Part shown: piece after piece, positions 1-10,205 of the stretch
How positions within the stretch are numbered: the first letter of the stretch is position 1
How the letters are laid out: each line of letters starts with the position of its first letter
From: a virus
Lineage: Duplodnaviria; Heunggongvirae; Uroviricota; Caudoviricetes
DNA length: 10,205 bases
IMG/VR virus record: IMGVR_UViG_2531839454_000024
Reading direction: 5' to 3' (one strand)
Program-made: the position numbers and the translations under genes
The notes under the pieces: model-generated
What the model was told of the DNA's origin: nothing
Database searches by the model: none
The model's input: only the letters and a program-made list of their open reading frames with translations

Positions 1-933
1 ATGGACAACGACAAAATTGATCAACACAGCGACGAAATTGAAGTTGAGAGCGAAGAAAAAGAGCGCGGCAAAAAAATAGAAATAGATGAAGACCGACTCC
101 CCTCCCGGGCGATGGCAATTCATGAGCATATCCGCCAGGATGGTGAAAAAGAGCTGGAACGCGACGCAATGGCGCTACTGTGGTCAGCCATTGCGGCGGG
201 TCTGTCGATGGGCGCTTCGCTACTGGCAAAAGGGATATTTCATGTCGAACTGGAAGGAGTGCCAGGCAGCTTCTTACTGGAGAATCTCGGTTATACCTTT
301 GGTTTTATTATCGTCATTATGGCCCCCCAGCAATTATTTACCGAAAACACCGTGACTGCGGTACTACCCGTCATGCAAAAACCGACAATGAGCAACGTCG
401 GCTTACTTATGCGATTATGGGGCGTCGTGCTGCTGGGTAATATTCTCGGGACAGGTATTGCTGCATGGGCATTTGAATATATGCCTATCTTCAATGAAGA
501 AACTCGCGATGCATTTGTCAAAATCGGCATGGATGTGATGAAGAACACCCCCAGCGAGATGTTTGCCAACGCGATCATTTCCGGCTGGCTGATCGCCACT
601 ATGGTTTGGATGTTTCCTGCTGCGGGTGCGGCAAAGATTGTGGTGATTATATTGATGACCTGGCTTATTGCACTGGGTGACACCACCCACATCGTTGTCG
701 GTTCTGTTGAAATCCTCTATCTGGTGTTTAACGGCACGCTGCACTGGAGCGATTTCATCTGGCCCTTCGCACTACCTACTTTAGCGGGGAACATCTGCGG
801 CGGCACCTTTATCTTCGCGTTAATGAGTCATGCACAGATTCGTAACGACATGAGCAACAAGCGTAAAGCAGAAGCACGCCAAAAAGCAGAACGTGCGGAA
901 AACATTAAGAAAAATGATAAAAACCCAGCATAA
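1..933 (+). CDS. yfdC: Formate/nitrite transporter (FNT) family inner membrane protein, YfdC-like
   Basis: 310-aa ORF starting at window position 1. Charged N-terminal tail followed by multiple hydrophobic helices. I recognise the sequence as E. coli YfdC, the gene that precedes argW in the chromosome. GC-rich codon usage typical of the core genome. Confidence 0.88.
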   Translation: MDNDKIDQHSDEIEVESEEKERGKKIEIDEDRLPSRAMAIHEHIRQDGEKELERDAMALLWSAIAAGLSMGASLLAKGIFHVELEGVPGSFLLENLGYTFGFIIVIMAPQQLFTENTVTAVLPVMQKPTMSNVGLLMRLWGVVLLGNILGTGIAAWAFEYMPIFNEETRDAFVKIGMDVMKNTPSEMFANAIISGWLIATMVWMFPAAGAAKIVVIILMTWLIALGDTTHIVVGSVEILYLVFNGTLHWSDFIWPFALPTLAGNICGGTFIFALMSHAQIRNDMSNKRKAEARQKAERAENIKKNDKNPA

Positions 934-971
934 ATGGCGAGGGTTTAAGCAATCGAGCGGCAGCGTACTTA

Positions 972-992
972 CCCCGCAGTCCATTAGCGGGG
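972..992 (+). terminator. Weak hairpin after yfdC (CCCCGC-9 nt loop-GCGGGG), no T-tract
   Basis: 6-bp GC stem 972-977 / 987-992 with 9-nt loop. Not followed by a U-run, so only a tentative intrinsic terminator. Confidence 0.25.
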
Positions 993-1008
993 ATACTCAT
1001 GCCGCATT

Positions 1009-1083
1009 GTCCTCTTAGTTAAATGGATATAACGAGCCCCTCCTAAGGGCTAATTGCAGGTTCGATTCCTGCAGGGGACACTT
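1009..1083 (+). tRNA. argW: tRNA-Arg (anticodon CCU)
   Basis: Cloverleaf readable by eye: acceptor GTCCTCT / AGGGGAC, anticodon loop CTCCTAA with CCT anticodon, T-arm GCAGG-TTCGATT-CCTGC. Sequence ends ...GGGGACAC then TT (1082-1083) rather than CCA, so only the first C of the 3' CCA is encoded. Confidence 0.9.
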
Positions 1084-1256
1084 TAAAGACCTTTCTCTAC
1101 ATTTCACTTCATTACATAACCACTTAAAAAAAACAGTAAGTTATCACCGAATCGGCCTGATTTTCATTTCAGTTAATTTCATGACATTACAACCTCGTGA
1201 TGGTATAAGTGATGGTATTCCCCAGTTCGATATGCAGATACCATCAATTTACCAAA

Positions 1257-2543
1257 ATGAGTACAGATATGGCCATTAATGTGCTTTCCCCCAAACAGAT
1301 AGAAAACGCCAAGCCGAAGACCAATGATTACAAACTTACCGATGGAGGGAGTTTGTATCTACTGGTACGAAAGACTGGTGGAAAATACTGGCGTATGAAT
1401 TATCGTTTTGATGGAAAACAAGTGACATTGGCATTAGGGGTCTACCCAGATGTCTCACTTGCAACAGCGCGGAAACGGCGTGATGAAGCCAGGCAACTAC
1501 TAGCCGATGGCCGTGATCCTCGCGAAGCAAAGAAACCCAAAAAGGAAGACCCAATTTCCCCCACGTTCGAGAGTGTTGCCAGAGAGTGGCATAGTGGAAC
1601 GATGGGGCATCCTGAGTGGAAAGAGATCACCCGTAAAAAAATTCTCCGAGAAATGGAAAACCACCTCTTTCCTGCCATCGGTTCAAAGCCTATCGATACG
1701 CTCAAAACCCGTGACTTGATGCCGATGCTGGTTGAGATGACTGAGAAAGGAATTGGTGCCACAACGAGCCGGGTAAAAACCACTATGACGAGCATCTTCC
1801 GTTATGCCGTGCAACGTGGAATTGTCGATTACAACCCTGCCCACGATCTAAAAGGTGCAATTACGGCCCCCAAAGTACGACATCGCCCCGCACTACCTCT
1901 CGAACGTTTACCTGAACTGTTAGCGAAAACGAGAAGTTACACGGGAAGACCATTGACTCGCCTAGCAGTTCTCTTTTCCCTGCACACTTTTGTGCGATCC
2001 AGCGAACTACGACATGCCAGATGGGAGGAGATCGACATTGAAAATGGGCTATGGACGATACCAGGACAACGTGAAGAGATCGCAGGGGTTAAATTCTCAG
2101 ATCGGGGTGCAAAGATGGGGGCTGCTCATTATGTCCCGCTATCTAGTCAGGCTATCGGGGTACTGGAGGATATAAGGAAAATCAGTGGTGAATATCTGCT
2201 GGTTTTCCCCGGTGACAGCAACCCATATAAACCGATGAGCGAAAACACAGTTAATAAAGCACTGCGAACGATGGGTTACGACACTCAAACTGATGTATGC
2301 TTACATGGGTTCAGGGCGATGGCCTGCTCTGCACTGACCGAATCAGGACTCTGGTCACGCGATGCAGTTGAACGGCAGATGAGTCACCAAGAAAGAAACG
2401 AAGTGCGGGCAGCATATGTGCATCTTGCGCAGCACATGCAGGAACGCCGCAGAATGATGCAATGGTGGTCTAATTATCTGGAACTAAATAAGGACGAATT
2501 TCATGCTCCTTATGACTTATCAGGTATTAACATTATCAATTAA
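1257..2543 (+). CDS. int: P4-type tyrosine integrase (site-specific recombinase, tRNA-targeting)
   Basis: N-terminal arm-binding-type motif (KQIENAKPK...YKLTDGGSLYLLV...KYWRMNYRF...TLALGVYPDVSLATARKRRDEAR) typical of P4 Int. C-terminal catalytic region has HGFRAMA and a terminal AAYVHL tyrosine. Start is uncertain: ATG 1257 or ATG 1269; the 1209 GTG extension in the ORF track is unlikely. Sits directly 3' of a tRNA gene, as is usual for this family. Confidence 0.9.
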   Translation: MSTDMAINVLSPKQIENAKPKTNDYKLTDGGSLYLLVRKTGGKYWRMNYRFDGKQVTLALGVYPDVSLATARKRRDEARQLLADGRDPREAKKPKKEDPISPTFESVAREWHSGTMGHPEWKEITRKKILREMENHLFPAIGSKPIDTLKTRDLMPMLVEMTEKGIGATTSRVKTTMTSIFRYAVQRGIVDYNPAHDLKGAITAPKVRHRPALPLERLPELLAKTRSYTGRPLTRLAVLFSLHTFVRSSELRHARWEEIDIENGLWTIPGQREEIAGVKFSDRGAKMGAAHYVPLSSQAIGVLEDIRKISGEYLLVFPGDSNPYKPMSENTVNKALRTMGYDTQTDVCLHGFRAMACSALTESGLWSRDAVERQMSHQERNEVRAAYVHLAQHMQERRRMMQWWSNYLELNKDEFHAPYDLSGINIIN

Positions 2544-2556
2544 ATACTCTTATAAT
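2527..2556 (+). promoter_or_regulatory. Candidate sigma70 promoter for the orphan gene (TTAACA-N18-TATAAT)
   Basis: TTAACA at 2527-2532, 18-bp spacer, perfect TATAAT at 2551-2556. Overlaps the last codons of int. Followed by SD AGAGG (2564-2568) and ATG 2574. Confidence 0.4.
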
Positions 2557-2573
2557 TTAAAACAGAGGTCATA

Positions 2574-3455
2574 ATGCAGCATTCAACAGAGAATGAAACT
2601 ATATTCTTAGGAAATCTATGGATTGACAAAAAAATACCACCATTAGAATATTGTTCATTTGAACGCGCTTCAAGACTATTAGAATGCGAGATTGATGATT
2701 TATTACACCTATACGAAATAGGCGCTTTTAATATCGCATTCAAGGCGGATGGACTTGCAGTTAGATTTAATGTTAATTTCCTCAATAAAAATCAGAAAGT
2801 GGAAATTGACTTAATTCATCCCGTATTAACTAATCAATCACTAGAGATGGAATTTTCAACAATATGGTATGACCTTAAAGATGATTCCTTTGAACATTTT
2901 GAAAATGGGCTTCAAATTATAGGATTTGCCTGTGGTATTTGGTACGCCGATGATATGATAAGTGACATAAAAAATGGATTAGCTATAGATCCAGATTATG
3001 AATTCAGGCTTAAACCGGTAAAAATACGAGATAATGTTTTGATGGCAACGGCCTCATATGAAGGAAATAAGGTCATTGATATTCCATTTGAAGATCTTCT
3101 TATCATGCGAAGAGATTTAGAGTTAATATGGAAATCAGTAAAAACTGGAATTCCTATGCCAAGTTTACTTACGAAAAGAATTTCATCTGAACCTAAAATC
3201 CCCAAGCGATTAAATAACACTGCTGAGCATCATGCAAAAAATAGGGAGGGGTTATTAAATGCAGCCATATATATATTAGCAAAATACCCAAGCGAATGTC
3301 GTGGTGAAAGAAAAGAGATAAGTCCTGAAAAGTGGACTAACGCCATAATTAAACATTTAGGAGAGCTACCTCCAATATTTATCACTAATGAACAAGAAAT
3401 CTTAAGAAAATTACGATTAGCGGTTAATCATGCGGGATTAAAACAAAAGGGGTAG
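2574..3455 (+). CDS. Hypothetical protein, 293 aa, no family recognised; AT-rich orphan cargo gene
   Basis: Clean ORF with a strong SD 5 nt upstream. Markedly lower G+C than its neighbours (about one third by hand count of four 60-nt samples). No TM helices and no motif I can assign. Confidence 0.8.
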   Translation: MQHSTENETIFLGNLWIDKKIPPLEYCSFERASRLLECEIDDLLHLYEIGAFNIAFKADGLAVRFNVNFLNKNQKVEIDLIHPVLTNQSLEMEFSTIWYDLKDDSFEHFENGLQIIGFACGIWYADDMISDIKNGLAIDPDYEFRLKPVKIRDNVLMATASYEGNKVIDIPFEDLLIMRRDLELIWKSVKTGIPMPSLLTKRISSEPKIPKRLNNTAEHHAKNREGLLNAAIYILAKYPSECRGERKEISPEKWTNAIIKHLGELPPIFITNEQEILRKLRLAVNHAGLKQKG

Positions 3456-3521
3456 ACTGAAACAATCTACAGGTAGAGTTGATTACACTACCTTCACAGC
3501 ATTTTGATATCCCCATAGTAT

Positions 3522-3550
3522 CTGCCGTGTTCATTACATAACACGGCAGG
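3522..3550 (+). promoter_or_regulatory. Perfect 10-bp inverted repeat (CTGCCGTGTT-9 nt-AACACGGCAG) just upstream of alpA
   Basis: Arms 3522-3531 and 3541-3550 are exact reverse complements. The loop is CATTACATA. The right arm abuts the weak alpA SD. Could be a terminator for the upstream orphan gene (no U-tract) or an operator or RBS-sequestering hairpin. Confidence 0.35.
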
Positions 3551-3557
3551 TAATTTC

Positions 3558-3773
3558 ATGACATTAAAAACTTATCCTATCACTGGACATGCCCGCCCAC
3601 GAGCTACTGCTGACTTTTTGCAAATAAGTACGGTTACTCTCTGGCGCTGGGAAAAGAACAATCCTGAATTTCCCAAATCTATACGCATTTCAAAACGGGT
3701 ATCTGTTTACGATGCACAAGAAATTAGGCAGTGGGTTAAAGCTCAATCAGCAGGATTGGAGGAAGTAGTGTAA
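3558..3773 (+). CDS. alpA: AlpA-family phage transcriptional regulator (excisionase-like HTH)
   Basis: 71-aa protein with the Phage_AlpA-type pattern FLQISTVTLWRWEKNNPEFPKSIRIS...VYDAQEIRQWV. Located downstream of a P4-type int, as in CP4-57-type islands. Confidence 0.85.
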   Translation: MTLKTYPITGHARPRATADFLQISTVTLWRWEKNNPEFPKSIRISKRVSVYDAQEIRQWVKAQSAGLEEVV

Positions 3774-3791
3774 TGACAATATTAACAAAGC

Positions 3792-3813
3792 TGGGGAGAA
3801 AAAAGCCTCCCCA
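3792..3813. terminator. Hairpin between convergent alpA and RHH genes (possible bidirectional terminator)
   Basis: Stem TGGGGAG 3792-3798 / CTCCCCA 3807-3813 with an A-rich 8-nt loop. Lies between the alpA stop (3773) and the stop of the minus-strand ORF (3823). Confidence 0.35.
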
Positions 3814-3822
3814 ACGTATTAA

Positions 3823-4017
3823 TCAATTCTTTGGTTCTAAACCTCGGCTTTGTAACTCTTTGCGTAGAATGCGCTTGATCCAAGCCGCTAGCGATTCATC
3901 GCCATCCTGCTGTTGTGCTTGTTCCATCAGTTCACGCAGTTCAGGGTCAAGTCGGAACTGGAATGGCGGATTCCCACGTCTTTCATTTTTGTGTGTTGAC
4001 ACGTCAATTACACCCAT
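3823..4017 (-). CDS. Small ribbon-helix-helix (Arc/CopG-like) DNA-binding protein, putative satellite repressor
   Basis: 64-aa ORF. PPFQFRLDPELRELMEQ...SLAAWIKRILRKEL fits a beta-strand plus two-helix RHH pattern. Divergent from the downstream replication operon. No clear SD, so the start is uncertain. Confidence 0.55.
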   Translation of the reverse strand: MGVIDVSTHKNERRGNPPFQFRLDPELRELMEQAQQQDGDESLAAWIKRILRKELQSRGLEPKN

Positions 4018-4051
4018 TGTAATGTATTTATGTGTAATGACACATTACACA
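3996..4051 (+). promoter_or_regulatory. Candidate promoter and operator for the replication operon
   Basis: TTGACA 3996-4001, 16-bp spacer, TGTAAT 4018-4023. Directly downstream is a perfect palindrome TGTGTAATG-ACA-CATTACACA (arms 4031-4039 and 4043-4051). Confidence 0.4.
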
Positions 4052-4133
4052 CAGAAAAACAAAATAGCAACGCCCCGGAGTGTTTGCAGCAGCACCGAGG
4101 CGTCTGACCAGCACGTTATATGAGGTAACGAAG

Positions 4134-4310
4134 ATGGCTAAACAGAAGTGTACCTGGTTATTTGCGGCGATCAACCGCAGTCAACGTAATGCCCGTCCGG
4201 TGATGTTAAGGATCACCGCAGATAACGAACGATCAGCGCGGCGCAGACTTGCCCCGGACTATGTACTGAGCTTTGCCGGGCGCATTCCCTGCGGAGGGGA
4301 ACATGCGTAA
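4134..4310 (+). CDS. Icd-like small protein (host cell division inhibitor Icd-like family), tentative
   Basis: 58 aa from ATG 4134 with SD GAGG 4122-4125. The sequence KCTWLFAAINRS...PVMLRITADNERSARRRLAPDYVLSFAGRIP matches my recollection of the Icd-like family common in P4-like elements. The GTG 4080 extension was rejected. Confidence 0.5.
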   Translation: MAKQKCTWLFAAINRSQRNARPVMLRITADNERSARRRLAPDYVLSFAGRIPCGGEHA

Positions 4311-4662
4311 TTATCCGCACCCCGGCGAACGCTGGCAGCATGAACGTGGCTGGACGGTCACGATTATCCGATTAATAGAAGCCTCGCCCTCTGTGGCGCT
4401 GGTTAATCCTGAATTCAGCTGTGAAGTGCTGATACGTCATGACAGCGACAACCAGCTATCTTCCTGCCCTCTGGCATGGTTTGAACAGCGGTATACGCGC
4501 CTGTTTGATGTACCGCTCTTTAAGCCTGCACCAGCTCCTGCAGGCGGTAGTGGTTCCGGCCCGCTGACACTGCATCCGTCTGTGCTATTTATCCGCTGGC
4601 GGGAGCGTAGCATATGGCGTTCTGCTGAGCCTGACGACGGTCACTATTCAAAGTTTCTCTGA
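4303..4662 (+). CDS. Hypothetical protein (possibly Ash-family-like), 119 aa
   Basis: ATG 4303 overlaps the stop of the Icd-like gene by 8 nt, with SD GGAGGGGA upstream. Coding-like composition. Family assignment is only from memory of typical P4-like annotations. Confidence 0.55.
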   Translation: MRNYPHPGERWQHERGWTVTIIRLIEASPSVALVNPEFSCEVLIRHDSDNQLSSCPLAWFEQRYTRLFDVPLFKPAPAPAGGSGSGPLTLHPSVLFIRWRERSIWRSAEPDDGHYSKFL

Positions 4663-4693
4663 CAAAATACCGCTGAAAACGGAGTAATCCACG

Positions 4694-4978
4694 ATGAATA
4701 TTTCAAACGGGCACAACGGTGCTCAGGGCCACACTTTGCCTGAAAAACACAATACCGGTGCTTTTGCCTATGGGTTGTCAGAGGACAGTTTCGGAAAGCT
4801 GACCCGCGCAAAAAATGCCTGCGACATGCTCCAGCTTCTCTTTTCTGAATACCCGTCTCAGGCCGGAGCACTGGACGCTGGCTGTGCGCATGGTGTCGCC
4901 GCGCTGATGGAGTACCTGCTGGCAGATTTGACGGATATTGCACACAGCTGCGCACTGATTGAAGGAGGTGCCAGATGA
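4694..4978 (+). CDS. Hypothetical protein, 94 aa
   Basis: ATG 4694 preceded by GGAG (4681-4684). Its stop overlaps the next start (ATGA at 4975-4978). Confidence 0.6.
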   Translation: MNISNGHNGAQGHTLPEKHNTGAFAYGLSEDSFGKLTRAKNACDMLQLLFSEYPSQAGALDAGCAHGVAALMEYLLADLTDIAHSCALIEGGAR

Positions 4979-5358
4979 ACCAGCCGCAGGTTTCCATTTT
5001 CCCGGCAGAAATGACCACCGCGCTTTACCGGCGGGCTATTGCTTCAGCATGGCGGCAGAAAATGCTGAACGAAACTGGTAGTGATCAGTATGGTCCGCAC
5101 AGCCTGACGGTGGAGCGTATTGAAATGGCCATTGCGCTGCATATCGAGTGCGTACTGATTAACGAGTACGGCGAAGTGCAGGGCGCCGCTGCCGCGCTGG
5201 CACTGCTGACTGACATGCTGGAGCCATCACTGCTGACCGCGCCGCCGGTACTGACCGCGCGCGGCTGTGAAGTGATGGCGGAGATGTACCGCACGCTTCC
5301 GGCGGCCTTTGATGACTTCTGCAGTACCGGTGTGACGTTGTATGAGGGGGAAGTATGA
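4975..5358 (+). CDS. Hypothetical protein, 127 aa
   Basis: Translationally coupled on both sides (ATGA overlaps at 4975-4978 and 5355-5358). SD-like GAAGGAGG upstream. Confidence 0.6.
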   Translation: MNQPQVSIFPAEMTTALYRRAIASAWRQKMLNETGSDQYGPHSLTVERIEMAIALHIECVLINEYGEVQGAAAALALLTDMLEPSLLTAPPVLTARGCEVMAEMYRTLPAAFDDFCSTGVTLYEGEV

Positions 5359-8027
5359 CAATACAGACGGTTACGCAGATTTCAGCCGCCGCACGGGGGA
5401 AATGGCCCGTTATTCTGCAGATGCTGCGTATTGATGTACCTGAAAACGGCAGGCACGGCCCCTGCCCGAAATGTGGGGGCAAGGATCGTTTTCGCCTTGA
5501 TGACCTTGACGGGCGCGGGACGTGGATCTGCAGCCAGTGTGGCAATGGTGACGGTCTGGATCTGGTTAAGCTCGTAACCGGTTACAGCGTCAGAAAGGCT
5601 GCGCAGGAGGTGGCGCAGGTGCTTAATGTGCCGGATGTGCAGGAACTGCCTGTTAAGCCTGCCAGACAAAAAGCCCCTAAACGCGACATGGGTCTTACCG
5701 TGGCGGCGCTGATGAAAGAGAGCCACACGGGAGAAAGCGCCTATCTGACAGGAAAAGGGTTCGCCGGATACCCGGCCTCTCTGACCGGAAGCGTGCAGCA
5801 TATCAGCGGTAAGGATTTTCCTGCCGGTTCCCTGCTGTTACCACTCACGACCAACACCGGAGCCGTGACCGGTGCACAGCTTATCGCCCCGACGGGTGAA
5901 AAAAGCATACTGCCCGGCAGCACGATGAAAGGCGCGTTTGTGTCGCTCAGCCCGTTACCGTCTGAACCACCGGTACAGGTGGTGATTACCGAAGGTTACG
6001 CTACGGCGCTGACGGTAAGCCAGCTCACTGCCGGATGCGTAGTGGCTGCCATATCTGCGGGCAACCTGCCCAATGTGGCGCAGTCGCTGCGGGCACGCTG
6101 GCCTGAGGTAAAAATTATCATCGCCGGTGATAACGATTTTCAGGACGGGGGGGAGAATCCCGGCAGAGCCTTTGCTGAACGGGCGGCAAAAGCTGTTGGC
6201 GGCTGGATGACGCTGCCACCAGGAGAGATTAAGGCTGACTGGAATGACTTTCATCGGGAGCACGGTATTACCCGTGCCCGTGAAGCCTTTCGCAACGGTC
6301 TGGTACTGTGCGGGGAAGGCCGCACGCAACTGCCGCACGGGTTCCGTCTTACCCAGGAATATCTCTGGTATGAAAAGCAGGTACAGCGCAACGGTGAGAC
6401 GGAGATCCAGAACGTCAAAATATGCAGCCCGCTGCGCGTGACGGCAATCACCTGCGATGCCGATGGCGGTAACTTCGGACGACTGCTGGAATGGGAAGAT
6501 ACGTGGGGTGAGTGTCGCCGCTGGGCGATGCCGATGGAAATGCTGAGCGGCAGTGGTGAGGAACTGCGCCGGGTACTGCTGGTTAACGGGCTGTCTTATA
6601 TCAGCACCACCGGTGAGGCACGCGCACGCCTGATGGAATATATCTCACTGTGTAAACCGGAACGCCGCGTGACCTGCGTCAGTCGTACTGGCTGGCATGG
6701 TCAGGTTTACGTCCTGCAGGATGAGGTCAGCGGTGAAGGTGCAGAGGGTGTCATTCTCCAGACCACTTCCGTGCAGGGGCGTGATTTCCGCGTGTCGGGC
6801 ACAACAGAGGAATGGCGGGAGCATGTATCCCGCTACTGTACCGGCAACTCCCGCGTGGCATTTGCTGTCAGCCTGGCCTTTGCTGCACCACTGTTACGGC
6901 TGGTTGGTATGGACGGCGGCGGCTACCACCTAAAAGGGGAATCGACAGACGGTAAGACCACCACCATGAAAGCGGCAACCTCCGTCTGCGGCGGGCCTGA
7001 CTACTGGCAGACATGGCGGGCCACCGGCAACGCGCTGGAGGGATGCGCCAGCCGCCGCAACGATGCCGCCATGATGCTTGATGAGATCCGGGAAGTTGAC
7101 GGACGCGAGGCAGGCAATATCGCCTACATGCTGGCAAACGGTCAGGGCAAGGGCCGTGCCGGTACGGACGGTGAGCTGCGTACCCGTAAGCAGTGGCGCC
7201 TGTTGTTCTTTTCAACTGGCGAGTTGTCTCTGACCGAACATGCGGCAAAGGCCGGTGAGCGTACTTTTGCCGGGATGGAAGTCAGGATGATCCAGATCCC
7301 AAGCGATTCCGGGAAGTTTGGCGTTTTTGAGGAGCTGCACGGCTTCGACAGCGGCAAGGCTCTGGCAGAGCATCTTGAATGGGCCACGTCCTGCTACTAC
7401 GGTTCGCCGTTCCGGGAGTGGCTGAAAGCACTGACCGCTGATCTTAACGGACTAACGGCACAGGCAAAATCGCTGATGAAGGAATATGCTGCCGCCCTGA
7501 CTCCTAAAGATGCAGGCAATCAGGTGGGCCGGGCTGTGAACCGCTTTGCACTGGTGGCGATGGCAGGTGAACTGGCAACCCGTCTGGGTATCACCGGCTG
7601 GCCTGAGGGTGAAGCACTGCGGGCAACCCGCGTCTGCCTGAACGCATGGCTGAAAGATCGCGGGCACACCGCCAATCAGGAAGATATCGCCGCACTGGAG
7701 CAGGTTCGCAGTTTCTTTACCGCGAATCAGTACAGCCGCTTTGCAGACTGGTATGACGAGCGCAACCGCCCCGGCAATATGGTGGGCTGGCGCAGGGTGG
7801 AGAAAGGCAGTACCGCGCAGGGCACGGAAGCTGTCACTACGTTCTATGTCATGCCGTCCGGCTGGAAAGAAATCTGCAGGGGATTTGACCCGCGTAAGGT
7901 GGCGCGTCTGTGCGCAGATCGTGGATACCTGCTGCCCTCCACTGATGGCAAACTCCAGACAACCATTCGCCCGCCAGAGATGAATCCCCGCAGGCTCTAT
8001 GTCTTCAACAGCGAGGTGCCGGGTTAA
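5355..8027 (+). CDS. Primase-helicase, P4 alpha-like (zinc-ribbon + TOPRIM + P-loop NTPase, DUF927-type)
   Basis: 890 aa. N-terminal CPKCGG...CSQCG zinc ribbon; TOPRIM-like ITEGYATALTV and IIAGDND; Walker A GESTDGKTT and Walker B-like MMLDEI. Iteron array lies immediately downstream. Confidence 0.9.
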   Translation: MTIQTVTQISAAARGKWPVILQMLRIDVPENGRHGPCPKCGGKDRFRLDDLDGRGTWICSQCGNGDGLDLVKLVTGYSVRKAAQEVAQVLNVPDVQELPVKPARQKAPKRDMGLTVAALMKESHTGESAYLTGKGFAGYPASLTGSVQHISGKDFPAGSLLLPLTTNTGAVTGAQLIAPTGEKSILPGSTMKGAFVSLSPLPSEPPVQVVITEGYATALTVSQLTAGCVVAAISAGNLPNVAQSLRARWPEVKIIIAGDNDFQDGGENPGRAFAERAAKAVGGWMTLPPGEIKADWNDFHREHGITRAREAFRNGLVLCGEGRTQLPHGFRLTQEYLWYEKQVQRNGETEIQNVKICSPLRVTAITCDADGGNFGRLLEWEDTWGECRRWAMPMEMLSGSGEELRRVLLVNGLSYISTTGEARARLMEYISLCKPERRVTCVSRTGWHGQVYVLQDEVSGEGAEGVILQTTSVQGRDFRVSGTTEEWREHVSRYCTGNSRVAFAVSLAFAAPLLRLVGMDGGGYHLKGESTDGKTTTMKAATSVCGGPDYWQTWRATGNALEGCASRRNDAAMMLDEIREVDGREAGNIAYMLANGQGKGRAGTDGELRTRKQWRLLFFSTGELSLTEHAAKAGERTFAGMEVRMIQIPSDSGKFGVFEELHGFDSGKALAEHLEWATSCYYGSPFREWLKALTADLNGLTAQAKSLMKEYAAALTPKDAGNQVGRAVNRFALVAMAGELATRLGITGWPEGEALRATRVCLNAWLKDRGHTANQEDIAALEQVRSFFTANQYSRFADWYDERNRPGNMVGWRRVEKGSTAQGTEAVTTFYVMPSGWKEICRGFDPRKVARLCADRGYLLPSTDGKLQTTIRPPEMNPRRLYVFNSEVPG

Positions 8028-8061
8028 GGCTTTGCGTGAGTCTTATTTATTAAGGGTAACA

Positions 8062-8249
8062 GGTGAAACAGGTGGAACAACCGTATTTTACAGGGCTGAA
8101 CCTGTTCCACCTTCTGAAATAGTGAGGTGGAACAGATGTAACGCCAGCCAATCCGCTGTTCCACCTTGTTACCCGCGATGTTCCACCGGTGCAGTGTATA
8201 TAAATGCTTTATAAAACAAAGCAGTAACACATGTTTCACCTGTTCCACC
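8062..8249. repeat. Iteron array, probable satellite replication origin
   Basis: Eight copies of the 9-mer TGTT(C/T)CACC. Plus orientation at 8103-8111, 8157-8165, 8179-8187, 8232-8240, 8241-8249; minus orientation at 8062-8070, 8071-8079, 8126-8134. Tandem pairs at both ends in opposite orientation. AT-rich stretch 8194-8231 sits between clusters. Confidence 0.6.
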
Positions 8250-8337
8250 GCATCAGGGACATAAAGCAGACTGAAACAGAGGGTATTTTTATCTGGCTGG
8301 CTTTCATAGCCACGTCTGAATAACCGCAAGCGTCCGT

Positions 8338-8393
8338 TGTGCCAGCCACCACACACTGAGCACCGATAGTGTGCTTGTGTCAGCCACGACACA
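8338..8393 (+). promoter_or_regulatory. Psid-like late promoter with two Ogr/Delta-type TGT-N12-ACA dyads
   Basis: TGT-N12-ACA at 8338-8355 and again at 8376-8393, centres 38 bp apart. ATG 8428 with SD AGGAG 8418-8422. Spacing is compatible with activator sites near -55 and -18 relative to a start around 8400. Confidence 0.5.
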
Positions 8394-8427
8394 ATTGACG
8401 TAACGAACCAACCCGACAGGAGAAGTC

Positions 8428-9171
8428 ATGAACAACACCGCAGTGAATAACAACCTTTCCACTTTTCCGGCTGTAACGCAGCGGGCACTGGAAACCATGA
8501 ACACAGCCAGAAACGCATGGCTTGAAGCACGTCGTCAGCAGAAAGCGGCAGCGGATAATATTGCGACAATCCGCCAGCGTCGCGCTGAAATGGAAGCCAC
8601 GACGAACACACTGAATGAGGAGTGGCGCACGCTGTTTCGTGAAAGTCAGGGCGTGGTCTCAAAGGAAATGAAAAAACTGCGCACGGAAATTGCGCTGGGA
8701 CGAGAAACGCTTGAGGATTTTGATGAGCTGCTGGCGGCTCAGGAAAGCGAAAATGCACTTTTGCCGCAGAAAGCTGCGGAATTAGCCGGAAAGTATATCC
8801 ACGCGCATAACATTCTTGTGGATATTCGCGCAAAACAAATCTGGGAAGATTTTATGCAGTCGCATGGAAAAGCGCTTATTCAGACGCTGAGCCTGCTTAA
8901 ATCCACAATGGGCCGGGAAGCCAGTGCCGTTGTGGGTGTGGTGAATTCAGTTAATGACCCGGACACAGTGCTGAAAGACTTTATTCATAAACATATCACC
9001 AGACCGGCTCTGGCTAACGATGCGATGCCTGAACAGGACCCGGTGTTTAAACTGGCGGGAGTTGCCCCGGATTATGCGGCGCGTCTGGATTTCAGTAATC
9101 AACTCTCTCCGGCAGCTATGCATAAAATAAAGGTTCGTCAGGAACTTGCTGAGAAGGAGAAAGCTGTATGA
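8428..9171 (+). CDS. Sid/Psu-family protein, probable capsid size determination (Sid-like) protein
   Basis: 247 aa (P4 Sid is about 244 aa). Helical, A/E/K/R/Q-rich. Contains WEDFMQSHGKAL, the same motif class as the next gene's SNFMQANGAAL. Sits behind the late promoter. Confidence 0.45.
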   Translation: MNNTAVNNNLSTFPAVTQRALETMNTARNAWLEARRQQKAAADNIATIRQRRAEMEATTNTLNEEWRTLFRESQGVVSKEMKKLRTEIALGRETLEDFDELLAAQESENALLPQKAAELAGKYIHAHNILVDIRAKQIWEDFMQSHGKALIQTLSLLKSTMGREASAVVGVVNSVNDPDTVLKDFIHKHITRPALANDAMPEQDPVFKLAGVAPDYAARLDFSNQLSPAAMHKIKVRQELAEKEKAV

Positions 9172-9719
9172 CGGCCCGAGGCACACCTGACCAGGCACTT
9201 ACCAGTTTTCGGAATGCCCGTATTCTGTGGGCCGGACATAGTGAGACCCGAAAAGCCGTTGAACAACAGATAGCATCTCTCCTCGCTGCCACAGAAAAAC
9301 CAACAGATTATGCCCGACAGCTCGAATTACTGCGGGAACGTCTGGATGTGCTGAAATGGCAAATTAACTGTGCTGCTCGCGAATGCATTTACTCGCAGCA
9401 TTTATTGATGGAGGCCTGCACTGAAGCTGCTCTCAGCAATTTTATGCAGGCGAATGGGGCAGCCCTGACATCTGCACTGGCTCCGTTCCTGAAGGGGCGC
9501 GGAGGGGTTGACGTTGCGTCCCGTATATTACGCAGTGCTCTGGTTCGCCAGCTGGCAATAACACCGCCTGAAATTGCCGGGGATTATCGTGAGATCCTGG
9601 ATGAATCCGGTTTGATGCCAGACCCCGGGATGATTCGTGATTGCCAGGGCTCTTACACCCCGGCACAACATCTGCGTTTTCAGCAACGCCTGAATGACAT
9701 TAACGATATACAGGAGTGA
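9168..9719 (+). CDS. psu: Psu-like polarity suppression protein
   Basis: 183 aa (P4 Psu is about 190 aa). Motifs KWQINCAARECI, FMQANGAALTSALAP and YTPAQ match my recollection of P4 Psu. Start ATGA overlaps the upstream stop. Followed by an Ogr/Delta-like gene. Confidence 0.6.
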   Translation: MTARGTPDQALTSFRNARILWAGHSETRKAVEQQIASLLAATEKPTDYARQLELLRERLDVLKWQINCAARECIYSQHLLMEACTEAALSNFMQANGAALTSALAPFLKGRGGVDVASRILRSALVRQLAITPPEIAGDYREILDESGLMPDPGMIRDCQGSYTPAQHLRFQQRLNDINDIQE

Positions 9720-9724
9720 TATTA

Positions 9725-9848
9725 ATGGCACTTAAATGTCCGGAATGCGGTACAGTTGCACACGCCAGAACAGCAGCCTATGAAGCTCCGTCAGTTAAAC
9801 GCTCGTGGTATCAGTGCCAGAATCTGGAATGTTCCTGCACATTTACGG
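9725..9848 (+). pseudogene. Ogr/Delta-like zinc-finger late-gene activator, truncated by IS66-family insertion
   Basis: MALKCPECGTVAHARTAAYEAPSVKRSWYQCQNLECSCTF aligns to the P2 Ogr pattern C-x2-C...HARTS...QCQN..C. Homology stops near codon 42, where the IS end GTAAGCG begins (9849). SD CAGGAG 9711-9716. Confidence 0.7.
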
Positions 9849-10205
9849 GTAAGCGACTCGTCAGAACCGTATTGATATTTACTGAGAGCTCAGATCAACT
9901 TTCCAGGGCAACAGATCGCGTACCCGGTTTGCCGGCCAATCCTGGATATGTTCAATGACGTAACGCAGCCACTTTTCTGGCTCCACATTGTTCAGACGGC
10001 ATGTGCCGATCAGCGAGTACAACACCGCCGCATGTTCACCACCGCTGTCGGAACCCGCGAACATCCAGTTTTTCCGGCCTACGGCCACTCCCCGTAAGGC
10101 GTTCTCTGCGATGTTGTTGTCGATTTCCACCCAGCCATTACTGCAGTACACGTTCAGTGCATCCCACTGTTTCAGCAGGTATGCGAACGCTTTTGCCGTA
10201 TCTGA
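9849..10205 (-). mobile_element. IS66-family insertion sequence, right-hand end only (continues past window edge)
   Basis: Terminus begins GTAAGCG at 9849-9855, typical of IS66-family ends. Carries the C-terminal part of an IS66-type transposase on the minus strand. Confidence 0.8.
9879..10205 (-). CDS. IS66-family transposase (TnpC), C-terminal fragment, 5' end outside window
   Basis: Minus-strand frame is open to the window edge. Translation ...AFAYLLKQWDALNVYCSNGWVEIDNNIAENALRGVAVGRKNWMFAGSDSGGEHAAVLYSLIGTCRLNNVEPEKWLRYVIEHIQDW... is the conserved IS66 transposase C-terminus. Stop TAA at 9879-9881. Confidence 0.85.
   Translation of the reverse strand, partial: SDTAKAFAYLLKQWDALNVYCSNGWVEIDNNIAENALRGVAVGRKNWMFAGSDSGGEHAAVLYSLIGTCRLNNVEPEKWLRYVIEHIQDWPANRVRDLLPWKVDLSSQ

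What the first reader, a model, noticed from the sequence alone, without database searches (positions are those of the whole stretch)
1082..10205. A P4-like satellite occupying argW with an alpha-proximal layout and an unusual set of modules
Seen: from the tRNA outward the element carries int, orphan cargo, alpA, RHH, Icd-like, small ORFs, primase, iterons, late promoter, Sid-like, Psu-like, truncated Delta-like and IS66. Established: in E. coli K-12 the argW site is known for the CPS-53/KpLE1 prophage, so this looks like a different occupant of the same site. Inference: an inducible but late-activator-defective satellite. Its right part, beyond the IS and not visible here, is where additional cargo would be expected.
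Basis: partly seen in the sequence, partly recalled or inferred. Interest (0 to 1): 0.45.

Follow-up and report, generated by a model that had tools for sequence, protein, structure and literature searches.

The report
Rearranged P4-like phage satellite at argW
This is a P4-type phage satellite, a small mobile element that steals the capsid of a P2-like phage, sitting in the E. coli argW tRNA gene; its kind is well known, but it belongs to an under-described sub-lineage with a different gene order, helicase and switch, and this copy is crippled by an insertion sequence.

Summary
From argW (tRNA-Arg CCT) outward the window holds int, a 293-aa orphan gene, alpA, a reverse Arc-like RHH gene, an Icd/Kil-like gene, two small ORFs, a cnr-like DUF5375 gene and a primase-helicase. 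Then come eight iterons, a Psid-type late promoter, sid, psu and a delta gene cut after codon 41 by an IS66-family element (ISCro1).

IS-free relatives show the whole element: 11,173 bp between 21-bp att repeats, with no structural genes. Beyond delta lie a P2-type cos region and one cargo gene, a PD-(D/E)xK nuclease-fold protein with a SEC-C motif. In relatives this slot holds IetAS or a type II-A retron.

The early and late operons are co-directional, unlike P4. This is not a one-off: the core is in 322 of 5,426 complete E. coli genomes and in six other genera. In 29 IMG/VR loci the layout tracks the helicase type exactly. The lineage also lacks P4's CI RNA and epsilon and instead has variable small regulators with matching operators.

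Verdict: a new variant of a known kind. This copy is probably impaired for transfer. Moderate interest.

The parts
1009..1081 (+). argW, tRNA-Arg(CCT), the integration target
   Evidence: ARAGORN; Rfam tRNA, 63 bits; same yfdC-argW context as K-12
1061..1081 (.). attL core: 21 bp, TTCGATTCCTGCAGGGGACAC, repeated at attR outside the window
   Evidence: Exact direct repeat 11,173 bp away in the IS-free relative L002. In ATCC 43896 the attR copy has a 1-nt deletion and lies 13,880 bp away
1108..1189 (+). Two copies of the 12-mer TTCATKACATWA between attL and int; two more lie at 3530 and 3555. Candidate binding sites for a regulator or recombination factor
   Evidence: 4 matches in the window against 0.17 expected, none elsewhere. 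No copies near attR
1269..2543 (+). Tyrosine integrase of the P4 Int type
   Evidence: Pfam Arm-DNA-bind_3, Phage_int_M and Phage_integrase; 52% identical to P4 Int
2574..3455 (+). orf293: low-GC gene of unknown function. N-terminus resembles a MerR/Xis-type winged helix; the C-terminal ~70 aa are very conserved. Variable slot between int and alpA
3522..3549 (+). 10-bp-stem hairpin just upstream of alpA, carrying one of the 12-mers in its loop
   Evidence: Sequence read; only a weak sub-threshold RybB-like Rfam match
3558..3773 (+). AlpA/Vis-family HTH protein: excisionase or activator candidate
   Evidence: Pfam Phage_AlpA, E 1.6e-7; phrog_4745 and phrog_66
3823..4017 (-). Arc-like ribbon-helix-helix protein, transcribed divergently from the early operon; candidate immunity repressor
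   Evidence: phrog_228 Arc-like repressor, E 8.9e-6. Weak YlcI/YnfO match. Replaced by other small regulators in relatives, with matching operator changes
4031..4051 (.). Palindrome TGTGTAATG-ACA-CATTACACA overlapping divergent promoter-like hexamers; candidate operator
   Evidence: Sequence. Promoter-like hexamers on both strands here. The repeat motif changes together with the regulator type in relatives
4069..4102 (+). Conserved stem-loop in the leader of the early operon
   Evidence: RNAalifold consensus over 9 loci; 5 pairs keep pairing after changes on both sides. No Rfam family
4134..4310 (+). Icd/Kil-like small protein, first gene of the early operon
   Evidence: NCBIfam phage_ICD_like, E 5.5e-24. 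54% identical to the Kil part of the P4 cI/kil ORF. Same PHROGs, 6928 and 1743, as P4
4303..4662 (+). hyp119, a lineage-specific early gene
   Evidence: phrog_30862. Only weak similarity to P4 orf151, E 0.014. Conserved in all collinear relatives
4694..4978 (+). hyp94, a lineage-specific early gene in roughly the position of P4 epsilon, but not homologous to it
   Evidence: phrog_14861, whereas P4 epsilon is phrog_10016 and PF25738. No Pfam hit
4975..5358 (+). DUF5375 protein, homologue of P4 Cnr (orf106)
   Evidence: Pfam DUF5375; 40% identical to P4 orf106; phrog_5991 for both
5355..8027 (+). Primase-helicase: a P4-alpha-type zinc ribbon and Toprim primase fused to a DUF927 helicase of the SaPI Rep / SCCmec Cch type
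   Evidence: Pfam Zn_Ribbon_Prim, Toprim_3, DUF927. Residues 5-316 are 38% identical to P4 alpha; the rest has no match. PDB 8tch and 5dgk. P4 alpha has D5_N, DUF5906 and Pox_D5 instead
8062..8249 (.). Candidate origin: 8 iterons TGTTYCACC in both orientations (the P4 type-1 repeat is TGTTCACC)
   Evidence: 8 matches, all here, against 0.19 expected. It is the only cluster in the whole element, and it is conserved in 8 related loci; P4 repeats listed for comparison
8338..8393 (+). Psid-type late promoter region: two TGT-N12-ACA dyads 38 bp apart, the second ending 35 nt before the sid ATG
   Evidence: P4 Psid has identical spacing, with dyads at 9493 and 9531 and the ATG at 9583. Conserved in all related loci
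8428..9171 (+). Sid homologue (external scaffold for small capsids)
   Evidence: phrog_6165, E 8.7e-93, the family of P4 Sid; 24% identical to P4 Sid, E 1e-11
9168..9719 (+). Psu homologue
   Evidence: Pfam Psu, E 2.3e-44; phrog_6366; 30% identical to P4 Psu. Absent from the non-E. coli relatives
9725..9848 (+). First 41 codons of a 90-aa single-domain Delta/Ogr zinc-finger activator, cut by the IS
   Evidence: Pfam Ogr_Delta. Intact 90-aa gene in L002. Junction and 8-bp target duplication ATTTACGG
9849..10205 (-). End of a 2,697-bp IS66-family element (ISCro1), including the C-terminus of its transposase
   Evidence: Pfam DDE_Tnp_IS66 and IS66_C; RefSeq annotation; breakpoints

Best explanation
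The element is an integrated phage satellite of the P4 family. It belongs to a distinct 'collinear' sub-lineage and parasitises P2-like (Peduoviridae) helper phages.

Shown here:
- It sits in the 3' end of argW between 21-bp direct repeats.
- It is 11.2 kb without the IS.
- It has no virion genes.
- It carries homologues of P4 Int, Vis/AlpA, Kil, Cnr, the alpha primase domain, Sid, Psu and Delta.
- It has a single iteron cluster almost identical to P4's, a late promoter with the exact geometry of P4 Psid, and a cos region homologous to that of P2-like phages.

Inferred working:
1. A small divergently transcribed regulator, here an Arc-like RHH protein, binds a palindromic operator and keeps the early operon (kil-like, hyp119, hyp94, cnr-like, primase-helicase) silent. 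This takes the place of P4's CI RNA.
2. On helper activity, Int and AlpA excise the element, and the primase-helicase replicates it from the iterons downstream of its own gene.
3. Helper Ogr and the satellite's own Delta switch on the late promoter.
4. Sid forces small capsids, Psu decorates them, and Delta transactivates the helper's late genes.
5. The helper terminase packages the 11-kb genome from cos.
6. The slot between cos and attR carries exchangeable anti-phage cargo. Here it is a single PD-(D/E)xK-fold protein with a C-terminal SEC-C zinc motif.

In this particular copy ISCro1 splits delta after codon 41 and lengthens the element to 13.9 kb. It has therefore lost its own late activator and probably packages poorly. 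It may still respond to helper Ogr.
For: - Boundaries and size.
- Gene content and homology to P4.
- Iterons.
- Late promoter with the same geometry as P4 Psid.
- The cos region is homologous to the gpA-to-portal interval of P2-like phages, is conserved among satellites, and its similarity ends where the cargo begins.
- Regulators and operators change together across relatives.
- No CI RNA, with positive controls.
- IS insertion with target duplication. An intact delta in most relatives.
- Recent mobility: a core about 99% identical lies at argW, thrW and leuX with different integrases, and the lineage occurs in six other genera.
Against: - No experiment shows excision, replication or packaging.
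- No helper was identified in this strain. The only cos of this type in ATCC 43896 is the satellite's own.
- Epsilon, the P4 helper-derepression protein, has no detectable homologue, so how a resident helper would be awakened is unknown.
- The repressor role of the RHH protein and the defence role of the SEC-C protein rest on position and fold only.
- The cos cleavage site is inferred from alignment and is not identical to the P2/P4 19-mer.
- The promoter scan as a whole was no better than chance.
Confidence: 0.85

Rival explanations
1. The element is best seen as a chimera or a separate satellite lineage rather than a rearranged P4. On this view a PICI/CP4-57-type backbone (int, variable gene, alpA, protein repressor, and a replicase with a SaPI-Rep-like DUF927 helicase, all in one direction) captured the P4 late operon, Psid promoter and cos. 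It works as described above but has a different evolutionary origin.
For: - The left arm runs int, X, alpA and then primase in one direction.
- The helicase domain matches a pathogenicity-island protein and the SCCmec Cch helicase (PDB 8tch, 5dgk), not the D5-type module of P4 alpha.
- CI RNA and epsilon are absent.
- The same sid-psu-delta operon, 92.6% identical, sits in a canonical P4 backbone in O157:H7.
- In 29 IMG/VR loci the layout matches the helicase type without exception: 21 collinear loci have DUF927 and 8 canonical loci have the alpha type.
Against: The early operon still carries P4-specific genes: the Kil-like gene, the Cnr/DUF5375 gene, the alpha primase domain at 38% identity, and near-identical iterons. 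The backbone is therefore itself P4-related. No PICI-specific packaging or redirection genes are present.
Confidence: 0.35
2. In this strain the element is a decaying, immobile remnant that persists only as a chromosomal island carrying a defence gene. It no longer functions as a satellite.
For: - ISCro1 splits delta.
- The element has grown to 13,880 bp.
- attR has a 1-nt deletion relative to attL.
- No second cos of this type is present in the genome.
Against: All other ORFs are intact and 99-100% identical to IS-free copies. IS66-family insertions are simple and recent; only 3 genomes carry this one. Helper Ogr could still drive the late promoter (established P4 biology).
Confidence: 0.4
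3. The region is a fragment of a larger conventional prophage.
For: None found.
Against: The 21-bp att repeats delimit 11.2 kb. The flanks are the normal yfdC/argW and dsd (or csc) chromosomal genes. There are no capsid, tail or lysis genes.
Confidence: 0.01

Closest known systems
Satellite phage P4 (NC_001609)
   Same: - Size of about 11 kb and integration into a tRNA gene by a homologous integrase (52% identical).
- Shared families: AlpA/Vis, Kil-like, Cnr/DUF5375, the alpha primase domain, Sid, Psu and Delta.
- Iterons TGTTCACC in P4 and TGTTYCACC here.
- A Psid promoter with two TGT-N12-ACA dyads 38 bp apart, the second ending 35 nt before the sid ATG.
- A cos site next to a variable cargo slot.

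   Different: - The late operon lies downstream of the primase and runs in the same direction, rather than diverging from the early operon. As a result int lies next to the early genes and the cargo next to attR.
- There is one iteron cluster instead of ori plus crr.
- The helicase is DUF927 rather than D5_N/DUF5906/Pox_D5.
- There is no C4/CI RNA, no isrK-like leader and no epsilon.
- Delta has one Ogr domain (90 aa) rather than two (166 aa).
- The late gene order is sid-psu-delta rather than sid-delta-psu.

Canonical P4-like element of E. coli O157:H7 (e.g. NZ_CP022050, locus L013)
   Same: The sid-psu-delta operon is 92.6% identical, the cos region is the same, and a defence cargo lies next to cos.
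   Different: It has the canonical divergent layout, with int beside the cargo. Its primase is of the P4-alpha type. It has the C4 and isrK RNAs.
Gram-negative PICIs, the CP4-57-type islands, and SaPI replication modules
   Same: The order int, variable gene, alpA and then replicase runs in one direction. The DUF927 helicase is related to a pathogenicity-island protein and to the Cch helicase. The layout resemblance is recalled from the literature and was not tested here.
   Different: This element has the P4 capsid-size and hijacking genes (Sid, Psu, Delta), an Ogr-type late promoter and a P2-type cos. None of these defines a PICI.
P4/P2 cos-adjacent defence hotspots (Rousset et al. 2022, PMC9122126; Moura de Sousa et al. 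2026, PMC13586616)
   Same: A variable cargo slot lies directly next to cos and holds known systems in relatives, namely IetAS and a type II-A retron.
   Different: Here the slot lies between delta/cos and attR, not between psu and int. A search for an integrase downstream of psu, as described in PMC9122126, would not retrieve it.

Membership tests
P4-like satellites (seven-component definition of Moura de Sousa & Rocha, PMC8628076 and PMC10085698) | Integrase | tested here: met
   Three integrase domains; 52% identical to P4 Int
P4-like satellites | Sid | tested here: met
   phrog_6165, E 8.7e-93, the same family as P4 Sid; BLASTP to P4 Sid, E 1e-11
P4-like satellites | Psu | tested here: met
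   Pfam Psu, E 2.3e-44. Absent from the non-E. coli relatives of the lineage
P4-like satellites | Delta | tested here: met
   Ogr_Delta zinc finger; phrog_603, as for P4 Delta. In this copy the gene is split by ISCro1
P4-like satellites | AlpA-type regulator | tested here: met
   Pfam Phage_AlpA, E 1.6e-7
P4-like satellites | Epsilon (helper derepression protein) | tested here: not met
   P4 epsilon is PF25738 and phrog_10016. No element protein hits either or P4 epsilon by BLASTP. The published definition tolerates one missing component ('Type B')
P4-like satellites | Alpha primase/replicase | tested here: inconclusive
   The primase half is homologous, 38% over residues 5-316. The helicase half is a different domain, DUF927 rather than D5_N/DUF5906/Pox_D5
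P4-like satellites | Conserved order int-psu-delta-sid-alpA-epsilon-alpha | tested here: not met
   The order is int-alpA-primase-sid-psu-delta. This order is not among the variants listed in PMC8628076
P4-like satellites | P2-type cos, size near 11 kb, no virion genes | tested here: met
P4 RNA-based immunity (CI/C4 RNA) | A C4-family RNA upstream of kil | tested here: not met
   RF01695 and RF01394 hit P4 and the O157 element but not the window or L014
PICI (phage-inducible chromosomal islands) | int, alpA/regulator and pri-rep without P4-type Sid/Psu/Delta, plus PICI-type packaging interference genes | tested here: not met
   Sid, Psu and Delta are present. No PICI packaging genes were seen among the annotated ORFs. 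Only the layout and the helicase type resemble PICIs
Known anti-phage defence systems (PADLOC-DB v2), for the cargo genes | Match to a defence protein model over the functional domain | tested here: not met
   The SEC-C protein matches only through its 25-residue SEC-C motif, and orf293 matches nothing. The fold is PD-(D/E)xK nuclease-like. A defence role is inferred from position only

The most novel reading that the evidence does not exclude
The collinear elements may be a separate, widespread satellite lineage that has gone unnoticed as such. On this reading they are a P4/PICI-like chimera with four features. The P4 RNA immunity and epsilon have been replaced by interchangeable protein repressor-operator cassettes, of which at least four specificities were seen. 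A single iteron cluster serves a primase fused to a SaPI-Rep-type helicase. The cos-adjacent defence hotspot sits at the attR end and so escapes psu-to-int searches. The roughly 490-aa PD-(D/E)xK plus SEC-C protein, with more than 890 homologues, is a new single-gene anti-phage system.
Probability: 0.35. Interest if true: 0.55.

Novelty: new variant of a known kind. Interest (0 to 1): 0.4.

Why it matters
P4-like satellites are described in the literature as having a very conserved gene order, and their defence hotspots have been mined by looking between psu and int.

This element belongs to a lineage that breaks that order. The lineage is found in about 6% of complete E. coli genomes and in several other Enterobacterales. 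It carries its defence cargo at the other end, and it appears to have swapped P4's RNA-based immunity and its helicase for other modules.

Recognising it would have three practical effects. It would widen satellite and defence-island searches. It would offer a natural comparison for how satellite control circuits evolve. It would nominate a widespread nuclease-fold protein with a SEC-C motif as a candidate defence gene.

The particular copy in the window is a damaged example and adds little by itself.

Tried and rejected
- BLAST of the P4 cos junction against the element gave only weak, non-significant matches. The cos call rests instead on homology to P2-like phages and on conservation among satellites.
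- Rfam scans of the window at E<=1, and of 3990-4150 at E<=10, found no CI/C4 or other credible RNA apart from the tRNA.
- The sigma-70 promoter and terminator scan of the whole element was no better than shuffled sequence. I used it only to note hexamers around the palindrome.
- Megablast of the core against the deposited phage collection found no match.
- None of the three satellite papers has supplementary tables held as text, so I could not check whether this genome's element is already listed.
- I could not establish whether ATCC 43896 carries a P2-like helper. Only one cos of this type is present, the satellite's own.
- The 122-aa reverse ORF at 8024-8392 overlaps the iterons and has no family hit. 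I treat it as non-coding.
- The idea that the 12-mers are Int arm sites on both sides of attP was dropped, because there are no copies near attR.

Full report
**Source and context.** The window is 100% identical to the chromosome of E. coli ATCC 43896 and two other genomes. It starts in yfdC (1-933, a formate/nitrite transporter), followed by tRNA-Arg(CCT), which is argW, at 1009-1081. In K-12 the same yfdC-argW junction is followed by the cryptic prophage CPS-53 and then dsdC.

**Checking the observation.** All listed features are present in the stated order.
- int, 1269-2543: three integrase domains.
- A 293-aa low-GC gene with no family match.
- alpA, 3558-3773.
- A reverse-strand Arc-like RHH gene, 3823-4017.
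- An Icd-like gene, 4134-4310.
- Two small ORFs, then a DUF5375 gene.
- An 890-aa primase-helicase, 5355-8027.
- Eight copies of TGTTYCACC, all within 8062-8249, against 0.19 expected.
- Two TGT-N12-ACA dyads at 8338 and 8376.
- A Sid homologue, 8428-9171 (phrog_6165, the family of P4 Sid).
- Psu, 9168-9719.
- A Delta/Ogr zinc-finger gene starting at 9725.
- An IS66-family element at the window end.

**The whole element.** Sixty-one complete E. coli genomes hold at least 80% of the window, but only three reach beyond 9848. Comparing ATCC 43896 (L001) with an IS-free strain (L002) shows a simple insertion of ISCro1, 2,697 bp with an 8-bp target duplication ATTTACGG, after codon 41 of a 90-aa Delta.

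In L002 the 21-bp sequence at the 3' end of argW is repeated exactly 11,173 bp downstream. Between delta and this attR lie about 260 bp of non-coding DNA and one reverse-strand gene of 487 aa. The flank beyond is dsdC, or in ATCC 43896 a csc sucrose cluster. There are no virion genes. In ATCC 43896 the element measures 13,880 bp with the IS, and its attR has lost one G.

**Relation to P4.** BLASTP against the P4 proteins gives:
- Int, 52% identical.
- Kil part of the cI/kil ORF, 54% identical.
- Cnr, 40% identical.
- Alpha, 38% identical, but only over residues 5-316.
- Sid 24%, Psu 30%, and the Delta zinc finger 45%.

The PHROG families of Sid, Psu, Delta, Cnr and Kil are the same as those of the P4 proteins.

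The iterons differ from P4's type-1 repeat TGTTCACC by one inserted base.

The late promoter has the same geometry as P4 Psid. In both, the two dyads are 38 bp apart and the second ends 35 nt before the sid ATG.

The non-coding stretch after delta is about 70% identical to the interval between gpA/DinI and the portal gene of P2-like phages, which is where their cos lies. An alignment shows conserved blocks shared by satellites of both layouts and by the phages, including a GGCAGGCGTG(G)CGGGG block at the position of the P2/P4 cohesive end. Similarity stops where the cargo begins. Together these features identify a P4-type satellite of P2-like helpers.

**What is different.**
1. Gene order. In P4 the early operon (vis, cI/kil, epsilon, orf151, cnr, alpha) and the late operon (sid, delta, psu) diverge, and int lies beyond the cargo and cos. 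Here the early and late operons run in the same direction, with int next to the early genes and the cargo next to attR. The survey of more than 1,000 P4-like elements reports 77% with the P4 order, 20% with psu and delta swapped, and about 1% each for two other variants. None of these is this order.
2. Helicase. P4 alpha has D5_N, DUF5906 and Pox_D5. This protein has DUF927, which matches a pathogenicity-island protein (8tch) and the SCCmec Cch helicase (5dgk).
3. Immunity. The Rfam models C4 (RF01695) and isrK (RF01394) find the CI RNA region in P4 and in a canonical O157:H7 P4-like element. They find nothing in the window or in a collinear relative. In its place is a divergent small regulator next to a palindrome, TGTGTAATG-ACA-CATTACACA at 4031-4051.
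4. Epsilon. The P4 epsilon family (PF25738, phrog_10016) has no match in the element.
5. Origin. There is a single iteron cluster, lying both downstream of the primase gene and upstream of sid. P4 has crr and ori at those two positions.

**A lineage, not a one-off.** The core from icd to delta is present at 80% coverage or more in 322 of 5,426 complete E. coli genomes. The same layout occurs in Shigella, Enterobacter, Citrobacter, Pseudocitrobacter and Pantoea. It is found at argW, thrW and leuX with different integrases. The iterons and both dyads are conserved in place in all of these loci.

Among 29 IMG/VR loci whose Sid is 83-100% identical, 21 are collinear and all of those have the DUF927 primase. 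The other 8 have the canonical divergent layout and all of those have a P4-alpha-type primase. In O157:H7 the same sid-psu-delta operon (92.6% identical) and the same cos region sit in a canonical backbone. The late module has therefore moved between backbones.

Upstream of icd the relatives fall into four groups. Each has its own small regulator and its own repeated motif: GTGTAAT/ATTACAC, GGTAATTACC, GTGGGCCACACC or GTGCGATTCAC. This is the pattern expected of exchangeable repressor-operator (immunity) cassettes.

**Cargo.** In relatives the delta-to-attR slot holds IetAS (Shigella, Citrobacter), a type II-A retron (E. coli at leuX) or an unknown 556-aa protein. This matches the published rule that defence hotspots adjoin cos.

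The other variable gene, orf293, is rare, with 14 homologues. It has a possible MerR/Xis-like N-terminus and a strongly conserved C-terminal domain. It may be a regulator rather than cargo.

**Mechanism and state of this copy.** The most likely working is that of P4:
- integration and excision by Int and AlpA;
- repression of the early operon, here by a protein repressor;
- replication from the iterons by the primase-helicase;
- Ogr/Delta-dependent expression of Sid, Psu and Delta;
- packaging from cos by the helper terminase into small capsids.

None of these steps was observed; all are inferred from homology and anatomy. In ATCC 43896, Delta keeps its cysteines but loses residues 42-90, and the element is 24% longer. 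Calling it 'late-activator-defective' is fair for this copy and two sister genomes. In P4, however, helper Ogr can also activate Psid (established knowledge), so the defect is probably partial. The added length may matter as much, though that is an inference. No second cos of this type is present in the strain, so a compatible helper would have to arrive by infection.

**Comparison and verdict.** By the published seven-component definition the intact relatives would count as P4-like with one component (epsilon) missing. The gene order and the helicase domain fall outside the described norm. I therefore file it as a new variant of a known kind: a collinear P4-like sub-lineage that could equally be read as a P4/PICI-like chimera. 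Interest is moderate. Satellites of this family are very well known, and this copy is damaged. The lineage nevertheless contradicts the 'very conserved organisation' picture, places its hotspot where a psu-to-int search would not retrieve it, and appears to have replaced P4's RNA immunity.

Noticed in passing
window 1108-1119, 1178-1189, 3530-3541, 3555-3566: Four same-strand copies of the 12-mer TTCATKACATWA, against 0.17 expected. Two lie upstream of int and two lie at the alpA start, one of them in the loop of a 10-bp-stem hairpin. There are none near attR. They may be shared regulator sites coupling int and alpA expression.
   Followed up: partly
window 4069-4102 (and the same position in L006-L012 and L014): A conserved stem-loop in the leader of the early operon. 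Five of its pairs keep pairing after changes on both sides across nine loci. It matches no Rfam family and its function is unknown.
   Followed up: partly
about 135 bp upstream of icd in L002 and L006-L012, L014: Four distinct pairings of a small regulator with a repeated motif replace each other in front of an otherwise conserved early operon. This looks like heteroimmune cassettes.
   Followed up: partly
window 8062-8249 versus P4 4314-4585 and 9310-9413: The iteron differs from P4's type-1 repeat by a single inserted base. Yet the C-terminal two-thirds of the primase-helicase shows no detectable similarity to P4 alpha, whose C-terminus binds the P4 repeats (the binding role is from memory). 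What recognises the iterons here is unexplained.
   Followed up: no
L007-L012 (Enterobacter, Citrobacter, Pseudocitrobacter, Pantoea): In the non-E. coli/Shigella members of the lineage, psu is absent and sid is followed directly by delta. Psu is therefore optional in this lineage.
   Followed up: partly
L001 30404-35289 (ATCC 43896, downstream of attR): A csc sucrose-utilisation cluster (transporter, kinase, cscA, LacI-type regulator) replaces dsdC and most of dsdX right after the satellite's attR. It is a second insertion at the argW-dsd junction.
   Followed up: no
L001 29941-29961: The attR core in ATCC 43896 has lost one G from the GGGG run relative to attL. The IS-free strain has a perfect 21-bp repeat.
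   Followed up: partly
window 2574-3455 (orf293) and homologues P0006-P0014: The last ~70 residues (AEHHAKNREGLL...CRGERKEISPEKW...) are nearly invariant across proteins whose N-terminal and middle parts differ widely. This is a conserved domain of unknown function attached to variable partners.
   Followed up: partly
L005 4001-6981 (E. coli p13P477T-2, a 37-kb circular P2-like record): A P2-like genome deposited as a plasmid carries the matching cos type. It also has a frameshifted cargo gene between cos and the portal gene, which is the P2 hotspot position.
   Followed up: no
NZ_CP119006 (hit H10): Another argW copy of the same satellite carries an IS1 insertion, so IS hits in this element are recurrent.
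   Followed up: no

Follow-up and report, generated by a model that had tools for sequence, protein, structure and literature searches.

Sequence boxes common to the attL arm and alpA leader in a P4-like phage satellite: proposed recombination-module sites in preference to duplication scars

The stretch of DNA analysed here (the window, 10,205 nt in length) carries two near-identical pairs of short sequence blocks, with one member of each pair lying upstream of the integrase gene int and the other upstream of alpA, and the question raised by this arrangement is what the likeness between the two sides means. An earlier note on this DNA had proposed either that the blocks form a shared operator which co-regulates int and alpA, or that they are recombination scars left when int and a neighbouring cargo gene were exchanged as a cassette. 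The best explanation of the evidence assembled below is that the two blocks are cis-regulatory boxes of a site-specific recombination module and are not duplication scars.

Judged by its tRNA-Arg gene, P4-type integrase, AlpA-family protein, DUF927 primase and Psu and Sid homologues, the window is a P4-like phage satellite integrated at tRNA-Arg (argW), with the order attL, int, gene X, alpA (Vis/AlpA family), primase, sid and psu (Table 1). The integrase is a tyrosine recombinase with an arm-binding domain, and its gene adjoins and is co-oriented with the tRNA whose 3' end forms the att core. This core recurs at attR (position 33941 of locus L001), and the island, which is the scope of the whole-island motif counts, is 15 kb long. 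The int start at 1269 is that of the RefSeq annotation, and an alternative start lies at 1257. The alpA product matches PF05930 with 31.6 bits (cut-off 21), as P4 Vis and CP4-57 AlpA match the same family, and the ATG at 3558 is the start codon of alpA, as had been claimed. In a permissive Rfam 15 scan of the whole window only the tRNA was matched, with no hairpin or immunity-RNA family (a RybB-like match at 3496-3559, with 21.5 bits, falls short of the gathering score of 40), and no cluster of P4-type primase iterons (TnTTCACC) was found in the island, where nnTTCACn has 31 matches compared to 29 expected.

Table 1. Coordinates of the features discussed in the text (positions in the window)
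Feature	Position	Strand	Details
tRNA-Arg (CCU), argW	1009..1081	+	ARAGORN; Rfam tRNA 63.4 bits
att core	1061-1076		3' part of tRNA-Arg, TTCGATTCCTGCAGGG; repeated at attR
13-mer, copy 1	1108..1120	+	distal (core-proximal) box of the attL arm, TTCATTACATAAC
20-mer, copy 1	1170..1189	+	proximal box; covers the predicted int -35 and its upstream flank
Predicted int promoter, -35	1181-1186	+	ATGACA, within 20-mer copy 1
Upstream ORF, 32 codons	1181..1279	+	ATG inside the predicted -35 hexamer
Int arm-type sites	1198-1206, 1210-1218; inverted 1238-1246		TGATGGTAT; conserved GTTCGATA between them
Predicted int promoter, -10	1204..1209	+	TATAAG, 17 nt after ATGACA; overlaps arm repeat 1
int	1269..2543	+	P4-type tyrosine integrase; domains Arm-DNA-bind_3, Phage_int_M, Phage_integrase
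Gene X	2574..3455	+	293 aa; between int and alpA
Candidate alpA promoter	3493..3521	+	TTCACA-17-TAGTAT; 9/12 consensus match
alpA leader hairpin	3519..3552	+	13 bp; left arm 3519-3531, loop 3532-3539 CAUUACAU, right arm 3540-3552
13-mer, copy 2	3530..3542	+	last 2 nt of left arm, whole loop, first 3 nt of right arm
20-mer, copy 2	3547..3566	+	right-arm end with SD CAGGT, spacer AATTTC, ATG (3558), codons 2-3 ACA TTA
alpA	3558..3773	+	71 aa; Vis/AlpA family; presumed recombination directionality factor (RDF)

The repeated blocks and their motif family

The repeated blocks are far beyond chance. The two copies of the 13-mer agree at all 13 positions, and the two copies of the 20-mer, CAGTTAATTTCATGACATTA upstream of int and CAGGTAATTTCATGACATTA upstream of alpA, agree at 19 of 20, both exactly as first described. 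When up to three mismatches are allowed, the 20-mer pattern has two sites and no more, compared to an expectation of 0.00 from 200 shuffles, and a merged motif, TTCATKACATWAC, allowed up to two mismatches, has eight matches compared to 0.80 expected, a number reached by no shuffle. A single motif underlies both the 13-mer and the core of the 20-mer, in the versions TTCATTACAT and TTCATGACAT, and all copies of the box fit two tandem pentamers, CATKA-CAYWA. The near-palindrome that had been pointed out within the 20-mer, TAATnnCATGnnATTA, is real in the window; in relatives the int side does not preserve its left half and reads TGATTTCATG, TACCTTCATG or TCTCTTCATG.

The strong boxes all lie on the sense strand. 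The heptamer CATTACA has seven copies in the whole 15-kb island, six of them in non-coding control regions and the seventh straddling the alpA stop codon, and a minus-strand copy of the motif at 3765-3777 is not conserved in L002 and L003. The heptamer is not diagnostic of AlpA, because the CATTACA palindromes at 4005-4055 covary with a small minus-strand ORF and not with AlpA. The boxes are irregularly spaced, with 70 bp between them at attL compared to 25 or 38 bp at alpA, and in this they differ from classical RDF arrays.

The attL arm and the alpA leader

On the int side, the sequence TTCATGACAWTRCA of the proximal box is kept in all 35 distinct int-upstream sequences, and TTCATGACATTACA in 30 of them. 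The box aligns with the arm repeats without gaps in ten lineages, and a TTCA sits 10 bp upstream of the box's own TTCA; the resulting module, TTCA-N6-TTCATGACATTACA followed by the arm repeats, is conserved in every relative. The distal box is kept as GTCATTACACAAA in L013, L023 and L035-37 and is degenerate in the other int lineages. The arm-type repeat TGATGGTAT, which begins 8 bp beyond the core-distal end of the 20-mer, has five copies in the island, three of them beside int and the other two in the attR arm, so that repeats distinct from the core stand on both arms, and in L012 all three int-side sites switch together to TGCGGGTAT / ATACCCGCA. The boxes (1108, 1178) lie between the core and the arm sites on the int-proximal arm only, with none near attR.

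The 17-nt spacing of the predicted int promoter is fixed in all lineages, and its -10 hexamer reads TAT(A/C)(A/G/T)(G/T/A) among them. The TATAAG of the window is without the final T of the consensus (position 6 is G) and is not listed by a consensus promoter scan; transcription from it would begin at about 1216. The ATG at 1181 does open a 32-codon ORF which ends at 1279, as had been noted, and this ORF is probably not a gene, because its ATG would lie upstream of the putative int transcription start and because its frame is open only across arm-site DNA. In every lineage the ORF has 25 or more open codons, confined to this conserved DNA; its end varies, and in L009 and L010 it is in frame with int.

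On the alpA side, an architecture otherwise as expected for P4-type integration modules has one new detail, a leader hairpin which would hide the ribosome site. Its left arm contains an anti-SD, AUCU, and its right arm the SD AGGU (3548-3551); the fold, with the SD in its stem, is stable, with a predicted energy of -19.7 kcal/mol (z = -5.6). Over 20 distinct leaders 88% of the cells are paired, compared to 25-51% when the partner is slid, and four pairs have changed on both sides (15 cells), a covariation score reached by 0 of 500 shuffles. The length of the loop ranges from 8 to about 22 nt between lineages, and its sequence is conserved while the stem varies by compensation: every alpA lineage retains the box RATTACAY, in which the A, T and A positions are invariant. 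The alpA-side 20-mer, by contrast with this family-wide box, accompanies only alpA of the window type (at least 84% identity), and the other leaders read CCTATGATTACAC, TTCATATGACTATC or ACATATGCACACA in its place.

A weakly supported candidate promoter lies upstream of alpA. The end of its -10 coincides with the first two bases of the anti-SD, and RNA started from it would be missing most of the hairpin's left arm. A promoter-like match recurs at the same position in about three independent spacer types and is absent in about five others, and the best promoter-like sites of other lineages lie upstream of the whole hairpin. Three other interpretations of this region were considered and rejected. 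The hairpin does not read as a terminator, as no U-tract follows it and no plus-strand terminator is called between 1000 and 4200; its inverted repeat does not read as a dimeric operator, as its arms stand 8 to about 22 nt apart, depending on the lineage; and the alpA-side box, by reading, is without a partner hexamer at a usable spacing that would make it a promoter element.

Evolution of the blocks and of the gene between them

If the blocks were held together as an operator pair, they would be expected to persist as a pair in relatives, and this is not the case. Of 19 representative loci, 12 have an att arm and an alpA leader whose likeness clearly does not exceed that of shuffled controls (P 0.29-1.0), and in three further loci the likeness is below significance (P 0.10-0.16); all of these 15 loci carry an alpA leader that is not of the window type. 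In the natural recombinant L032 an exact copy of the int-side 20-mer goes with another alpA leader. Selection is not keeping the blocks alike across the family; their near-identity occurs in one leader type only and is lost in natural recombinants. The earlier note had itself allowed that the match might be part of a generic att-arm sequence, and the int-side copy does belong to such a sequence, that of the integrase family.

What the whole family conserves is a looser box: the loop of the alpA hairpin has it as RATTACAY, the int box contains CATTACA, and several int lineages have a related box at the distal att position. When the distal att box is compared to the alpA loop, a match of at least 10/11 has a frequency of 31% among natural pairs, 15% among cross-lineage pairs and 2% among shuffled ones, so that natural pairs of att arm and leader match only slightly better than cross-lineage ones (4/13 compared to 15%). 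The matching lineage-specific variants are ACATAAC in the window, ACACAA in L023 and ACGTT in L005. Variants of the AlpA helix-turn-helix correlate with variants of the loop box, a correlation confounded by physical linkage.

The gene between int and alpA, which had been described as an orphan cargo gene, is instead a conserved, fast-evolving core gene. Every lineage has one plus-strand ORF of 290-331 aa at this position, and the products are homologous, with 24-53% identity and a conserved N-terminal stretch of about 45 aa as the most conserved part. The gene X product of the window has no match in Pfam, PHROG, PADLOC or PDB sequences, no detectable DNA-binding domain and no profile relation to AlpA, and its AlphaFold2 model, of moderate confidence (pLDDT 64), has no PDB fold match. 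The breaks in nucleotide homology between lineages fall at the 3' end of int (~2480-2515) and at the base of the hairpin (~3519-3536), which means that they flank gene X alone, and the proposed cassette of int plus cargo between repeats is unsupported: the repeats do not coincide with both junctions of the variable segment, block 1 being upstream of int. Int type and AlpA type reassort independently.

Proposed recognition of the boxes

The explanation preferred here is that the boxes form one family, CATKA-CAYWA, which AlpA would recognise both at attL and in its own leader, in the manner of the P4 Vis boxes; it is held tentatively, as the strongest single candidate and one that may well be wrong. 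It is supported by the location of the boxes on one arm only, the non-random motif, the likeness between att box and loop, the conservation of the loop and the Vis and TorI literature, and it is weakened by the restriction of near-identity to one leader type, the marginal advantage of cognate pairs, the irregular spacing and the non-diagnostic heptamer. The boxes would be recognised by the element's own RDF, AlpA, which at attL would help Int to assemble the excision complex and would shut off the int promoter, and which at the alpA leader would regulate its own gene, with the hairpin keeping alpA untranslated in read-through transcripts from int and X. Of this scheme, what has been shown is where the elements lie, their conservation, and the covariation of the arm sites and of the hairpin; the protein that binds, the promoter and the sense in which each regulatory effect acts are inferred. 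The shared operator suggested earlier is retained as the best functional guess for this lineage, in a weaker form than proposed, the pair not being conserved. The accompanying claim that AlpA controls int finds support in the literature on relatives: P4 Vis and KplE1 TorI repress int (PMC2951348, PMC7286903), P4 Int and Vis both lower int expression and P4 excision needs Vis (PMC7286903, PMC2951348), and AlpA of CP4So is an excisionase (PMC5148205).

An alternative which is unlikely but deserves serious weight is that no common factor reads the two sites, and that an int promoter and att arm on one side and a hairpin loop and initiation region on the other have come to resemble each other in this lineage either by drift under similar A/T-rich constraints (the SD CAGGT; Met-Thr ATGACA compared to the -35 ATGACA) or by a short patch of gene conversion, with no regulatory meaning. 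In its favour are the pairing of the 20-mer in only one alpA-leader type, with 12 of 19 lineages at chance, the independent evolution of the two modules in L032 and L005, a window-type start region that is a 2-nt deletion and a few substitutions away from the L005 type, and the generic elements CAGGT, ATG and AC, which make up about half of the 20-mer. It has difficulty with two separate blocks that match at 13/13 and 19/20 positions, in the same order inside two short spacers, with a loop sequence conserved beyond what the stem needs, and with a related box in the att arm of several int lineages at 7 to 15 times the level in shuffles. A binder other than AlpA, which might be the gene X product, the small YlcI/YnfO-like protein or a host nucleoid protein, is appreciably less probable. 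Gene X always lies between int and alpA with its N-terminal 45 aa conserved, the spacer between X and alpA has inverted repeats specific to each X lineage, and which small ORF is present determines the occurrence of CATTACA palindromes at 4005-4055 by type; but X is without a detectable DNA-binding domain or fold match, L002 has the same int and alpA boxes with a different type of small ORF and operator, and no clear IHF, CRP or DnaA consensus is seen by eye in the boxes.

The boxes might instead act in RNA, as operators through which AlpA would repress translation both from the alpA leader and from the int leader of transcripts that start at the tRNA promoter, where the 20-mer is the initiation region of the upstream ORF; a low probability is assigned to this reading. 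P4 Vis has been proposed to bind int mRNA (Piazzolla 2006, cited in PMC2951348), a second-hand claim, and the P4-type int of ICEKp1 is driven from the adjacent tRNA promoter (PMC13023037). In the present family, the sense-strand location of all strong boxes, the lack of a plus-strand terminator between the tRNA and alpA, an upstream ORF that is open in all lineages and whose end is no more than about 25 nt from the int start, and a CAGGT preceding the ATG of that ORF in L035 and L037 point in the same direction; against this, no conserved RNA structure presents the int-side boxes, as only the arm repeats pair, the peptide of the upstream ORF is conserved only where the DNA sites are, and the int-side copy of the window has AGTT in place of the SD. 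A specific form of this idea, in which the 20-mer is a shared RNA operator, forming the initiation region of alpA in alpA mRNA and, in transcripts from the tRNA-Arg promoter, that of a conserved upstream ORF which crosses the arm sites and extends into the int start, both repressed by a Vis-family RDF, with the hairpin-loop box as a further RNA contact, must be considered quite improbable; if true, it would extend an old, untested suggestion about P4 Vis and int mRNA to the whole satellite family. The least credible reading is the insertion or exchange of an int-plus-cargo block between alpA-leader-like repeats, which is already contradicted by the data. The strong divergence of gene X between close relatives and the reassortment of Int and AlpA types would fit such scars, but the homology breaks do not fall at the blocks, every lineage, like P4, has the int-side block co-linear with int, the alpA hairpins of the different lineages are orthologous and not chimeric, X is one homologous family, and no relative was found with alpA directly after the att site.

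Like the window, P4 has a P4-type integrase adjoining a tRNA core, two direct arm repeats and one inverted before the int start with two on the other arm (as annotated), a -35/-10 pair which straddles the first repeats (TTGAAA-18-CATAAT at the annotated arm repeats; a predicted pair in the window), an RDF of the same Pfam family, PF05930, and boxes on the int-proximal arm only. It differs in that its arm-repeat and box sequences are unrelated (ATTGGGGGCAT compared to TGATGGTAT), Vis is only distantly like the AlpA of the window (hhalign probability 17%), vis is far from int where the window has the order int-X-alpA, and vis has no SD-sequestering hairpin. In P4, Vis Box I and Box II are said, from work by Cali in 2004, to lie between int and the core; the RDF boxes of P4 (Vis) and KplE1 (TorI) occupy the same relative place as copy 1 of the 20-mer. 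KplE1 (CPS-53) shares with the window the argW site, the orientation of tRNA then int and the overlap of attL with the int promoter, which in the window is a predicted one. The IntS arm sites and the TorI sites of KplE1 both extend over the intS promoter, and int is repressed both by Int itself and by the RDF (PMC2951348). Its integrase and RDF form an unrelated pair, TorI is encoded at the far end of the prophage, and binding is experimentally shown in KplE1, whereas in the window it is inferred.

The CP4-57 segment intA-yfjH-alpA of E. coli K-12 likewise has int, one gene and alpA beside a tRNA-like gene, with its AlpA in PF05930, but its middle gene, yfjH, has the opposite orientation, no box is shared between the sequences upstream of intA and of alpA (best 10/13, at chance level) and there is no equivalent hairpin; neither the shared boxes nor an alpA-type hairpin were found in P4 or CP4-57. 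For the hairpin, the closest logic is that of fold-back inhibition in IS10 and IS50, in which, as reportedly described by Davis, Simons and Kleckner in 1985, sequence upstream of the gene's own transcription start pairs with the ribosome-binding site. Such inhibition silences only read-through transcripts, and the candidate alpA promoter, with its -10 ending in the anti-SD, would give the same result, but unlike the insertion-sequence case its position recurs in only about three of eight spacer types. The AlpA antiterminator of Pseudomonas, a much larger protein with a ring domain which reads GGGACG between -35 and -10 (PMC9371919), is not applicable as a model for a protein of 71 aa.

The excision of satellites and islands depends on the timing of RDF production, and the control of RDF genes is poorly known (PMC2951348). 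With a covariation-supported hairpin that would hide the SD, a conserved loop box that recurs in the att arm and natural recombinants that separate the sites, this family offers a compact and testable case.

A P4-like satellite downstream of argW

A P4-like satellite occupies the window downstream of argW. In the identical chromosome NZ_CP025856, a repeat of the tRNA 3' end, TTCGATTCCTGCAGGG, marks where the island stops, about 14.9 kb downstream. Among 5,426 complete genomes of E. coli, 63 contain at least 80% of bases 1000-4100. In the reference chromosome (L001; other L numbers denote compared loci) an IS66-family insertion, ISCro1, splits the satellite's ogr/delta-like gene (L001 28726-31705). 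The 3' CCA of the tRNA-Arg gene is no longer encoded after integration (window 1076-1085; L001 33950-33962), attL reading GGGGACAC-TTT and ACACCA being retained on the attR side; the corresponding position in other lineages reads ACAATAC or ACACCATT. Some satellite copies lie not directly at argW but behind a torI-carrying prophage (L003 1638-2110, L019, L034, L038-L043), with a junction that retains only CTGCAGGGGACA of the core, and their placement points to argW being occupied in tandem.

Features of the satellite region (window coordinates unless a locus is named; X is the gene between int and alpA)
Feature	Position	Strand	Remark
yfdC	1-933		
tRNA-Arg(CCU), argW	1009-1081		
CATTACA copies	1110, 1185		att arm and int upstream region
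int	1269-2543		arm-binding and catalytic domains
X	2574-3455	+	293-aa ORF
X homologue, L002	3457-4431	+	
X homologue, L004	3537-4415	+	
X homologue, L009	4890-5882	+	
CATTACA copy	3532		alpA leader
alpA	3558-3773		AlpA/Vis-family protein, 71 aa, PF05930
CATTACA copy, seventh	3769		straddles alpA stop codon
small ORF	3823-4017	-	YlcI/YnfO family by annotation in some genomes
CATTACA, three copies	4018-4049		divergent region
Icd-like gene, then DUF5375 gene			between small minus-strand ORF and primase
Toprim/DUF927 primase	5355-8027		
Sid-like and Psu proteins			after primase

The repeated blocks and their two settings

Direct reading of the sequence places the 13-mer (1108-1120 and 3530-3542) and the 20-mer (1170-1189 and 3547-3566) exactly where the earlier note had reported them. 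No third copy of the 20-mer was found at up to 3 mismatches, and none is expected by chance. The 13-mer and the core of the 20-mer are variants of one motif, TTCATKACATWAC, which has 8 matches at no more than 2 mismatches compared to an expected count of 0.8, and CATTACA, a heptamer, is found at 7 places in the 15-kb island, 6 of them in control regions. The repeats are genuine and not random, and the architecture around them is of an expected kind.

Copy 1 lies before int, beside a set of arm repeats. TGATGGTAT occurs at 1198 and 1210 and inverted at 1238, with two more copies 60-70 bp inside attR and none elsewhere in the island, a layout shared by P4: according to its record annotation and sequence, a direct pair and a single inverted copy precede the int start there, and the opposite arm carries two repeats. 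In L012 the three int-side repeats all have TGCGGGTAT / ATACCCGCA instead, and this joint switch is the concerted change expected for Int arm-type sites. Directly core-proximal of the arm repeats, TTCATGACAWTRCA is kept in each of 35 distinct sequences upstream of int (E. coli, Enterobacter, Buttiauxella, Rahnella, Scandinavium, Citrobacter and metagenomes) and TTCATGACATTACA in 30, and a further TTCA lies 10 bp upstream of the TTCA within this box. Nearer the core, the 13-mer at 1108 forms a second box; one int lineage retains it as GTCATTACACAAA, and others have degenerate versions.

The spacing between ATGACA (1181-1186) and TATAAG (1204-1209) is exactly 17 nt in every lineage, a geometry matched by the P4 arm repeats (TTGAAA-18-CATAAT), and from the sequence we infer that these hexamers form the int promoter, with a predicted transcription start near 1216, so that the 20-mer would cover about -47 to -28. 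A consensus promoter scan did not call this pair, since its -10 hexamer ends in G. The ATG at 1181, noted earlier as opening a 32-codon ORF, is part of the predicted -35 hexamer; since the ORF is open only across conserved arm-site DNA and its end point varies among lineages, it is probably not a gene. In L009 and L010 (3431-3527 in each) the upstream ORF is in frame with int and would add a 30-residue N-terminal extension; in all other lineages its stop lies no more than about 25 nt from where int starts.

Copy 2 overlaps a 13-bp hairpin in the alpA leader (3519-3552; -19.7 kcal/mol, z = -5.6), the 3' arm of which holds the alpA Shine-Dalgarno (SD) sequence (AGGU, 3548-3551) paired to AUCU. 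Here the 13-mer is the loop plus neighbouring bases, and the 20-mer is composed of CAGGT (stem end and SD), AATTTC, ATG, ACA and TTA. Over 20 distinct leaders 88% of the helix is paired, and sliding the partner lowers this to 25-51%. Both members have changed in four pairs, one of which flanks the SD (U-A in 7, C-G in 6), and the covariation score was reached by none of 500 shuffles. Loop length ranges from 8 to about 22 nt among lineages, which favours a nucleic-acid hairpin over a dimeric protein operator, and the loop box RATTACAY is kept in all of them. The alpA leader is newly described as a covariation-supported, SD-sequestering hairpin with a conserved loop box; it matches no Rfam family and has no U-tract. 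A weak resemblance to the RybB sRNA at 3496-3559, which includes UUUGAUAUCCCCAU, is probably due to chance, since at 21.5 bits (gathering score 40, E = 0.99) it is sub-threshold and lies partly in the lineage-specific spacer.

Gene X and the pairing of the blocks among relatives

The earlier proposal that int and an orphan gene were exchanged together as a cassette is not supported, because the breaks in homology flank X alone. When the window is compared with L002, L025, L004, L013, L032 and L005, nucleotide homology ends near the int 3' end (2477-2515) and restarts at 3519-3536 (at 3605 for L005), leaving X as the sole divergent segment. Nor is X an orphan or cargo: every lineage has a single plus-strand ORF there, of 290-331 aa. 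The products are all homologous (24-53% identity) and share a conserved N-terminal stretch; W16, E25, C27, R31, L36, C38, D42, H45 and G50 are invariant. X, which has no Pfam, PHROG, PADLOC, PDB or fold match, is here reclassified as a positionally conserved, fast-evolving family. Just before it, in the int 3' end, lies a near-consensus sigma-70 promoter-like site, TTAACA-18-TATAAT (2527-2556; 11/12). The spacer between X and alpA contains inverted repeats that vary with the X lineage and could be operators or terminators: GTAGA-N9-TCTAC and GGTAG-N11-CTACC in the window (3453-3471, 3473-3493), the second of which contains GATTACA within its loop, and the palindrome AGTAAGCTTACT, present twice, in L004 (about 4416-4450) and in L007 and L012 (about 100 nt before alpA).

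The blocks, whose conservation as a pair was set earlier as a check, are not conserved together; the int-side block goes with int. The identities of int and AlpA are uncoupled (L032: int 93%, alpA 68%; L002: int 76%, alpA 92%), in agreement with a separate integrase history in P4-like elements (PMC8628076). The alpA-side 20-mer is confined to alpA genes of the window type (identity of 84% or more); in its place the remaining leaders have CCTATGATTACAC, TTCATATGACTATC, ACATATGCACACA or ATATATGACTATAC, and L032 has the exact int-side 20-mer alongside a different leader.

The main rival explanation is that the near-identity of the blocks is without function. When the likeness of att arm to leader was scored by the best 13-mer, it was significant in four loci with the window-type leader (the window, L002, L023 and L045) and not in L025, also of this type (P = 0.23); 12 of 19 loci were clearly at chance (P 0.29-1.0), and three more gave P 0.10-0.16. 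A looser box is common to the family, as CATTACA in the int box, RATTACAY in the loop and the distal box (the one nearer the att core) in several int lineages, and in MITQ-type leaders the loop box and start-codon box are near-identical direct repeats, GATTACACAA. In 4 of 13 natural pairs the distal att arm and the hairpin region share a match of at least 10/11; the rate is 15% for cross-lineage pairs and 2% for shuffled controls. Both sides sometimes have matching lineage variants (ACATAAC in the window, ACACAA in L023, ACGTT in L005). Taken together, these similarities argue with moderate strength for one recognition motif and hint only weakly at cognate covariation of the att-arm and leader boxes.

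A putative binder of the boxes

The att-arm boxes occupy positions equivalent to the recombination directionality factor (RDF) boxes of P4 and KplE1, in which int expression is lowered by both the RDF and Int (PMC2951348, PMC7286903), and in CP4So AlpA serves as an excisionase (PMC5148205); by analogy with these systems, AlpA is the favoured putative binder. The boxes might instead be RNA operators, a possible, thinly supported reading that draws on PMC13023037 and PMC2951348. The GTAATG/CATTAC palindromes at 4005-4055 adjoin the small minus-strand ORF; L003 retains both, and L002 has a different small ORF together with a different palindrome (ATGGTAATTACCAT), which argues that the operators there follow the small-ORF protein and not AlpA. 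The earlier idea of a shared operator set is partly upheld for the window lineage, the pairing being lost outside the window-type leader.

No plus-strand terminator was found between int/X and alpA, and the promoter-like site ahead of X (2527-2556) is a strong one; the hairpin would silence alpA in transcripts arriving from int and X. A candidate alpA promoter (3493-3521), the -10 of which ends in the anti-SD, has counterparts in roughly 3 of the 8 independent spacer types; if it is real, it would bring about inhibition by fold-back, like that of IS10, which is a tentative reading. With AlpA as the binder, its presence at attL would contribute to an excision architecture, it would occlude the int -35 hexamer, and it may feed back at its own leader.

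What the first reader, a model, noticed from the sequence alone, without database searches (positions are those of the whole stretch)
3996..4133. Perfect 21-bp palindrome operator at a candidate promoter between the RHH gene and the replication operon; CATTAC half-site recurs at three control regions
Seen: TTGACA (3996-4001), N16, TGTAAT (4018-4023), followed at once by the palindrome TGTGTAATG-ACA-CATTACACA (4031-4051), then about 80 nt of leader before the Icd-like ATG (4134). The hexamer CATTAC/GTAATG occurs at 4018-4023 (shifted), 4034-4039 and 4043-4048, and also inside both copies of the 13-mer upstream of int and alpA. The RHH ORF on the opposite strand starts at 4017 without an SD. Inference: one dimeric regulator (the RHH protein or AlpA) may bind CATTAC-type half-sites to coordinate integration, excision and replication. 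The long leader could also host an RNA-based immunity element as in P4, but I cannot see a convincing structure.
Basis: partly seen in the sequence, partly recalled or inferred. Interest (0 to 1): 0.45.

Follow-up and report, generated by a model that had tools for sequence, protein, structure and literature searches.

The report
Satellite repressor operator plus antisense RNA
The palindrome belongs to a cluster of binding boxes for a tiny, usually unannotated ribbon-helix-helix repressor that probably sits on two head-on promoters of a P4-like phage satellite; the 'leader' beside it carries a conserved structured RNA on the opposite strand, probably an antisense RNA, that is absent from Rfam.

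Summary
TTGACA (3996-4001), TGTAAT (4018-4023) and the 9+3+9 palindrome (4031-4051) are all there.

The palindrome alone is not beyond chance: 23% of shuffled windows hold one. The cluster of four CAwTTACAC boxes is significant (0/300 shuffles).

Comparison with about 45 related loci shows these are operators of the divergent RHH gene. Thirteen of 14 distinct elements with the same RHH class keep the boxes and a 12-bp core GTGT-N4-ACAC, even where AlpA is unrelated (17% identity or less). At least eight other RHH/YlcI classes carry their own repeated palindromes at the same place. The model PICI EcCICFT073 is one of them.

The idea of a shared CATTAC regulon (int, alpA, replication) is not supported. 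Those copies follow the int/alpA module, not the RHH class.

The conserved RHH start is GTG 4002 (59 aa, SD GGGTG), not ATG 4017.

The leader does hold a structure, on the minus strand:
- Two hairpins are 94% paired, and 13/19 pairs show compensatory changes.
- G.U pairs number 67 on the minus strand against 7 on the plus strand.
- A -10-like hexamer lies 15-16 nt upstream in 29/29 sequences.

This predicts an antisense RNA of about 85 nt covering the icd-like ribosome-binding site. Sister elements carry C4 RNA at that position instead.

All binding, promoter use and transcripts are inferred.

The parts
3790..3815 (-). Terminator-like hairpin with a T-rich tail just downstream of the RHH stop codon. 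It also lies after the alpA stop on the other strand.
   Evidence: Terminator scan, (10 pairs, 6 GC, tail TTTGTTAATA).
3823..4002 (-). RHH (Arc-like) repressor gene, 59 aa. The start is GTG at 4002-4000 and the SD-like GGGTG lies at 4015-4011.
3996..4001 (+). -35 TTGACA of the rightward promoter P_icd. It overlaps RHH codons 1-3.
   Evidence: Invariant in 9 class-1 loci. Kept in Frischella, where it lies outside the CDS. Same position as the -35 of TTGACA-N17-TATATT (11/12) in L030.
4006..4013 (+). Operator box A, AATTACAC.
   Evidence: Invariant in alignment A3. Inverted with box B (I8).
4018..4025 (+). Operator box B, TGTAATGT. It contains the candidate -10 of P_icd: TGTAAT 4018-4023 (N16) or TAATGT 4020-4025 (N18, with A at position 2 and T at position 6).
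   Evidence: TAATGT is invariant in A3 and kept in the 5 distant genera. Not called by the consensus scan.
4031..4051 (.). The 9+3+9 palindrome (boxes C 4031-4039 and D 4043-4051). The conserved core is the 12-mer GTGTAATGACAC at 4032-4043.
   Evidence: I5. The perfect 21-bp form is present in 5/14 distinct class-1 loci. GTGT-N4-ACAC is present in 13/14, and the 12-mer is inverted in Proteus.
4042..4047 (-). Candidate -10 TAATGT of the leftward promoter P_rhh, inside box D.
   Evidence: My own reading of the sequence. ACATTA is invariant in A3. The class-2 equivalents are TACAAT or TATAAT next to the distal operator (sequences).
4065..4070 (-). Candidate -35 TTGCTA of P_rhh, 17 nt from its -10.
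   Evidence: My own reading. The CAA (= TTG on the minus strand) is invariant in A3.
4052..4068 (-). U-rich tract (GCUAUUUUGUUUUUCUG on the minus strand) following hairpin H1'.
   Evidence: Sequence. The homologous site in L008 is called a minus-strand terminator. The tract is absent in YlcI-class loci.
4069..4104 (-). Hairpin H1': 14-pair GC-rich stem, terminator-like on the minus strand.
   Evidence: 11 of its 14 pairs show compensatory changes.
4114..4130 (-). Hairpin H2' (CGUUA / UAACG). Its loop CCUCAUA is complementary to the icd SD GAGG (4122-4125).
4056..4141 (-). Predicted cis-antisense RNA (about 85 nt) covering the icd-like start codon, SD and leader.
   Evidence: Covariance model R1 scores the window at 82 bits. 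It scores 6 untrained loci at 64-83 bits and gives no hit in the roughly 50 C4-type loci searched. Strand bias.
4147..4174 (-). Candidate antisense promoter P_as: -35 TTGATC 4174-4169, N16, -10 TACACT 4152-4147, inside icd codons 5-14.
   Evidence: A TAnnnT hexamer lies 15-16 nt upstream of H2' in 29/29 distinct leaders, in several coding contexts.
4134..4310 (+). icd-like gene, first gene of the replication operon (target of the control region).
   Evidence: NCBIfam phage_ICD_like, 84 bits, E 5.5e-24.
3530..3542 (+). 13-mer TTCATTACATAAC in the loop of a hairpin upstream of alpA; the second copy is at 1108-1120. It belongs to the int/alpA module, not to the RHH operator.

Best explanation
The region 3996-4175 is the immunity-type switch of a P4-like satellite. 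The window holds tRNA-Arg, int, alpA, RHH, icd-like, primase, sid-like, psu and delta.

Repressor and operator. The 59-aa ribbon-helix-helix protein encoded leftward (4002-3823) binds, probably as cooperating dimers, to four 8-bp boxes of consensus CAwTTACAC: A 4006-4013, B 4018-4025, C 4032-4039 and D 4043-4050.

Promoters. Boxes B and D each contain a TAATGT hexamer that can serve as the -10 of one of two head-on promoters.
- P_icd (-35 TTGACA 3996-4001) reads rightward into the icd-like/primase operon.
- P_rhh (-35 TTGCTA 4070-4065) reads leftward into the repressor gene.
The predicted start points lie about 3-5 bp apart, inside the 12-bp core GTGTAATGACAC. Repressor occupancy would therefore silence the replication operon and autoregulate the repressor.

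Second layer. An antisense RNA of about 85 nt starts from a promoter inside the first icd codons (TTGATC-N16-TACACT, 4174-4147). It presents an anti-SD loop (CCUCAUA) on hairpin H2' and ends at the terminator-like hairpin H1' with its U-rich tract. It would block translation of leaky icd transcripts. C4/CI RNA has that role in P1, P4 and the sister elements that carry C4 at this position.

Shown here: the sequence features; their conservation; co-variation of RHH class with box sequence; RNA covariation and its strand bias. Inferred: protein binding, promoter use, existence of the transcript, and what lifts repression.
For: 1. Same RHH class, same boxes. 9 loci plus 5 loci from other genera (Proteus, Yersinia, Xenorhabdus, Frischella, Edwardsiella) carry RHH proteins about 75-95% identical. 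In the first 9, boxes A, B and D are invariant. 13/14 keep GTGT-N4-ACAC. The ribbon residues GNPPFQFRLDP are (nearly) invariant in 28 homologues.

2. Different class, different boxes at the same place.
- SPPFQMRL: GGTAATTACC x2.
- DQYQIRL: TTGTAATTACAA x2.
- APAFQIRI: GCGTAC repeats.
- ARFPHDVV: GTGCGATTCAC x3.
- ARVPHDVV: GTGGGCCAC x3.
- ARAPHEVV: ACTGGAATCCAGT x3.
- VRVPHEIA: GTGTCGGACAC x3.
- VRVPHEVV: GTGTGTTTCAC x3.

3. Other candidate binders are excluded.
- AlpA is 10-17% identical in L007/L008/L009, which have the same boxes.
- The Icd-like protein is the identical WP_001118612.1 in L004, L005 and L006, which have three different box sets.

4. In E. coli, similarity for many elements starts only at window 4094 or 4107. 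The RHH gene, the boxes and most of H1 are therefore exchanged as one cassette.

5. Box cluster: 0/300 shuffles reach it.

6. The homologous promoter is near-consensus in relatives: TTGACA-N17-TATATT, 11/12, in L030; TTGACG-N18-TATAGT, 10/12, in EcCICFT073.

8. Antisense RNA.
- 94.4% of cells are paired, 13/19 pairs have changes on both sides, and 0/500 shuffles reach the observed values.
- The minus-strand fold is more stable in 29/29 sequences (mean -22.0 against -17.0 kcal/mol).
- G.U cells number 67 on the minus strand against 7 on the plus strand.
- A TAnnnT hexamer lies 15-16 nt upstream of H2' in 29/29, including the extended -10 TGnTATGAT in the long-Icd class.
- The L008 homologue of H1' is called a terminator.
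- Model R1 finds the motif only next to RHH genes and on their strand. It was absent from the roughly 50 C4-type loci searched.

9. Icd-like genes without an RHH neighbour carry C4 RNA (RF01695, 87 bits) at the same position.
Against: - There are no experimental data of any kind.
- The window's own P_icd is weak. TGTAAT lacks A at position 2, and TAATGT needs an 18-nt spacer and matches only 3/6. It was not called by the scan. P_rhh and P_as also fall below the scan threshold.
- The RHH assignment is below NCBIfam's curated cut-off, has no Pfam hit, and the Foldseek E-values are above 1.
- The perfect 21-bp palindrome is kept in only 5/14 class-1 loci, so the binding geometry (which boxes pair) is unknown.
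- The U-tract after H1' is interrupted in the window, and H1' was not called a terminator there.
- YlcI-class loci have no U-tract, so H1' may not terminate in them.
- The window's antisense fold has only z = -1.9.
- The 29 leader sequences are related; the effective number is 4.4.
Confidence: 0.72

Rival explanations
1. One reading: one regulator (RHH or AlpA) binds CATTAC half-sites at three control regions (upstream of int, upstream of alpA, and at the palindrome) and coordinates integration, excision and replication.
For: CATTACA occurs 7 times in the window against 1.4 expected (0/300 shuffles). Three of the four copies outside the operator lie in the int and alpA upstream regions (1110, 1185, 3532). 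The exact 13-mer TTCATTACATAAC is shared by the two regions.
Against: L008 and L009 have the same RHH class and the same operator but no CATTACA upstream of int or alpA. The 13-mer upstream of alpA is kept only in L004, which shares the alpA type (86% identity). The 1108 copy is absent from that element's int-proximal end. The 1185 copy is part of a conserved repeat, ATTTCATGACATTA, that marks a uORF start and the alpA start. AlpA is unrelated in loci that keep the palindrome. The copies outside the operator are single boxes, not pairs.
Confidence: 0.06
2. The palindrome and the leader hairpins act in the plus-strand icd mRNA: a 5' stabilising hairpin, attenuator, processing site or protein-binding RNA element. 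They are not a DNA operator plus an antisense RNA.
For: If transcription starts near 4030, the palindrome is transcribed and can form a 9-bp hairpin. The two substitutions in L007/L014 would give G.U pairs on the plus strand. The complementary hairpins H1 and H2 also fold on the plus strand (-21.2 kcal/mol), with the SD in the H2 loop. There is a weak resemblance to the traJ 5' UTR (21 bits, E 0.29).
Against: The boxes also occur outside the palindrome (A, B). One box is inverted in Proteus, and the hairpin is broken in L002b, L099, L100 and L101. Other RHH classes have separate short palindromes 30-45 bp apart that cannot form one hairpin. For H1/H2, the plus strand has C.A mismatches where the minus strand has G.U (7 against 67 cells) and is less stable in 29/29. 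No plus-strand U-tract follows H1.
Confidence: 0.1
3. H1'/H2' are real minus-strand RNA structures, but there is no discrete small RNA. They are the leader or attenuator of a longer repressor transcript from the promoter inside icd (a lambda PRE-like establishment transcript), or an insulator protecting P_rhh.
For: The RHH gene lies directly downstream on the same strand. YlcI-class loci lack a U-tract after H1'. In the window the U-tract is interrupted and was not called a terminator. The -35 of P_rhh abuts H1'.
Against: Arc-like classes do have U-rich tracts, and L008 is called a terminator. The RNA would still be antisense to the icd ribosome-binding site, so this is a variant of the best explanation rather than its opposite.
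Confidence: 0.2
4. The palindrome is a chance inverted repeat in AT-rich intergenic DNA with no function.
For: 23% of shuffled windows contain an equally good inverted repeat. CATTAC enrichment alone is weak (15/200 shuffles).
Against: It is conserved across six genera with its flanking boxes. The box cluster is reached by 0/300 shuffles. In other RHH classes it is systematically replaced by other repeated palindromes.
Confidence: 0.02

Closest known systems
Phage P22 immunity I region (RHH repressors Mnt and Arc, overlapping Pant/Pmnt promoters, sar antisense RNA against the ant ribosome-binding site)
   Same: Small RHH repressor(s) acting on short symmetric operators at closely overlapping opposed promoters, plus a short cis-antisense RNA covering the ribosome-binding site of the controlled gene. 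The components of P22 immI are as summarised in PMC2629481; the promoter geometry is from my own knowledge.
   Different: There is one RHH gene, not two. The controlled gene is an icd-like gene heading a satellite replication operon, not an antirepressor. There is no sequence match to any Rfam family. The boxes are four dispersed 8-mers rather than one 21-bp operator.
P1 immI / P4 immunity: C4/CI antisense RNA (Rfam RF01695) with isrK/seqA-type targets upstream of icd/kil
   Same: Same genomic position (immediately upstream of an icd-like gene) and the same predicted target (its ribosome-binding site). Sister loci found through the Icd-like protein carry C4 (87 bits) and isrK (64.5 bits) there. 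Some Gram-negative PICIs are reported to carry C4/isrK (PMC10111431).
   Different: C4 is encoded on the same strand as its target and processed from the leader. Here the RNA is cis-encoded on the opposite strand with its own promoter-like element. The window has no C4 hit, even at E up to 10 on 241 nt. A protein repressor is present as well.
RHH operators read as repeated short boxes (omega of pSM19035, CopG, MetJ, Arc)
   Same: Short 7-10-bp boxes in direct or inverted orientation, with several copies over promoter elements. One box is inverted in Proteus without loss of the site, as is tolerated by omega heptads (my own knowledge).
   Different: Box sequence and spacing (12, 15 and 10 bp centre to centre) match none of these. 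Stoichiometry is untested.
Face-to-face lysis/lysogeny promoters of P2 (Pe/Pc) and 186 (pR/pL)
   Same: Opposed promoters whose polymerases exclude or interfere with each other, with the repressor gene on one arm (my own knowledge).
   Different: There the repressors are HTH proteins and the transcripts overlap by tens of nt. Here the predicted starts are only a few bp apart, and the promoters are predicted only.
FinP / traJ 5' UTR of F-like plasmids
   Same: A two-stem-loop cis-antisense RNA complementary to a 5' UTR, with the ribosome-binding site in or next to a loop. The only Rfam hit under E 1 in the region is traJ_5.
   Different: 21 bits against a gathering score of 50, so it is not a member. 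The genetic context is unrelated.
Stl/Rpr master repressors of Gram-positive PICIs
   Same: A divergently transcribed repressor between the int/xis side and the replication operon of a phage satellite (PMC6092414).
   Different: Stl proteins are large HTH repressors. For Gram-negative PICIs the 2018 paper states that a global repressor is 'unclear' and that AlpA is an activator. The small RHH/YlcI gene of EcCICFT073 carries late-added locus tags (C_RS30120).

Membership tests
Ribbon-helix-helix (Arc/MetJ) DNA-binding superfamily | Beta-alpha-alpha fold of about 45 residues | tested here: met
Ribbon-helix-helix (Arc/MetJ) DNA-binding superfamily | Significant match to a curated sequence family | tested here: inconclusive
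   PHROG 228 'Arc-like repressor' E 8.9e-6. NCBIfam YlcI_YnfO_N 20.7 bits, below its cut-off of 30. No Pfam hit. No PDB sequence hit below E 0.07.
Ribbon-helix-helix (Arc/MetJ) DNA-binding superfamily | Dimer inserts a two-stranded ribbon into the major groove of short repeated or symmetric sites | not testable with these tools
   Indirect only: ribbon residues are invariant within a class and differ between classes, in step with the boxes.
Repressor-operator (immunity) module | Operator sequence co-varies with repressor specificity class and not with neighbouring genes | tested here: met
   Nine RHH/YlcI classes listed, each with its own boxes. AlpA and the Icd-like protein are excluded as determinants.
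   TTGACA is perfect. TGTAAT lacks A at position 2 and was not called. The alternative TAATGT (N18) has A2/T6 and is invariant. Homologous positions in L030 and EcCICFT073 are called at 11/12 and 10/12.
C4 antisense RNA (Rfam RF01695; P1 C4, P4 CI) | Match to the covariance model at or above 45 bits | tested here: not met
   No hit at E up to 1 in the whole window or E up to 10 in 3960-4200. Positive control L038 scores 87.1 bits.
cis-encoded antisense RNA | Conserved secondary structure selected on the antisense strand | tested here: met
   (see best explanation).
cis-encoded antisense RNA | Own promoter and terminator; transcript detectable | tested here: inconclusive
   A -10-like hexamer lies at a fixed distance in 29/29. 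The window's TTGATC-N16-TACACT matches only 8/12. H1' with its U-tract is called a terminator in L008 but not in the window. Transcript detection is not testable here.
P4-like satellite | Core genes: int, alpA/vis, alpha primase-helicase, sid, psu, delta (and epsilon/ash) | tested here: met
   Phage_AlpA, Psu x2 (the 247-aa paralogue matches PHROG 6165), Ogr_Delta and DUF5375. An integrase ORF and an 890-aa ORF whose close homologues are annotated as TOPRIM and DUF927 domain proteins. tRNA-Arg at the left end. An epsilon/ash homologue was not identified.

The most novel reading that the evidence does not exclude
The small RHH/YlcI gene, its class-specific operator boxes and an uncatalogued cis-antisense RNA together form the missing immunity (master-repressor) cassette of Gram-negative phage satellites. 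This covers both P4-like elements and PICIs such as EcCICFT073. The cassette is exchanged as a unit and exists in many heteroimmune specificity classes. It is the functional alternative to C4/CI RNA immunity upstream of icd-like genes. The antisense RNA would be a new RNA family.
Probability: 0.4. Interest if true: 0.72.

Novelty: new variant of a known kind. Interest (0 to 1): 0.55.

Why it matters
[quoted passage not shown] For P4-like elements, only RNA (CI) immunity is textbook knowledge.

This locus shows a protein repressor with matched operators sitting exactly between alpA and the replication operon. Its many relatives show the same, including EcCICFT073, plasmids and a 106-kb Klebsiella phage. 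The repressor is annotated 'hypothetical' or not at all. The locus probably adds an antisense RNA that is absent from Rfam.

If confirmed, this would give:
- a concrete handle on how these satellites stay silent and what a helper phage must overcome;
- an explanation for the mosaic breakpoints in the leader;
- a set of at least 9 small orthogonal repressor/operator pairs.

The operator itself is of an ordinary kind.

Tried and rejected
- Rfam on the whole window and on 3960-4200 at permissive E-values. Only the tRNA was found. C4, isrK and other families were absent, and traJ_5 at 21 bits is noise.
- Plus-strand consensus folding of the leader. RNAalifold on the MAFFT alignment recovered only 9 pairs with a weak covariation term. 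The structure became clear only after per-sequence folding of both strands.
- AlpA as the binder: rejected by the identity table.
- The Icd-like protein as the binder (PHROGs call its family 'transcriptional repressor'): rejected because identical Icd proteins accompany three different box sets.
- The 13-mer/CATTAC regulon: rejected by motif searches in relatives.
- ATG 4017 as the RHH start: rejected.
- My first claim that the antisense -10 sits at a fixed distance from the ATG was wrong. It lies at +13 in some classes and +7 in the long-Icd class. The constant distance is to hairpin H2'. The automatic ATG picking was unreliable, and only its 26 C4-type controls are used.
- PDB sequence search for the RHH protein: nothing meaningful.
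- PADLOC on the neighbouring unknown ORFs: nothing.
- Literature searches: no description of this RHH gene, its operators or the antisense RNA. The library lacks most subscription journals, so prior description cannot be excluded.
- The genome-contig scan with the Icd alignment gave only 8 loci.
Full report
CONTEXT. The window is the left two-thirds of a P4-like satellite integrated next to a tRNA-Arg(CCU) gene (1009-1081). Its genes, in order:
- an integrase ORF (1209/1269-2543);
- an unknown 293-aa ORF (2574-3455);
- alpA (3558-3773; Phage_AlpA E 1.6e-7);
- a small leftward ORF (3823-4017);
- an icd-like gene (4134-4310; NCBIfam phage_ICD_like, 84 bits);
- three small ORFs, including a DUF5375 protein;
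- an 890-aa primase-helicase-type ORF;
- a Sid-position Psu paralogue, Psu, and an Ogr/Delta zinc-finger protein.
Part of the 3500-4700 stretch occurs in 474 of 5,426 complete E. coli genomes, and 73 hold at least 80% of it.

THE OBSERVATION.
- The palindrome is a 9+3+9 inverted repeat, TGTGTAATG-ACA-CATTACACA (4031-4051).
- By itself it is not remarkable: 23% of dinucleotide-preserving shuffles of the window contain an equally good repeat.
- CATTAC enrichment alone is weak (9 against 4.9 expected).
- What is beyond chance is the cluster. Four copies of an 8-bp box, CAwTTACAC, lie within 46 bp: A 4006-4013 (+), B 4018-4025 (-), C 4032-4039 (-), D 4043-4050 (+).
- Four ATTACA, or three CATTACA, within 50 bp were never reached in 300 shuffles.

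WHO BINDS. I collected related loci from three sources:
- E. coli genomes;
- GTDB genomes and IMG/VR contigs, found through the Icd-like protein;
- contigs encoding distant homologues of the small leftward protein.

Within the window's protein class (ribbon segment GNPPFQFRLDP, nearly invariant in 28 homologues), the first nine distinct loci keep TTGACA, box A, TAATGT of box B and box D unchanged. Five further loci from Proteus, Yersinia, Xenorhabdus, Frischella and Edwardsiella keep recognisable versions.

The perfect 21-bp palindrome survives in only 5 of 14 distinct sequences. The 12-bp core GTGT-N4-ACAC (window 4032-4043) survives in 13 of 14. Its variants are the perfect palindromes GTGTAATTACAC and GTGTATATACAC, and in Proteus GTGTCATTACAC, the exact reverse complement of the window's 12-mer. 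So the conserved units are the boxes and the 12-mer core, not the 21-mer.

Where the small protein belongs to another class, the same position holds other repeated palindromes:
- GGTAATTACC x2 with SPPFQMRL;
- TTGTAATTACAA x2 with DQYQIRL;
- GTGCGATTCAC x3, GTGGGCCAC x3, ACTGGAATCCAGT x3, GTGTCGGACAC x3 and GTGTGTTTCAC x3 with five YlcI/YnfO-type proteins.

The neighbours do not track the boxes. AlpA is 10-17% identical to the window's in L007-L009, which have the same boxes. The Icd-like protein is the same accession (WP_001118612.1) in three loci with three different box sets. In many E. coli elements, similarity to the window begins only at 4094 or 4107, inside the leader. The small gene, the boxes and most of hairpin H1 therefore move as one cassette. 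This is the signature of a repressor-operator (immunity) module.

THE PROTEIN.
- PHROGs calls it Arc-like (E 8.9e-6).
- NCBIfam YlcI_YnfO_N matches below its cut-off. Pfam and PDB sequences give nothing.
- An AlphaFold model from 28 homologues (pLDDT 80) has an extended N-terminal segment and two helices.
- The conserved start is the GTG at 4002 (59 aa). Most homologues are 59 aa. In class 2 an ATG occupies exactly this codon. In L008/L009 the upstream ATG is out of frame.
- GGGTG (GAGGTG in L008) lies 8 nt upstream.

PROMOTERS (inferred).
- TTGACA overlaps the repressor's first codons in four Arc-like classes. It is kept in Frischella, where it lies outside the coding sequence.
- In class 2 it belongs to TTGACA-N17-TATATT or TATGAT. 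L030 is called at 11/12.
- EcCICFT073 has TTGACG-N18-TATAGT.
The overlapping TAATGT (4020-4025, N18) has A2 and T6 and is invariant. Either way the -10 lies in box B, and the start falls near 4030-4032.
- Because this -35 lies inside the repressor gene, the repressor's own promoter must lie to the right and fire leftward through it.
- The best candidate is TTGCTA (4070-4065)-N17-TAATGT (4047-4042), whose -10 lies in box D, giving a start near 4035.
- Class 2 has the equivalent TTGCTT or TTGTTT, N17-18, then TACAAT or TATAAT abutting its distal operator (sequences; my own reading).
- The picture is two head-on promoters with start points a few bp apart in the 12-mer core. Both would be occluded by the repressor.

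THE LEADER. Icd-like genes in the collected loci come with two kinds of upstream region.

One kind is the C4 antisense RNA of P1/P4 with isrK-type targets (L038: RF01695 87 bits, isrK 64.5 bits). The other kind, which includes the window, is always next to an RHH/YlcI gene and has no Rfam match. It contains two hairpins:
- H1, 4069-4104;
- H2, 4114-4130, with the SD GAGG in its loop.

On a 29-sequence alignment, 94.4% of cells are paired, 13 of 19 pairs show changes on both sides, and no shuffle or slid register comes close.

The structure is selected on the minus strand:
- that strand folds better in 29/29 sequences (mean -22.0 against -17.0 kcal/mol);
- non-Watson-Crick cells are G.U on the minus strand 67 times and on the plus strand 7 times.

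On the minus strand, H1' is a long GC stem. In the Arc-like classes a U-rich tract follows it (UUGCUAUUUUGUUUUU in the window). The L008 homologue is called a terminator; the window's is not. The H2' loop reads CCUCAUA, the complement of the SD.

A TAnnnT hexamer lies 15-16 nt upstream of H2' in all 29 sequences, although it sits in several different coding contexts:
- TACACT or TAAACT, with TTGATC 16 nt upstream, in short-Icd elements;
- TGnTATGAT in long-Icd elements;
- TATGCT or TAGACT in others.

A covariance model built from the alignment finds the motif at 64-83 bits in six loci not used for training, always on the RHH strand. It finds nothing in the roughly 50 C4-type loci searched or in 40 kb of CFT073 prophage DNA.

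The simplest reading is a cis-antisense RNA of about 85 nt (about 4140 to about 4056) against the icd-like translation start.

Caveats:
- no transcript data exist;
- the window's fold has z = -1.9 only;
- YlcI-class loci lack the U-tract, so the RNA may there, or everywhere, continue into the repressor gene (a PRE-like arrangement).

THE 'THREE CONTROL REGIONS' IDEA.
- The copies of CATTACA at 1110, 1185 and 3532 do not accompany the RHH class in other elements. L008 and L009 have none upstream of int or alpA.
- The 13-mer upstream of alpA sits in the loop of a hairpin (3521-3549). It is retained only in L004, which has the same alpA type. The attL-side copy is absent there.
- The 1185 copy is part of ATTTCATGACATTA, repeated at the start of a small uORF before int and at the alpA start.
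- These features belong to the int/alpA module. I regard a shared RHH regulon as unsupported, though not formally excluded for this lineage.
- One further copy of the operator core (GTGTAATGACA, 3768-3778) overlaps the alpA stop codon.

COMPARISON WITH KNOWN SYSTEMS.
- Functionally the closest is the P22 immI region: RHH repressors Mnt and Arc plus the sar antisense RNA controlling ant (PMC2629481).
- By position and target the closest is P1 immI / P4 immunity, where C4/CI RNA controls icd/kil.
- This cassette combines a P22-like logic with a P1-like target in a satellite.
- It is not a member of RF01695, and it does not reach curated thresholds for any RHH sequence family.

LITERATURE. The paper defining Gram-negative PICIs states that a global repressor is unclear and that AlpA activates (PMC6092414). 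A later survey notes C4/isrK RNAs in some PICIs (PMC10111431). I found no description of the RHH gene, its operators or the antisense RNA, but the library is incomplete. EcCICFT073 itself carries the YlcI version of the whole cassette, under late-added locus tags.

UNTESTED IDEA. All genes except the repressor are on the plus strand. If this AlpA acts as an antiterminator like the P. aeruginosa AlpA (PMC7969949 and PMC9371919, abstracts only), read-through from alpA across the repressor gene into the icd operon would both interfere with repressor expression and express the replication genes.

VERDICT.
- The operator/RHH reading is well supported by comparative evidence.
- The AlpA and three-region parts are not supported.
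- The leader hides a conserved antisense-strand RNA.
- The operator is ordinary in kind. The cassette as a whole is a new variant of known immunity systems and bears on an open question about satellite repression.

Noticed in passing
window 3768-3778: The 11-mer GTGTAATGACA, identical to the operator core 4032-4042, overlaps the alpA stop codon (TAA 3771-3773) and lies 264 bp from the operator, on the far side of the RHH gene. The chance expectation is about 0.005 for a given 11-mer. It is absent from L004. It could be a distal operator (looping) or a coincidence.
   Followed up: partly
window 1170-1275; L098 (reverse strand): A small uORF starts at ATG 1181 in the motif CAGTTAATTTCATGACATTA, which is 88% identical to the alpA start region 3547-3572. 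It ends overlapping the likely int start (ATG 1269). The uORF and an inverted repeat TGATGGTA...TACCATCA (1209-1247) are also present upstream of int in E. coli EC1515.
   Followed up: partly
window 3521-3549: Hairpin CTGCCGTGTT / AACACGGCAG with the 13-mer TTCATTACATAAC in its loop, ending 9 nt before the alpA ATG. There is a weak RybB-like Rfam hit (21.5 bits, E 0.99), probably noise. It may control alpA expression.
   Followed up: no
L105 8474-9053 (E. coli CFT073, NC_004431.1 1380473-1381052): The model Gram-negative PICI EcCICFT073 carries the YlcI-type version of the whole cassette. It has the repressor gene, three GTGGGCCAC-type boxes, TTGACG-N18-TATAGT, hairpins H1/H2 (64.5 bits with model R1), an antisense TGGTATGAT and an icd-like gene. 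The small genes have late-added locus tags (C_RS30120/30125).
   Followed up: partly
L003 2973-3700 (plasmid p30EVA2-2, NZ_CP138421.1): A class-1 RHH gene with the same boxes, the leader RNA motif (87 bits) and the beginning of an icd-like reading frame lies directly upstream of a WYL (BrxR-like) gene and a BREX system on a 102-kb plasmid. The cassette may have been co-opted or left as a remnant there.
   Followed up: no
L001 2900-3100 (Klebsiella phage P12620-1, PQ569648.1): A 106-kb phage genome carries a fourth Arc-like class (APAFQIRI) with GCGTAC-type repeats, TTGACA over its start codon and the same leader motif (77.5 bits). The module is therefore not confined to satellites.
   Followed up: no
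L002 2999-4262 (E. coli EH53): Two repressor cassettes lie in tandem: a class-1 RHH with its boxes and leader but only a truncated icd start, followed by a YlcI-type cassette that heads the actual icd operon. This looks like a footprint of cassette replacement.
   Followed up: no
window 2574-3455: A 293-aa ORF between int and alpA has no hit in Pfam, NCBIfam, PHROGs or PADLOC. Related elements carry different cargo at this position, for example a TIR-domain protein in L007.
   Followed up: partly
window 8428-9171: The gene at the position of sid is a 247-aa Psu paralogue (Pfam Psu E 1.8e-9; PHROG 6165 E 8.7e-93), directly upstream of the canonical psu (9168-9719).
   Followed up: no
L100 (Yersinia, GCA_028854685.1): A class-1 RHH gene with degenerate boxes and the leader motif (65 bits) sits between an IS element, a RelB/YafQ toxin-antitoxin pair and phage tail-fibre genes, outside any recognisable satellite.
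   Followed up: no

Follow-up and report, generated by a model that had tools for sequence, protein, structure and literature searches.

Which functions are encoded by the four small open reading frames (ORFs) ahead of the primase gene in a P4-like satellite, and how far does their arrangement correspond to the early operon of P4? The window considered here is the whole stretch of 10,205 nucleotides in IMG/VR virus record IMGVR_UViG_2531839454_000024. A preliminary description of it had read positions 4134-5358 as a chain of coupled small genes, one Icd-like and three of them unassigned, and had proposed their products as candidates for helper manipulation or host takeover. We consider it rather likely that the block represents a P4-like satellite's early ('left') operon, with counterparts of kil, orf151, epsilon, cnr and alpha, and with a regulatory head and a gene order that differ from those of P4.

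Element identity and gene layout

The window represents a P4-like satellite, with tRNA-Arg(CCT), a gene present in the sequence, as its integration site. From the marker set of Moura de Sousa et al. 2021, int, alpA, sid, psu and delta were all found (PF05930, PF07455, PF04606 and a PHROG sid-like family). The markers PF10554 ('epsilon') and PF03288 (alpha) were absent from the window in profile searches, so that the usual markers would score its lineage as lacking epsilon and alpha; PF10554 matches the N-terminus of P4 Eta rather than epsilon. The alpA/vis-type gene lies upstream of the operon in the same orientation, and P4 orf88 matches PF05930 as it does. As delta is cut by the end of an IS66-family element at 9848/9849, the window's copy may be defective.

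The coordinates first given for the four small ORFs and the primase are correct (Table 1), and the overlaps claimed, ATGCGTAA at 4303-4310 (8 nt), ATGA at 4975-4978 and ATGA at 5355-5358, were all read in the sequence. The genes do not form one unbroken coupled chain, as had been thought: 31 nt that contain a separate GGAG lie between the end of ORF119 (4662) and the start of ORF94 (4694) and divide the genes into two coupled groups, icd with ORF119, and ORF94 with ORF127 and the primase. A Shine-Dalgarno (SD)-like purine run is located 5-9 nt 5' of every start. The four small genes are genuine, given low dN/dS values against relatives (icd 0.00-0.05, ORF119 0.16-0.20, ORF127 0.23 and ORF94, the highest of the four, 0.35-0.42) and an order that recurs in relatives whose proteins share only 36-42% identity. 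Overlaps of 8 nt like the one after icd occur in the relatives L052 and L055 and in P4 (kil/epsilon and epsilon/orf151), and the overlap between the ORF94-type gene and cnr is retained at 4-14 nt among relatives. That between cnr and the primase is not general: L052, L055 and P4 have gaps there, of 9-14 nt.

Table 1. Features of the early region and their assignments
Feature	Position	Strand	Description
alpA/vis-type regulator	3558..3773	+	Counterpart of P4 orf88/vis; Pfam PF05930, E 1.6e-7
Putative immunity repressor, 64 aa	3823..4017	-	Ribbon-helix-helix (RHH; Arc/YlcI-like); divergent from operon
Putative early promoter	3996..4025	+	TTGACA-18 nt-TAATGT, read from sequence
Operator-like palindrome	4031..4051	.	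TGTGTAATG-ACA-CATTACACA, at predicted transcript start
Conserved structured leader	4068..4130	+	Hairpin 1 4070-4103, tail TCTGACCA 4103-4110, C/A-rich spacer, hairpin 2 4114-4130
icd/kil, 58 aa	4134..4310	+	Icd-like; P4 Kil homologue
ORF119, 119 aa	4303..4662	+	Short P4 ORF151-family member
ORF94, 94 aa	4694..4978	+	Epsilon-like candidate anti-repressor; unannotated family
ORF127, 127 aa	4975..5358	+	DUF5375; P4 ORF106 (Cnr) homologue
Primase-helicase	5355..8027	+	Zn_Ribbon_Prim + Toprim_3 + DUF927 (Pfam)

ORF127, the primase and ORF119

ORF127, previously described as having no recognisable motif, matches Pfam DUF5375 (PF17345) with an E-value of 2.4e-13 and 50.4 bits against a gathering score of 30. 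It is 40% identical (E 6e-17) to P4 ORF106, the founding DUF5375 member (210.9 bits to PF17345), and its gene adjoins that of the primase on the upstream side, running past the primase start at 5355; the gene has the same location in P4, L052 and L055. Homology thus identifies the 127-aa gene as the DUF5375/ORF106 (Cnr) gene. We take P4 ORF106 to be cnr, the replication copy-number regulator (Terzano et al. 1994; Briani et al. 2001); its UniProt entry still reads 'uncharacterized'. Assignment to an ordinary replication accessory protein, named beforehand as evidence against a takeover role, therefore applies to ORF127 as an ORF106/Cnr homologue. The window's primase is 27% identical to P4 alpha, with a similar N-terminal half and a different C-terminal half (DUF927 in the window, D5_N/DUF5906/Pox_D5 in P4 alpha), and because of this difference an interaction like that of Cnr with alpha may not apply here.

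ORF119 matches phrog_30862 (E 2e-77). Its direct match to P4 ORF151 is weak, both in BLASTP (E 6e-4, aligned from residue 1) and in hhalign (52.6%, E 1.4e-4). L055, which has the same layout, provides a bridge: in the slot of ORF119 it has a 151-aa protein that aligns with P4 ORF151 at 40% identity (E 3e-41) and with ORF119 at E 2e-5. ORF119 and P4 ORF151 have no more in common than the N-terminal ~75 aa and the C-terminal tail, and homology assigns the 119-aa gene to the P4 ORF151 family (phrog_10748) as a shortened member. The family has no known function even in P4, and a takeover role of ORF119 is neither supported nor excluded. BLASTP gave no match of ORF119 to epsilon, and the AF2 model is of too low quality to be used (pLDDT 44.6). 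A match to Pfam DUF4222 (E 0.01 over 21 residues) was rejected as too weak.

Putative repressor, promoter and operator

The 64-aa RHH protein matches the PHROG 228 Arc-like repressor (E 8.9e-6) and, below cutoff, NCBIfam YlcI/YnfO (E 3e-4); its gene occupies the identical position in RHH-type relatives. The -35 and the TAnTGT -10 of the putative promoter are kept in the relative L001; a consensus scan missed this promoter because its -10 fits only three of six positions. An additional half-site of the operator-like palindrome, AATTACAC, is located at 4006-4013, and related elements have different palindromes at the corresponding position. Rfam C4 and isrK are absent from the window and from RHH-type relatives, while P4 and eta-type relatives have both (P4 positive control: 74.9 bits). 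Control of icd by an upstream antisense RNA of the C4/CI type was likewise not detected, with no match in the window to C4, isrK or c4-a1b1 in Rfam at the gathering score or at E<=10.

The two-hairpin leader and the Icd/Kil gene

The leader between operator and icd is the sole part of positions 3500-5400 that matches phage records in blastn. In IMG/VR, 151 instances were found, 125 of them with an Icd-like ORF 12-30 nt downstream, and many int-alpA-primase elements have this leader in front of their Icd-like genes. In the leader alignment 91.5% of cells are paired, compensatory change occurs at 6 pairs, and both hairpins are recovered by RNAalifold; the second encloses the SD sequence GAGG at 4122-4125. 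No Rfam family matches the leader. It was rejected as a C4 or isrK element (no match in the window, P4 control positive), and weak Rfam matches to traJ_5, GlmZ and fluoride (E 2-8) were taken as chance. This conserved, covarying leader is previously undescribed and is the most novel item of the block. Tentatively, the leader, which ends in ACCA, might be a substrate of RNase P type or of another host factor.

The initial Icd-like call for the 58-aa protein is borne out by NCBIfam NF033153, which it matches with 84 bits (cutoff 25, E 5.5e-24). The protein is 53% identical to P4 Kil over 47 aa (E 4e-16), P4 was recovered with it by tblastn, and homology identifies its gene as a member of the Kil/Icd family. 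For the product, a toxic or division-blocking peptide would be expected. Quite possibly, though in our view somewhat less probably, the ORF is chiefly a translated leader that gates elongation into the operon (cf. P1 icd/ant and P4 kil/timm), with killing or division block secondary or absent. The summary of Forti et al. 1999 in PMC10111431, by which translation of eta/kil blocks termination in P4, points in this direction. So do the conservation of leader and start region, far higher than that of the Icd-like coding sequences, the occurrence of near-identical leaders before 97 distinct proteins of 57-121 aa, and the 8-nt overlap, which is kept with whatever gene comes next. However, a pure spacer ORF would need neither the strong purifying selection on the Icd-like domain (dN/dS 0.00-0.05) nor a domain that NF033153 recognises across families, and overexpression of P4 Kil is lethal to cells according to the account in PMC10111431. 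The gating and killing roles are mutually compatible.

ORF94 and the epsilon question

ORF94 matches phrog_14861. It has no Pfam match at E<=10, PF25738 'Derepression' included, and no BLASTP match to P4 epsilon. At the level of its family, PF25738 heads the sub-threshold Pfam matches and is the only Pfam family recurring among members (3 of 19 match, best E 0.0076). Aligned with the P4 epsilon-family profile in hhalign, the ORF94-family profile gives 87.1% and an E-value of 4e-6 over 55 columns, with a score of 36.2 against 8.6-9.0 for reversed controls and at most 18.3 in 60 column shuffles. The comparison is informative only with family profiles on both sides (the ORF94-family profile against the single epsilon sequence reaches only 2.5%), and both proteins are short helical hairpins, which makes chance profile similarity easier to obtain. 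Both families have the motifs LS.E..-KL.RA and YL..D(L/I)..V, equally ordered and spaced. A sister family of ~78 aa, related to the ORF94 family at 96.8% (E 2.7e-10), lies directly after eta in eta-type satellites, the slot of epsilon in P4; its own comparison with epsilon lacks significance (score 12.9). Of 80 loci anchored on the primase, 23 have an ORF94-type gene, 2 have canonical epsilon and none has both, although so few canonical epsilon loci weaken the co-occurrence argument. The dN/dS of ORF94, the highest among the four small genes, also counts towards the link. The window's ORF94 comes after the ORF151-like gene, outside the slot directly after kil/eta.

The 94-aa gene's family is, as judged from these alignments, probably related to epsilon at the profile level, and for ORF94 itself a remote relationship to epsilon is the most likely reading, which makes it a candidate for helper derepression. 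P4 epsilon (E) is an anti-repressor that binds the P2 C repressor (PMC2995052), and ORF94 would act in the same way on the immunity repressor that the helper of this lineage encodes; the window contains neither helper phage nor helper repressor by which the target could be named. The two proteins are alike in length (~95 aa), operon and motif order, with the profile-profile comparison at 87%, and unlike in that ORF94 stays below every family threshold and has different neighbour genes.

It is possible but rather doubtful that ORF94 is no epsilon relative at all, the match arising from the shared composition of short helical hairpins, and that it has another early function, for instance by partnering Cnr or the primase or by countering defence. 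The missing direct match between ORF94 and epsilon, the missing Pfam match of the window protein and the non-significant sister-family comparison agree with this, as does the translational coupling, without exception, of ORF94-type genes to the replication gene that follows them (cnr, or the primase gene in L175). Foldseek against BFVD, which gave nothing specific and no match at E<=0.001, agrees as well; the AF2 model of ORF94 is a generic helical hairpin (pLDDT 71.5). PDB sequence searches with epsilon, the ORF94 family and Cnr returned no solved relative. Against it stand an hhalign score that is double the highest value in 60 shuffles and fourfold that of the reversed controls, the matching order and spacing of both motifs, the positional equivalence in eta-type satellites and the lack of co-occurrence with epsilon.

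Takeover and cargo readings of the block

The original proposal of helper-manipulation or host-takeover candidates holds in part: it agrees with the Kil/Icd homology and with ORF94 as a plausible derepressor, but not with ORF127 as a replication regulator. That all four proteins are such factors, each toxic alone, is improbable. The Icd-like protein and the epsilon-like link of ORF94 would fit, whereas ORF127 is a DUF5375/ORF106 (Cnr) homologue, ORF119 belongs to a family without known function, and PADLOC found no defence or toxin family match for any of the four. Accessory cargo inserted before the primase (a toxin-antitoxin or anti-phage module) might be expected from the defence hotspots described for P4-like satellites in PMC9122126, but is very improbable and already largely refuted by synteny: the genes form a syntenic core across genera, unlike the variable slot after int. 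In addition, the PADLOC search was null and three of the four genes have P4 core counterparts.

Proposed mode of action

In the prophage state, the divergent RHH repressor would bind the palindrome over the promoter and keep the operon off. Derepression, or read-through from alpA, would yield a transcript starting with the two-hairpin leader, which by analogy may control ribosome access to icd. Translation of the short Icd/Kil ORF would then probably shield the transcript from Rho, as in P1 c4-icd-ant and P4 cI-kil, and be handed on to ORF119 via the 8-nt overlap. ORF94 would start at its own SD sequence and be coupled to cnr and the primase by the ATGA overlaps, with Cnr restraining the primase/initiator.

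Comparison with known systems

The P4 left operon runs PLE/PLL - cI RNA - eta/kil - epsilon - orf151 - cnr (ORF106) - alpha. It shares with the window the Kil/Icd-like, ORF151, probably epsilon-related and DUF5375/Cnr families upstream of the primase, the 8-nt start/stop overlap after kil, alpA/vis upstream on the same strand, and sid-psu-delta downstream. In contrast to P4, the window has no N-terminal eta extension (Ash, PF10554), no C4/CI RNA and no isrK/seqA element; the RNA head of P4 is replaced by the divergent RHH repressor, the operator and another structured leader. The order is kil, ORF151-like, epsilon-like in the window, and kil, epsilon, orf151 in P4; the epsilon counterpart is recognisable only at the profile level, and the C-terminal half of the primase is unlike that of P4.

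The immI region of P1/P7 (c4 antisense RNA - icd - ant) likewise has a short Icd-family ORF that is translated first, and this translation is thought to license expression of the downstream anti-repressor. It differs from the window, where no C4 RNA and no a1b1/a2b2 targets were detected, the candidate anti-repressor is a helical protein of ~94 aa and not Ant, and control is apparently exerted by a protein repressor. Early regions of enterobacterial PICI/cf-PICI (int - alpA - [YlcI/YnfO] - Icd - ... - primase) share the head of YlcI/YnfO-like RHH gene, leader and Icd gene, but not ORF119, ORF94, Cnr or sid/psu/delta; the pairing of Icd with YlcI/YnfO has been reported (PMC13612085). Only in the window's close lineage is the RHH-leader-Icd head combined with P4-type genes.

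Implications

The small-gene block is mostly ordinary, except that two genes lacked an assignment and that a conserved leader not described before precedes it; P4 counterparts are hereby given to two proteins listed as 'hypothetical' in public databases on >670 to 1000 contigs. Tentatively, as two linked proposals, the ORF94 and ~78-aa families may form a widespread, unnamed anti-repressor family of non-P4 satellites, diversified relatives of epsilon each suited to the immunity repressor of its helper, and the ACCA-ended leader, standing before nearly all these Icd-like genes, may represent a new class of cis-regulatory RNA that gates icd translation and read-through into the operon in place of the C4/CI antisense RNA. 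If the former were true, satellites scored as 'epsilon-less' would still have an anti-repressor function. The findings suggest that a large P4-like lineage, seemingly without epsilon and alpha by the usual markers, possesses diverged equivalents of both, and that the same operon stands behind either of two interchangeable immunity heads, of which one is based on RNA and the other on protein. [quoted passage not shown]

Organization and distribution of the element

The window is a P4-like satellite prophage. The block of small ORFs ahead of its primase is a variant of the P4 early operon, made up of the same gene families but with another gene order and another immunity head than in P4, and with a counterpart of epsilon that has diverged strongly from P4 epsilon. 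The P4 genome NC_001609 served as reference for gene identities.

Features of the satellite, its early operon and one related gene (window coordinates unless a locus is named)
Feature	Coordinates	Strand	Remarks
Formate/nitrite-transporter gene	1-933		PF01226
tRNA-Arg(CCT)	1009-1081		
Tyrosine integrase (int)	1209-2543		
293-aa ORF between int and alpA	2574-3455		no match in Pfam, NCBIfam, PHROG or PADLOC searches
alpA	3558-3773		PF05930
Arc/YlcI-like ribbon-helix-helix (RHH) gene	3823-4017	minus	64 aa, divergent
Putative promoter	3996-4025		TTGACA-18-TAATGT
Palindrome	4031-4051		21 nt
Leader	4068-4130		two hairpins, before icd
icd/kil	4134-4310		58 aa
ORF119	4303-4662		
ORF94	4694-4978		
ORF127	4975-5358		
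Primase-helicase	5355-8027		after four small ORFs
Sid-like gene, psu, Ogr/Delta gene			after primase-helicase, in that order
IS66-family transposase end	9849-10205		PF13817, PF03050; inserted in delta
~78-aa gene, example	L175:5741-5971		eta-type satellite

The stretch 3500-5400 was found at ≥80% coverage in 73 of 5426 complete E. coli genomes, with the RefSeq labels Icd-like, three hypothetical proteins, DUF5375, and 'TOPRIM and DUF927'. Relatives carry unrelated genes in the slot between int and alpA, which suggests a variable cargo position. The Rfam int-alpA RNA (RF02996) was located at L007:12324-12391 and L030:5205-5275, in elements that have the leader-Icd head in common with the window, and was not detected in the window. 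As the similarity to intact relatives breaks off at 9848, delta carries a foreign C-terminus and the window lacks the satellite's right end; with delta interrupted by the IS66-family element, this copy may no longer be mobilisable.

Operon structure and gene identities

The ORF coordinates and three overlaps of the preliminary description are correct in the sequence, with 8 nt (ATGCGTAA) shared at 4303-4310 and ATGA at 4975-4978 and 5355-5358. The single overlap chain of four ORFs proposed there is broken, since 31 nt (4663-4693) part ORF119 from ORF94, which has a separate GGAG; the operon thus falls into two coupled groups. This gap also has a small hairpin, CCGCTGAAAACGG (4670-4682), abutting the GGAG. 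Judged by dN/dS against relatives (icd 0.00-0.05, ORF119 0.16-0.20, ORF94 0.35-0.42, ORF127 0.23) and by recurring gene order, all four small genes are real: the five-gene order is kept in loci L052-L055, which occupy another integration site and encode proteins only 36-42% identical, and also in Yersinia, Serratia, Rouxiella, Pantoea and Citrobacter.

ORF127, previously considered a helper- or host-takeover candidate, belongs to a replication regulator family, matching DUF5375 (50.4 bits) and P4 ORF106 (40% identity, E 6e-17). We take ORF106 to be cnr, a negative regulator of P4 replication acting through alpha (Terzano et al. 1994; Ziegelin et al. 1997; Briani et al. 2001). The assignment agrees with Moura de Sousa et al. 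(2021), who place a cnr family between 'epsilon' and alpha in 90% of the P4-like elements. The Cnr homologue directly precedes the window primase although the latter, besides the Zn_Ribbon_Prim and Toprim_3 shared with P4 alpha, has DUF927 as its C-terminal half instead of D5_N/DUF5906/Pox_D5.

The Icd-like call for the 58-aa protein holds (NCBIfam 'Icd-like', 84 bits), with 53% identity to the 65-aa P4 Kil (E 4e-16). In the part of PMC10111431 that summarises Forti et al. (1999), P4 kil comes first among the genes translated after PLE and is lethal on overexpression; it is nested in eta, whose translation blocks termination. The window icd lacks the eta extension, with upstream room for at most 18 codons.

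ORF119 aligns to P4 ORF151 from residue 1 (E 6e-4; hhalign 52.6%) and has the C-terminal tail EPD..(H/S)Y(S/R)(K/N)(F/Y)L in common with it. In L055, a locus of the same architecture, the slot encodes a 151-aa protein 40% identical to P4 ORF151 (E 3e-41) that also matches the ORF119 N-terminus (E 2e-5). By this bridge and the direct alignment, we assign ORF119 as a shortened ORF151-family member; its AF2 model (pLDDT 44.6) was too poor for use.

ORF94 had no match in Pfam or NCBIfam; its AF2 model (pLDDT 71.5) has a disordered N-terminus and, after it, a helical hairpin. The family is small: grouping at 90% identity gave 69 clusters, each of them from Enterobacterales, and a library of 1.8 billion proteins, clustered at 50% identity, yielded 23 matching representatives (E≤0.001), including a few very long proteins matched over short stretches. 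Aligned with the P4 epsilon family profile, whose members are all PF25738, the ORF94 family profile gave hhalign 87.1% (E 4e-6, 55 columns), scoring 36.2 against 8.6-9.0 for reversed alignments, ≤18.3 for 60 column shuffles and 8.1 for an unrelated family. PF25738 is also the sole recurrent Pfam family among ORF94 family members (3/19, best E 0.0076). In eta-type satellites, whose eta gene is of the P4 type (L168-L176, L185), epsilon's slot right after eta encodes a ~78-aa protein whose family is, by profile comparison, clearly homologous to that of ORF94 (hhalign 96.8%, E 2.7e-10; 55.3 observed, shuffles ≤16.3); this family probably corresponds to the unnamed 75-aa one, absent from P4, that Moura de Sousa et al. 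found in 61% of P4-like elements. Across 80 primase-anchored loci, an ORF94-type gene is present in 23 and canonical epsilon in 2, with no locus carrying both. Homology of ORF94 to epsilon is thus moderately supported, and since epsilon (E) binds P2 C as an anti-repressor (PMC2995052), we infer that ORF94 is a diverged epsilon-type candidate anti-repressor. The suggested helper-manipulation role is therefore plausible for this one protein, and not for ORF127.

PF10554 ('Phage_ASH'), which serves as epsilon marker in the literature, in fact detects the N-terminal portion of P4 Eta (8171-8584, minus strand, in the P4 reference L002), so surveys with it score the eta/immunity head instead of epsilon; real P4 epsilon is PF25738.

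Regulatory head and leader RNA

The Rfam families C4 (CI RNA) and isrK are present in P4 and eta-type relatives, and absent from the window and all RHH-type relatives searched. In place of the C4/CI RNA immunity of P4, the window has the divergent RHH gene, putative promoter, palindrome and leader. Related elements keep the RHH-promoter-palindrome layout with differing palindromes, which suggests distinct immunity specificities.

The conserved 5' leader, the only portion of 3500-5400 matching phage records (blastn), runs from one hairpin through TCTNACCA and a C/A-rich spacer to a second, short hairpin at the SD. Copies of its motif CAACGCC...GGCGTCTNACC number at least 151 in IMG/VR loci, and 125 of them have an Icd-like ORF (97 distinct proteins) 12-30 nt downstream; unrelated operator palindromes lie upstream, and satellites as well as phages carry the leader ahead of Icd-like genes. 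Over 42 distinct leaders, the two hairpins leave 91.5% of cells paired, against ≤47% with partner columns slid, and compensatory change is seen in 6 pairs (one being GC 20, CG 5, AU 4, UA 2); RNAalifold independently returned the same structure. In more distant relatives a helix with ACCA after it is retained, but the stem sequence is entirely different. The leader had no match among Rfam 15 families. By analogy with P1 c4-icd-ant and P4 cI-kil, it would control icd translation and, via icd, read-through into the operon.

Follow-up and report, generated by a model that had tools for sequence, protein, structure and literature searches.

A large share of the Enterobacterales carries P4-like satellites, which are also being engineered as delivery vehicles, yet how they replicate has been described for P4 itself only, in terms of the alpha protein, ori and crr. 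In work attributed to Ziegelin and colleagues in 1993 and to Yeo and colleagues in 2002, alpha is said to bind the type 1 repeats via its C-terminal domain. For its replication P4 requires alpha together with the cognate ori (PMC6092414). In the annotated P4 record NC_001609, our source for where ori, crr and the type 1 repeats lie, crr is located just after alpha and ori approximately 170-180 bp upstream of sid, the two sites being 4.5 kb apart.

In SaPIs, Rep is both initiator and self-loading helicase, and its C-terminal winged helix recognises the iterons; the SaPI ori consists of six to twelve iterons directly 3' of rep, around an AT-rich region (PMC9371898). SaPI specificity differs between elements, and in SaPI5 the pri and rep genes are fused (PriRep5) (PMC9371898). 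The ori of E. coli PICIs, with iterons around an AT-rich region, is located directly 3' of pri-rep, and its function has been shown for EcCICFT073 (PMC6092414). The surveys of P4-like satellites that were consulted contain no discussion of origins, iterons or a DUF927 initiator variant, and no experimental work on the DUF927-type primase/initiator family was found in the literature. A literature search with the octamer string returned primer matches only.

The window, by which we mean the whole stretch of 10,205 nucleotides analysed here, is 99.97% identical to part of the chromosome of E. coli ATCC 43896. It carries a P4-like satellite integrated at tRNA-Arg(CCU), beside yfdC. Pfam, PHROG and RefSeq annotation shows the core genes of such a satellite (int, alpA-like, primase, sid, psu and delta), and a late promoter of the Delta/Ogr type is present as well; no epsilon/ash homologue was identified in the element. 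The genes to which we refer below are as follows.

1209-2543: integrase gene, first in the order of the element
2574-3455: ORF of 293 aa directly after the integrase gene, hypothetical in RefSeq
5355..8027, plus strand: primase/initiator-helicase gene, 890 aa (Pfam Zn_Ribbon_Prim, Toprim_3, DUF927)
7890..8024, plus strand: codons 846-890 of that gene, second helix and beta-hairpin (wing) of the winged helix
8428-9171: Sid-like gene, after the iteron array
9168-9719: Psu gene, after the Sid-like gene
~9716-10205 (15826-18805 in L001, the 28.5-kb locus spanning the whole element): Ogr/Delta-like gene, cut by an IS66-family element

For the 293-aa ORF, Pfam, PADLOC and PHROGs give no match. Next come genes for an AlpA-like HTH protein, an Icd-like protein and a DUF5375 protein (P4 orf106 family), and then the primase gene, the array and sid. 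The IS66-family element (ISCro1-like) lies inside the Ogr/Delta-like gene and extends from about 9879 to the end of the window. The late genes of this copy are therefore probably not self-activated, and since delta is disrupted, the origin may no longer be used in the host strain. The intergenic region that holds the array is present in 337 of 5426 complete E. coli genomes (about 6%).

Between the array and sid there are two TGT-N12-ACA dyads, at 8338-8355 and 8376-8393, 38 bp apart. Both contain CAGCCAC, and they are followed by CACAATT and an RBS before the sid ATG at 8428. They align with the two dyads of the P4 sid promoter region (L002, 9494-9511 and 9531-9548), and by this likeness the pair at 8338-8393 is identified as a P4 Psid-type, Delta/Ogr-activated late promoter.

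The first-pass annotation described eight copies of TGTT(C/T)CACC immediately downstream of the primase gene. An exact search of the whole window for TGTTYCACC does return eight matches, all within 8062-8249, where 0.19 would be expected by chance; none of 200 dinucleotide-preserving shuffles reaches eight. The window has no exact match outside 8062-8249, and with one mismatch the motif occurs elsewhere only as isolated singles. The array starts 26 nt past the primase stop (8027) and is made up as follows.

8053..8249, no strand: whole iteron array, proposed ori, with eight exact and three degenerate 9-bp sites and an AT-rich segment
8053..8061, minus strand: degenerate iteron TGTTACCCT, opening a tandem triplet at 9-bp spacing with 8062 and 8071
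8062..8070, minus strand: iteron TGTTTCACC, from the exact search
8071..8079, minus strand: iteron TGTTCCACC, from the exact search
8103..8111, plus strand: iteron TGTTCCACC, from the exact search
8126..8134, minus strand: iteron TGTTCCACC, from the exact search
8157..8165, plus strand: iteron TGTTCCACC, from the exact search
8167..8175, plus strand: degenerate iteron TGTTACCCG
8179..8187, plus strand: iteron TGTTCCACC, from the exact search
8194..8227, no strand: AT-rich segment, proposed DNA-unwinding element
8221..8229, minus strand: degenerate iteron TGTTACTGC, at the edge of the AT-rich segment
8232..8240, plus strand: iteron TGTTTCACC, from the exact search
8241..8249, plus strand: iteron TGTTCCACC, from the exact search

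The three degenerate iterons keep both the family core TGTTNC and the register of the exact copies, and the third tandem position, equivalent to 8053-8061, is occupied by a full iteron copy in other loci. Two of them bear on a flanking inverted repeat GGGTAAC/GTTACCC that had been annotated previously. This repeat exists, with its first arm at 8054-8060 and not at 8055-8061, and its arms are better read as the degenerate iterons TGTTACCCT and TGTTACCCG, in register with their neighbours. The inverted pair at 8103 and 8126 is as described. The tandem pairs at the two ends have the positions given before and are in opposite orientation, but their description as inward-facing depends on how the arrow is drawn: with an arrow from 5'-TGTT to ACC-3' they point outward. 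The AT-rich segment is real, with 80-85% AT in 20-nt windows at 8198-8227. It is off-centre in the array, with iterons on both sides. The strong copies nearest to it (8179-8187 and 8232-8249) have the same orientation, and the opposed sets are the outer ones, 8053-8079 against 8232-8249. As single-stranded DNA the array region has a strong hairpin potential (z = -6.4), which is an expected by-product of the inverted repeats.

The array occupies a non-coding stretch that separates the stop of the primase gene from the late promoter for sid. Two ORFs overlap it in the window, of 71 aa (plus strand) and 122 aa (minus strand), but no reading frame is conserved across it: even relatives that are 98% identical do not conserve these ORFs, and in other loci almost every frame across the array is broken by stops. 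The repeats are thus not inside a conserved coding frame; a position within one had been named at the outset as speaking against an origin. RefSeq has no gene annotated in this intergenic region, Rfam gives no match in the array (a tRNA is the only known RNA family found), the window contains no DnaA box, and a consensus scan of 7950-8480 finds neither a sigma-70 promoter nor an intrinsic terminator. It is worth adding that no intrinsic terminator is predicted at 8028-8052, between the primase stop and the array, where P4 has t-alpha between alpha and crr. Transcription of the primase operon may run into the origin.

The 890-aa protein encoded upstream of the array is a mosaic, consisting of a P4 alpha-like primase half and a SaPI-Rep-like initiator half. 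Residues 1-316 contain a Zn-ribbon (C37-C62) and a Toprim domain (E213, D259xD261) and share 38% identity with the P4 alpha primase half. They are followed by DUF927 at residues ~330-645 (Pfam E 2e-90), with its ATPase motifs Walker A (528-535, GESTDGKT) and Walker B (574-577, MLDE), and at the C-terminal end by a helical bundle and a winged helix. The primase catalytic motifs and the ATPase motifs are intact. The protein is therefore a DUF927/Rep-type helicase with intact ATPase motifs, for which hexamer formation is predicted. In phmmer and profile searches, residues 411-647 hit SaPIbov1 Rep (8TCH, E 4e-17) as well as Cch (5DGK), the helicase of SCCmec, and the helicase core and C-terminal domain have fold homology to both. 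This architecture is already catalogued: phrog_1139 matches the full length of the protein, and the NCBI name is 'TOPRIM and DUF927 domain-containing protein'.

The resemblance to P4 alpha does not extend to the second half. BLASTP, phmmer, profile search and hhalign found nothing in the protein that is similar to the P4 origin-binding domain, and that domain is absent from the top fold matches of the C-terminal domain. A hairpin strand in the tail, KLQTTIRPPE (residues 866-875, nt 7950-7979), resembles GIQTNLTLKE in the origin-binding domain of P4 alpha; it is the sole stretch that hhalign aligns between the two tails, with a probability of 0.1% and no statistical support. The P4 type I octamer TGTTCACC has no copy in the array and a single stray copy in the window, at 10033, and all sampled alpha-type relatives keep it. 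These relatives come from viral contigs and are 84-99% identical to P4, which is too close for a deep profile. At the DNA level, P4 ori and crr align convincingly with the array only in the iterons and the late-promoter part. The DNA-recognition part of the system in the window, judged by architecture, octamer and the number of cis sites, is accordingly classed as not of the P4 alpha type. The first-pass annotation had placed DNA recognition in the frame of P4 alpha, which fits the N-terminal primase half only. Since the origin-binding part is unrelated to that of P4 alpha, the resemblance between TGTTCCACC and TGTTCACC is not explained by homology of the initiators.

Relatives were sought by scanning one genome per species, which gave 55 loci with 58-100% identity from more than 20 enterobacterial genera. 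Fifty of these have enough sequence 3' of the primase for a de novo repeat analysis. An array of 6-13 copies starting approximately 25 nt past the primase stop is present in 45 of the 50 (45 of the 49 that can be assessed; L036 ends too early). In L039, L047 and L056, from Klebsiella spallanzanii, Scandinavium and Apirhabdus, the array lies 1.2 kb downstream of the primase and consists of 9-10 copies of TGTTCCCAC; these three loci had at first been scored as iteron-free. In L039 the gap is filled by a 335-aa tyrosine-recombinase gene (6649-7656), which overlaps the primase stop. With a recombinase gene between primase and array in three loci (the ORF was checked in L039 only), adjacency is not obligatory. 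The locus L054, a degenerate symbiont copy, is without an array.

The layout of the array is conserved. Counting from the primase stop, there is a tandem at approximately +25 to +45, an opposed copy at about +78, and a tandem at about +100; further out there are opposed copies at approximately +130 to +160, an AT-rich part at about +160 to +190, and a final tandem at about +190 to +220. The most AT-rich 30-mer is found at +155 to +186 in most loci, and at +170 in the window. The repeat unit itself differs. At least nine classes can be recognised, all with TGT at the 5' end: TGTTCCACC, TGTTACACC, TGTTACCCC, TGTTACCAGT, TGTTACCAC, TGTAACCGC, TGTATCCAC, TGTAGTACA and TGTTCCCAC. It had been suggested earlier that a 9-mer marks a distinct specificity group; the window holds one of these classes, the initiator belongs to a different family, and the repeat is not a 9-mer variant within the P4 group.

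Several individual loci deserve mention. L050 and L051 encode relatives of ~690 aa whose match to the window protein does not begin until residue ~324, the N-terminus being different. Both retain the tail, with an array of TGTTACACC in L050 and of TGTTCCACC in L051. That tail and arrays are kept with another N-terminus implies that the two halves of the protein, primase and initiator, move independently of each other. The primase of L030 (Pectobacterium carotovorum) has an in-frame deletion of 33 residues (window residues 394-426, in DUF927) relative to the 98%-identical L019. A Pantoea protein of the L006 type, 91% identical to the window protein, goes with TGTTACACC iterons. L017, a locus typical of the Enterobacterales, comes from an assembly that bears the name of a Firmicute, Vagococcus sp., probably through contamination or mislabelling.

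The relationship between iteron class and protein sequence was analysed using pairs of primases that are 95-98% identical and have different iterons, with close pairs sharing the same iteron as control. Residues 846-890 make up 5% of the protein, and contain 29 of the 196 amino acid differences in different-class pairs as against 6 of the 268 in same-class pairs (odds ratio 7.6, Fisher p=4e-7). All 20 loci whose iterons are of the type TGTT[A/C]C[A/C]C encode K866, and all 26 loci of other classes encode R866, a split that holds even for the 96%-identical Xenorhabdus pair L023/L024. In a Proteus pair, L025 and L028, the arrays align without gaps and nearly every copy is changed from TGTTACACC to TGTTACCCN (A7 to C); the change is accompanied by T867P in the hairpin. 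We propose that codons 846-890, and especially residues 861-871 and 878, are the determinant of iteron specificity. The code may be partly readable, in that the choice between K866 and R866 follows the 3' half of the iteron, while A7 to C goes with T867P. It is not simple, because no single alignment column separates the TGTTCCACC from the TGTTACACC lineages once the divergent L050 and L051 are included.

The DNA comparison gives a similar picture. In different-class pairs, divergence is confined to about -150 to +250 of the stop, with 95-99% identity on either side, whereas same-class pairs are best conserved within this block. The tail patch (aa 846-872) and the array are separated by ~80 nt of less-diverged sequence in three of the four pairs. 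Same-class pairs have mostly synonymous changes in the patch (2 amino acid changes per 19 nucleotide changes), and replacements are more frequent in pairs of different class (19 per 52; p = 0.04). Within a class, changes number 2/252 in iterons and 33/457 in spacers (p=4e-5), and between the window and L003 the corresponding figures are 0/81 and 19/156. Between classes the iteron copies switch in concert. The Proteus pair had suggested that spacers are conserved between classes; this is not general, as the whole array diverges by 20-40% between classes. Because the covarying codons adjoin the array, co-transfer by recombination contributes to the correlation, and linkage and functional coupling cannot be fully separated as its causes.

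On the basis of these observations we consider it very probable that 8053-8249 is the vegetative origin of the P4-like satellite, and that the 890-aa protein encoded upstream is a fused primase/initiator-helicase of a 'PriRep' type. The first-pass annotation had proposed an origin recognised by the upstream primase-helicase, and four independent computational lines support this: conservation of the array in more than 20 genera, covariation of iteron class and tail, homology to SaPI Rep, and the lack of a conserved reading frame. The initiator has a C-terminal winged helix, and the iterons, eight exact and three degenerate, lie directly downstream of its ORF, as in SaPI/PICI elements. It is this fit to the published SaPI/PICI design that leads us to read the array as an origin and the upstream gene as its initiator. 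The system in the window is best read as a SaPI/PICI-type module of 'Rep plus ori immediately downstream', carried by a P4-like satellite that has one array and lacks crr.

By analogy, initiation might proceed as follows. The C-terminal winged helix would bind the 9-bp iterons, reading them with the helix at ~846-856 and the hairpin at ~861-878. The oppositely oriented tandem sets at the two ends would position hexamers of the DUF927 ATPase, and the AT-rich segment 8194-8227 would then melt. The helicase would be self-loading, with no separate loader, as has been described for the Reps of SaPIs, and the N-terminal Zn-ribbon/Toprim domain would lay primers for the host polymerase. For the 890-aa protein, we infer iteron binding, melting, self-loading and priming.

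The array could instead be an auxiliary cis site bound by the primase, such as a crr-like enhancer or a 'handcuffing' site for copy number or incompatibility, with the true start elsewhere. In the annotated P4 record, the site directly downstream of alpha is indeed crr and not ori, plasmid iteron arrays serve in copy control as well, and the AT-rich segment of the array is off-centre. We nevertheless regard this as improbable. An initiator needs cognate sites at the start, yet the second, crr-like iteron cluster that the first-pass annotation had suggested looking for is found neither in the window nor in the 28.5 kb of L001. In addition, the array has a conserved AT-rich segment of its own, and where SaPIs and E. 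coli PICIs have an array 3' of rep, it is this array that serves as ori (PMC9371898, PMC6092414).

Another explanation is that the repeats are operators for the late promoter or for read-through from the primase operon, bound by AlpA or another HTH protein, Delta or a helper protein, and have no role in replication. The array is 90 bp upstream of the late promoter with its two dyads, and a terminator is not predicted between it and the primase gene. However, iteron class follows the primase tail and not other genes, and over the 4 kb upstream, close pairs with different iterons show no dip common to all pairs that is comparable to the block of tail plus array. Eleven sites over 200 bp with an internal AT-rich block resemble an origin rather than an operator, Delta/Ogr sites are a different motif and are separately present, and in L039-type loci the array is not beside sid-like genes. 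We therefore think this explanation very unlikely. Least credible of all is that the repeats have no sequence-specific function (a recombination-prone tract or an unannotated gene) and that the tail covariation is pure hitchhiking, since, although the covarying codons are within 150 nt of the array and the 71-aa and 122-aa ORFs overlap it, those ORFs are neither conserved in 98%-identical relatives nor matched by a RefSeq gene, within a class the iteron bases are under more constraint than the spacers, from one class to another all copies change together, and the layout is kept across more than 20 genera.

Returning to the array as an origin, we put forward tentatively that the last ~45 codons and the array may form a compact exchangeable specificity cassette, with at least nine classes in the Enterobacterales and a partly readable recognition code. 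Three genomes carry two complete loci, namely those of Pantoea stewartii, Pantoea leporis and Enterobacter intestinihominis (L004/L046, L013/L052 and L012/L042), and in each of them the two copies have different iteron classes. This is compatible with avoidance of incompatibility, n=3 being too few for a test. As all three two-copy genomes carry different classes, diversification of the classes may have been driven by avoidance of cross-replication or incompatibility between satellites sharing a cell. More speculatively, initiators of enterobacterial satellites with unrelated DNA-binding domains could have converged on TGT...ACC-type iterons. Iterons of this type go with the Pox_D5 domain of P4 alpha (TGTTCACC), with EcCICFT073 (TGTCTACC) and with the DUF927 tail (TGTTCCACC), and are alike although the DNA-binding domains of the three are not detectably related.

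The principle of an initiator, iterons, an AT-rich segment and an origin adjacent to the gene is already established, and no new principle is seen here. What is indicated is a widespread subgroup of P4-like satellites that has a different initiator half, SaPI-Rep-like wiring and one origin directly after the gene. The most useful by-product is the series of specificity cassettes. Initiators that are nearly identical and have different iterons make up a natural mutant series for how a Rep-type winged helix reads DNA, and could serve to predict cross-replication of co-resident satellites.

The closest known systems can now be compared. The element shares with P4 the genes for integrase, AlpA-like HTH, DUF5375 protein, primase, Sid, Psu and Delta, the two-dyad late promoter, and a similar iteron. 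The helicase and origin-binding half of P4 alpha is D5_N + DUF5906 + Pox_D5, whereas that of the window protein is DUF927 with a SaPI-Rep-like C-terminal domain. P4 has ori and crr, while the element has one array, which occupies both P4 positions, just after the primase gene as crr does and upstream of sid as ori does; gene order and orientation relative to sid also differ. The element is unlike iteron plasmids with a RepA/Rep_3 origin (dimeric winged-helix initiator of the Rep_3 type, DnaA boxes, loading of host DnaB): no Rep_3 domain was found by Pfam in any ORF tested, and DnaA boxes are absent from the window.

The SaPI Rep-ori systems (SaPIbov1 Rep, SaPI1 Rep1 and PriRep5) have a DUF927 core and a C-terminal domain homologous to those of the window protein, with 9-14% identity to SaPI Rep over the C-terminal domain. 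Like SaPIs, the element has iterons directly 3' of the gene and an AT-rich segment, and like PriRep5 of SaPI5 its protein is a fusion of primase and initiator. In the SaPI/PICI design the AT-rich region has on each side two or more iterons, the two sets pointing in opposite directions; oppositely oriented sets are present in the window too, as the outer ones. It differs in that its iterons are 9 bp and not penta- or hexanucleotides, in that the AT-rich segment is off-centre and immediately flanked by iterons of the same orientation where the SaPI ori is described as symmetric, in its primase half of the Zn-ribbon/Toprim type shared with P4 alpha, and in its Gram-negative host and P4-type sid/psu/delta hijacking genes. 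Cch has a homologous DUF927 ATPase core and C-terminal domain, and belongs to a staphylococcal cassette chromosome and not to a phage satellite.

EcCICFT073 (L139 10242-12240, E. coli CFT073) is likewise an E. coli satellite with unidirectional int-alpA-replication genes, an ori 3' of the initiator gene, and iterons of the TGT...ACC form, about ten copies of (C)TGTCTACC within 250 bp of the Pri-Rep stop. It is, however, a lambdoid-helper PICI with capsid genes and not a sid/psu/delta element, and its Pri-Rep, which is D5_N + DUF5906 + Pox_D5 without a Toprim half, is of the P4 alpha helicase type and unrelated to the DUF927 half of the window protein. The element in the window thus represents a third combination, in which a P4 alpha primase half is joined to a SaPI-Rep-type initiator half in the company of P4-like helper-exploitation genes.

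Follow-up and report, generated by a model that had tools for sequence, protein, structure and literature searches.

The segment at positions 8338-8430 of the window, by which we mean the whole 10,205-nucleotide stretch of DNA analysed here, is very probably the orthologue of the sid promoter (Psid) of phage P4, a late promoter that has a poor -35 region and depends on an activator, to judge from sequence comparison. As such it would drive the sid-psu-delta operon of a P4-like satellite prophage. The window holds just such a prophage, located at tRNA-Arg(CCU) beside yfdC in an enterotoxigenic Escherichia coli lineage, and its delta gene is split by the insertion sequence ISCro1. One enterotoxigenic E. 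coli lineage thus carries a P4-like satellite whose activator appears to have been knocked out recently by ISCro1.

A pattern scan of the 10.2-kb window revealed two exact TGT-N12-ACA dyads upstream of the sid-like gene, both read on the + strand. The distal dyad, site I (TGTGCCAGCCACCACACA, 8338-8355), begins 90 nt upstream of the sid start codon (ATG, 8428) and the proximal dyad, site II (TGTGTCAGCCACGACACA, 8376-8393), starts 52 nt before it. Their centres, at 8346.5 and 8384.5, are 38 bp apart, and the end of the proximal dyad is 35 nt from the ATG. A Shine-Dalgarno sequence, AGGAG, can be read at 8418-8422 on the + strand, 5 nt before the ATG. All of this reproduces what a first-pass annotation of the same DNA had described, namely two exact dyads at 38-bp spacing upstream of a Sid-like gene with its ATG at 8428 and an AGGAG ribosome-binding sequence. 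Site II is an 89% direct repeat of site I (repeat family D4) and forms an extended palindrome, TGTGTC-N6-GACACA.

The probable -10 element of the promoter, CACAAT at 8390-8395 (+ strand), falls within an invariant block, CACAATT, and agrees with TATAAT at four of six positions, A2 and T6 included. With a 17-bp spacer, the -35 hexamer position is occupied by TAGTGT (8367-8372, + strand), the best -35 candidate although it has just two of six matches to TTGACA, so that the weak or absent -35 element characteristic of Ogr/Delta-dependent late promoters is seen here too. T8367 and G8369 are nevertheless invariant in an 18-sequence alignment, in agreement with the column profile, and correspond to the conserved T.G pair of the spacer. 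A consensus scan of 7950-8500 called no sigma-70-type promoter, as expected of an activator-dependent promoter. Site II overlaps both the -35/-10 spacer and the -10 element of this predicted core promoter.

In the RefSeq record of phage P2 the annotated activator sites have dyad centres 55.5 nt (PO, PP) and 57.5 nt (PF) upstream of the transcription starts. Applying the 55.5-nt dyad-centre-to-start distance of the P2 late promoters to site I predicts a start at about 8402 (8400-8404, + strand), 7 nt after the -10 element, and predicted centres of -55.5 for site I and -17.5 for site II. The start, and hence the -55/-18 numbering, is therefore a prediction by homology with P4 and with the P2 annotation. 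It accords with the earlier proposal that a start around 8400 would fit a two-site architecture, and CACAAT would then lie at the -10 place. Footprints of P4 Delta on Psid at -55 and -18 were reportedly obtained by Julien and Calendar in 1995 and by Reiter et al. in 1998. An Ogr/Delta zinc-finger activator would be expected to bind the dyad near -55 and recruit RNA polymerase, with the second dyad, near -18, overlapping the core promoter. Late promoters of the P2/P4 type depend for their transcription on an activator of the Ogr family that touches the alpha subunit of the polymerase.

The conservation of this architecture was assessed across 19 sid loci. Sid homologues were collected, 19 were aligned, and species-representative genomes, one per species, were then scanned for loci. 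The set consists of the window, P4, 16 loci from representative genomes of Shigella, Enterobacter, Citrobacter, Pseudocitrobacter, Pantoea, Mixta, Scandinavium and Erwinia, and a second E. coli P4-like family (locus L020, E. coli 2013C-4225). Sid proteins of the 16 representative-genome loci are 41-100% identical to that of the window, and the range broadens to 23-100% for all 17 loci besides the window and P4. The composite pattern TGT-N12-ACA-N20-TGT-N12-ACA is present in every one of the 19. In each of the 16 scanned loci the two dyads are exact and spaced by 38 bp, the distal one beginning 88-91 nt and the proximal one 50-53 nt ahead of the ATG, and both are also present in L020, where the early genes diverge from sid, as they do in P4. 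Absence or non-conservation of the dyads in homologous elements, named beforehand as a result that would refute the proposal, is thus not what the comparison reveals.

When the 19 loci are compared without gaps, the four TGT/ACA triplets have a mean pairwise column identity of 1.00, compared with 0.50 for the distal N12, 0.56 for the 20-nt spacer, 0.71 for the proximal N12 and 0.48 for the 10 nt upstream of the distal dyad; the ATTGAC that follows the proximal dyad reaches 0.92. In a MAFFT alignment of 18 upstream regions, P4 among them, the invariant columns are TGT, ACA, TGT, CACAATT and the T.G of the spacer. Since the triplets are fixed while the sequence between them varies, the dyads can be regarded as selected features of this promoter family. 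The fixed TGT-N12-ACA-N20-TGT-N12-ACAATT spacing at a Sid identity of only 23-60% argues for strong selection on the -18 site, and the same pattern provides a simple signature for finding sid operons. The annotation of 8338-8430 also marks a promoter that genome pipelines leave out, a point of little weight by itself. When metagenome contigs were searched with the composite two-dyad pattern, 17 matches were returned, none of them followed by a Sid homologue; being AT-rich and at chance level, they were rejected as new sid loci.

The wider gene content of the window resembles that of a P4-like satellite. The yfdC gene (1-933) and tRNA-Arg(CCU) (1009-1081) come first, and the satellite starts after the tRNA. 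There follow the integrase (1269-2543) and a hypothetical gene, an AlpA-type regulator (3558-3773) with an Icd-like gene and small ORFs next to it, a DUF5375 gene (4975-5358) and a primase-helicase (replicase) containing Zn-ribbon, Toprim and DUF927 domains (5355-8027). The late operon, on the + strand, opens with the sid-like gene (8428-9171), an ORF of 247 aa matching PHROG 6165 (E 8.7e-93) and, weakly, Pfam Psu. Its product has 126 homologues, all with PF07455, and is 23% identical to P4 Sid. Next comes psu (9168-9719, + strand, 183 aa; Pfam Psu, PF07455, E 2.3e-44; RefSeq ‘phage polarity suppression protein’) and then, from 9725, delta, so that the dyads stand directly upstream of a sid-psu-delta operon, as in the Psid subtype. 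From the P4-like core set, integrase, AlpA, primase-helicase, sid and psu are all found while delta is disrupted. Small ORFs, including that at 4694-4978, gave no epsilon/Ash match at the thresholds used, and the element may therefore also lack the helper-derepression function. A copy of the tRNA 3' end (attR) in an IS-free sister locus gives the element a length of around 11.2 kb.

Between the replicase gene and the promoter lie ori-like iterons, eight 9-mers of the forms TGTTCCACC/GGTGGAACA (two are TGTTTCACC) at 8061-8249, in both orientations and belonging to repeat families D1-D3. They flank an AT-rich stretch (8195-8225), and the whole region abuts the promoter on its upstream side. A further late promoter, corresponding to PLL of P4, was sought ahead of the alpA-like gene, but no TGT-N12-ACA was found. 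A perfect 10-bp inverted repeat, CTGCCGTGTT-N9-AACACGGCAG, is present there at 3522-3550, ending 8 nt before the alpA-like ATG. Because it contains TGT-N10-ACA, not N12, it does not qualify as a late-promoter dyad, and its role may be that of an operator or a hairpin.

Two further sequence features of these elements were seen. A motif of about 20 nt, ACCTTTTCC(C)TGGCT(G/T)GCC, is found some 20 nt upstream of the distal dyad in the P4, Pantoea, Mixta and Erwinia loci and downstream of the delta terminator in E. coli-type elements, with L020 having it in both positions. Its coordinates are 9463-9473 in P4 (L001), 11028-11038 in locus L021, and 2582-2592 and 4331-4341 in L020; the copy in the window, CTGGCTGGC at 8293-8301, is weak. 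Downstream of delta and beyond the IS there is a cos-like sequence, GAAGCGGGCAGGCGTGCGGGGCTGCCCGC (L021, approximately 11185-11215), which resembles the P2 right end. A search for the P2/P4 cohesive end that allowed up to 4 mismatches in 19 found no site, so that the cognate helper may have a different cos.

The delta gene survives in the window as a 5' fragment comprising codons 1-41 (9725-9848, + strand), annotated in RefSeq as a pseudogene missing its C-terminus. It is identical to the first 124 nt of an intact 90-codon allele, then diverges. The intact allele encodes 90 residues (L003, 4298-4570, and also L021). Its product shares 47% identity with P2 Ogr across 51 residues and can be aligned to either half of P4 Delta, which has 166 residues, and it is therefore a single-unit Delta. 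While Ogr/Delta activators have a complete domain in an uninterrupted frame, here the frame breaks after codon 41: the fragment covers positions 1-39 of the 47 in Pfam Ogr_Delta (PF04606), compared with 1-47 for the intact protein. In all 17 other loci an Ogr/Delta-type ORF, 90-124 codons long and unbroken, follows downstream of sid.

The interrupting sequence is ISCro1, of the IS66 family, the end of which occupies 9849-10205 on the - strand, terminal repeat GTAAGCG first, and continues past the window. DNA matches of 99-100% to IS copies start at 9848/9849. The complete ISCro1 is 2,699 bp long, has ends GTAAGCG.../...GGTTAC and carries tnpA, tnpB and transposase genes annotated in RefSeq. 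It is flanked by an 8-bp target duplication, ATTTACGG, and the rest of delta resumes after the second ATTTACGG copy. The tnpA-tnpB-transposase arrangement, the GTAAGCG repeat and the 8-bp duplication are all as in the IS66 family. With this boundary, and with a C-X2-C-X22-C-X4-C motif that occurs nowhere else in six frames of the window, the earlier statement that the sole Ogr/Delta-like gene (9725-9848) is truncated by an IS is confirmed. In a DNA search of a phage collection with the window, the IS part alone found matches, P4 being too diverged at the DNA level.

Comparison with complete genomes dates the insertion. Four complete E. coli chromosomes match the segment 8028-9848 at 100% identity, and the window as a whole has 3-4 differing positions with respect to strains 504838, ATCC 43896 and L3_E36_ETEC. 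At positions 326, 992 and 4298 the window differs from each of the three complete genomes with the delta::ISCro1 junction, which makes its source a fourth genome closely related to them; the exact junction is found in just these three of 5,426 complete E. coli genomes. Strain 025542-1 bears the same element at the same tRNA-Arg site without the IS. When the IS and one copy of the duplication are removed, a single mismatch to 025542-1 remains in the first 12,220 positions, beyond which an indel shifts the ungapped comparison out of register. By this measure of sequence identity the insertion is very recent, which is why the promoter is still intact. About 100 other records, with at least 80% of the junction query covered, belong to a different P4-like element, in which delta is intact and ISCro1 lies some 300 bp downstream of it. 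That element occurs in O26, O103 and related strains (for example, L020 4001-7198, E. coli 2013C-4225), and the presence of ISCro1 near delta in it too means that the delta-adjacent region has been struck by this IS more than once.

Several other readings of these data can be considered. It is barely credible that the dyads are chance matches, or part of the adjacent replication origin and not of a promoter. Their number in the window is indeed only mildly above that in shuffled sequence (six exact dyads against 2.5 +/- 1.55, with 5 of 200 shuffles reaching six), one-mismatch dyads are at chance level (50 against 48 expected), and the iteron field lies 90 bp upstream of them. The tally by itself is weak evidence, and the case rests on position and conservation: dyad position and spacing are constant in all 19 loci while the surrounding sequence varies, and a scan of 2.9 million viral contigs for the composite pattern gave no match. 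The iterons, moreover, differ in sequence (TGTTCCACC) and stop at 8249, and a replication-origin role for the dyads was rejected on these grounds. Concerning the Delta remnant, it seems unlikely that the truncated protein is still functional, or that it acts as a DNA-binding zinc finger without activation, possibly interfering with Ogr at late promoters. Its C-X2-C-X22-C-X4-C motif is complete (CPEC-X22-CQNLEC, 9737-9832) with all four cysteines kept, its Pfam match is still significant (E 2.7e-13), and an 80-codon ORF at 9716-9958 with a GTG start (77 codons when counted from the delta ATG, 9725) runs into the IS, fusing 36 IS-encoded residues to it. However, Pfam positions 40-47, eight of the 47 in the conserved domain, are lost together with the C-terminal 49 residues, and in the alignment the break lies a single residue ahead of the counterpart of Ogr T41-Y42. 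Ogr Y42 is the position altered by the ogr mutation that suppresses rpoA109, a mutation in the alpha subunit of RNA polymerase. Since the equivalent of Y42 lies beyond the break, the polymerase-contact region has probably gone from the remnant. The 41 residues left are presumably non-functional. A highly improbable variant of the same idea is that a Delta(1-41)-IS fusion, made when helper Ogr fires the promoter, occupies TGT-N12-ACA sites without activating. If true, such a fusion would damp late transcription of both helper and satellite, making it an IS-made anti-activator against P2-like phages.

The remaining alternative concerns what the loss of Delta means for the satellite. In the ordinary course of events helper Ogr, or basal delta expression, would fire the promoter, Delta would be made and positive feedback would result. 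Since delta lies inside the operon that it activates, such feedback is normal and helper Ogr is already the normal trigger in intact satellites. With delta split by ISCro1, the satellite would probably have lost both this feedback and the capacity to turn on late genes of the helper, and without Delta the promoter would respond only to an Ogr-type protein from a P2-like phage. Its dependence on a helper activator is a reasonable inference. The first-pass annotation had gone further and proposed a distinct ‘dependency state’, which does not stand given that delta is within its own operon and helper Ogr is the usual trigger in any case. Its juxtaposition of an intact promoter with a destroyed activator holds, both being seen, but has no bearing on selection since the insertion is too recent. 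That the lesion has created a stable and adaptive form of the satellite, regulated in a ‘helper-only’ fashion, is accordingly a quite improbable reading, even though the promoter, sid and psu are all intact. The host genomes were searched for a source of Ogr with a tag query, 8028-9848, used alone and then with P2 D-ogr or only the 219-bp ogr appended. By itself the query matched a single place per genome in the four closest genomes. With D-ogr or ogr alone appended, there were two places in 504838 and ATCC 43896, while ogr produced no extra place in L3_E36_ETEC or 025542-1, which serve as controls against cross-matching to delta remnants. These matches make it probable that an ogr-like gene is present elsewhere in the genome of two of the three carriers, giving them a source of activator, although the third, LR882997, gave no ogr match. 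Against an adaptive variant there also stand the rarity of the insertion (just three of 5,426 complete genomes) and the virtual identity of the element to its IS-free twin, which leaves no time for selection. Additionally, the IS enlarges the element from around 11.2 to around 13.9 kb, which may exceed a small P4-type capsid. Lastly, Delta is a core component that P4-like satellites almost never lack (PMC8628076), and a paper cited there, Halling & Calendar (1990), describes delta in its title as essential for P4 multiplication. With Delta almost never missing and called essential, the satellite has most likely just been crippled and has not entered a new dependency state: delta::ISCro1 is a routine lesion and not a new regulatory state.

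Among known systems, the element resembles the ‘P4-like’ family of SatelliteFinder, found in Enterobacterales, in having an integrase at a tRNA gene, an AlpA-type regulator, a primase-helicase, sid, psu and delta. It differs from that family in its interrupted delta and in the lack of an epsilon/Ash match at the thresholds used, and its replicase has Zn-ribbon, Toprim and DUF927 domains rather than matching the profile used for P4 alpha. The Ogr-dependent late promoters of P2 (PP, PO, PV and PF) share with the window the same dyad motif around 55 nt upstream of the start and the same activator family. However, the P2 dyads are imperfect (TGT-N12-CCA, one mismatch) whereas those of the window are exact, and in the P2 late promoter sequences inspected no second dyad was found in the -18 region.

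The closest likeness is to P4 itself. Psid of P4 (NC_001609, approximately 9493-9582) has exact dyads at 9493-9510 and 9531-9548, the only two near sid, and the sid ATG is at 9583. The dyads start 90 and 52 nt before that ATG and are 38 bp apart, exactly as in the window, although their inner sequences and the spacer differ. Certain features of the operons differ too. Gene order is sid-psu-delta in the window and sid-delta-psu in P4, a swap reported for about 20% of P4-like elements (PMC8628076). The intact Delta of the window type consists of one Ogr-like unit of 90 aa, P4 Delta of two such units in tandem (166 aa), and the late operon of the window lies downstream of and co-directional with the replicase gene while that of P4 diverges from the early operon. 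In both, nevertheless, CACAATT comes right after the proximal dyad, ori iterons lie just upstream of the sid promoter (type 1 repeats, TGTTCACC, are annotated at 9310-9413 in P4), and the promoter is placed to drive sid, psu and delta.

Follow-up and report, generated by a model that had tools for sequence, protein, structure and literature searches.

Sid and Psu orthologues in a predicted late operon of a P4-like satellite at tRNA-Arg(CCU) of Escherichia coli

RESULTS

The window carries a P4-like satellite with a chimeric replicase

In the window (the whole stretch of 10,205 nucleotides that was analysed), genes for Integrase, AlpA, Sid, Psu and Delta are co-localised, with a tRNA-Arg gene at the element border (Table 1). 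All the genes are co-directional except one small ORF, and the yfdC/tRNA-Arg/integrase junction recurs in E. coli genomes. The element as a whole is a satellite of the P4-like kind, integrated at tRNA-Arg in E. coli.

Table 1. Features of the window, with positions counted from its first nucleotide
Feature	Position	Strand	Evidence or remark
tRNA-Arg (anticodon CCU), satellite integration site, attL side	1009..1081	+	ARAGORN; Rfam tRNA 63.4 bits
P4-type tyrosine integrase	1209..2543	+	Pfam Arm-DNA-bind_3, Phage_int_M, Phage_integrase; phmmer vs P4 Int 461 bits
AlpA-family regulator/excisionase	3558..3773	+	Pfam PF05930, E 1.6e-7
DUF5375 protein, P4 orf106 homologue	4975..5358	+	Pfam PF17345, E 2.4e-13; phmmer vs P4 orf106 48 bits
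Chimeric Toprim-DUF927 replicase	5355..8027	+	Pfam Zn_Ribbon_Prim, Toprim_3, DUF927
Six GGTGGAAC(A) iterons, putative replication origin	8071..8249	both	6 matches vs 0.26 expected
Upstream Ogr/Delta-type dyad TGTGCCAGCCACCACACA, sid promoter	8338..8355	+	72 nt before ATG; kept in 20/20 related loci
Downstream Ogr/Delta-type dyad TGTGTCAGCCACGACACA, sid promoter	8376..8393	+	34 nt before ATG; kept in all related loci
sid orthologue, predicted external capsid-size scaffold, 247 aa	8428..9171	+	PDB 7jw1_E match, AF2/Foldseek, phrog_6165
WEDFMQSHGKAL motif in Sid-like protein, aa 139-150	8842..8877	+	G147 aligned to P4 Sid Cys140
psu orthologue, predicted capsid decoration protein and Rho inhibitor, 183 aa	9168..9719	+	Pfam PF07455, PDB 3rx6
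SNFMQANGAAL motif in Psu-like protein, aa 90-100	9435..9467	+	Aligned to P4 Psu D87-L96
delta 5' part, single-domain Ogr/Delta zinc finger, truncated after ~codon 41	9726..9848	+	Pfam PF04606, E 3e-13
ISCro1 (IS66-family) end splitting delta, continues past window	9849..10205	-	Homology and NZ_CP025856 annotation

The replicase is a composite protein. Its residues 5-316 form a P4-alpha-like Zn-ribbon/Toprim primase domain, to which the BLASTP similarity to P4 alpha (38% identity) is restricted, and DUF927 replaces the D5-type helicase; Pox_D5, D5_N and DUF5906 are absent from it in a Pfam search in which the positive control, P4 alpha, matches all three. The window ORFs likewise gave no match to the epsilon/derepression family, either with Pfam or with phmmer using P4 epsilon, which as positive control for that family scored 167.9 bits. 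Since there is no match to the epsilon or alpha (PF03288) profiles, the element would score as Type C var01. An Rfam scan of the window returned the tRNA alone, with no known P4-type immunity RNA family, and PADLOC gave no match for a low-GC 293-aa ORF, the Sid-like protein or the Psu-like protein. Two details of layout recall P4: the DUF5375 gene lies directly 5' of the primase gene, as orf106 does, and the iterons, a putative replication origin by analogy, lie just upstream of the late promoter, as the P4 ori type-I repeat GGTGAACA lies just upstream of Psid.

The late genes follow a predicted promoter with P4 geometry

The initial annotation had read the late genes in the order Sid-like, Psu-like, Delta-like, all co-directional with the primase, and this layout holds: the third ORF is of the Ogr/Delta type, and all three genes lie on the plus strand together with the primase gene. 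In P4 the late operon is divergent from the alpha operon, whereas in the window it is downstream of the primase. The sid-like and psu-like ORFs overlap by ATGA, and the same 4-nt overlap occurs at the end of sid in P4.

The Sid-like ORF is the first gene behind a predicted Psid-type, Ogr/Delta-type promoter with two TGT-N12-ACA dyads 38 bp apart, and the spacing of the dyads to the sid ATG is identical to that in P4. Delta sites in the sid promoter are placed at -55 and -18. Across 20 loci, with hosts from E. coli through to Pantoea and Erwinia, the dyad pair is conserved; besides P4, 18 loci of other species show it in near-identical form. A generic scan of positions 7900-10205 for sigma-70 promoters and terminators stayed at background.

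The 247-aa protein is a Sid orthologue

Annotated as a 'septation initiation protein', the 247-aa protein is really Sid. With phmmer, its residues 12-230 match residues 5-222 of P4 Sid (7jw1_E, E 5.9e-10; ~22% identity); it matches phrog_6165 at E 9e-93, and its family profile aligns with that of P4-type Sid over 231 columns (hhalign, E 1.3e-28). The AF2 model (pLDDT 87.2; helices 15-72, 79-108, 112-167, 178-196 and 228-246) superposes as a predicted monomer on 7jw1_E with TM 0.74/0.77 over 235 columns in Foldseek, compared with TM 0.46/0.59 for Psu and no other hits below E 0.5. The model thus agrees with the Sid fold, i.e. an elongated all-alpha protein with a ~100 A coiled-coil stem, a region that forms the dimer knot and, at the C terminus, a helix that binds the capsid. 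The gene is under purifying selection (dN/dS 0.17 vs the Salmonella copy). A tblastn search of 50,697 phage records (E 1e-5) with the Sid-like protein found no match; its divergence from P4 Sid is too great for BLAST, so HMM and fold searches are needed. NCBIfam holds no real match for the Sid-like protein, the Psu-like protein, P4 Sid or a third paralogue that is described below.

The 183-aa protein keeps most of the Rho contacts of Psu

Against Pfam PF07455 (cut-off 27.4) the 183-aa protein reaches 151.5 bits, with residues 8-178 covering profile positions 2-180, and matches the structure of P4 Psu (PDB 3rx6) at E 8e-14 and 28-30% identity. Its AF2 model (pLDDT 90) superposes as a monomer on 3rx6 with TM 0.85/0.83 and rmsd 2.2 A over 183 columns in Foldseek, in keeping with the predicted Psu fold of a short stem, a knotted-dimer core and a C-terminal helix alpha7. 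The dN/dS of psu vs the Salmonella copy is 0.22. The comparison of both proteins with P4 Sid and Psu that the initial annotation had proposed is therefore significant in each case, by sequence as well as by predicted fold.

The initial annotation had also held that the paralogue with anti-Rho activity could not be told from sequence, and here we disagree: the 183-aa protein is a full-length Psu that keeps most of the Rho contacts. P4 Psu contacts Rho through R43, D49, E56, P171, A172, Q173, M175, R179, K180 and Q183 (PMC11718236). Eight of these ten positions are identical or conservatively replaced in the Psu-like protein, with R43/D49/E56/P171/A172/Q173/M175/K180 corresponding to K44/E53/D60/P165/A166/Q167/L169/R174, and two are changed (R179 to Q, Q183 to D). 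The P-A-Q...K/R contacts of helix alpha7 are thus retained along with K44/E53/D60. By orthology it is reasonably evident that the 183-aa protein would be the Rho antagonist.

Could the 247-aa protein be a second Psu-type protein, acting as Rho antagonist and/or decoration rather than as a size-determining scaffold? It passes the gathering threshold of Pfam Psu (37.8 vs 27.4 bits, profile positions 61-176, E 1.8e-9), which blurs the functional boundary between Sid and Psu, whereas P4 Sid has no Pfam match whatever. It also contains an FMQxHGxAL block of the Psu type, the TPAQ with which the helix starts in Psu has its counterpart in SPAA, and PGAP labels some copies Psu ('phage polarity suppression protein'). 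We nevertheless consider this reading very unlikely. Sid is the best full-length match by E-value (8e-5 for Psu) as well as by the TM-scores given above. A ~55-residue insertion relative to Psu extends the stem to the length of the Sid stem, which would shift the stem tip away from the Rho-contacting geometry of Psu; Gln173 is replaced by Ala in this protein, as in most of the Sid-like family, where the position is near-invariant; and the gene occupies the sid position right behind the Psid-type promoter.

A shared motif connects the Sid and Psu families

In agreement with what the initial annotation had noticed, the coordinates and translations place a (D/N)FMQx(H/N)GxAL block in both proteins. 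In the same alignment column P4 Psu has DFMQQHGTAL, located at the end of helix alpha2. Among Sid-like homologues (to 40% identity) W139, F142 and L150 never vary and M143 and G147 hardly do, while F92, M93, G97 and L100 are invariant among Psu homologues including P4 Psu. The two proteins are paralogues, as had been claimed: BLASTP aligns them at E 2e-4 over 121 aa, and the family profiles align over 168 columns with hhalign (probability 95.6%, E 1.3e-8), in both cases with the motifs in register. Chance or low complexity could conceivably produce such a match between helical proteins of separate origin, since these two are all-alpha and contain many A, L, Q and E residues. The significant in-register alignments, the invariance or near-invariance of the motif in both families and its recurrence in the same column of P4 Psu and the third paralogue refute this explanation, which we regard as vanishingly improbable. 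Sequence similarity of Sid and Psu had been mentioned in the initial annotation, and their homology has been in print since 2020 (PMC7552001).

Every Psu has the motif, as do the window Sid lineage and the third paralogue, whereas it is missing from all of the 18 P4-type Sid representatives compared; P4 Sid has ALNETCEAL where the window Sid has the Psu-type FMQxHGxAL block. From this sequence comparison, the block is the apparent relic of a Sid/Psu ancestor. Its glycine (G147 in the Sid-like protein, G97 in the Psu-like protein and G93 in P4 Psu) aligns with C140 of P4 Sid, through which the dimer knot is cross-linked (PMC7552001). We infer that the motif may mark the bend between the stem helix and the dimerisation helices, i.e. 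the stem/dimer-knot junction. The AF2 monomer of the Sid-like protein has one unbroken helix across the motif (H112-167), and hence this reading rests on the alignment with the P4 structure and not on the model. The motif gains a concrete structural interpretation, as the point at the dimer axis where the stem would pass into the knot.

Psu is much nearer to the window Sid clade than to P4-type Sid: against the Psu profile, hhalign gives E 1.5e-14 for the former and 6.4e-4 for the latter. A rough neighbour-joining tree (Poisson distances, since Kimura distances are undefined at such divergence; 200 bootstraps) places the window Sid clade on a shorter branch from the Psu root than P4-type Sid. 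The lineage thus connects Sid and Psu by plain sequence methods, and its proximity to the Psu profile makes it better suited to tracing how one gene gave rise to both a capsid scaffold and a Rho inhibitor.

Related loci share the late module and differ in the replication genes

P4 has the order sid-delta-psu (NC_001609), just as the initial annotation had stated, and the window has sid-psu-delta. The difference it had pointed out is real; it is, however, not peculiar to the window, as a psu/delta swap is known from ~20% of P4-like elements (PMC8628076). Several related loci encode a third, Sid-derived paralogue of ~270 aa 3' of delta. Duplication followed by differential loss was considered as the origin of the swap and rejected: the post-delta paralogue nests in the Sid clade, not in Psu, and so does not explain the swap. 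Among the 20 loci bearing the window Sid lineage, psu is absent from 11.

The psu-less loci raise the possibility that window-type Sid is less specialised and partly bifunctional, combining the scaffold role with Psu-like decoration or anti-Rho activity, so that Psu would be dispensable in the lineage, an idea put forward for psu-less elements before (PMC8628076; PMC10085698). The proximity of the clade to Psu, in profile comparison and in branch length, points the same way. Against this, psu is present and intact in the window and under purifying selection, which argues that it is still needed, and the Rho-contacting Gln is missing from the Sid-like protein; we judge the bifunctional reading improbable.

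The loci L010, L012, L013 and L015-L020 (Pantoea, Erwinia, Mixta, Scandinavium) carry Sid of the window clade with the FMQ motif, and share with the window lineage the sid-(psu)-delta order, the dyad pair and a cos-like block, with the third Sid paralogue following delta in some. In these loci, unlike in the window, a genuine alpha of the P4 type is transcribed, together with orf106, cI and vis, divergently from sid, which is the P4 arrangement. One late module thus stands on two different replication backbones, which amounts to modular exchange in satellites.

In P4, iterons lie just upstream and cos just downstream of the late operon; in the uninterrupted relatives, a conserved block that can be aligned with the P4 cos region lies 130-230 nt 3' of the last late gene. 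This block was found by comparing the regions 3' of delta across loci; the window ends inside the insertion sequence, short of them. The relatives lack the exact 19-nt cos core of P2/P4, and short-word blastn with the P4 core as well as a search at <=4 mismatches returned nothing convincing. Given that the core is missing from the relatives, the helper may not be P2 itself.

ISCro1 splits delta in the window copy

The match to uninterrupted copies ends at position 9848, and GTAAGCG begins at the next nucleotide. The annotation of NZ_CP025856 continues from the 5' part of delta through IS66 tnpC/tnpB/tnpA to the 3' part of delta. Uninterrupted copies encode 90 aa (e.g. locus L001), so that Delta of the window lineage is a single Ogr-like domain, compared with 166 aa for P4 Delta. 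The zinc finger (CX2CX22CX4C, as defined for Ogr/Delta in PMC3931495) is intact, with C5, C8, C31 and C36 all upstream of the junction. As delta is split, self-activation of the satellite may be lost in the window strain.

This raises the question of whether the module in the window strain is a crippled remnant, with the satellite inactivated by ISCro1 and sid and psu no longer in use. PGAP marks both halves of delta as partial pseudogenes, ISCro1 brings ~2.6 kb of extra DNA, and the junction occurs in only 3 genomes, compared with ~300 that have the uninterrupted module. On the other side, neither the sid nor the psu ORF is damaged and both are 100% identical to those of uninterrupted copies, the four zinc-finger cysteines are spared, the insertion seems recent and, by what is known of P4 biology, Ogr of a helper could still activate the dyads. 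On balance we find the remnant explanation rather unlikely, although it deserves more weight than the other alternatives considered here.

DISCUSSION

Positions 8338-9848 very probably form a late operon for helper exploitation, carried by a P4-like satellite that is integrated at tRNA-Arg(CCU) of E. coli. The capsid-hijacking module of a divergent P4-like lineage that the initial annotation had proposed is borne out by the homology to P4 Sid and Psu, the predicted folds and the satellite context. While the homologies, folds, promoter geometry, motif distribution and purifying selection are read from sequences and models, the functions assigned to the proteins are transferred from P4, and it is from this analogy that we infer capsid redirection and Rho inhibition. 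By the P4 model, Ogr of a P2-like helper, or Delta of the satellite, would bind the TGT-N12-ACA dyads and switch on sid-psu-delta. The Sid orthologue would form dimers via the knot-like interface and trimers via the long coiled-coil stem, and would cage the hexamers of the helper capsid into a small shell with room only for the ~10-kb satellite. The Psu orthologue would decorate and stabilise the small capsid, and would inhibit the termination factor Rho via its stem tip and C-terminal helix. Delta, with its single Ogr-like zinc finger, would feed back on the late promoters; it is this gene that ISCro1 splits in the window copy.

The P4 late operon Psid-sid-delta-psu (NC_001609; Sid 7JW1, Psu 3RX6/8PEU) encodes the same three protein families, and its Sid and Psu folds superpose on the window predictions at TM 0.74-0.85. 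P4-like elements as delimited by Moura de Sousa & Rocha with SatelliteFinder, on a seven-marker definition, are ~9-10 kb long and comprise a tRNA integrase, AlpA, Sid, Psu and Delta (PMC8628076, PMC10085698). The window element has the same set with the integrase at a tRNA, and differs by its Toprim-DUF927 replicase and near-complete gene co-direction. The same surveys mention early-branching Psu/Sid clades in E. coli and Salmonella as well as 'Type C' subfamilies; the organisation of the window is not explicitly described in them (PMC8628076, PMC10085698). The window lineage is deep-branching and already catalogued. The result confirms that an island common in E. coli, at argW, is a P4-like satellite, and leaves the overall picture mostly unchanged.

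A more speculative possibility, and in our estimate a long shot, is that the window Sid clade stands near the unduplicated Sid/Psu ancestor and keeps a dual activity, as scaffold and in decoration and/or Rho binding, by means of a Psu-like tight dimer formed on the FMQxHGxAL junction. Such an ancestral Sid would explain both the loss of psu in more than half of the loci and the ~270-aa Sid-derived paralogue, and, if it existed, the external cage in this lineage would be built from two or three components, unlike that of P4. As Pfam Psu matches both the Sid-like and the Psu-like protein, counts based on that family may, for this lineage, include the same kind of gene twice or assign genes wrongly.

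The two late proteins and their shared motif

The initial annotation described two tandem ORFs sharing an FMQ motif and read them as the capsid-hijacking module of a divergent P4-like lineage. The coordinates and sequences it gives are correct (see table). A third ORF, after the psu-like one, encodes an Ogr/Delta zinc finger (PF04606, E 3e-13), and all three are co-directional with the 890-aa primase. The interpretation also stands; since Sid and Psu were described as homologues in 2020 (17% identity, HHpred E 9e-35; PMC7552001), a phylogeny of the two together, with E. coli and Salmonella clades branching early, followed in 2021 and psu-less variants are already known (PMC10085698), it is correct but known biology, that of a catalogued, uncharacterised sub-lineage. 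Our analysis adds the assignment of the Sid and Psu roles, a structural interpretation of the motif, the finding that Psid geometry is exactly conserved, the bridging position of the window-type Sid clade (the Sid lineage of the window) and a naming trap in Pfam and PGAP.

Among solved structures, the 247-aa protein is closest in sequence to P4 Sid (7jw1_E, E 5.9e-10, residues 12-230 against 5-222), followed by P4 Psu over the C-terminal half only (E 8e-5). Its AlphaFold2 model, made with 22 homologues (pLDDT 87.2, pTM 0.71), consists of helices throughout and has a long hairpin stem; Foldseek matches it to Sid (TM 0.74/0.77 over 235 columns) and Psu (TM 0.46/0.59), and returns nothing else below E 0.5. 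The 183-aa protein is a full-length Psu: it scores 151.5 bits against Pfam PF07455 and E 8e-14 against the Psu structure 3rx6, on which its model (pLDDT 90) superposes with a TM of 0.85 and an rmsd of 2.2 Å. Compared with a copy of the element from Salmonella, both genes are under purifying selection (dN/dS 0.17 in sid and 0.22 in psu; 0.04 in the primase).

P4 Sid has no Pfam match, and the window Sid lies above the Psu gathering threshold at 37.8 bits. Because the Pfam Psu model matches both paralogues, Psu-based censuses may miscount in the window-type lineage. The 247-aa product goes under two names in RefSeq/PGAP, many genomes having 'septation initiation protein' and others 'phage polarity suppression protein'; no NCBIfam match supports either.

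The motif is more than a chance resemblance, on four counts. BLASTP aligns the two proteins at E 2e-4 (22% identity, 121 residues) with the motifs in register, and hhalign of profiles from homologues of both gives a probability of 95.6% and E 1.3e-8 over 168 columns, spanning nearly all of the 183-aa protein with a ~55-residue insertion in the 247-aa protein. At identities down to 40%, the Sid-like family never varies at W139, F142 or L150 and hardly at M143 or G147. F92, M93, G97 and L100 are invariant across the Psu family, including P4 Psu, whose DFMQQHGTAL falls in the same column.

The stem of P4 Sid is made up of residues 11-137 and its dimer interface, interlocked like a knot, of residues 139-189, with Cys140 disulfide-linked over the twofold axis (PMC7552001); helix alpha2 of Psu comprises residues 45-91 (PMC11718236). 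Since the motif glycine (G147 in the Sid-like protein, G97 in the Psu-like protein, G93 in P4 Psu) aligns exactly on Sid Cys140, the motif probably forms the turn that joins the stem to the dimerisation region, at the dimer axis. The AlphaFold2 monomer model of the 247-aa protein runs one unbroken helix across the motif, and the turn reading therefore relies on alignment to the experimental structures.

Family relations

Only 87 relatives emerged from an exhaustive profile search covering 1.84 billion representative proteins. When full-length relatives were sorted by best reference and scored for F[MFL]xxxGxxL, the motif was present in every Psu (P4-type and window-type), in a third paralogue and in every window-type Sid except one (P0110), and in none of the P4-type Sid proteins of the sorted set. 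The third paralogue, a Sid/Psu-superfamily protein of 269-303 aa, lies directly 3' of delta in 8/20 related loci, where P4 has psu, and carries the form DFFxx(N/H)GxEL. It is missing from the window element, Pfam gives nothing above threshold for it, and the papers we read contain no description of it.

In profile comparisons, window-type Sid matches the third paralogue at E 1.3e-36, P4-type Sid at E 1.3e-28 and Psu at E 1.5e-14; P4-type Sid matches Psu at E 6.4e-4. A rough NJ tree (200 bootstraps) recovers Psu and P4-type Sid as clades at 100% each, and a further clade, at 79.5%, in which the third paralogue nests within window-type Sid. Measured from the Psu root, window-type Sid sits on a shorter branch than P4-type Sid. 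These comparisons place the window-type Sid clade in a bridging position between Sid and Psu. Given its distribution and the tree, the motif is ancestral; among the examined sequences it is missing only in the P4-type Sid line.

Predicted Rho antagonism

The initial annotation held that the anti-Rho paralogue is not evident from sequence; orthology does offer a prediction, naming the 183-aa protein as the Rho antagonist. Rho-Psu contacts in a cryo-EM study are R43, D49, E56, P171, A172, Q173, M175, R179, K180 and Q183, with the P-A-Q and K/R contacts picked out as conserved (PMC11718236). Their equivalents in the 183-aa protein are K44, E53, D60, P165, A166, Q167, L169, Q173, R174 and D177; eight of the ten are identical or conservative, the conserved P-A-Q and K/R contacts among them. 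The 247-aa protein has SPAA where Psu has TPAQ, and because its stem is ~55 residues longer, it should not reproduce the tip-plus-helix-alpha7 geometry of Psu.

Gene order, promoter and replication module

P4 has sid-delta-psu, divergent from the alpha operon, whereas in the window sid-psu-delta follows the primase in the same direction, as the initial annotation recognised when it called the order unlike that of P4. A psu/delta swap has been reported in ~20% of P4-like elements (PMC8628076), which makes this aspect nothing new. All 20 loci with window-type Sid have the order sid-(psu)-delta, on two backbones: the co-directional Toprim-DUF927 arrangement (11/20, window counted) and a P4-type left arm (vis, cI, orf106) divergent from sid (9/20). 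P4-type alpha is present in eight of these nine and was not found in L010. The window-type Sid lineage occurs with genuine P4-type alpha in Pantoea and Erwinia. Since the same late module sits on both, it is exchangeable between replication backbones. In 11/20 loci (L004-L009, L011, L012, L017-L019) psu is absent, and delta directly follows sid, overlapping it or within ~90 nt.

Residues 5-316 of the window replicase are 38% identical to the P4 alpha primase domain, EGYATA included, and the remainder is DUF927, not D5_N, DUF5906 or Pox_D5. The protein is thus a chimera with only its N-terminal primase third in common with P4 alpha.

Two TGT-N12-ACA dyads precede sid at exactly the distances found in P4, whose own two lie 72 and 34 nt before sid. 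With a spacing of 38-39 bp and a distance of 32-36 nt to the ATG, the pair is present in 20/20 loci examined (Escherichia, Shigella, Enterobacter, Citrobacter, Pantoea, Mixta, Scandinavium and Erwinia), and the inner 12 nt differ among lineages. In work ascribed to Julien and Calendar and to Reiter et al., the Psid sites protected by P4 Delta reportedly lie near -55 and -18. Ogr-dependent late promoters have TGT-N12-ACA as their consensus (PMC3931495).

Between the primase stop and this promoter lie six GGTGGAAC(A) iterons, against 0.26 expected. Each exceeds the P4 ori type-I repeat GGTGAACA, likewise upstream of Psid, by one base, and because of this resemblance the region is probably the replication origin. 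In uninterrupted relatives the last late gene is followed, at 130-230 nt, by a cos-like block that aligns with the P4 cos region and is kept in all related loci (…AAGCGGGCAGGCGTG…CGCGC… in L001, which has an uninterrupted delta). The 19-nt P2/P4 cos core is not in this block, where the core differs, a hint that the cos of the helper is a different one.

Coordinates of the features discussed (window positions unless a related locus is named)
Feature	Position	Strand	Remarks
Low-GC ORF	2574-3455		293 aa; 32-35% GC; between integrase and alpA
Small Arc-like ORF	3823-4017	opposite	phrog_228, E 8.5e-6
Icd/Kil-like ORF	4080-4310		homologue of P4 ORF annotated 'cI' (41 bits)
Primase (replicase)	5355-8027		890 aa
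Iterons	8071-8249	both	putative origin
Dyad I	8338-8355		72 nt before sid ATG
Dyad II	8376-8393		34 nt before sid ATG
sid-like ORF	8428-9171	+	247 aa; overlaps psu-like ORF
Motif WEDFMQSHGKAL	8842-8877		residues 139-150 of 247-aa protein
psu-like ORF	9168-9719	+	183 aa
Motif SNFMQANGAAL	9435-9467		residues 90-100 of 183-aa protein
ISCro1	9849-10205; L021:10852-13467		IS66-family
cos-like block	L001:14140-14195		outside window, beyond IS
Third paralogue	L005:6194-7105; L007:10955-11866; L011:11017-11841; L012:11017-11841; L013:11580-12389; L014:11583-12395; L018:11089-11901; L019:11089-11901

Layout and occurrence of the element

The window runs from yfdC through tRNA-Arg(CCU), integrase, the low-GC ORF, alpA, the opposite-strand Arc-like ORF, the Icd/Kil-like ORF, two ORFs of unknown function, DUF5375 (a P4 orf106 homologue) and the primase to the late operon. 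The element is P4-like, but of the seven markers used to define such elements it lacks two, namely epsilon, which has no detectable homologue in it, and the D5-type helicase of P4 alpha. In published terms it would be 'Type C var01' (PMC8628076, PMC10085698). Rfam found no known immunity RNA family near the Icd/Kil-like and Arc-like ORFs (3823-4310). The low-GC ORF, which has no Pfam or PADLOC match, is possibly cargo at an integrase-proximal hotspot; homologues occupy the equivalent position in L014 and in a Salmonella locus (L022).

At least 80% of 8028-9958 is carried by 306 of 5,426 E. coli genomes, three of which match it identically, IS junction included. An uninterrupted delta codes for 90 aa, and a SEC-C/YecA-type gene and then dsdC come after it. 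In the window, ISCro1 cuts delta after about codon 41; the uninterrupted module is found in about 300 E. coli genomes, and the identical junction in only three complete ones (CP025856, CP024278 and LR882997).

Follow-up and report, generated by a model that had tools for sequence, protein, structure and literature searches.

The right-hand end of the 10,205-nt stretch of DNA analysed here (the window) raises the question of whether the activator gene of a phage satellite has been broken by a mobile element and, if so, what the satellite has lost. An initial annotation, made from the sequence alone, had described an ORF that follows the Ogr pattern up to ...CTFT, breaks off at about codon 42 and runs into an IS66-type transposase C-terminus encoded on the opposite strand up to the window edge. 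Our analysis bears out both observations. It points with high confidence to a complete, apparently active IS66-family element of 2,699 bp that transposed once into the ogr/delta-like gene of a tRNA-Arg(CCT) P4-like satellite, probably crippling the satellite.

The window is E. coli chromosome, in which yfdC and tRNA-Arg(CCT) are followed by a P4-like satellite located in the 3′ end of the tRNA (Table 1). All satellite genes lie on the plus strand, in the order integrase, 293-aa protein, AlpA, Icd-like, DUF5375, alpha-type primase, sid-like, psu and ogr/delta-like. RefSeq annotation and Pfam searches thus co-localised the P4-like core genes integrase, alpA, alpha, sid, psu and delta at this site. 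The 293-aa ORF between integrase and alpA (2574-3455) is hypothetical in RefSeq, and its product gave no match in Pfam or PADLOC. The name of the sid-like gene in RefSeq varies between 'septation initiation protein' and 'phage polarity suppression protein'; the weak Psu match of its product, which covers residues 119-237, suggests a distant homology of Sid with Psu. A cluster of ~9 iterons, (C)TGTTCCACC / GGTGGAACA, present in both orientations, was observed in the interval from the primase gene to the late promoter (8058-8252). By analogy with P4, this cluster is probably the replication origin of the satellite.

Table 1. Features of the window and the evidence for them. Positions are window coordinates (window coordinate = L001 coordinate minus 2,401).
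Feature	Position	Strand	Remarks
yfdC	1-933		E. coli chromosome
tRNA-Arg(CCT) gene	1009-1081
Integrase		plus	RefSeq annotation
AlpA	3558-3773	plus	Pfam
Icd-like protein		plus	between AlpA and alpha-type primase
DUF5375 protein		plus	between Icd-like protein and alpha-type primase
Alpha-type primase	5355-8027	plus	Pfam: Zn-ribbon, Toprim and DUF927 domains
Psid-type late promoter of sid-like/psu/delta operon (predicted)	8338-8393	plus	two TGT-N12-ACA dyads; pattern search
sid-like gene	8428-9171	plus	weak Pfam Psu match, E = 1.8e-9; intact
psu	9168-9719	plus	Pfam Psu, E = 2.3e-44; intact
ogr/delta-like gene, 5′ part	9725-9848	plus	41 codons and first base of codon 42
Target-site duplication (8 bp), left copy	9841-9848		ATTTACGG
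IS-encoded read-through tail of truncated ORF	9848-9958	plus	GKRLVRTVLIFTESSDQLSRATDRVPGLPANPGYVQ, then stop; ORF list and translation
IS66-family element, first 357 bp in window	9849-10205	minus	continues past window edge
IS terminal inverted repeat, tnpC-proximal	9849-9870		GTAAGCGACTCGTCAGAACCGT
tnpC 3′ end (DDE transposase)	9879-10205	minus	stop codon 9879-9881; RefSeq CDS L001 12280-13851

TGT-N12-ACA dyads are the type of site bound by Ogr/Delta activators. The window contains six such dyads, versus 2.5 expected by chance; the weight therefore lies on matching spacing rather than on the motif itself. Two near-identical dyads, TGTGCCAGCCACCACACA (8338-8355) and TGTGTCAGCCACGACACA (8376-8393), show a spacing of 38 bp, the second being placed 52 bp ahead of the sid-like ATG. 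The geometry of P4 Psid is the same: dyads at 9493 and 9531, 38 bp apart, the second 52 bp before the sid ATG at 9583. By this analogy, the ogr/delta-like gene would be the last gene of a Psid-type late operon.

The ogr/delta-like gene begins at ATG 9725, with AGGAG 8-9 nt upstream; the psu stop codon ends 5 nt before it. The ORF from this ATG encodes MALKCPECG...CQNLECSCTFT (native part, MALKCPECGTVAHARTAAYEAPSVKRSWYQCQNLECSCTFT), and its truncated product matched Pfam Ogr_Delta (PF04606) with E = 2.7e-13 over profile positions 1-39 of 47. The protein has the motif C-X2-C-X22-C-X4-C, whose zinc-binding cysteines (C5, C8, C31 and C36) are invariant in the alignment described below and are all kept in the stump. 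Codon 41 (ACG) occupies 9845-9847, and G9848 is the first base of native codon 42 (GCA, Ala); the gene is therefore broken after the first base of codon 42. The reading frame then continues through 36 IS codons (Gly42-Gln77), which if translated would yield a 77-aa chimera. This read-through tail showed no similarity to Ogr/Delta proteins in the alignment. A complete Ogr_Delta domain is absent in the window and is present only after in silico removal of the IS. RefSeq labels the 5′ part 'ogr/Delta-like zinc finger family protein, incomplete, missing C-terminus'; this pseudogene feature (9725-9904; L001 12126-12305) overshoots the junction at 9848 by 56 bp and overlaps the tnpC CDS.

IS66-family terminal inverted repeats begin with 5′-GTAA, and GTAAGCG starts exactly at 9849. 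The minus strand of 9882-10205 matched Pfam DDE_Tnp_IS66 (E = 1e-18, profile positions 228-283 of 284) and DDE_Tnp_IS66_C (E = 5e-17). tnpA and tnpB lie beyond the window edge and were read in loci L001, L004 and L005, which are identical. The complete element is 2,699 bp long (L001 12250-14948), with tnpA, tnpB and tnpC intact. All three are encoded on the same strand, in antisense orientation to the late operon of the satellite, and their transcription runs toward psu and sid. NCBIfam scores were 478 bits for TnpC (transpos_IS66, cut-off 180), 128.9 for TnpB (IS66_TnpB, cut-off 50) and 295.8 for TnpA (IS66_access_TnpA, cut-off 150); full-length TnpC has the four Pfam domains LZ, zf-IS66, DDE_Tnp_IS66 and IS66_C. 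The terminal repeats are imperfect: GTAAGCGACTCGTCAGAACCGT and inverted GTAACCGGCTCATTTAAACCGT match at 16 of 22 bases. At the sequence level, the element has every hallmark of the IS66 family. PGAP labels the transposase 'ISCro1 family', and the exact IS name follows the PGAP label; an ISCro1 element elsewhere is 2,824 bp (PMC8764528), versus 2,699 bp here. A full-text literature search gave no useful open description of IS66-family ends and duplications. Among 5,426 complete E. coli genomes, 2,938 contained sequence matching the 357-bp IS end of the window, with as many as 34 places in a single genome.

The initial annotation had taken the boundary at 9849 to be an IS terminus. The terminal repeats agree with this, as does a further copy of the IS at locus L002, which has the same two ends and different flanks up to both. 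When window 1081-10205 was compared with 61 satellite-bearing E. coli genomes, the similarity broke off at query base 8768 (window 9848) in 58 of them. The other IS end, the 8-bp duplication and the missing 3′ part of the gene, for which the annotation had suggested extending the sequence rightward, were all found there. The target-site duplication ATTTACGG recurs, with a perfect 8/8 match, directly past the far IS end (L001 14949-14956); the chance expectation is ~1 in 65,000. The missing part of the gene comes immediately after this copy. The arrangement is what a simple insertion at a staggered cut, after the first base of codon 42, would leave behind.

We searched 5,426 complete E. coli genomes for the same junction. 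Window 9600-10205 was present at 100% identity in three of them, all from ETEC strains: 504838, ATCC 43896 and L3_E36_ETEC. The annotated order in all three is 5′ ogr/Delta pseudogene, tnpC-tnpB-tnpA (opposite strand), 3′ ogr/Delta pseudogene, YecA-family gene and csc, and RefSeq labels the IS 'IS66-like element ISCro1 family'. SNPs separate the window from these genomes at three positions (326, 992 and 4298), with a further one (7543) in the case of strain 504838. All of them lie outside the region of the insertion, and the window thus derives from a fourth strain that is closely related. The IS-interrupted allele is common to at least four strains.

In silico deletion of the IS and one ATTTACGG copy gave a 90-aa ORF, MALKCPECGTVAHARTAAYEAPSVKRSWYQCQNLECSCTFTALESVDKIIMKPRRNEQEPDKSQPPVKQQQTLNRYGSASKLSSRQQIPV. 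The restored protein matched Ogr_Delta over the entire profile (positions 1-47 of 47, E = 6.9e-16), with a score of 58.4 bits versus 50.1 bits for the stump (gathering cut-off 26.3). The 550-bp reconstructed empty site was 100% identical to strain 025542-1, which carries the same satellite in the same tRNA, free of the IS and with one ATTTACGG copy only. Comparison of this strain with ATCC 43896 revealed 0 SNPs over ~19.5 kb of flanks; in the right flank, 0 of 9,650 bp differ. In 808 genomes, at least 80% of the reconstructed site is covered by an uninterrupted homologue, and no IS-free relative among these ends naturally at codon 41-42. Only 504838, ATCC 43896 and L3_E36_ETEC among the 61 satellite-bearing genomes continue into the IS; in the other 58, which are free of it, similarity to the window ends at 9848. 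The gene is thus not naturally short. A naturally short ORF is ruled out by the 100% identical empty site, the 90-aa homologues and the phage Ogr alignments. The comparison with IS-free homologues that the initial annotation had proposed gives the same answer, since they encode 90 aa, not 41 aa.

The inactivation had also been called recent-looking. The absence of SNPs in ~19.5 kb of flanks, the perfect duplication, the intact tnp genes and the difference of 0-1 SNP between IS copies fit that description. These data suggest one recent insertion, inherited within one ETEC lineage. The IS copy is apparently active, because its ORFs are intact, its duplication is perfect and copies at different loci differ by 0-1 SNP. 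Satellites of the same type are split by other IS elements elsewhere: by IS1 in CE0021a (NZ_CP119006.1) and by IS100 (IS21 family) in AR_0019 (NZ_CP024889.1). Thus, at least 3 of the 61 satellite copies have been struck independently by an IS.

To see what the insertion removes from the protein, we aligned the satellite protein with P2 Ogr, the Ogr homologue of the P2-like Yersinia phage vB_YpM_MHG39, both halves of P4 Delta and the protein of the EHEC-type satellite. Through the cut, the Ogr_Delta domain loses its final 8 positions and the protein its entire C-terminal half. The conserved segment ESVxxxIxKP (residues 44-53) and all residues beyond it are replaced by unrelated IS-encoded residues. 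P2 Ogr and the homologue from the Yersinia phage share this segment with the satellite protein, and the two halves of P4 Delta preserve it in part. Similarity to phage Ogr proteins extends past residue 42, to residues 46-74, in all matches listed. A PDB search revealed no solved Ogr/Delta structure (best E = 0.31). Loss of activator function is likely, because the conserved segment is replaced and the phage homologues among the matches listed align beyond residue 42.

The 90-codon gene is split by the IS into a 41-codon stump fused to 36 IS codons and a promoterless 3′ remnant of 49 codons. The product would retain its C4 zinc module without the ESVxxxIxKP segment and the C-terminal half, and would be inactive as an activator. 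On its own, the satellite would be unable to induce helper late genes or to raise expression of its Psid-type operon, and would depend on helper Ogr. P2 Ogr and P4 Delta reportedly work independently of each other. A satellite lacking delta may therefore still be mobilised by a helper that has its own ogr, and helper ogr might activate the intact sid-like and psu genes via the Psid-type promoter. Among the P4-like core genes, delta is the one that is almost never absent, and a survey deems it essential (PMC8628076). The distance from attL to attR is 13,879 bp with the IS versus 11,172 bp without it (P4, 11,624 bp), and this growth from 11.2 to 13.9 kb probably impairs packaging into the small P4-type capsid. 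P4-size heads package DNA most efficiently when it has the length of the P4 genome (PMC9942202), so the 24% size increase would be a second handicap. The net result may be that the satellite is crippled, or locked in the chromosome.

The insertion could be real and its product nevertheless not inactivated, with the 77-aa chimera either functional or dominant-negative at TGT-N12-ACA sites and the satellite modified rather than crippled. We consider this unlikely. The stump does keep its four cysteines and 39 of the 47 Ogr_Delta positions, and the truncated ORF retains its promoter and its own ribosome-binding site for making the chimera. Part of the P2 Ogr C-terminus is reportedly dispensable, which suggests that the family tolerates some truncation; however, the cut here is inside the conserved domain. 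A literature search on Ogr C-terminal truncation gave nothing usable. Replacement of residues 44-53 by unrelated sequence, and the extension of all listed phage homologues past residue 42, both argue against a functional chimera. The presence of the allele in at least four strains indicates that there is no strong counter-selection in the host; however, this is uninformative about how the satellite functions, since the cell is not harmed by a dead satellite and may even benefit from it.

A still less probable variant, to which we give very little credence, is that the chimera keeps its zinc module without the activating segment, sits on TGT-N12-ACA sites and damps late transcription of P2-like phages, whether incoming or resident, while the oversized, delta-less satellite is locked in place with its cargo. 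If this were true, the IS would have converted the satellite from a mobile element into an anti-phage locus that is fixed in the ETEC lineage and serves the host. Inactivation of the activator by simple insertion is the reading that we retain.

Right of the IS come the last 49 codons of the gene, then a hairpin with a T-run and a non-coding stretch that is conserved and ends, ~200 bp past the stop codon, in a GC-rich cos-like motif, GAAGCGGGCAGGCGTGCGGGGC; a YecA-family gene and attR follow. attR is marked by a 16-bp repeat of the tRNA 3′ end, TTCGATTCCTGCAGGG (L001 17341-17356). P4-like satellites usually carry defence genes in the slot between the cos-like site and attR. This variable slot holds a gene for a 487-aa YecA-family/SEC-C protein (L001 15369-16832, minus strand), of which only the C-terminal SEC-C motif matches Pfam and PADLOC, the rest being without family. 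Similarity to a second satellite type extends only a little beyond the cos-like motif. The cos assignment draws on position and on conservation between the two satellites. It is tentative, because no significant match to P2/P4 cos was found: the 19-nt P2/P4 cos sequence GGCGAGGCGGGGAAAGCAC does not occur in the extended locus at ≤3 mismatches, and BLAST of the P4 cos region gave non-significant matches only. Beyond attR lie csc sucrose-utilisation genes and a truncated dsdX; the tRNA-Arg locus next to yfdC is thus a composite of several acquisitions.

The initial annotation further proposed that the IS may have mobilised or separated downstream satellite cargo. Mobilisation is not supported, given the perfect duplication, the right flank colinear with that of the IS-free strain, and the presence of both cargo and attR. 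Separation holds only in the trivial sense that the cos-like site and cargo are now 2.7 kb farther off; nothing has been lost. An intact duplication together with a colinear right flank indicates a simple insertion with no other rearrangement. An IS-mediated rearrangement (deletion, inversion or composite-transposon movement) that removed or moved satellite cargo beyond the window is accordingly highly improbable. Its support comes from a related EHEC-type satellite (L002; NZ_AP018808.1, with ~100 similar genomes), in which the same 2,699-bp IS (6624-9322), differing by 1 SNP and in the same orientation, lies in a rearrangement-like setting ~280 bp downstream of an intact delta gene and just past the cos-like motif. 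No target duplication flanks the L002 IS, and the DNA to its right is unrelated to the locus studied here and holds further IS66-family elements, a pattern which suggests that an IS-mediated rearrangement took place there. At the present locus, in contrast, the duplication is perfect and the right flank matches the IS-free strain through attR; IS-mediated cargo loss is refuted for the three complete genomes by the duplication, the colinear flank and attR. IS66-type repeats as widespread as this one often break or mis-join short-read assemblies, but the chance that the junction is a mis-assembly or a chimeric contig joining the satellite to an IS copy is negligible, since both ends, with the target duplication, are identical in three independently sequenced complete genomes.

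RefSeq already annotates both pseudogene halves and the IS in the three genomes, and gene disruptions of this kind are ordinary and already documented. The event provides a clean, datable example of IS-mediated phage satellite decay, and little beyond bookkeeping. For the delta-null satellite that occurs naturally in this lineage, strain 025542-1 provides an isogenic counterpart free of the IS, and this pair can be used for asking whether a satellite needs its own activator when the helper has ogr. In regard to annotation, the pseudogene halves and the 8-bp duplication allow exact restoration of the ancestral gene.

The element resembles known members of the IS66 family (IS66, IS679, ISEc8 and ISCro1 type) in its three-gene layout, DDE TnpC domains, length of ~2.7 kb, GTAA ends and 8-bp duplication; no notable difference was apparent in these features. 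The restored protein is 47% identical to P2 Ogr over residues 3-53, and both have the zinc motif and the full domain. P2 Ogr is a single-domain protein of 72 aa, and the restored protein is likewise single-domain, with 90 aa; in contrast, P4 Delta is tandem-duplicated (166 aa). With 59.7 bits, the restored protein falls below the NCBIfam equivalog cut-off of 116 for Ogr proper. The late gene order also differs, being sid-delta-psu in P4 and sid-psu-delta here; such an order swap is found in 20% of P4-like elements (PMC8628076). The alpha and sid operons are divergent in P4, whereas all genes of this satellite lie on one strand. The iteron cluster at 8058-8252 resembles the type-1 repeats of P4 ori/crr (8-bp units in the P4 record). 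The satellite shares with P4-like satellites (PMC8628076; SatelliteFinder, PMC10085698) the same core genes, an integrase by the tRNA and a cargo slot after the cos-like site. Without the IS it is 11.2 kb long, near P4 size; with the IS it is 13.9 kb long and its delta gene is broken.
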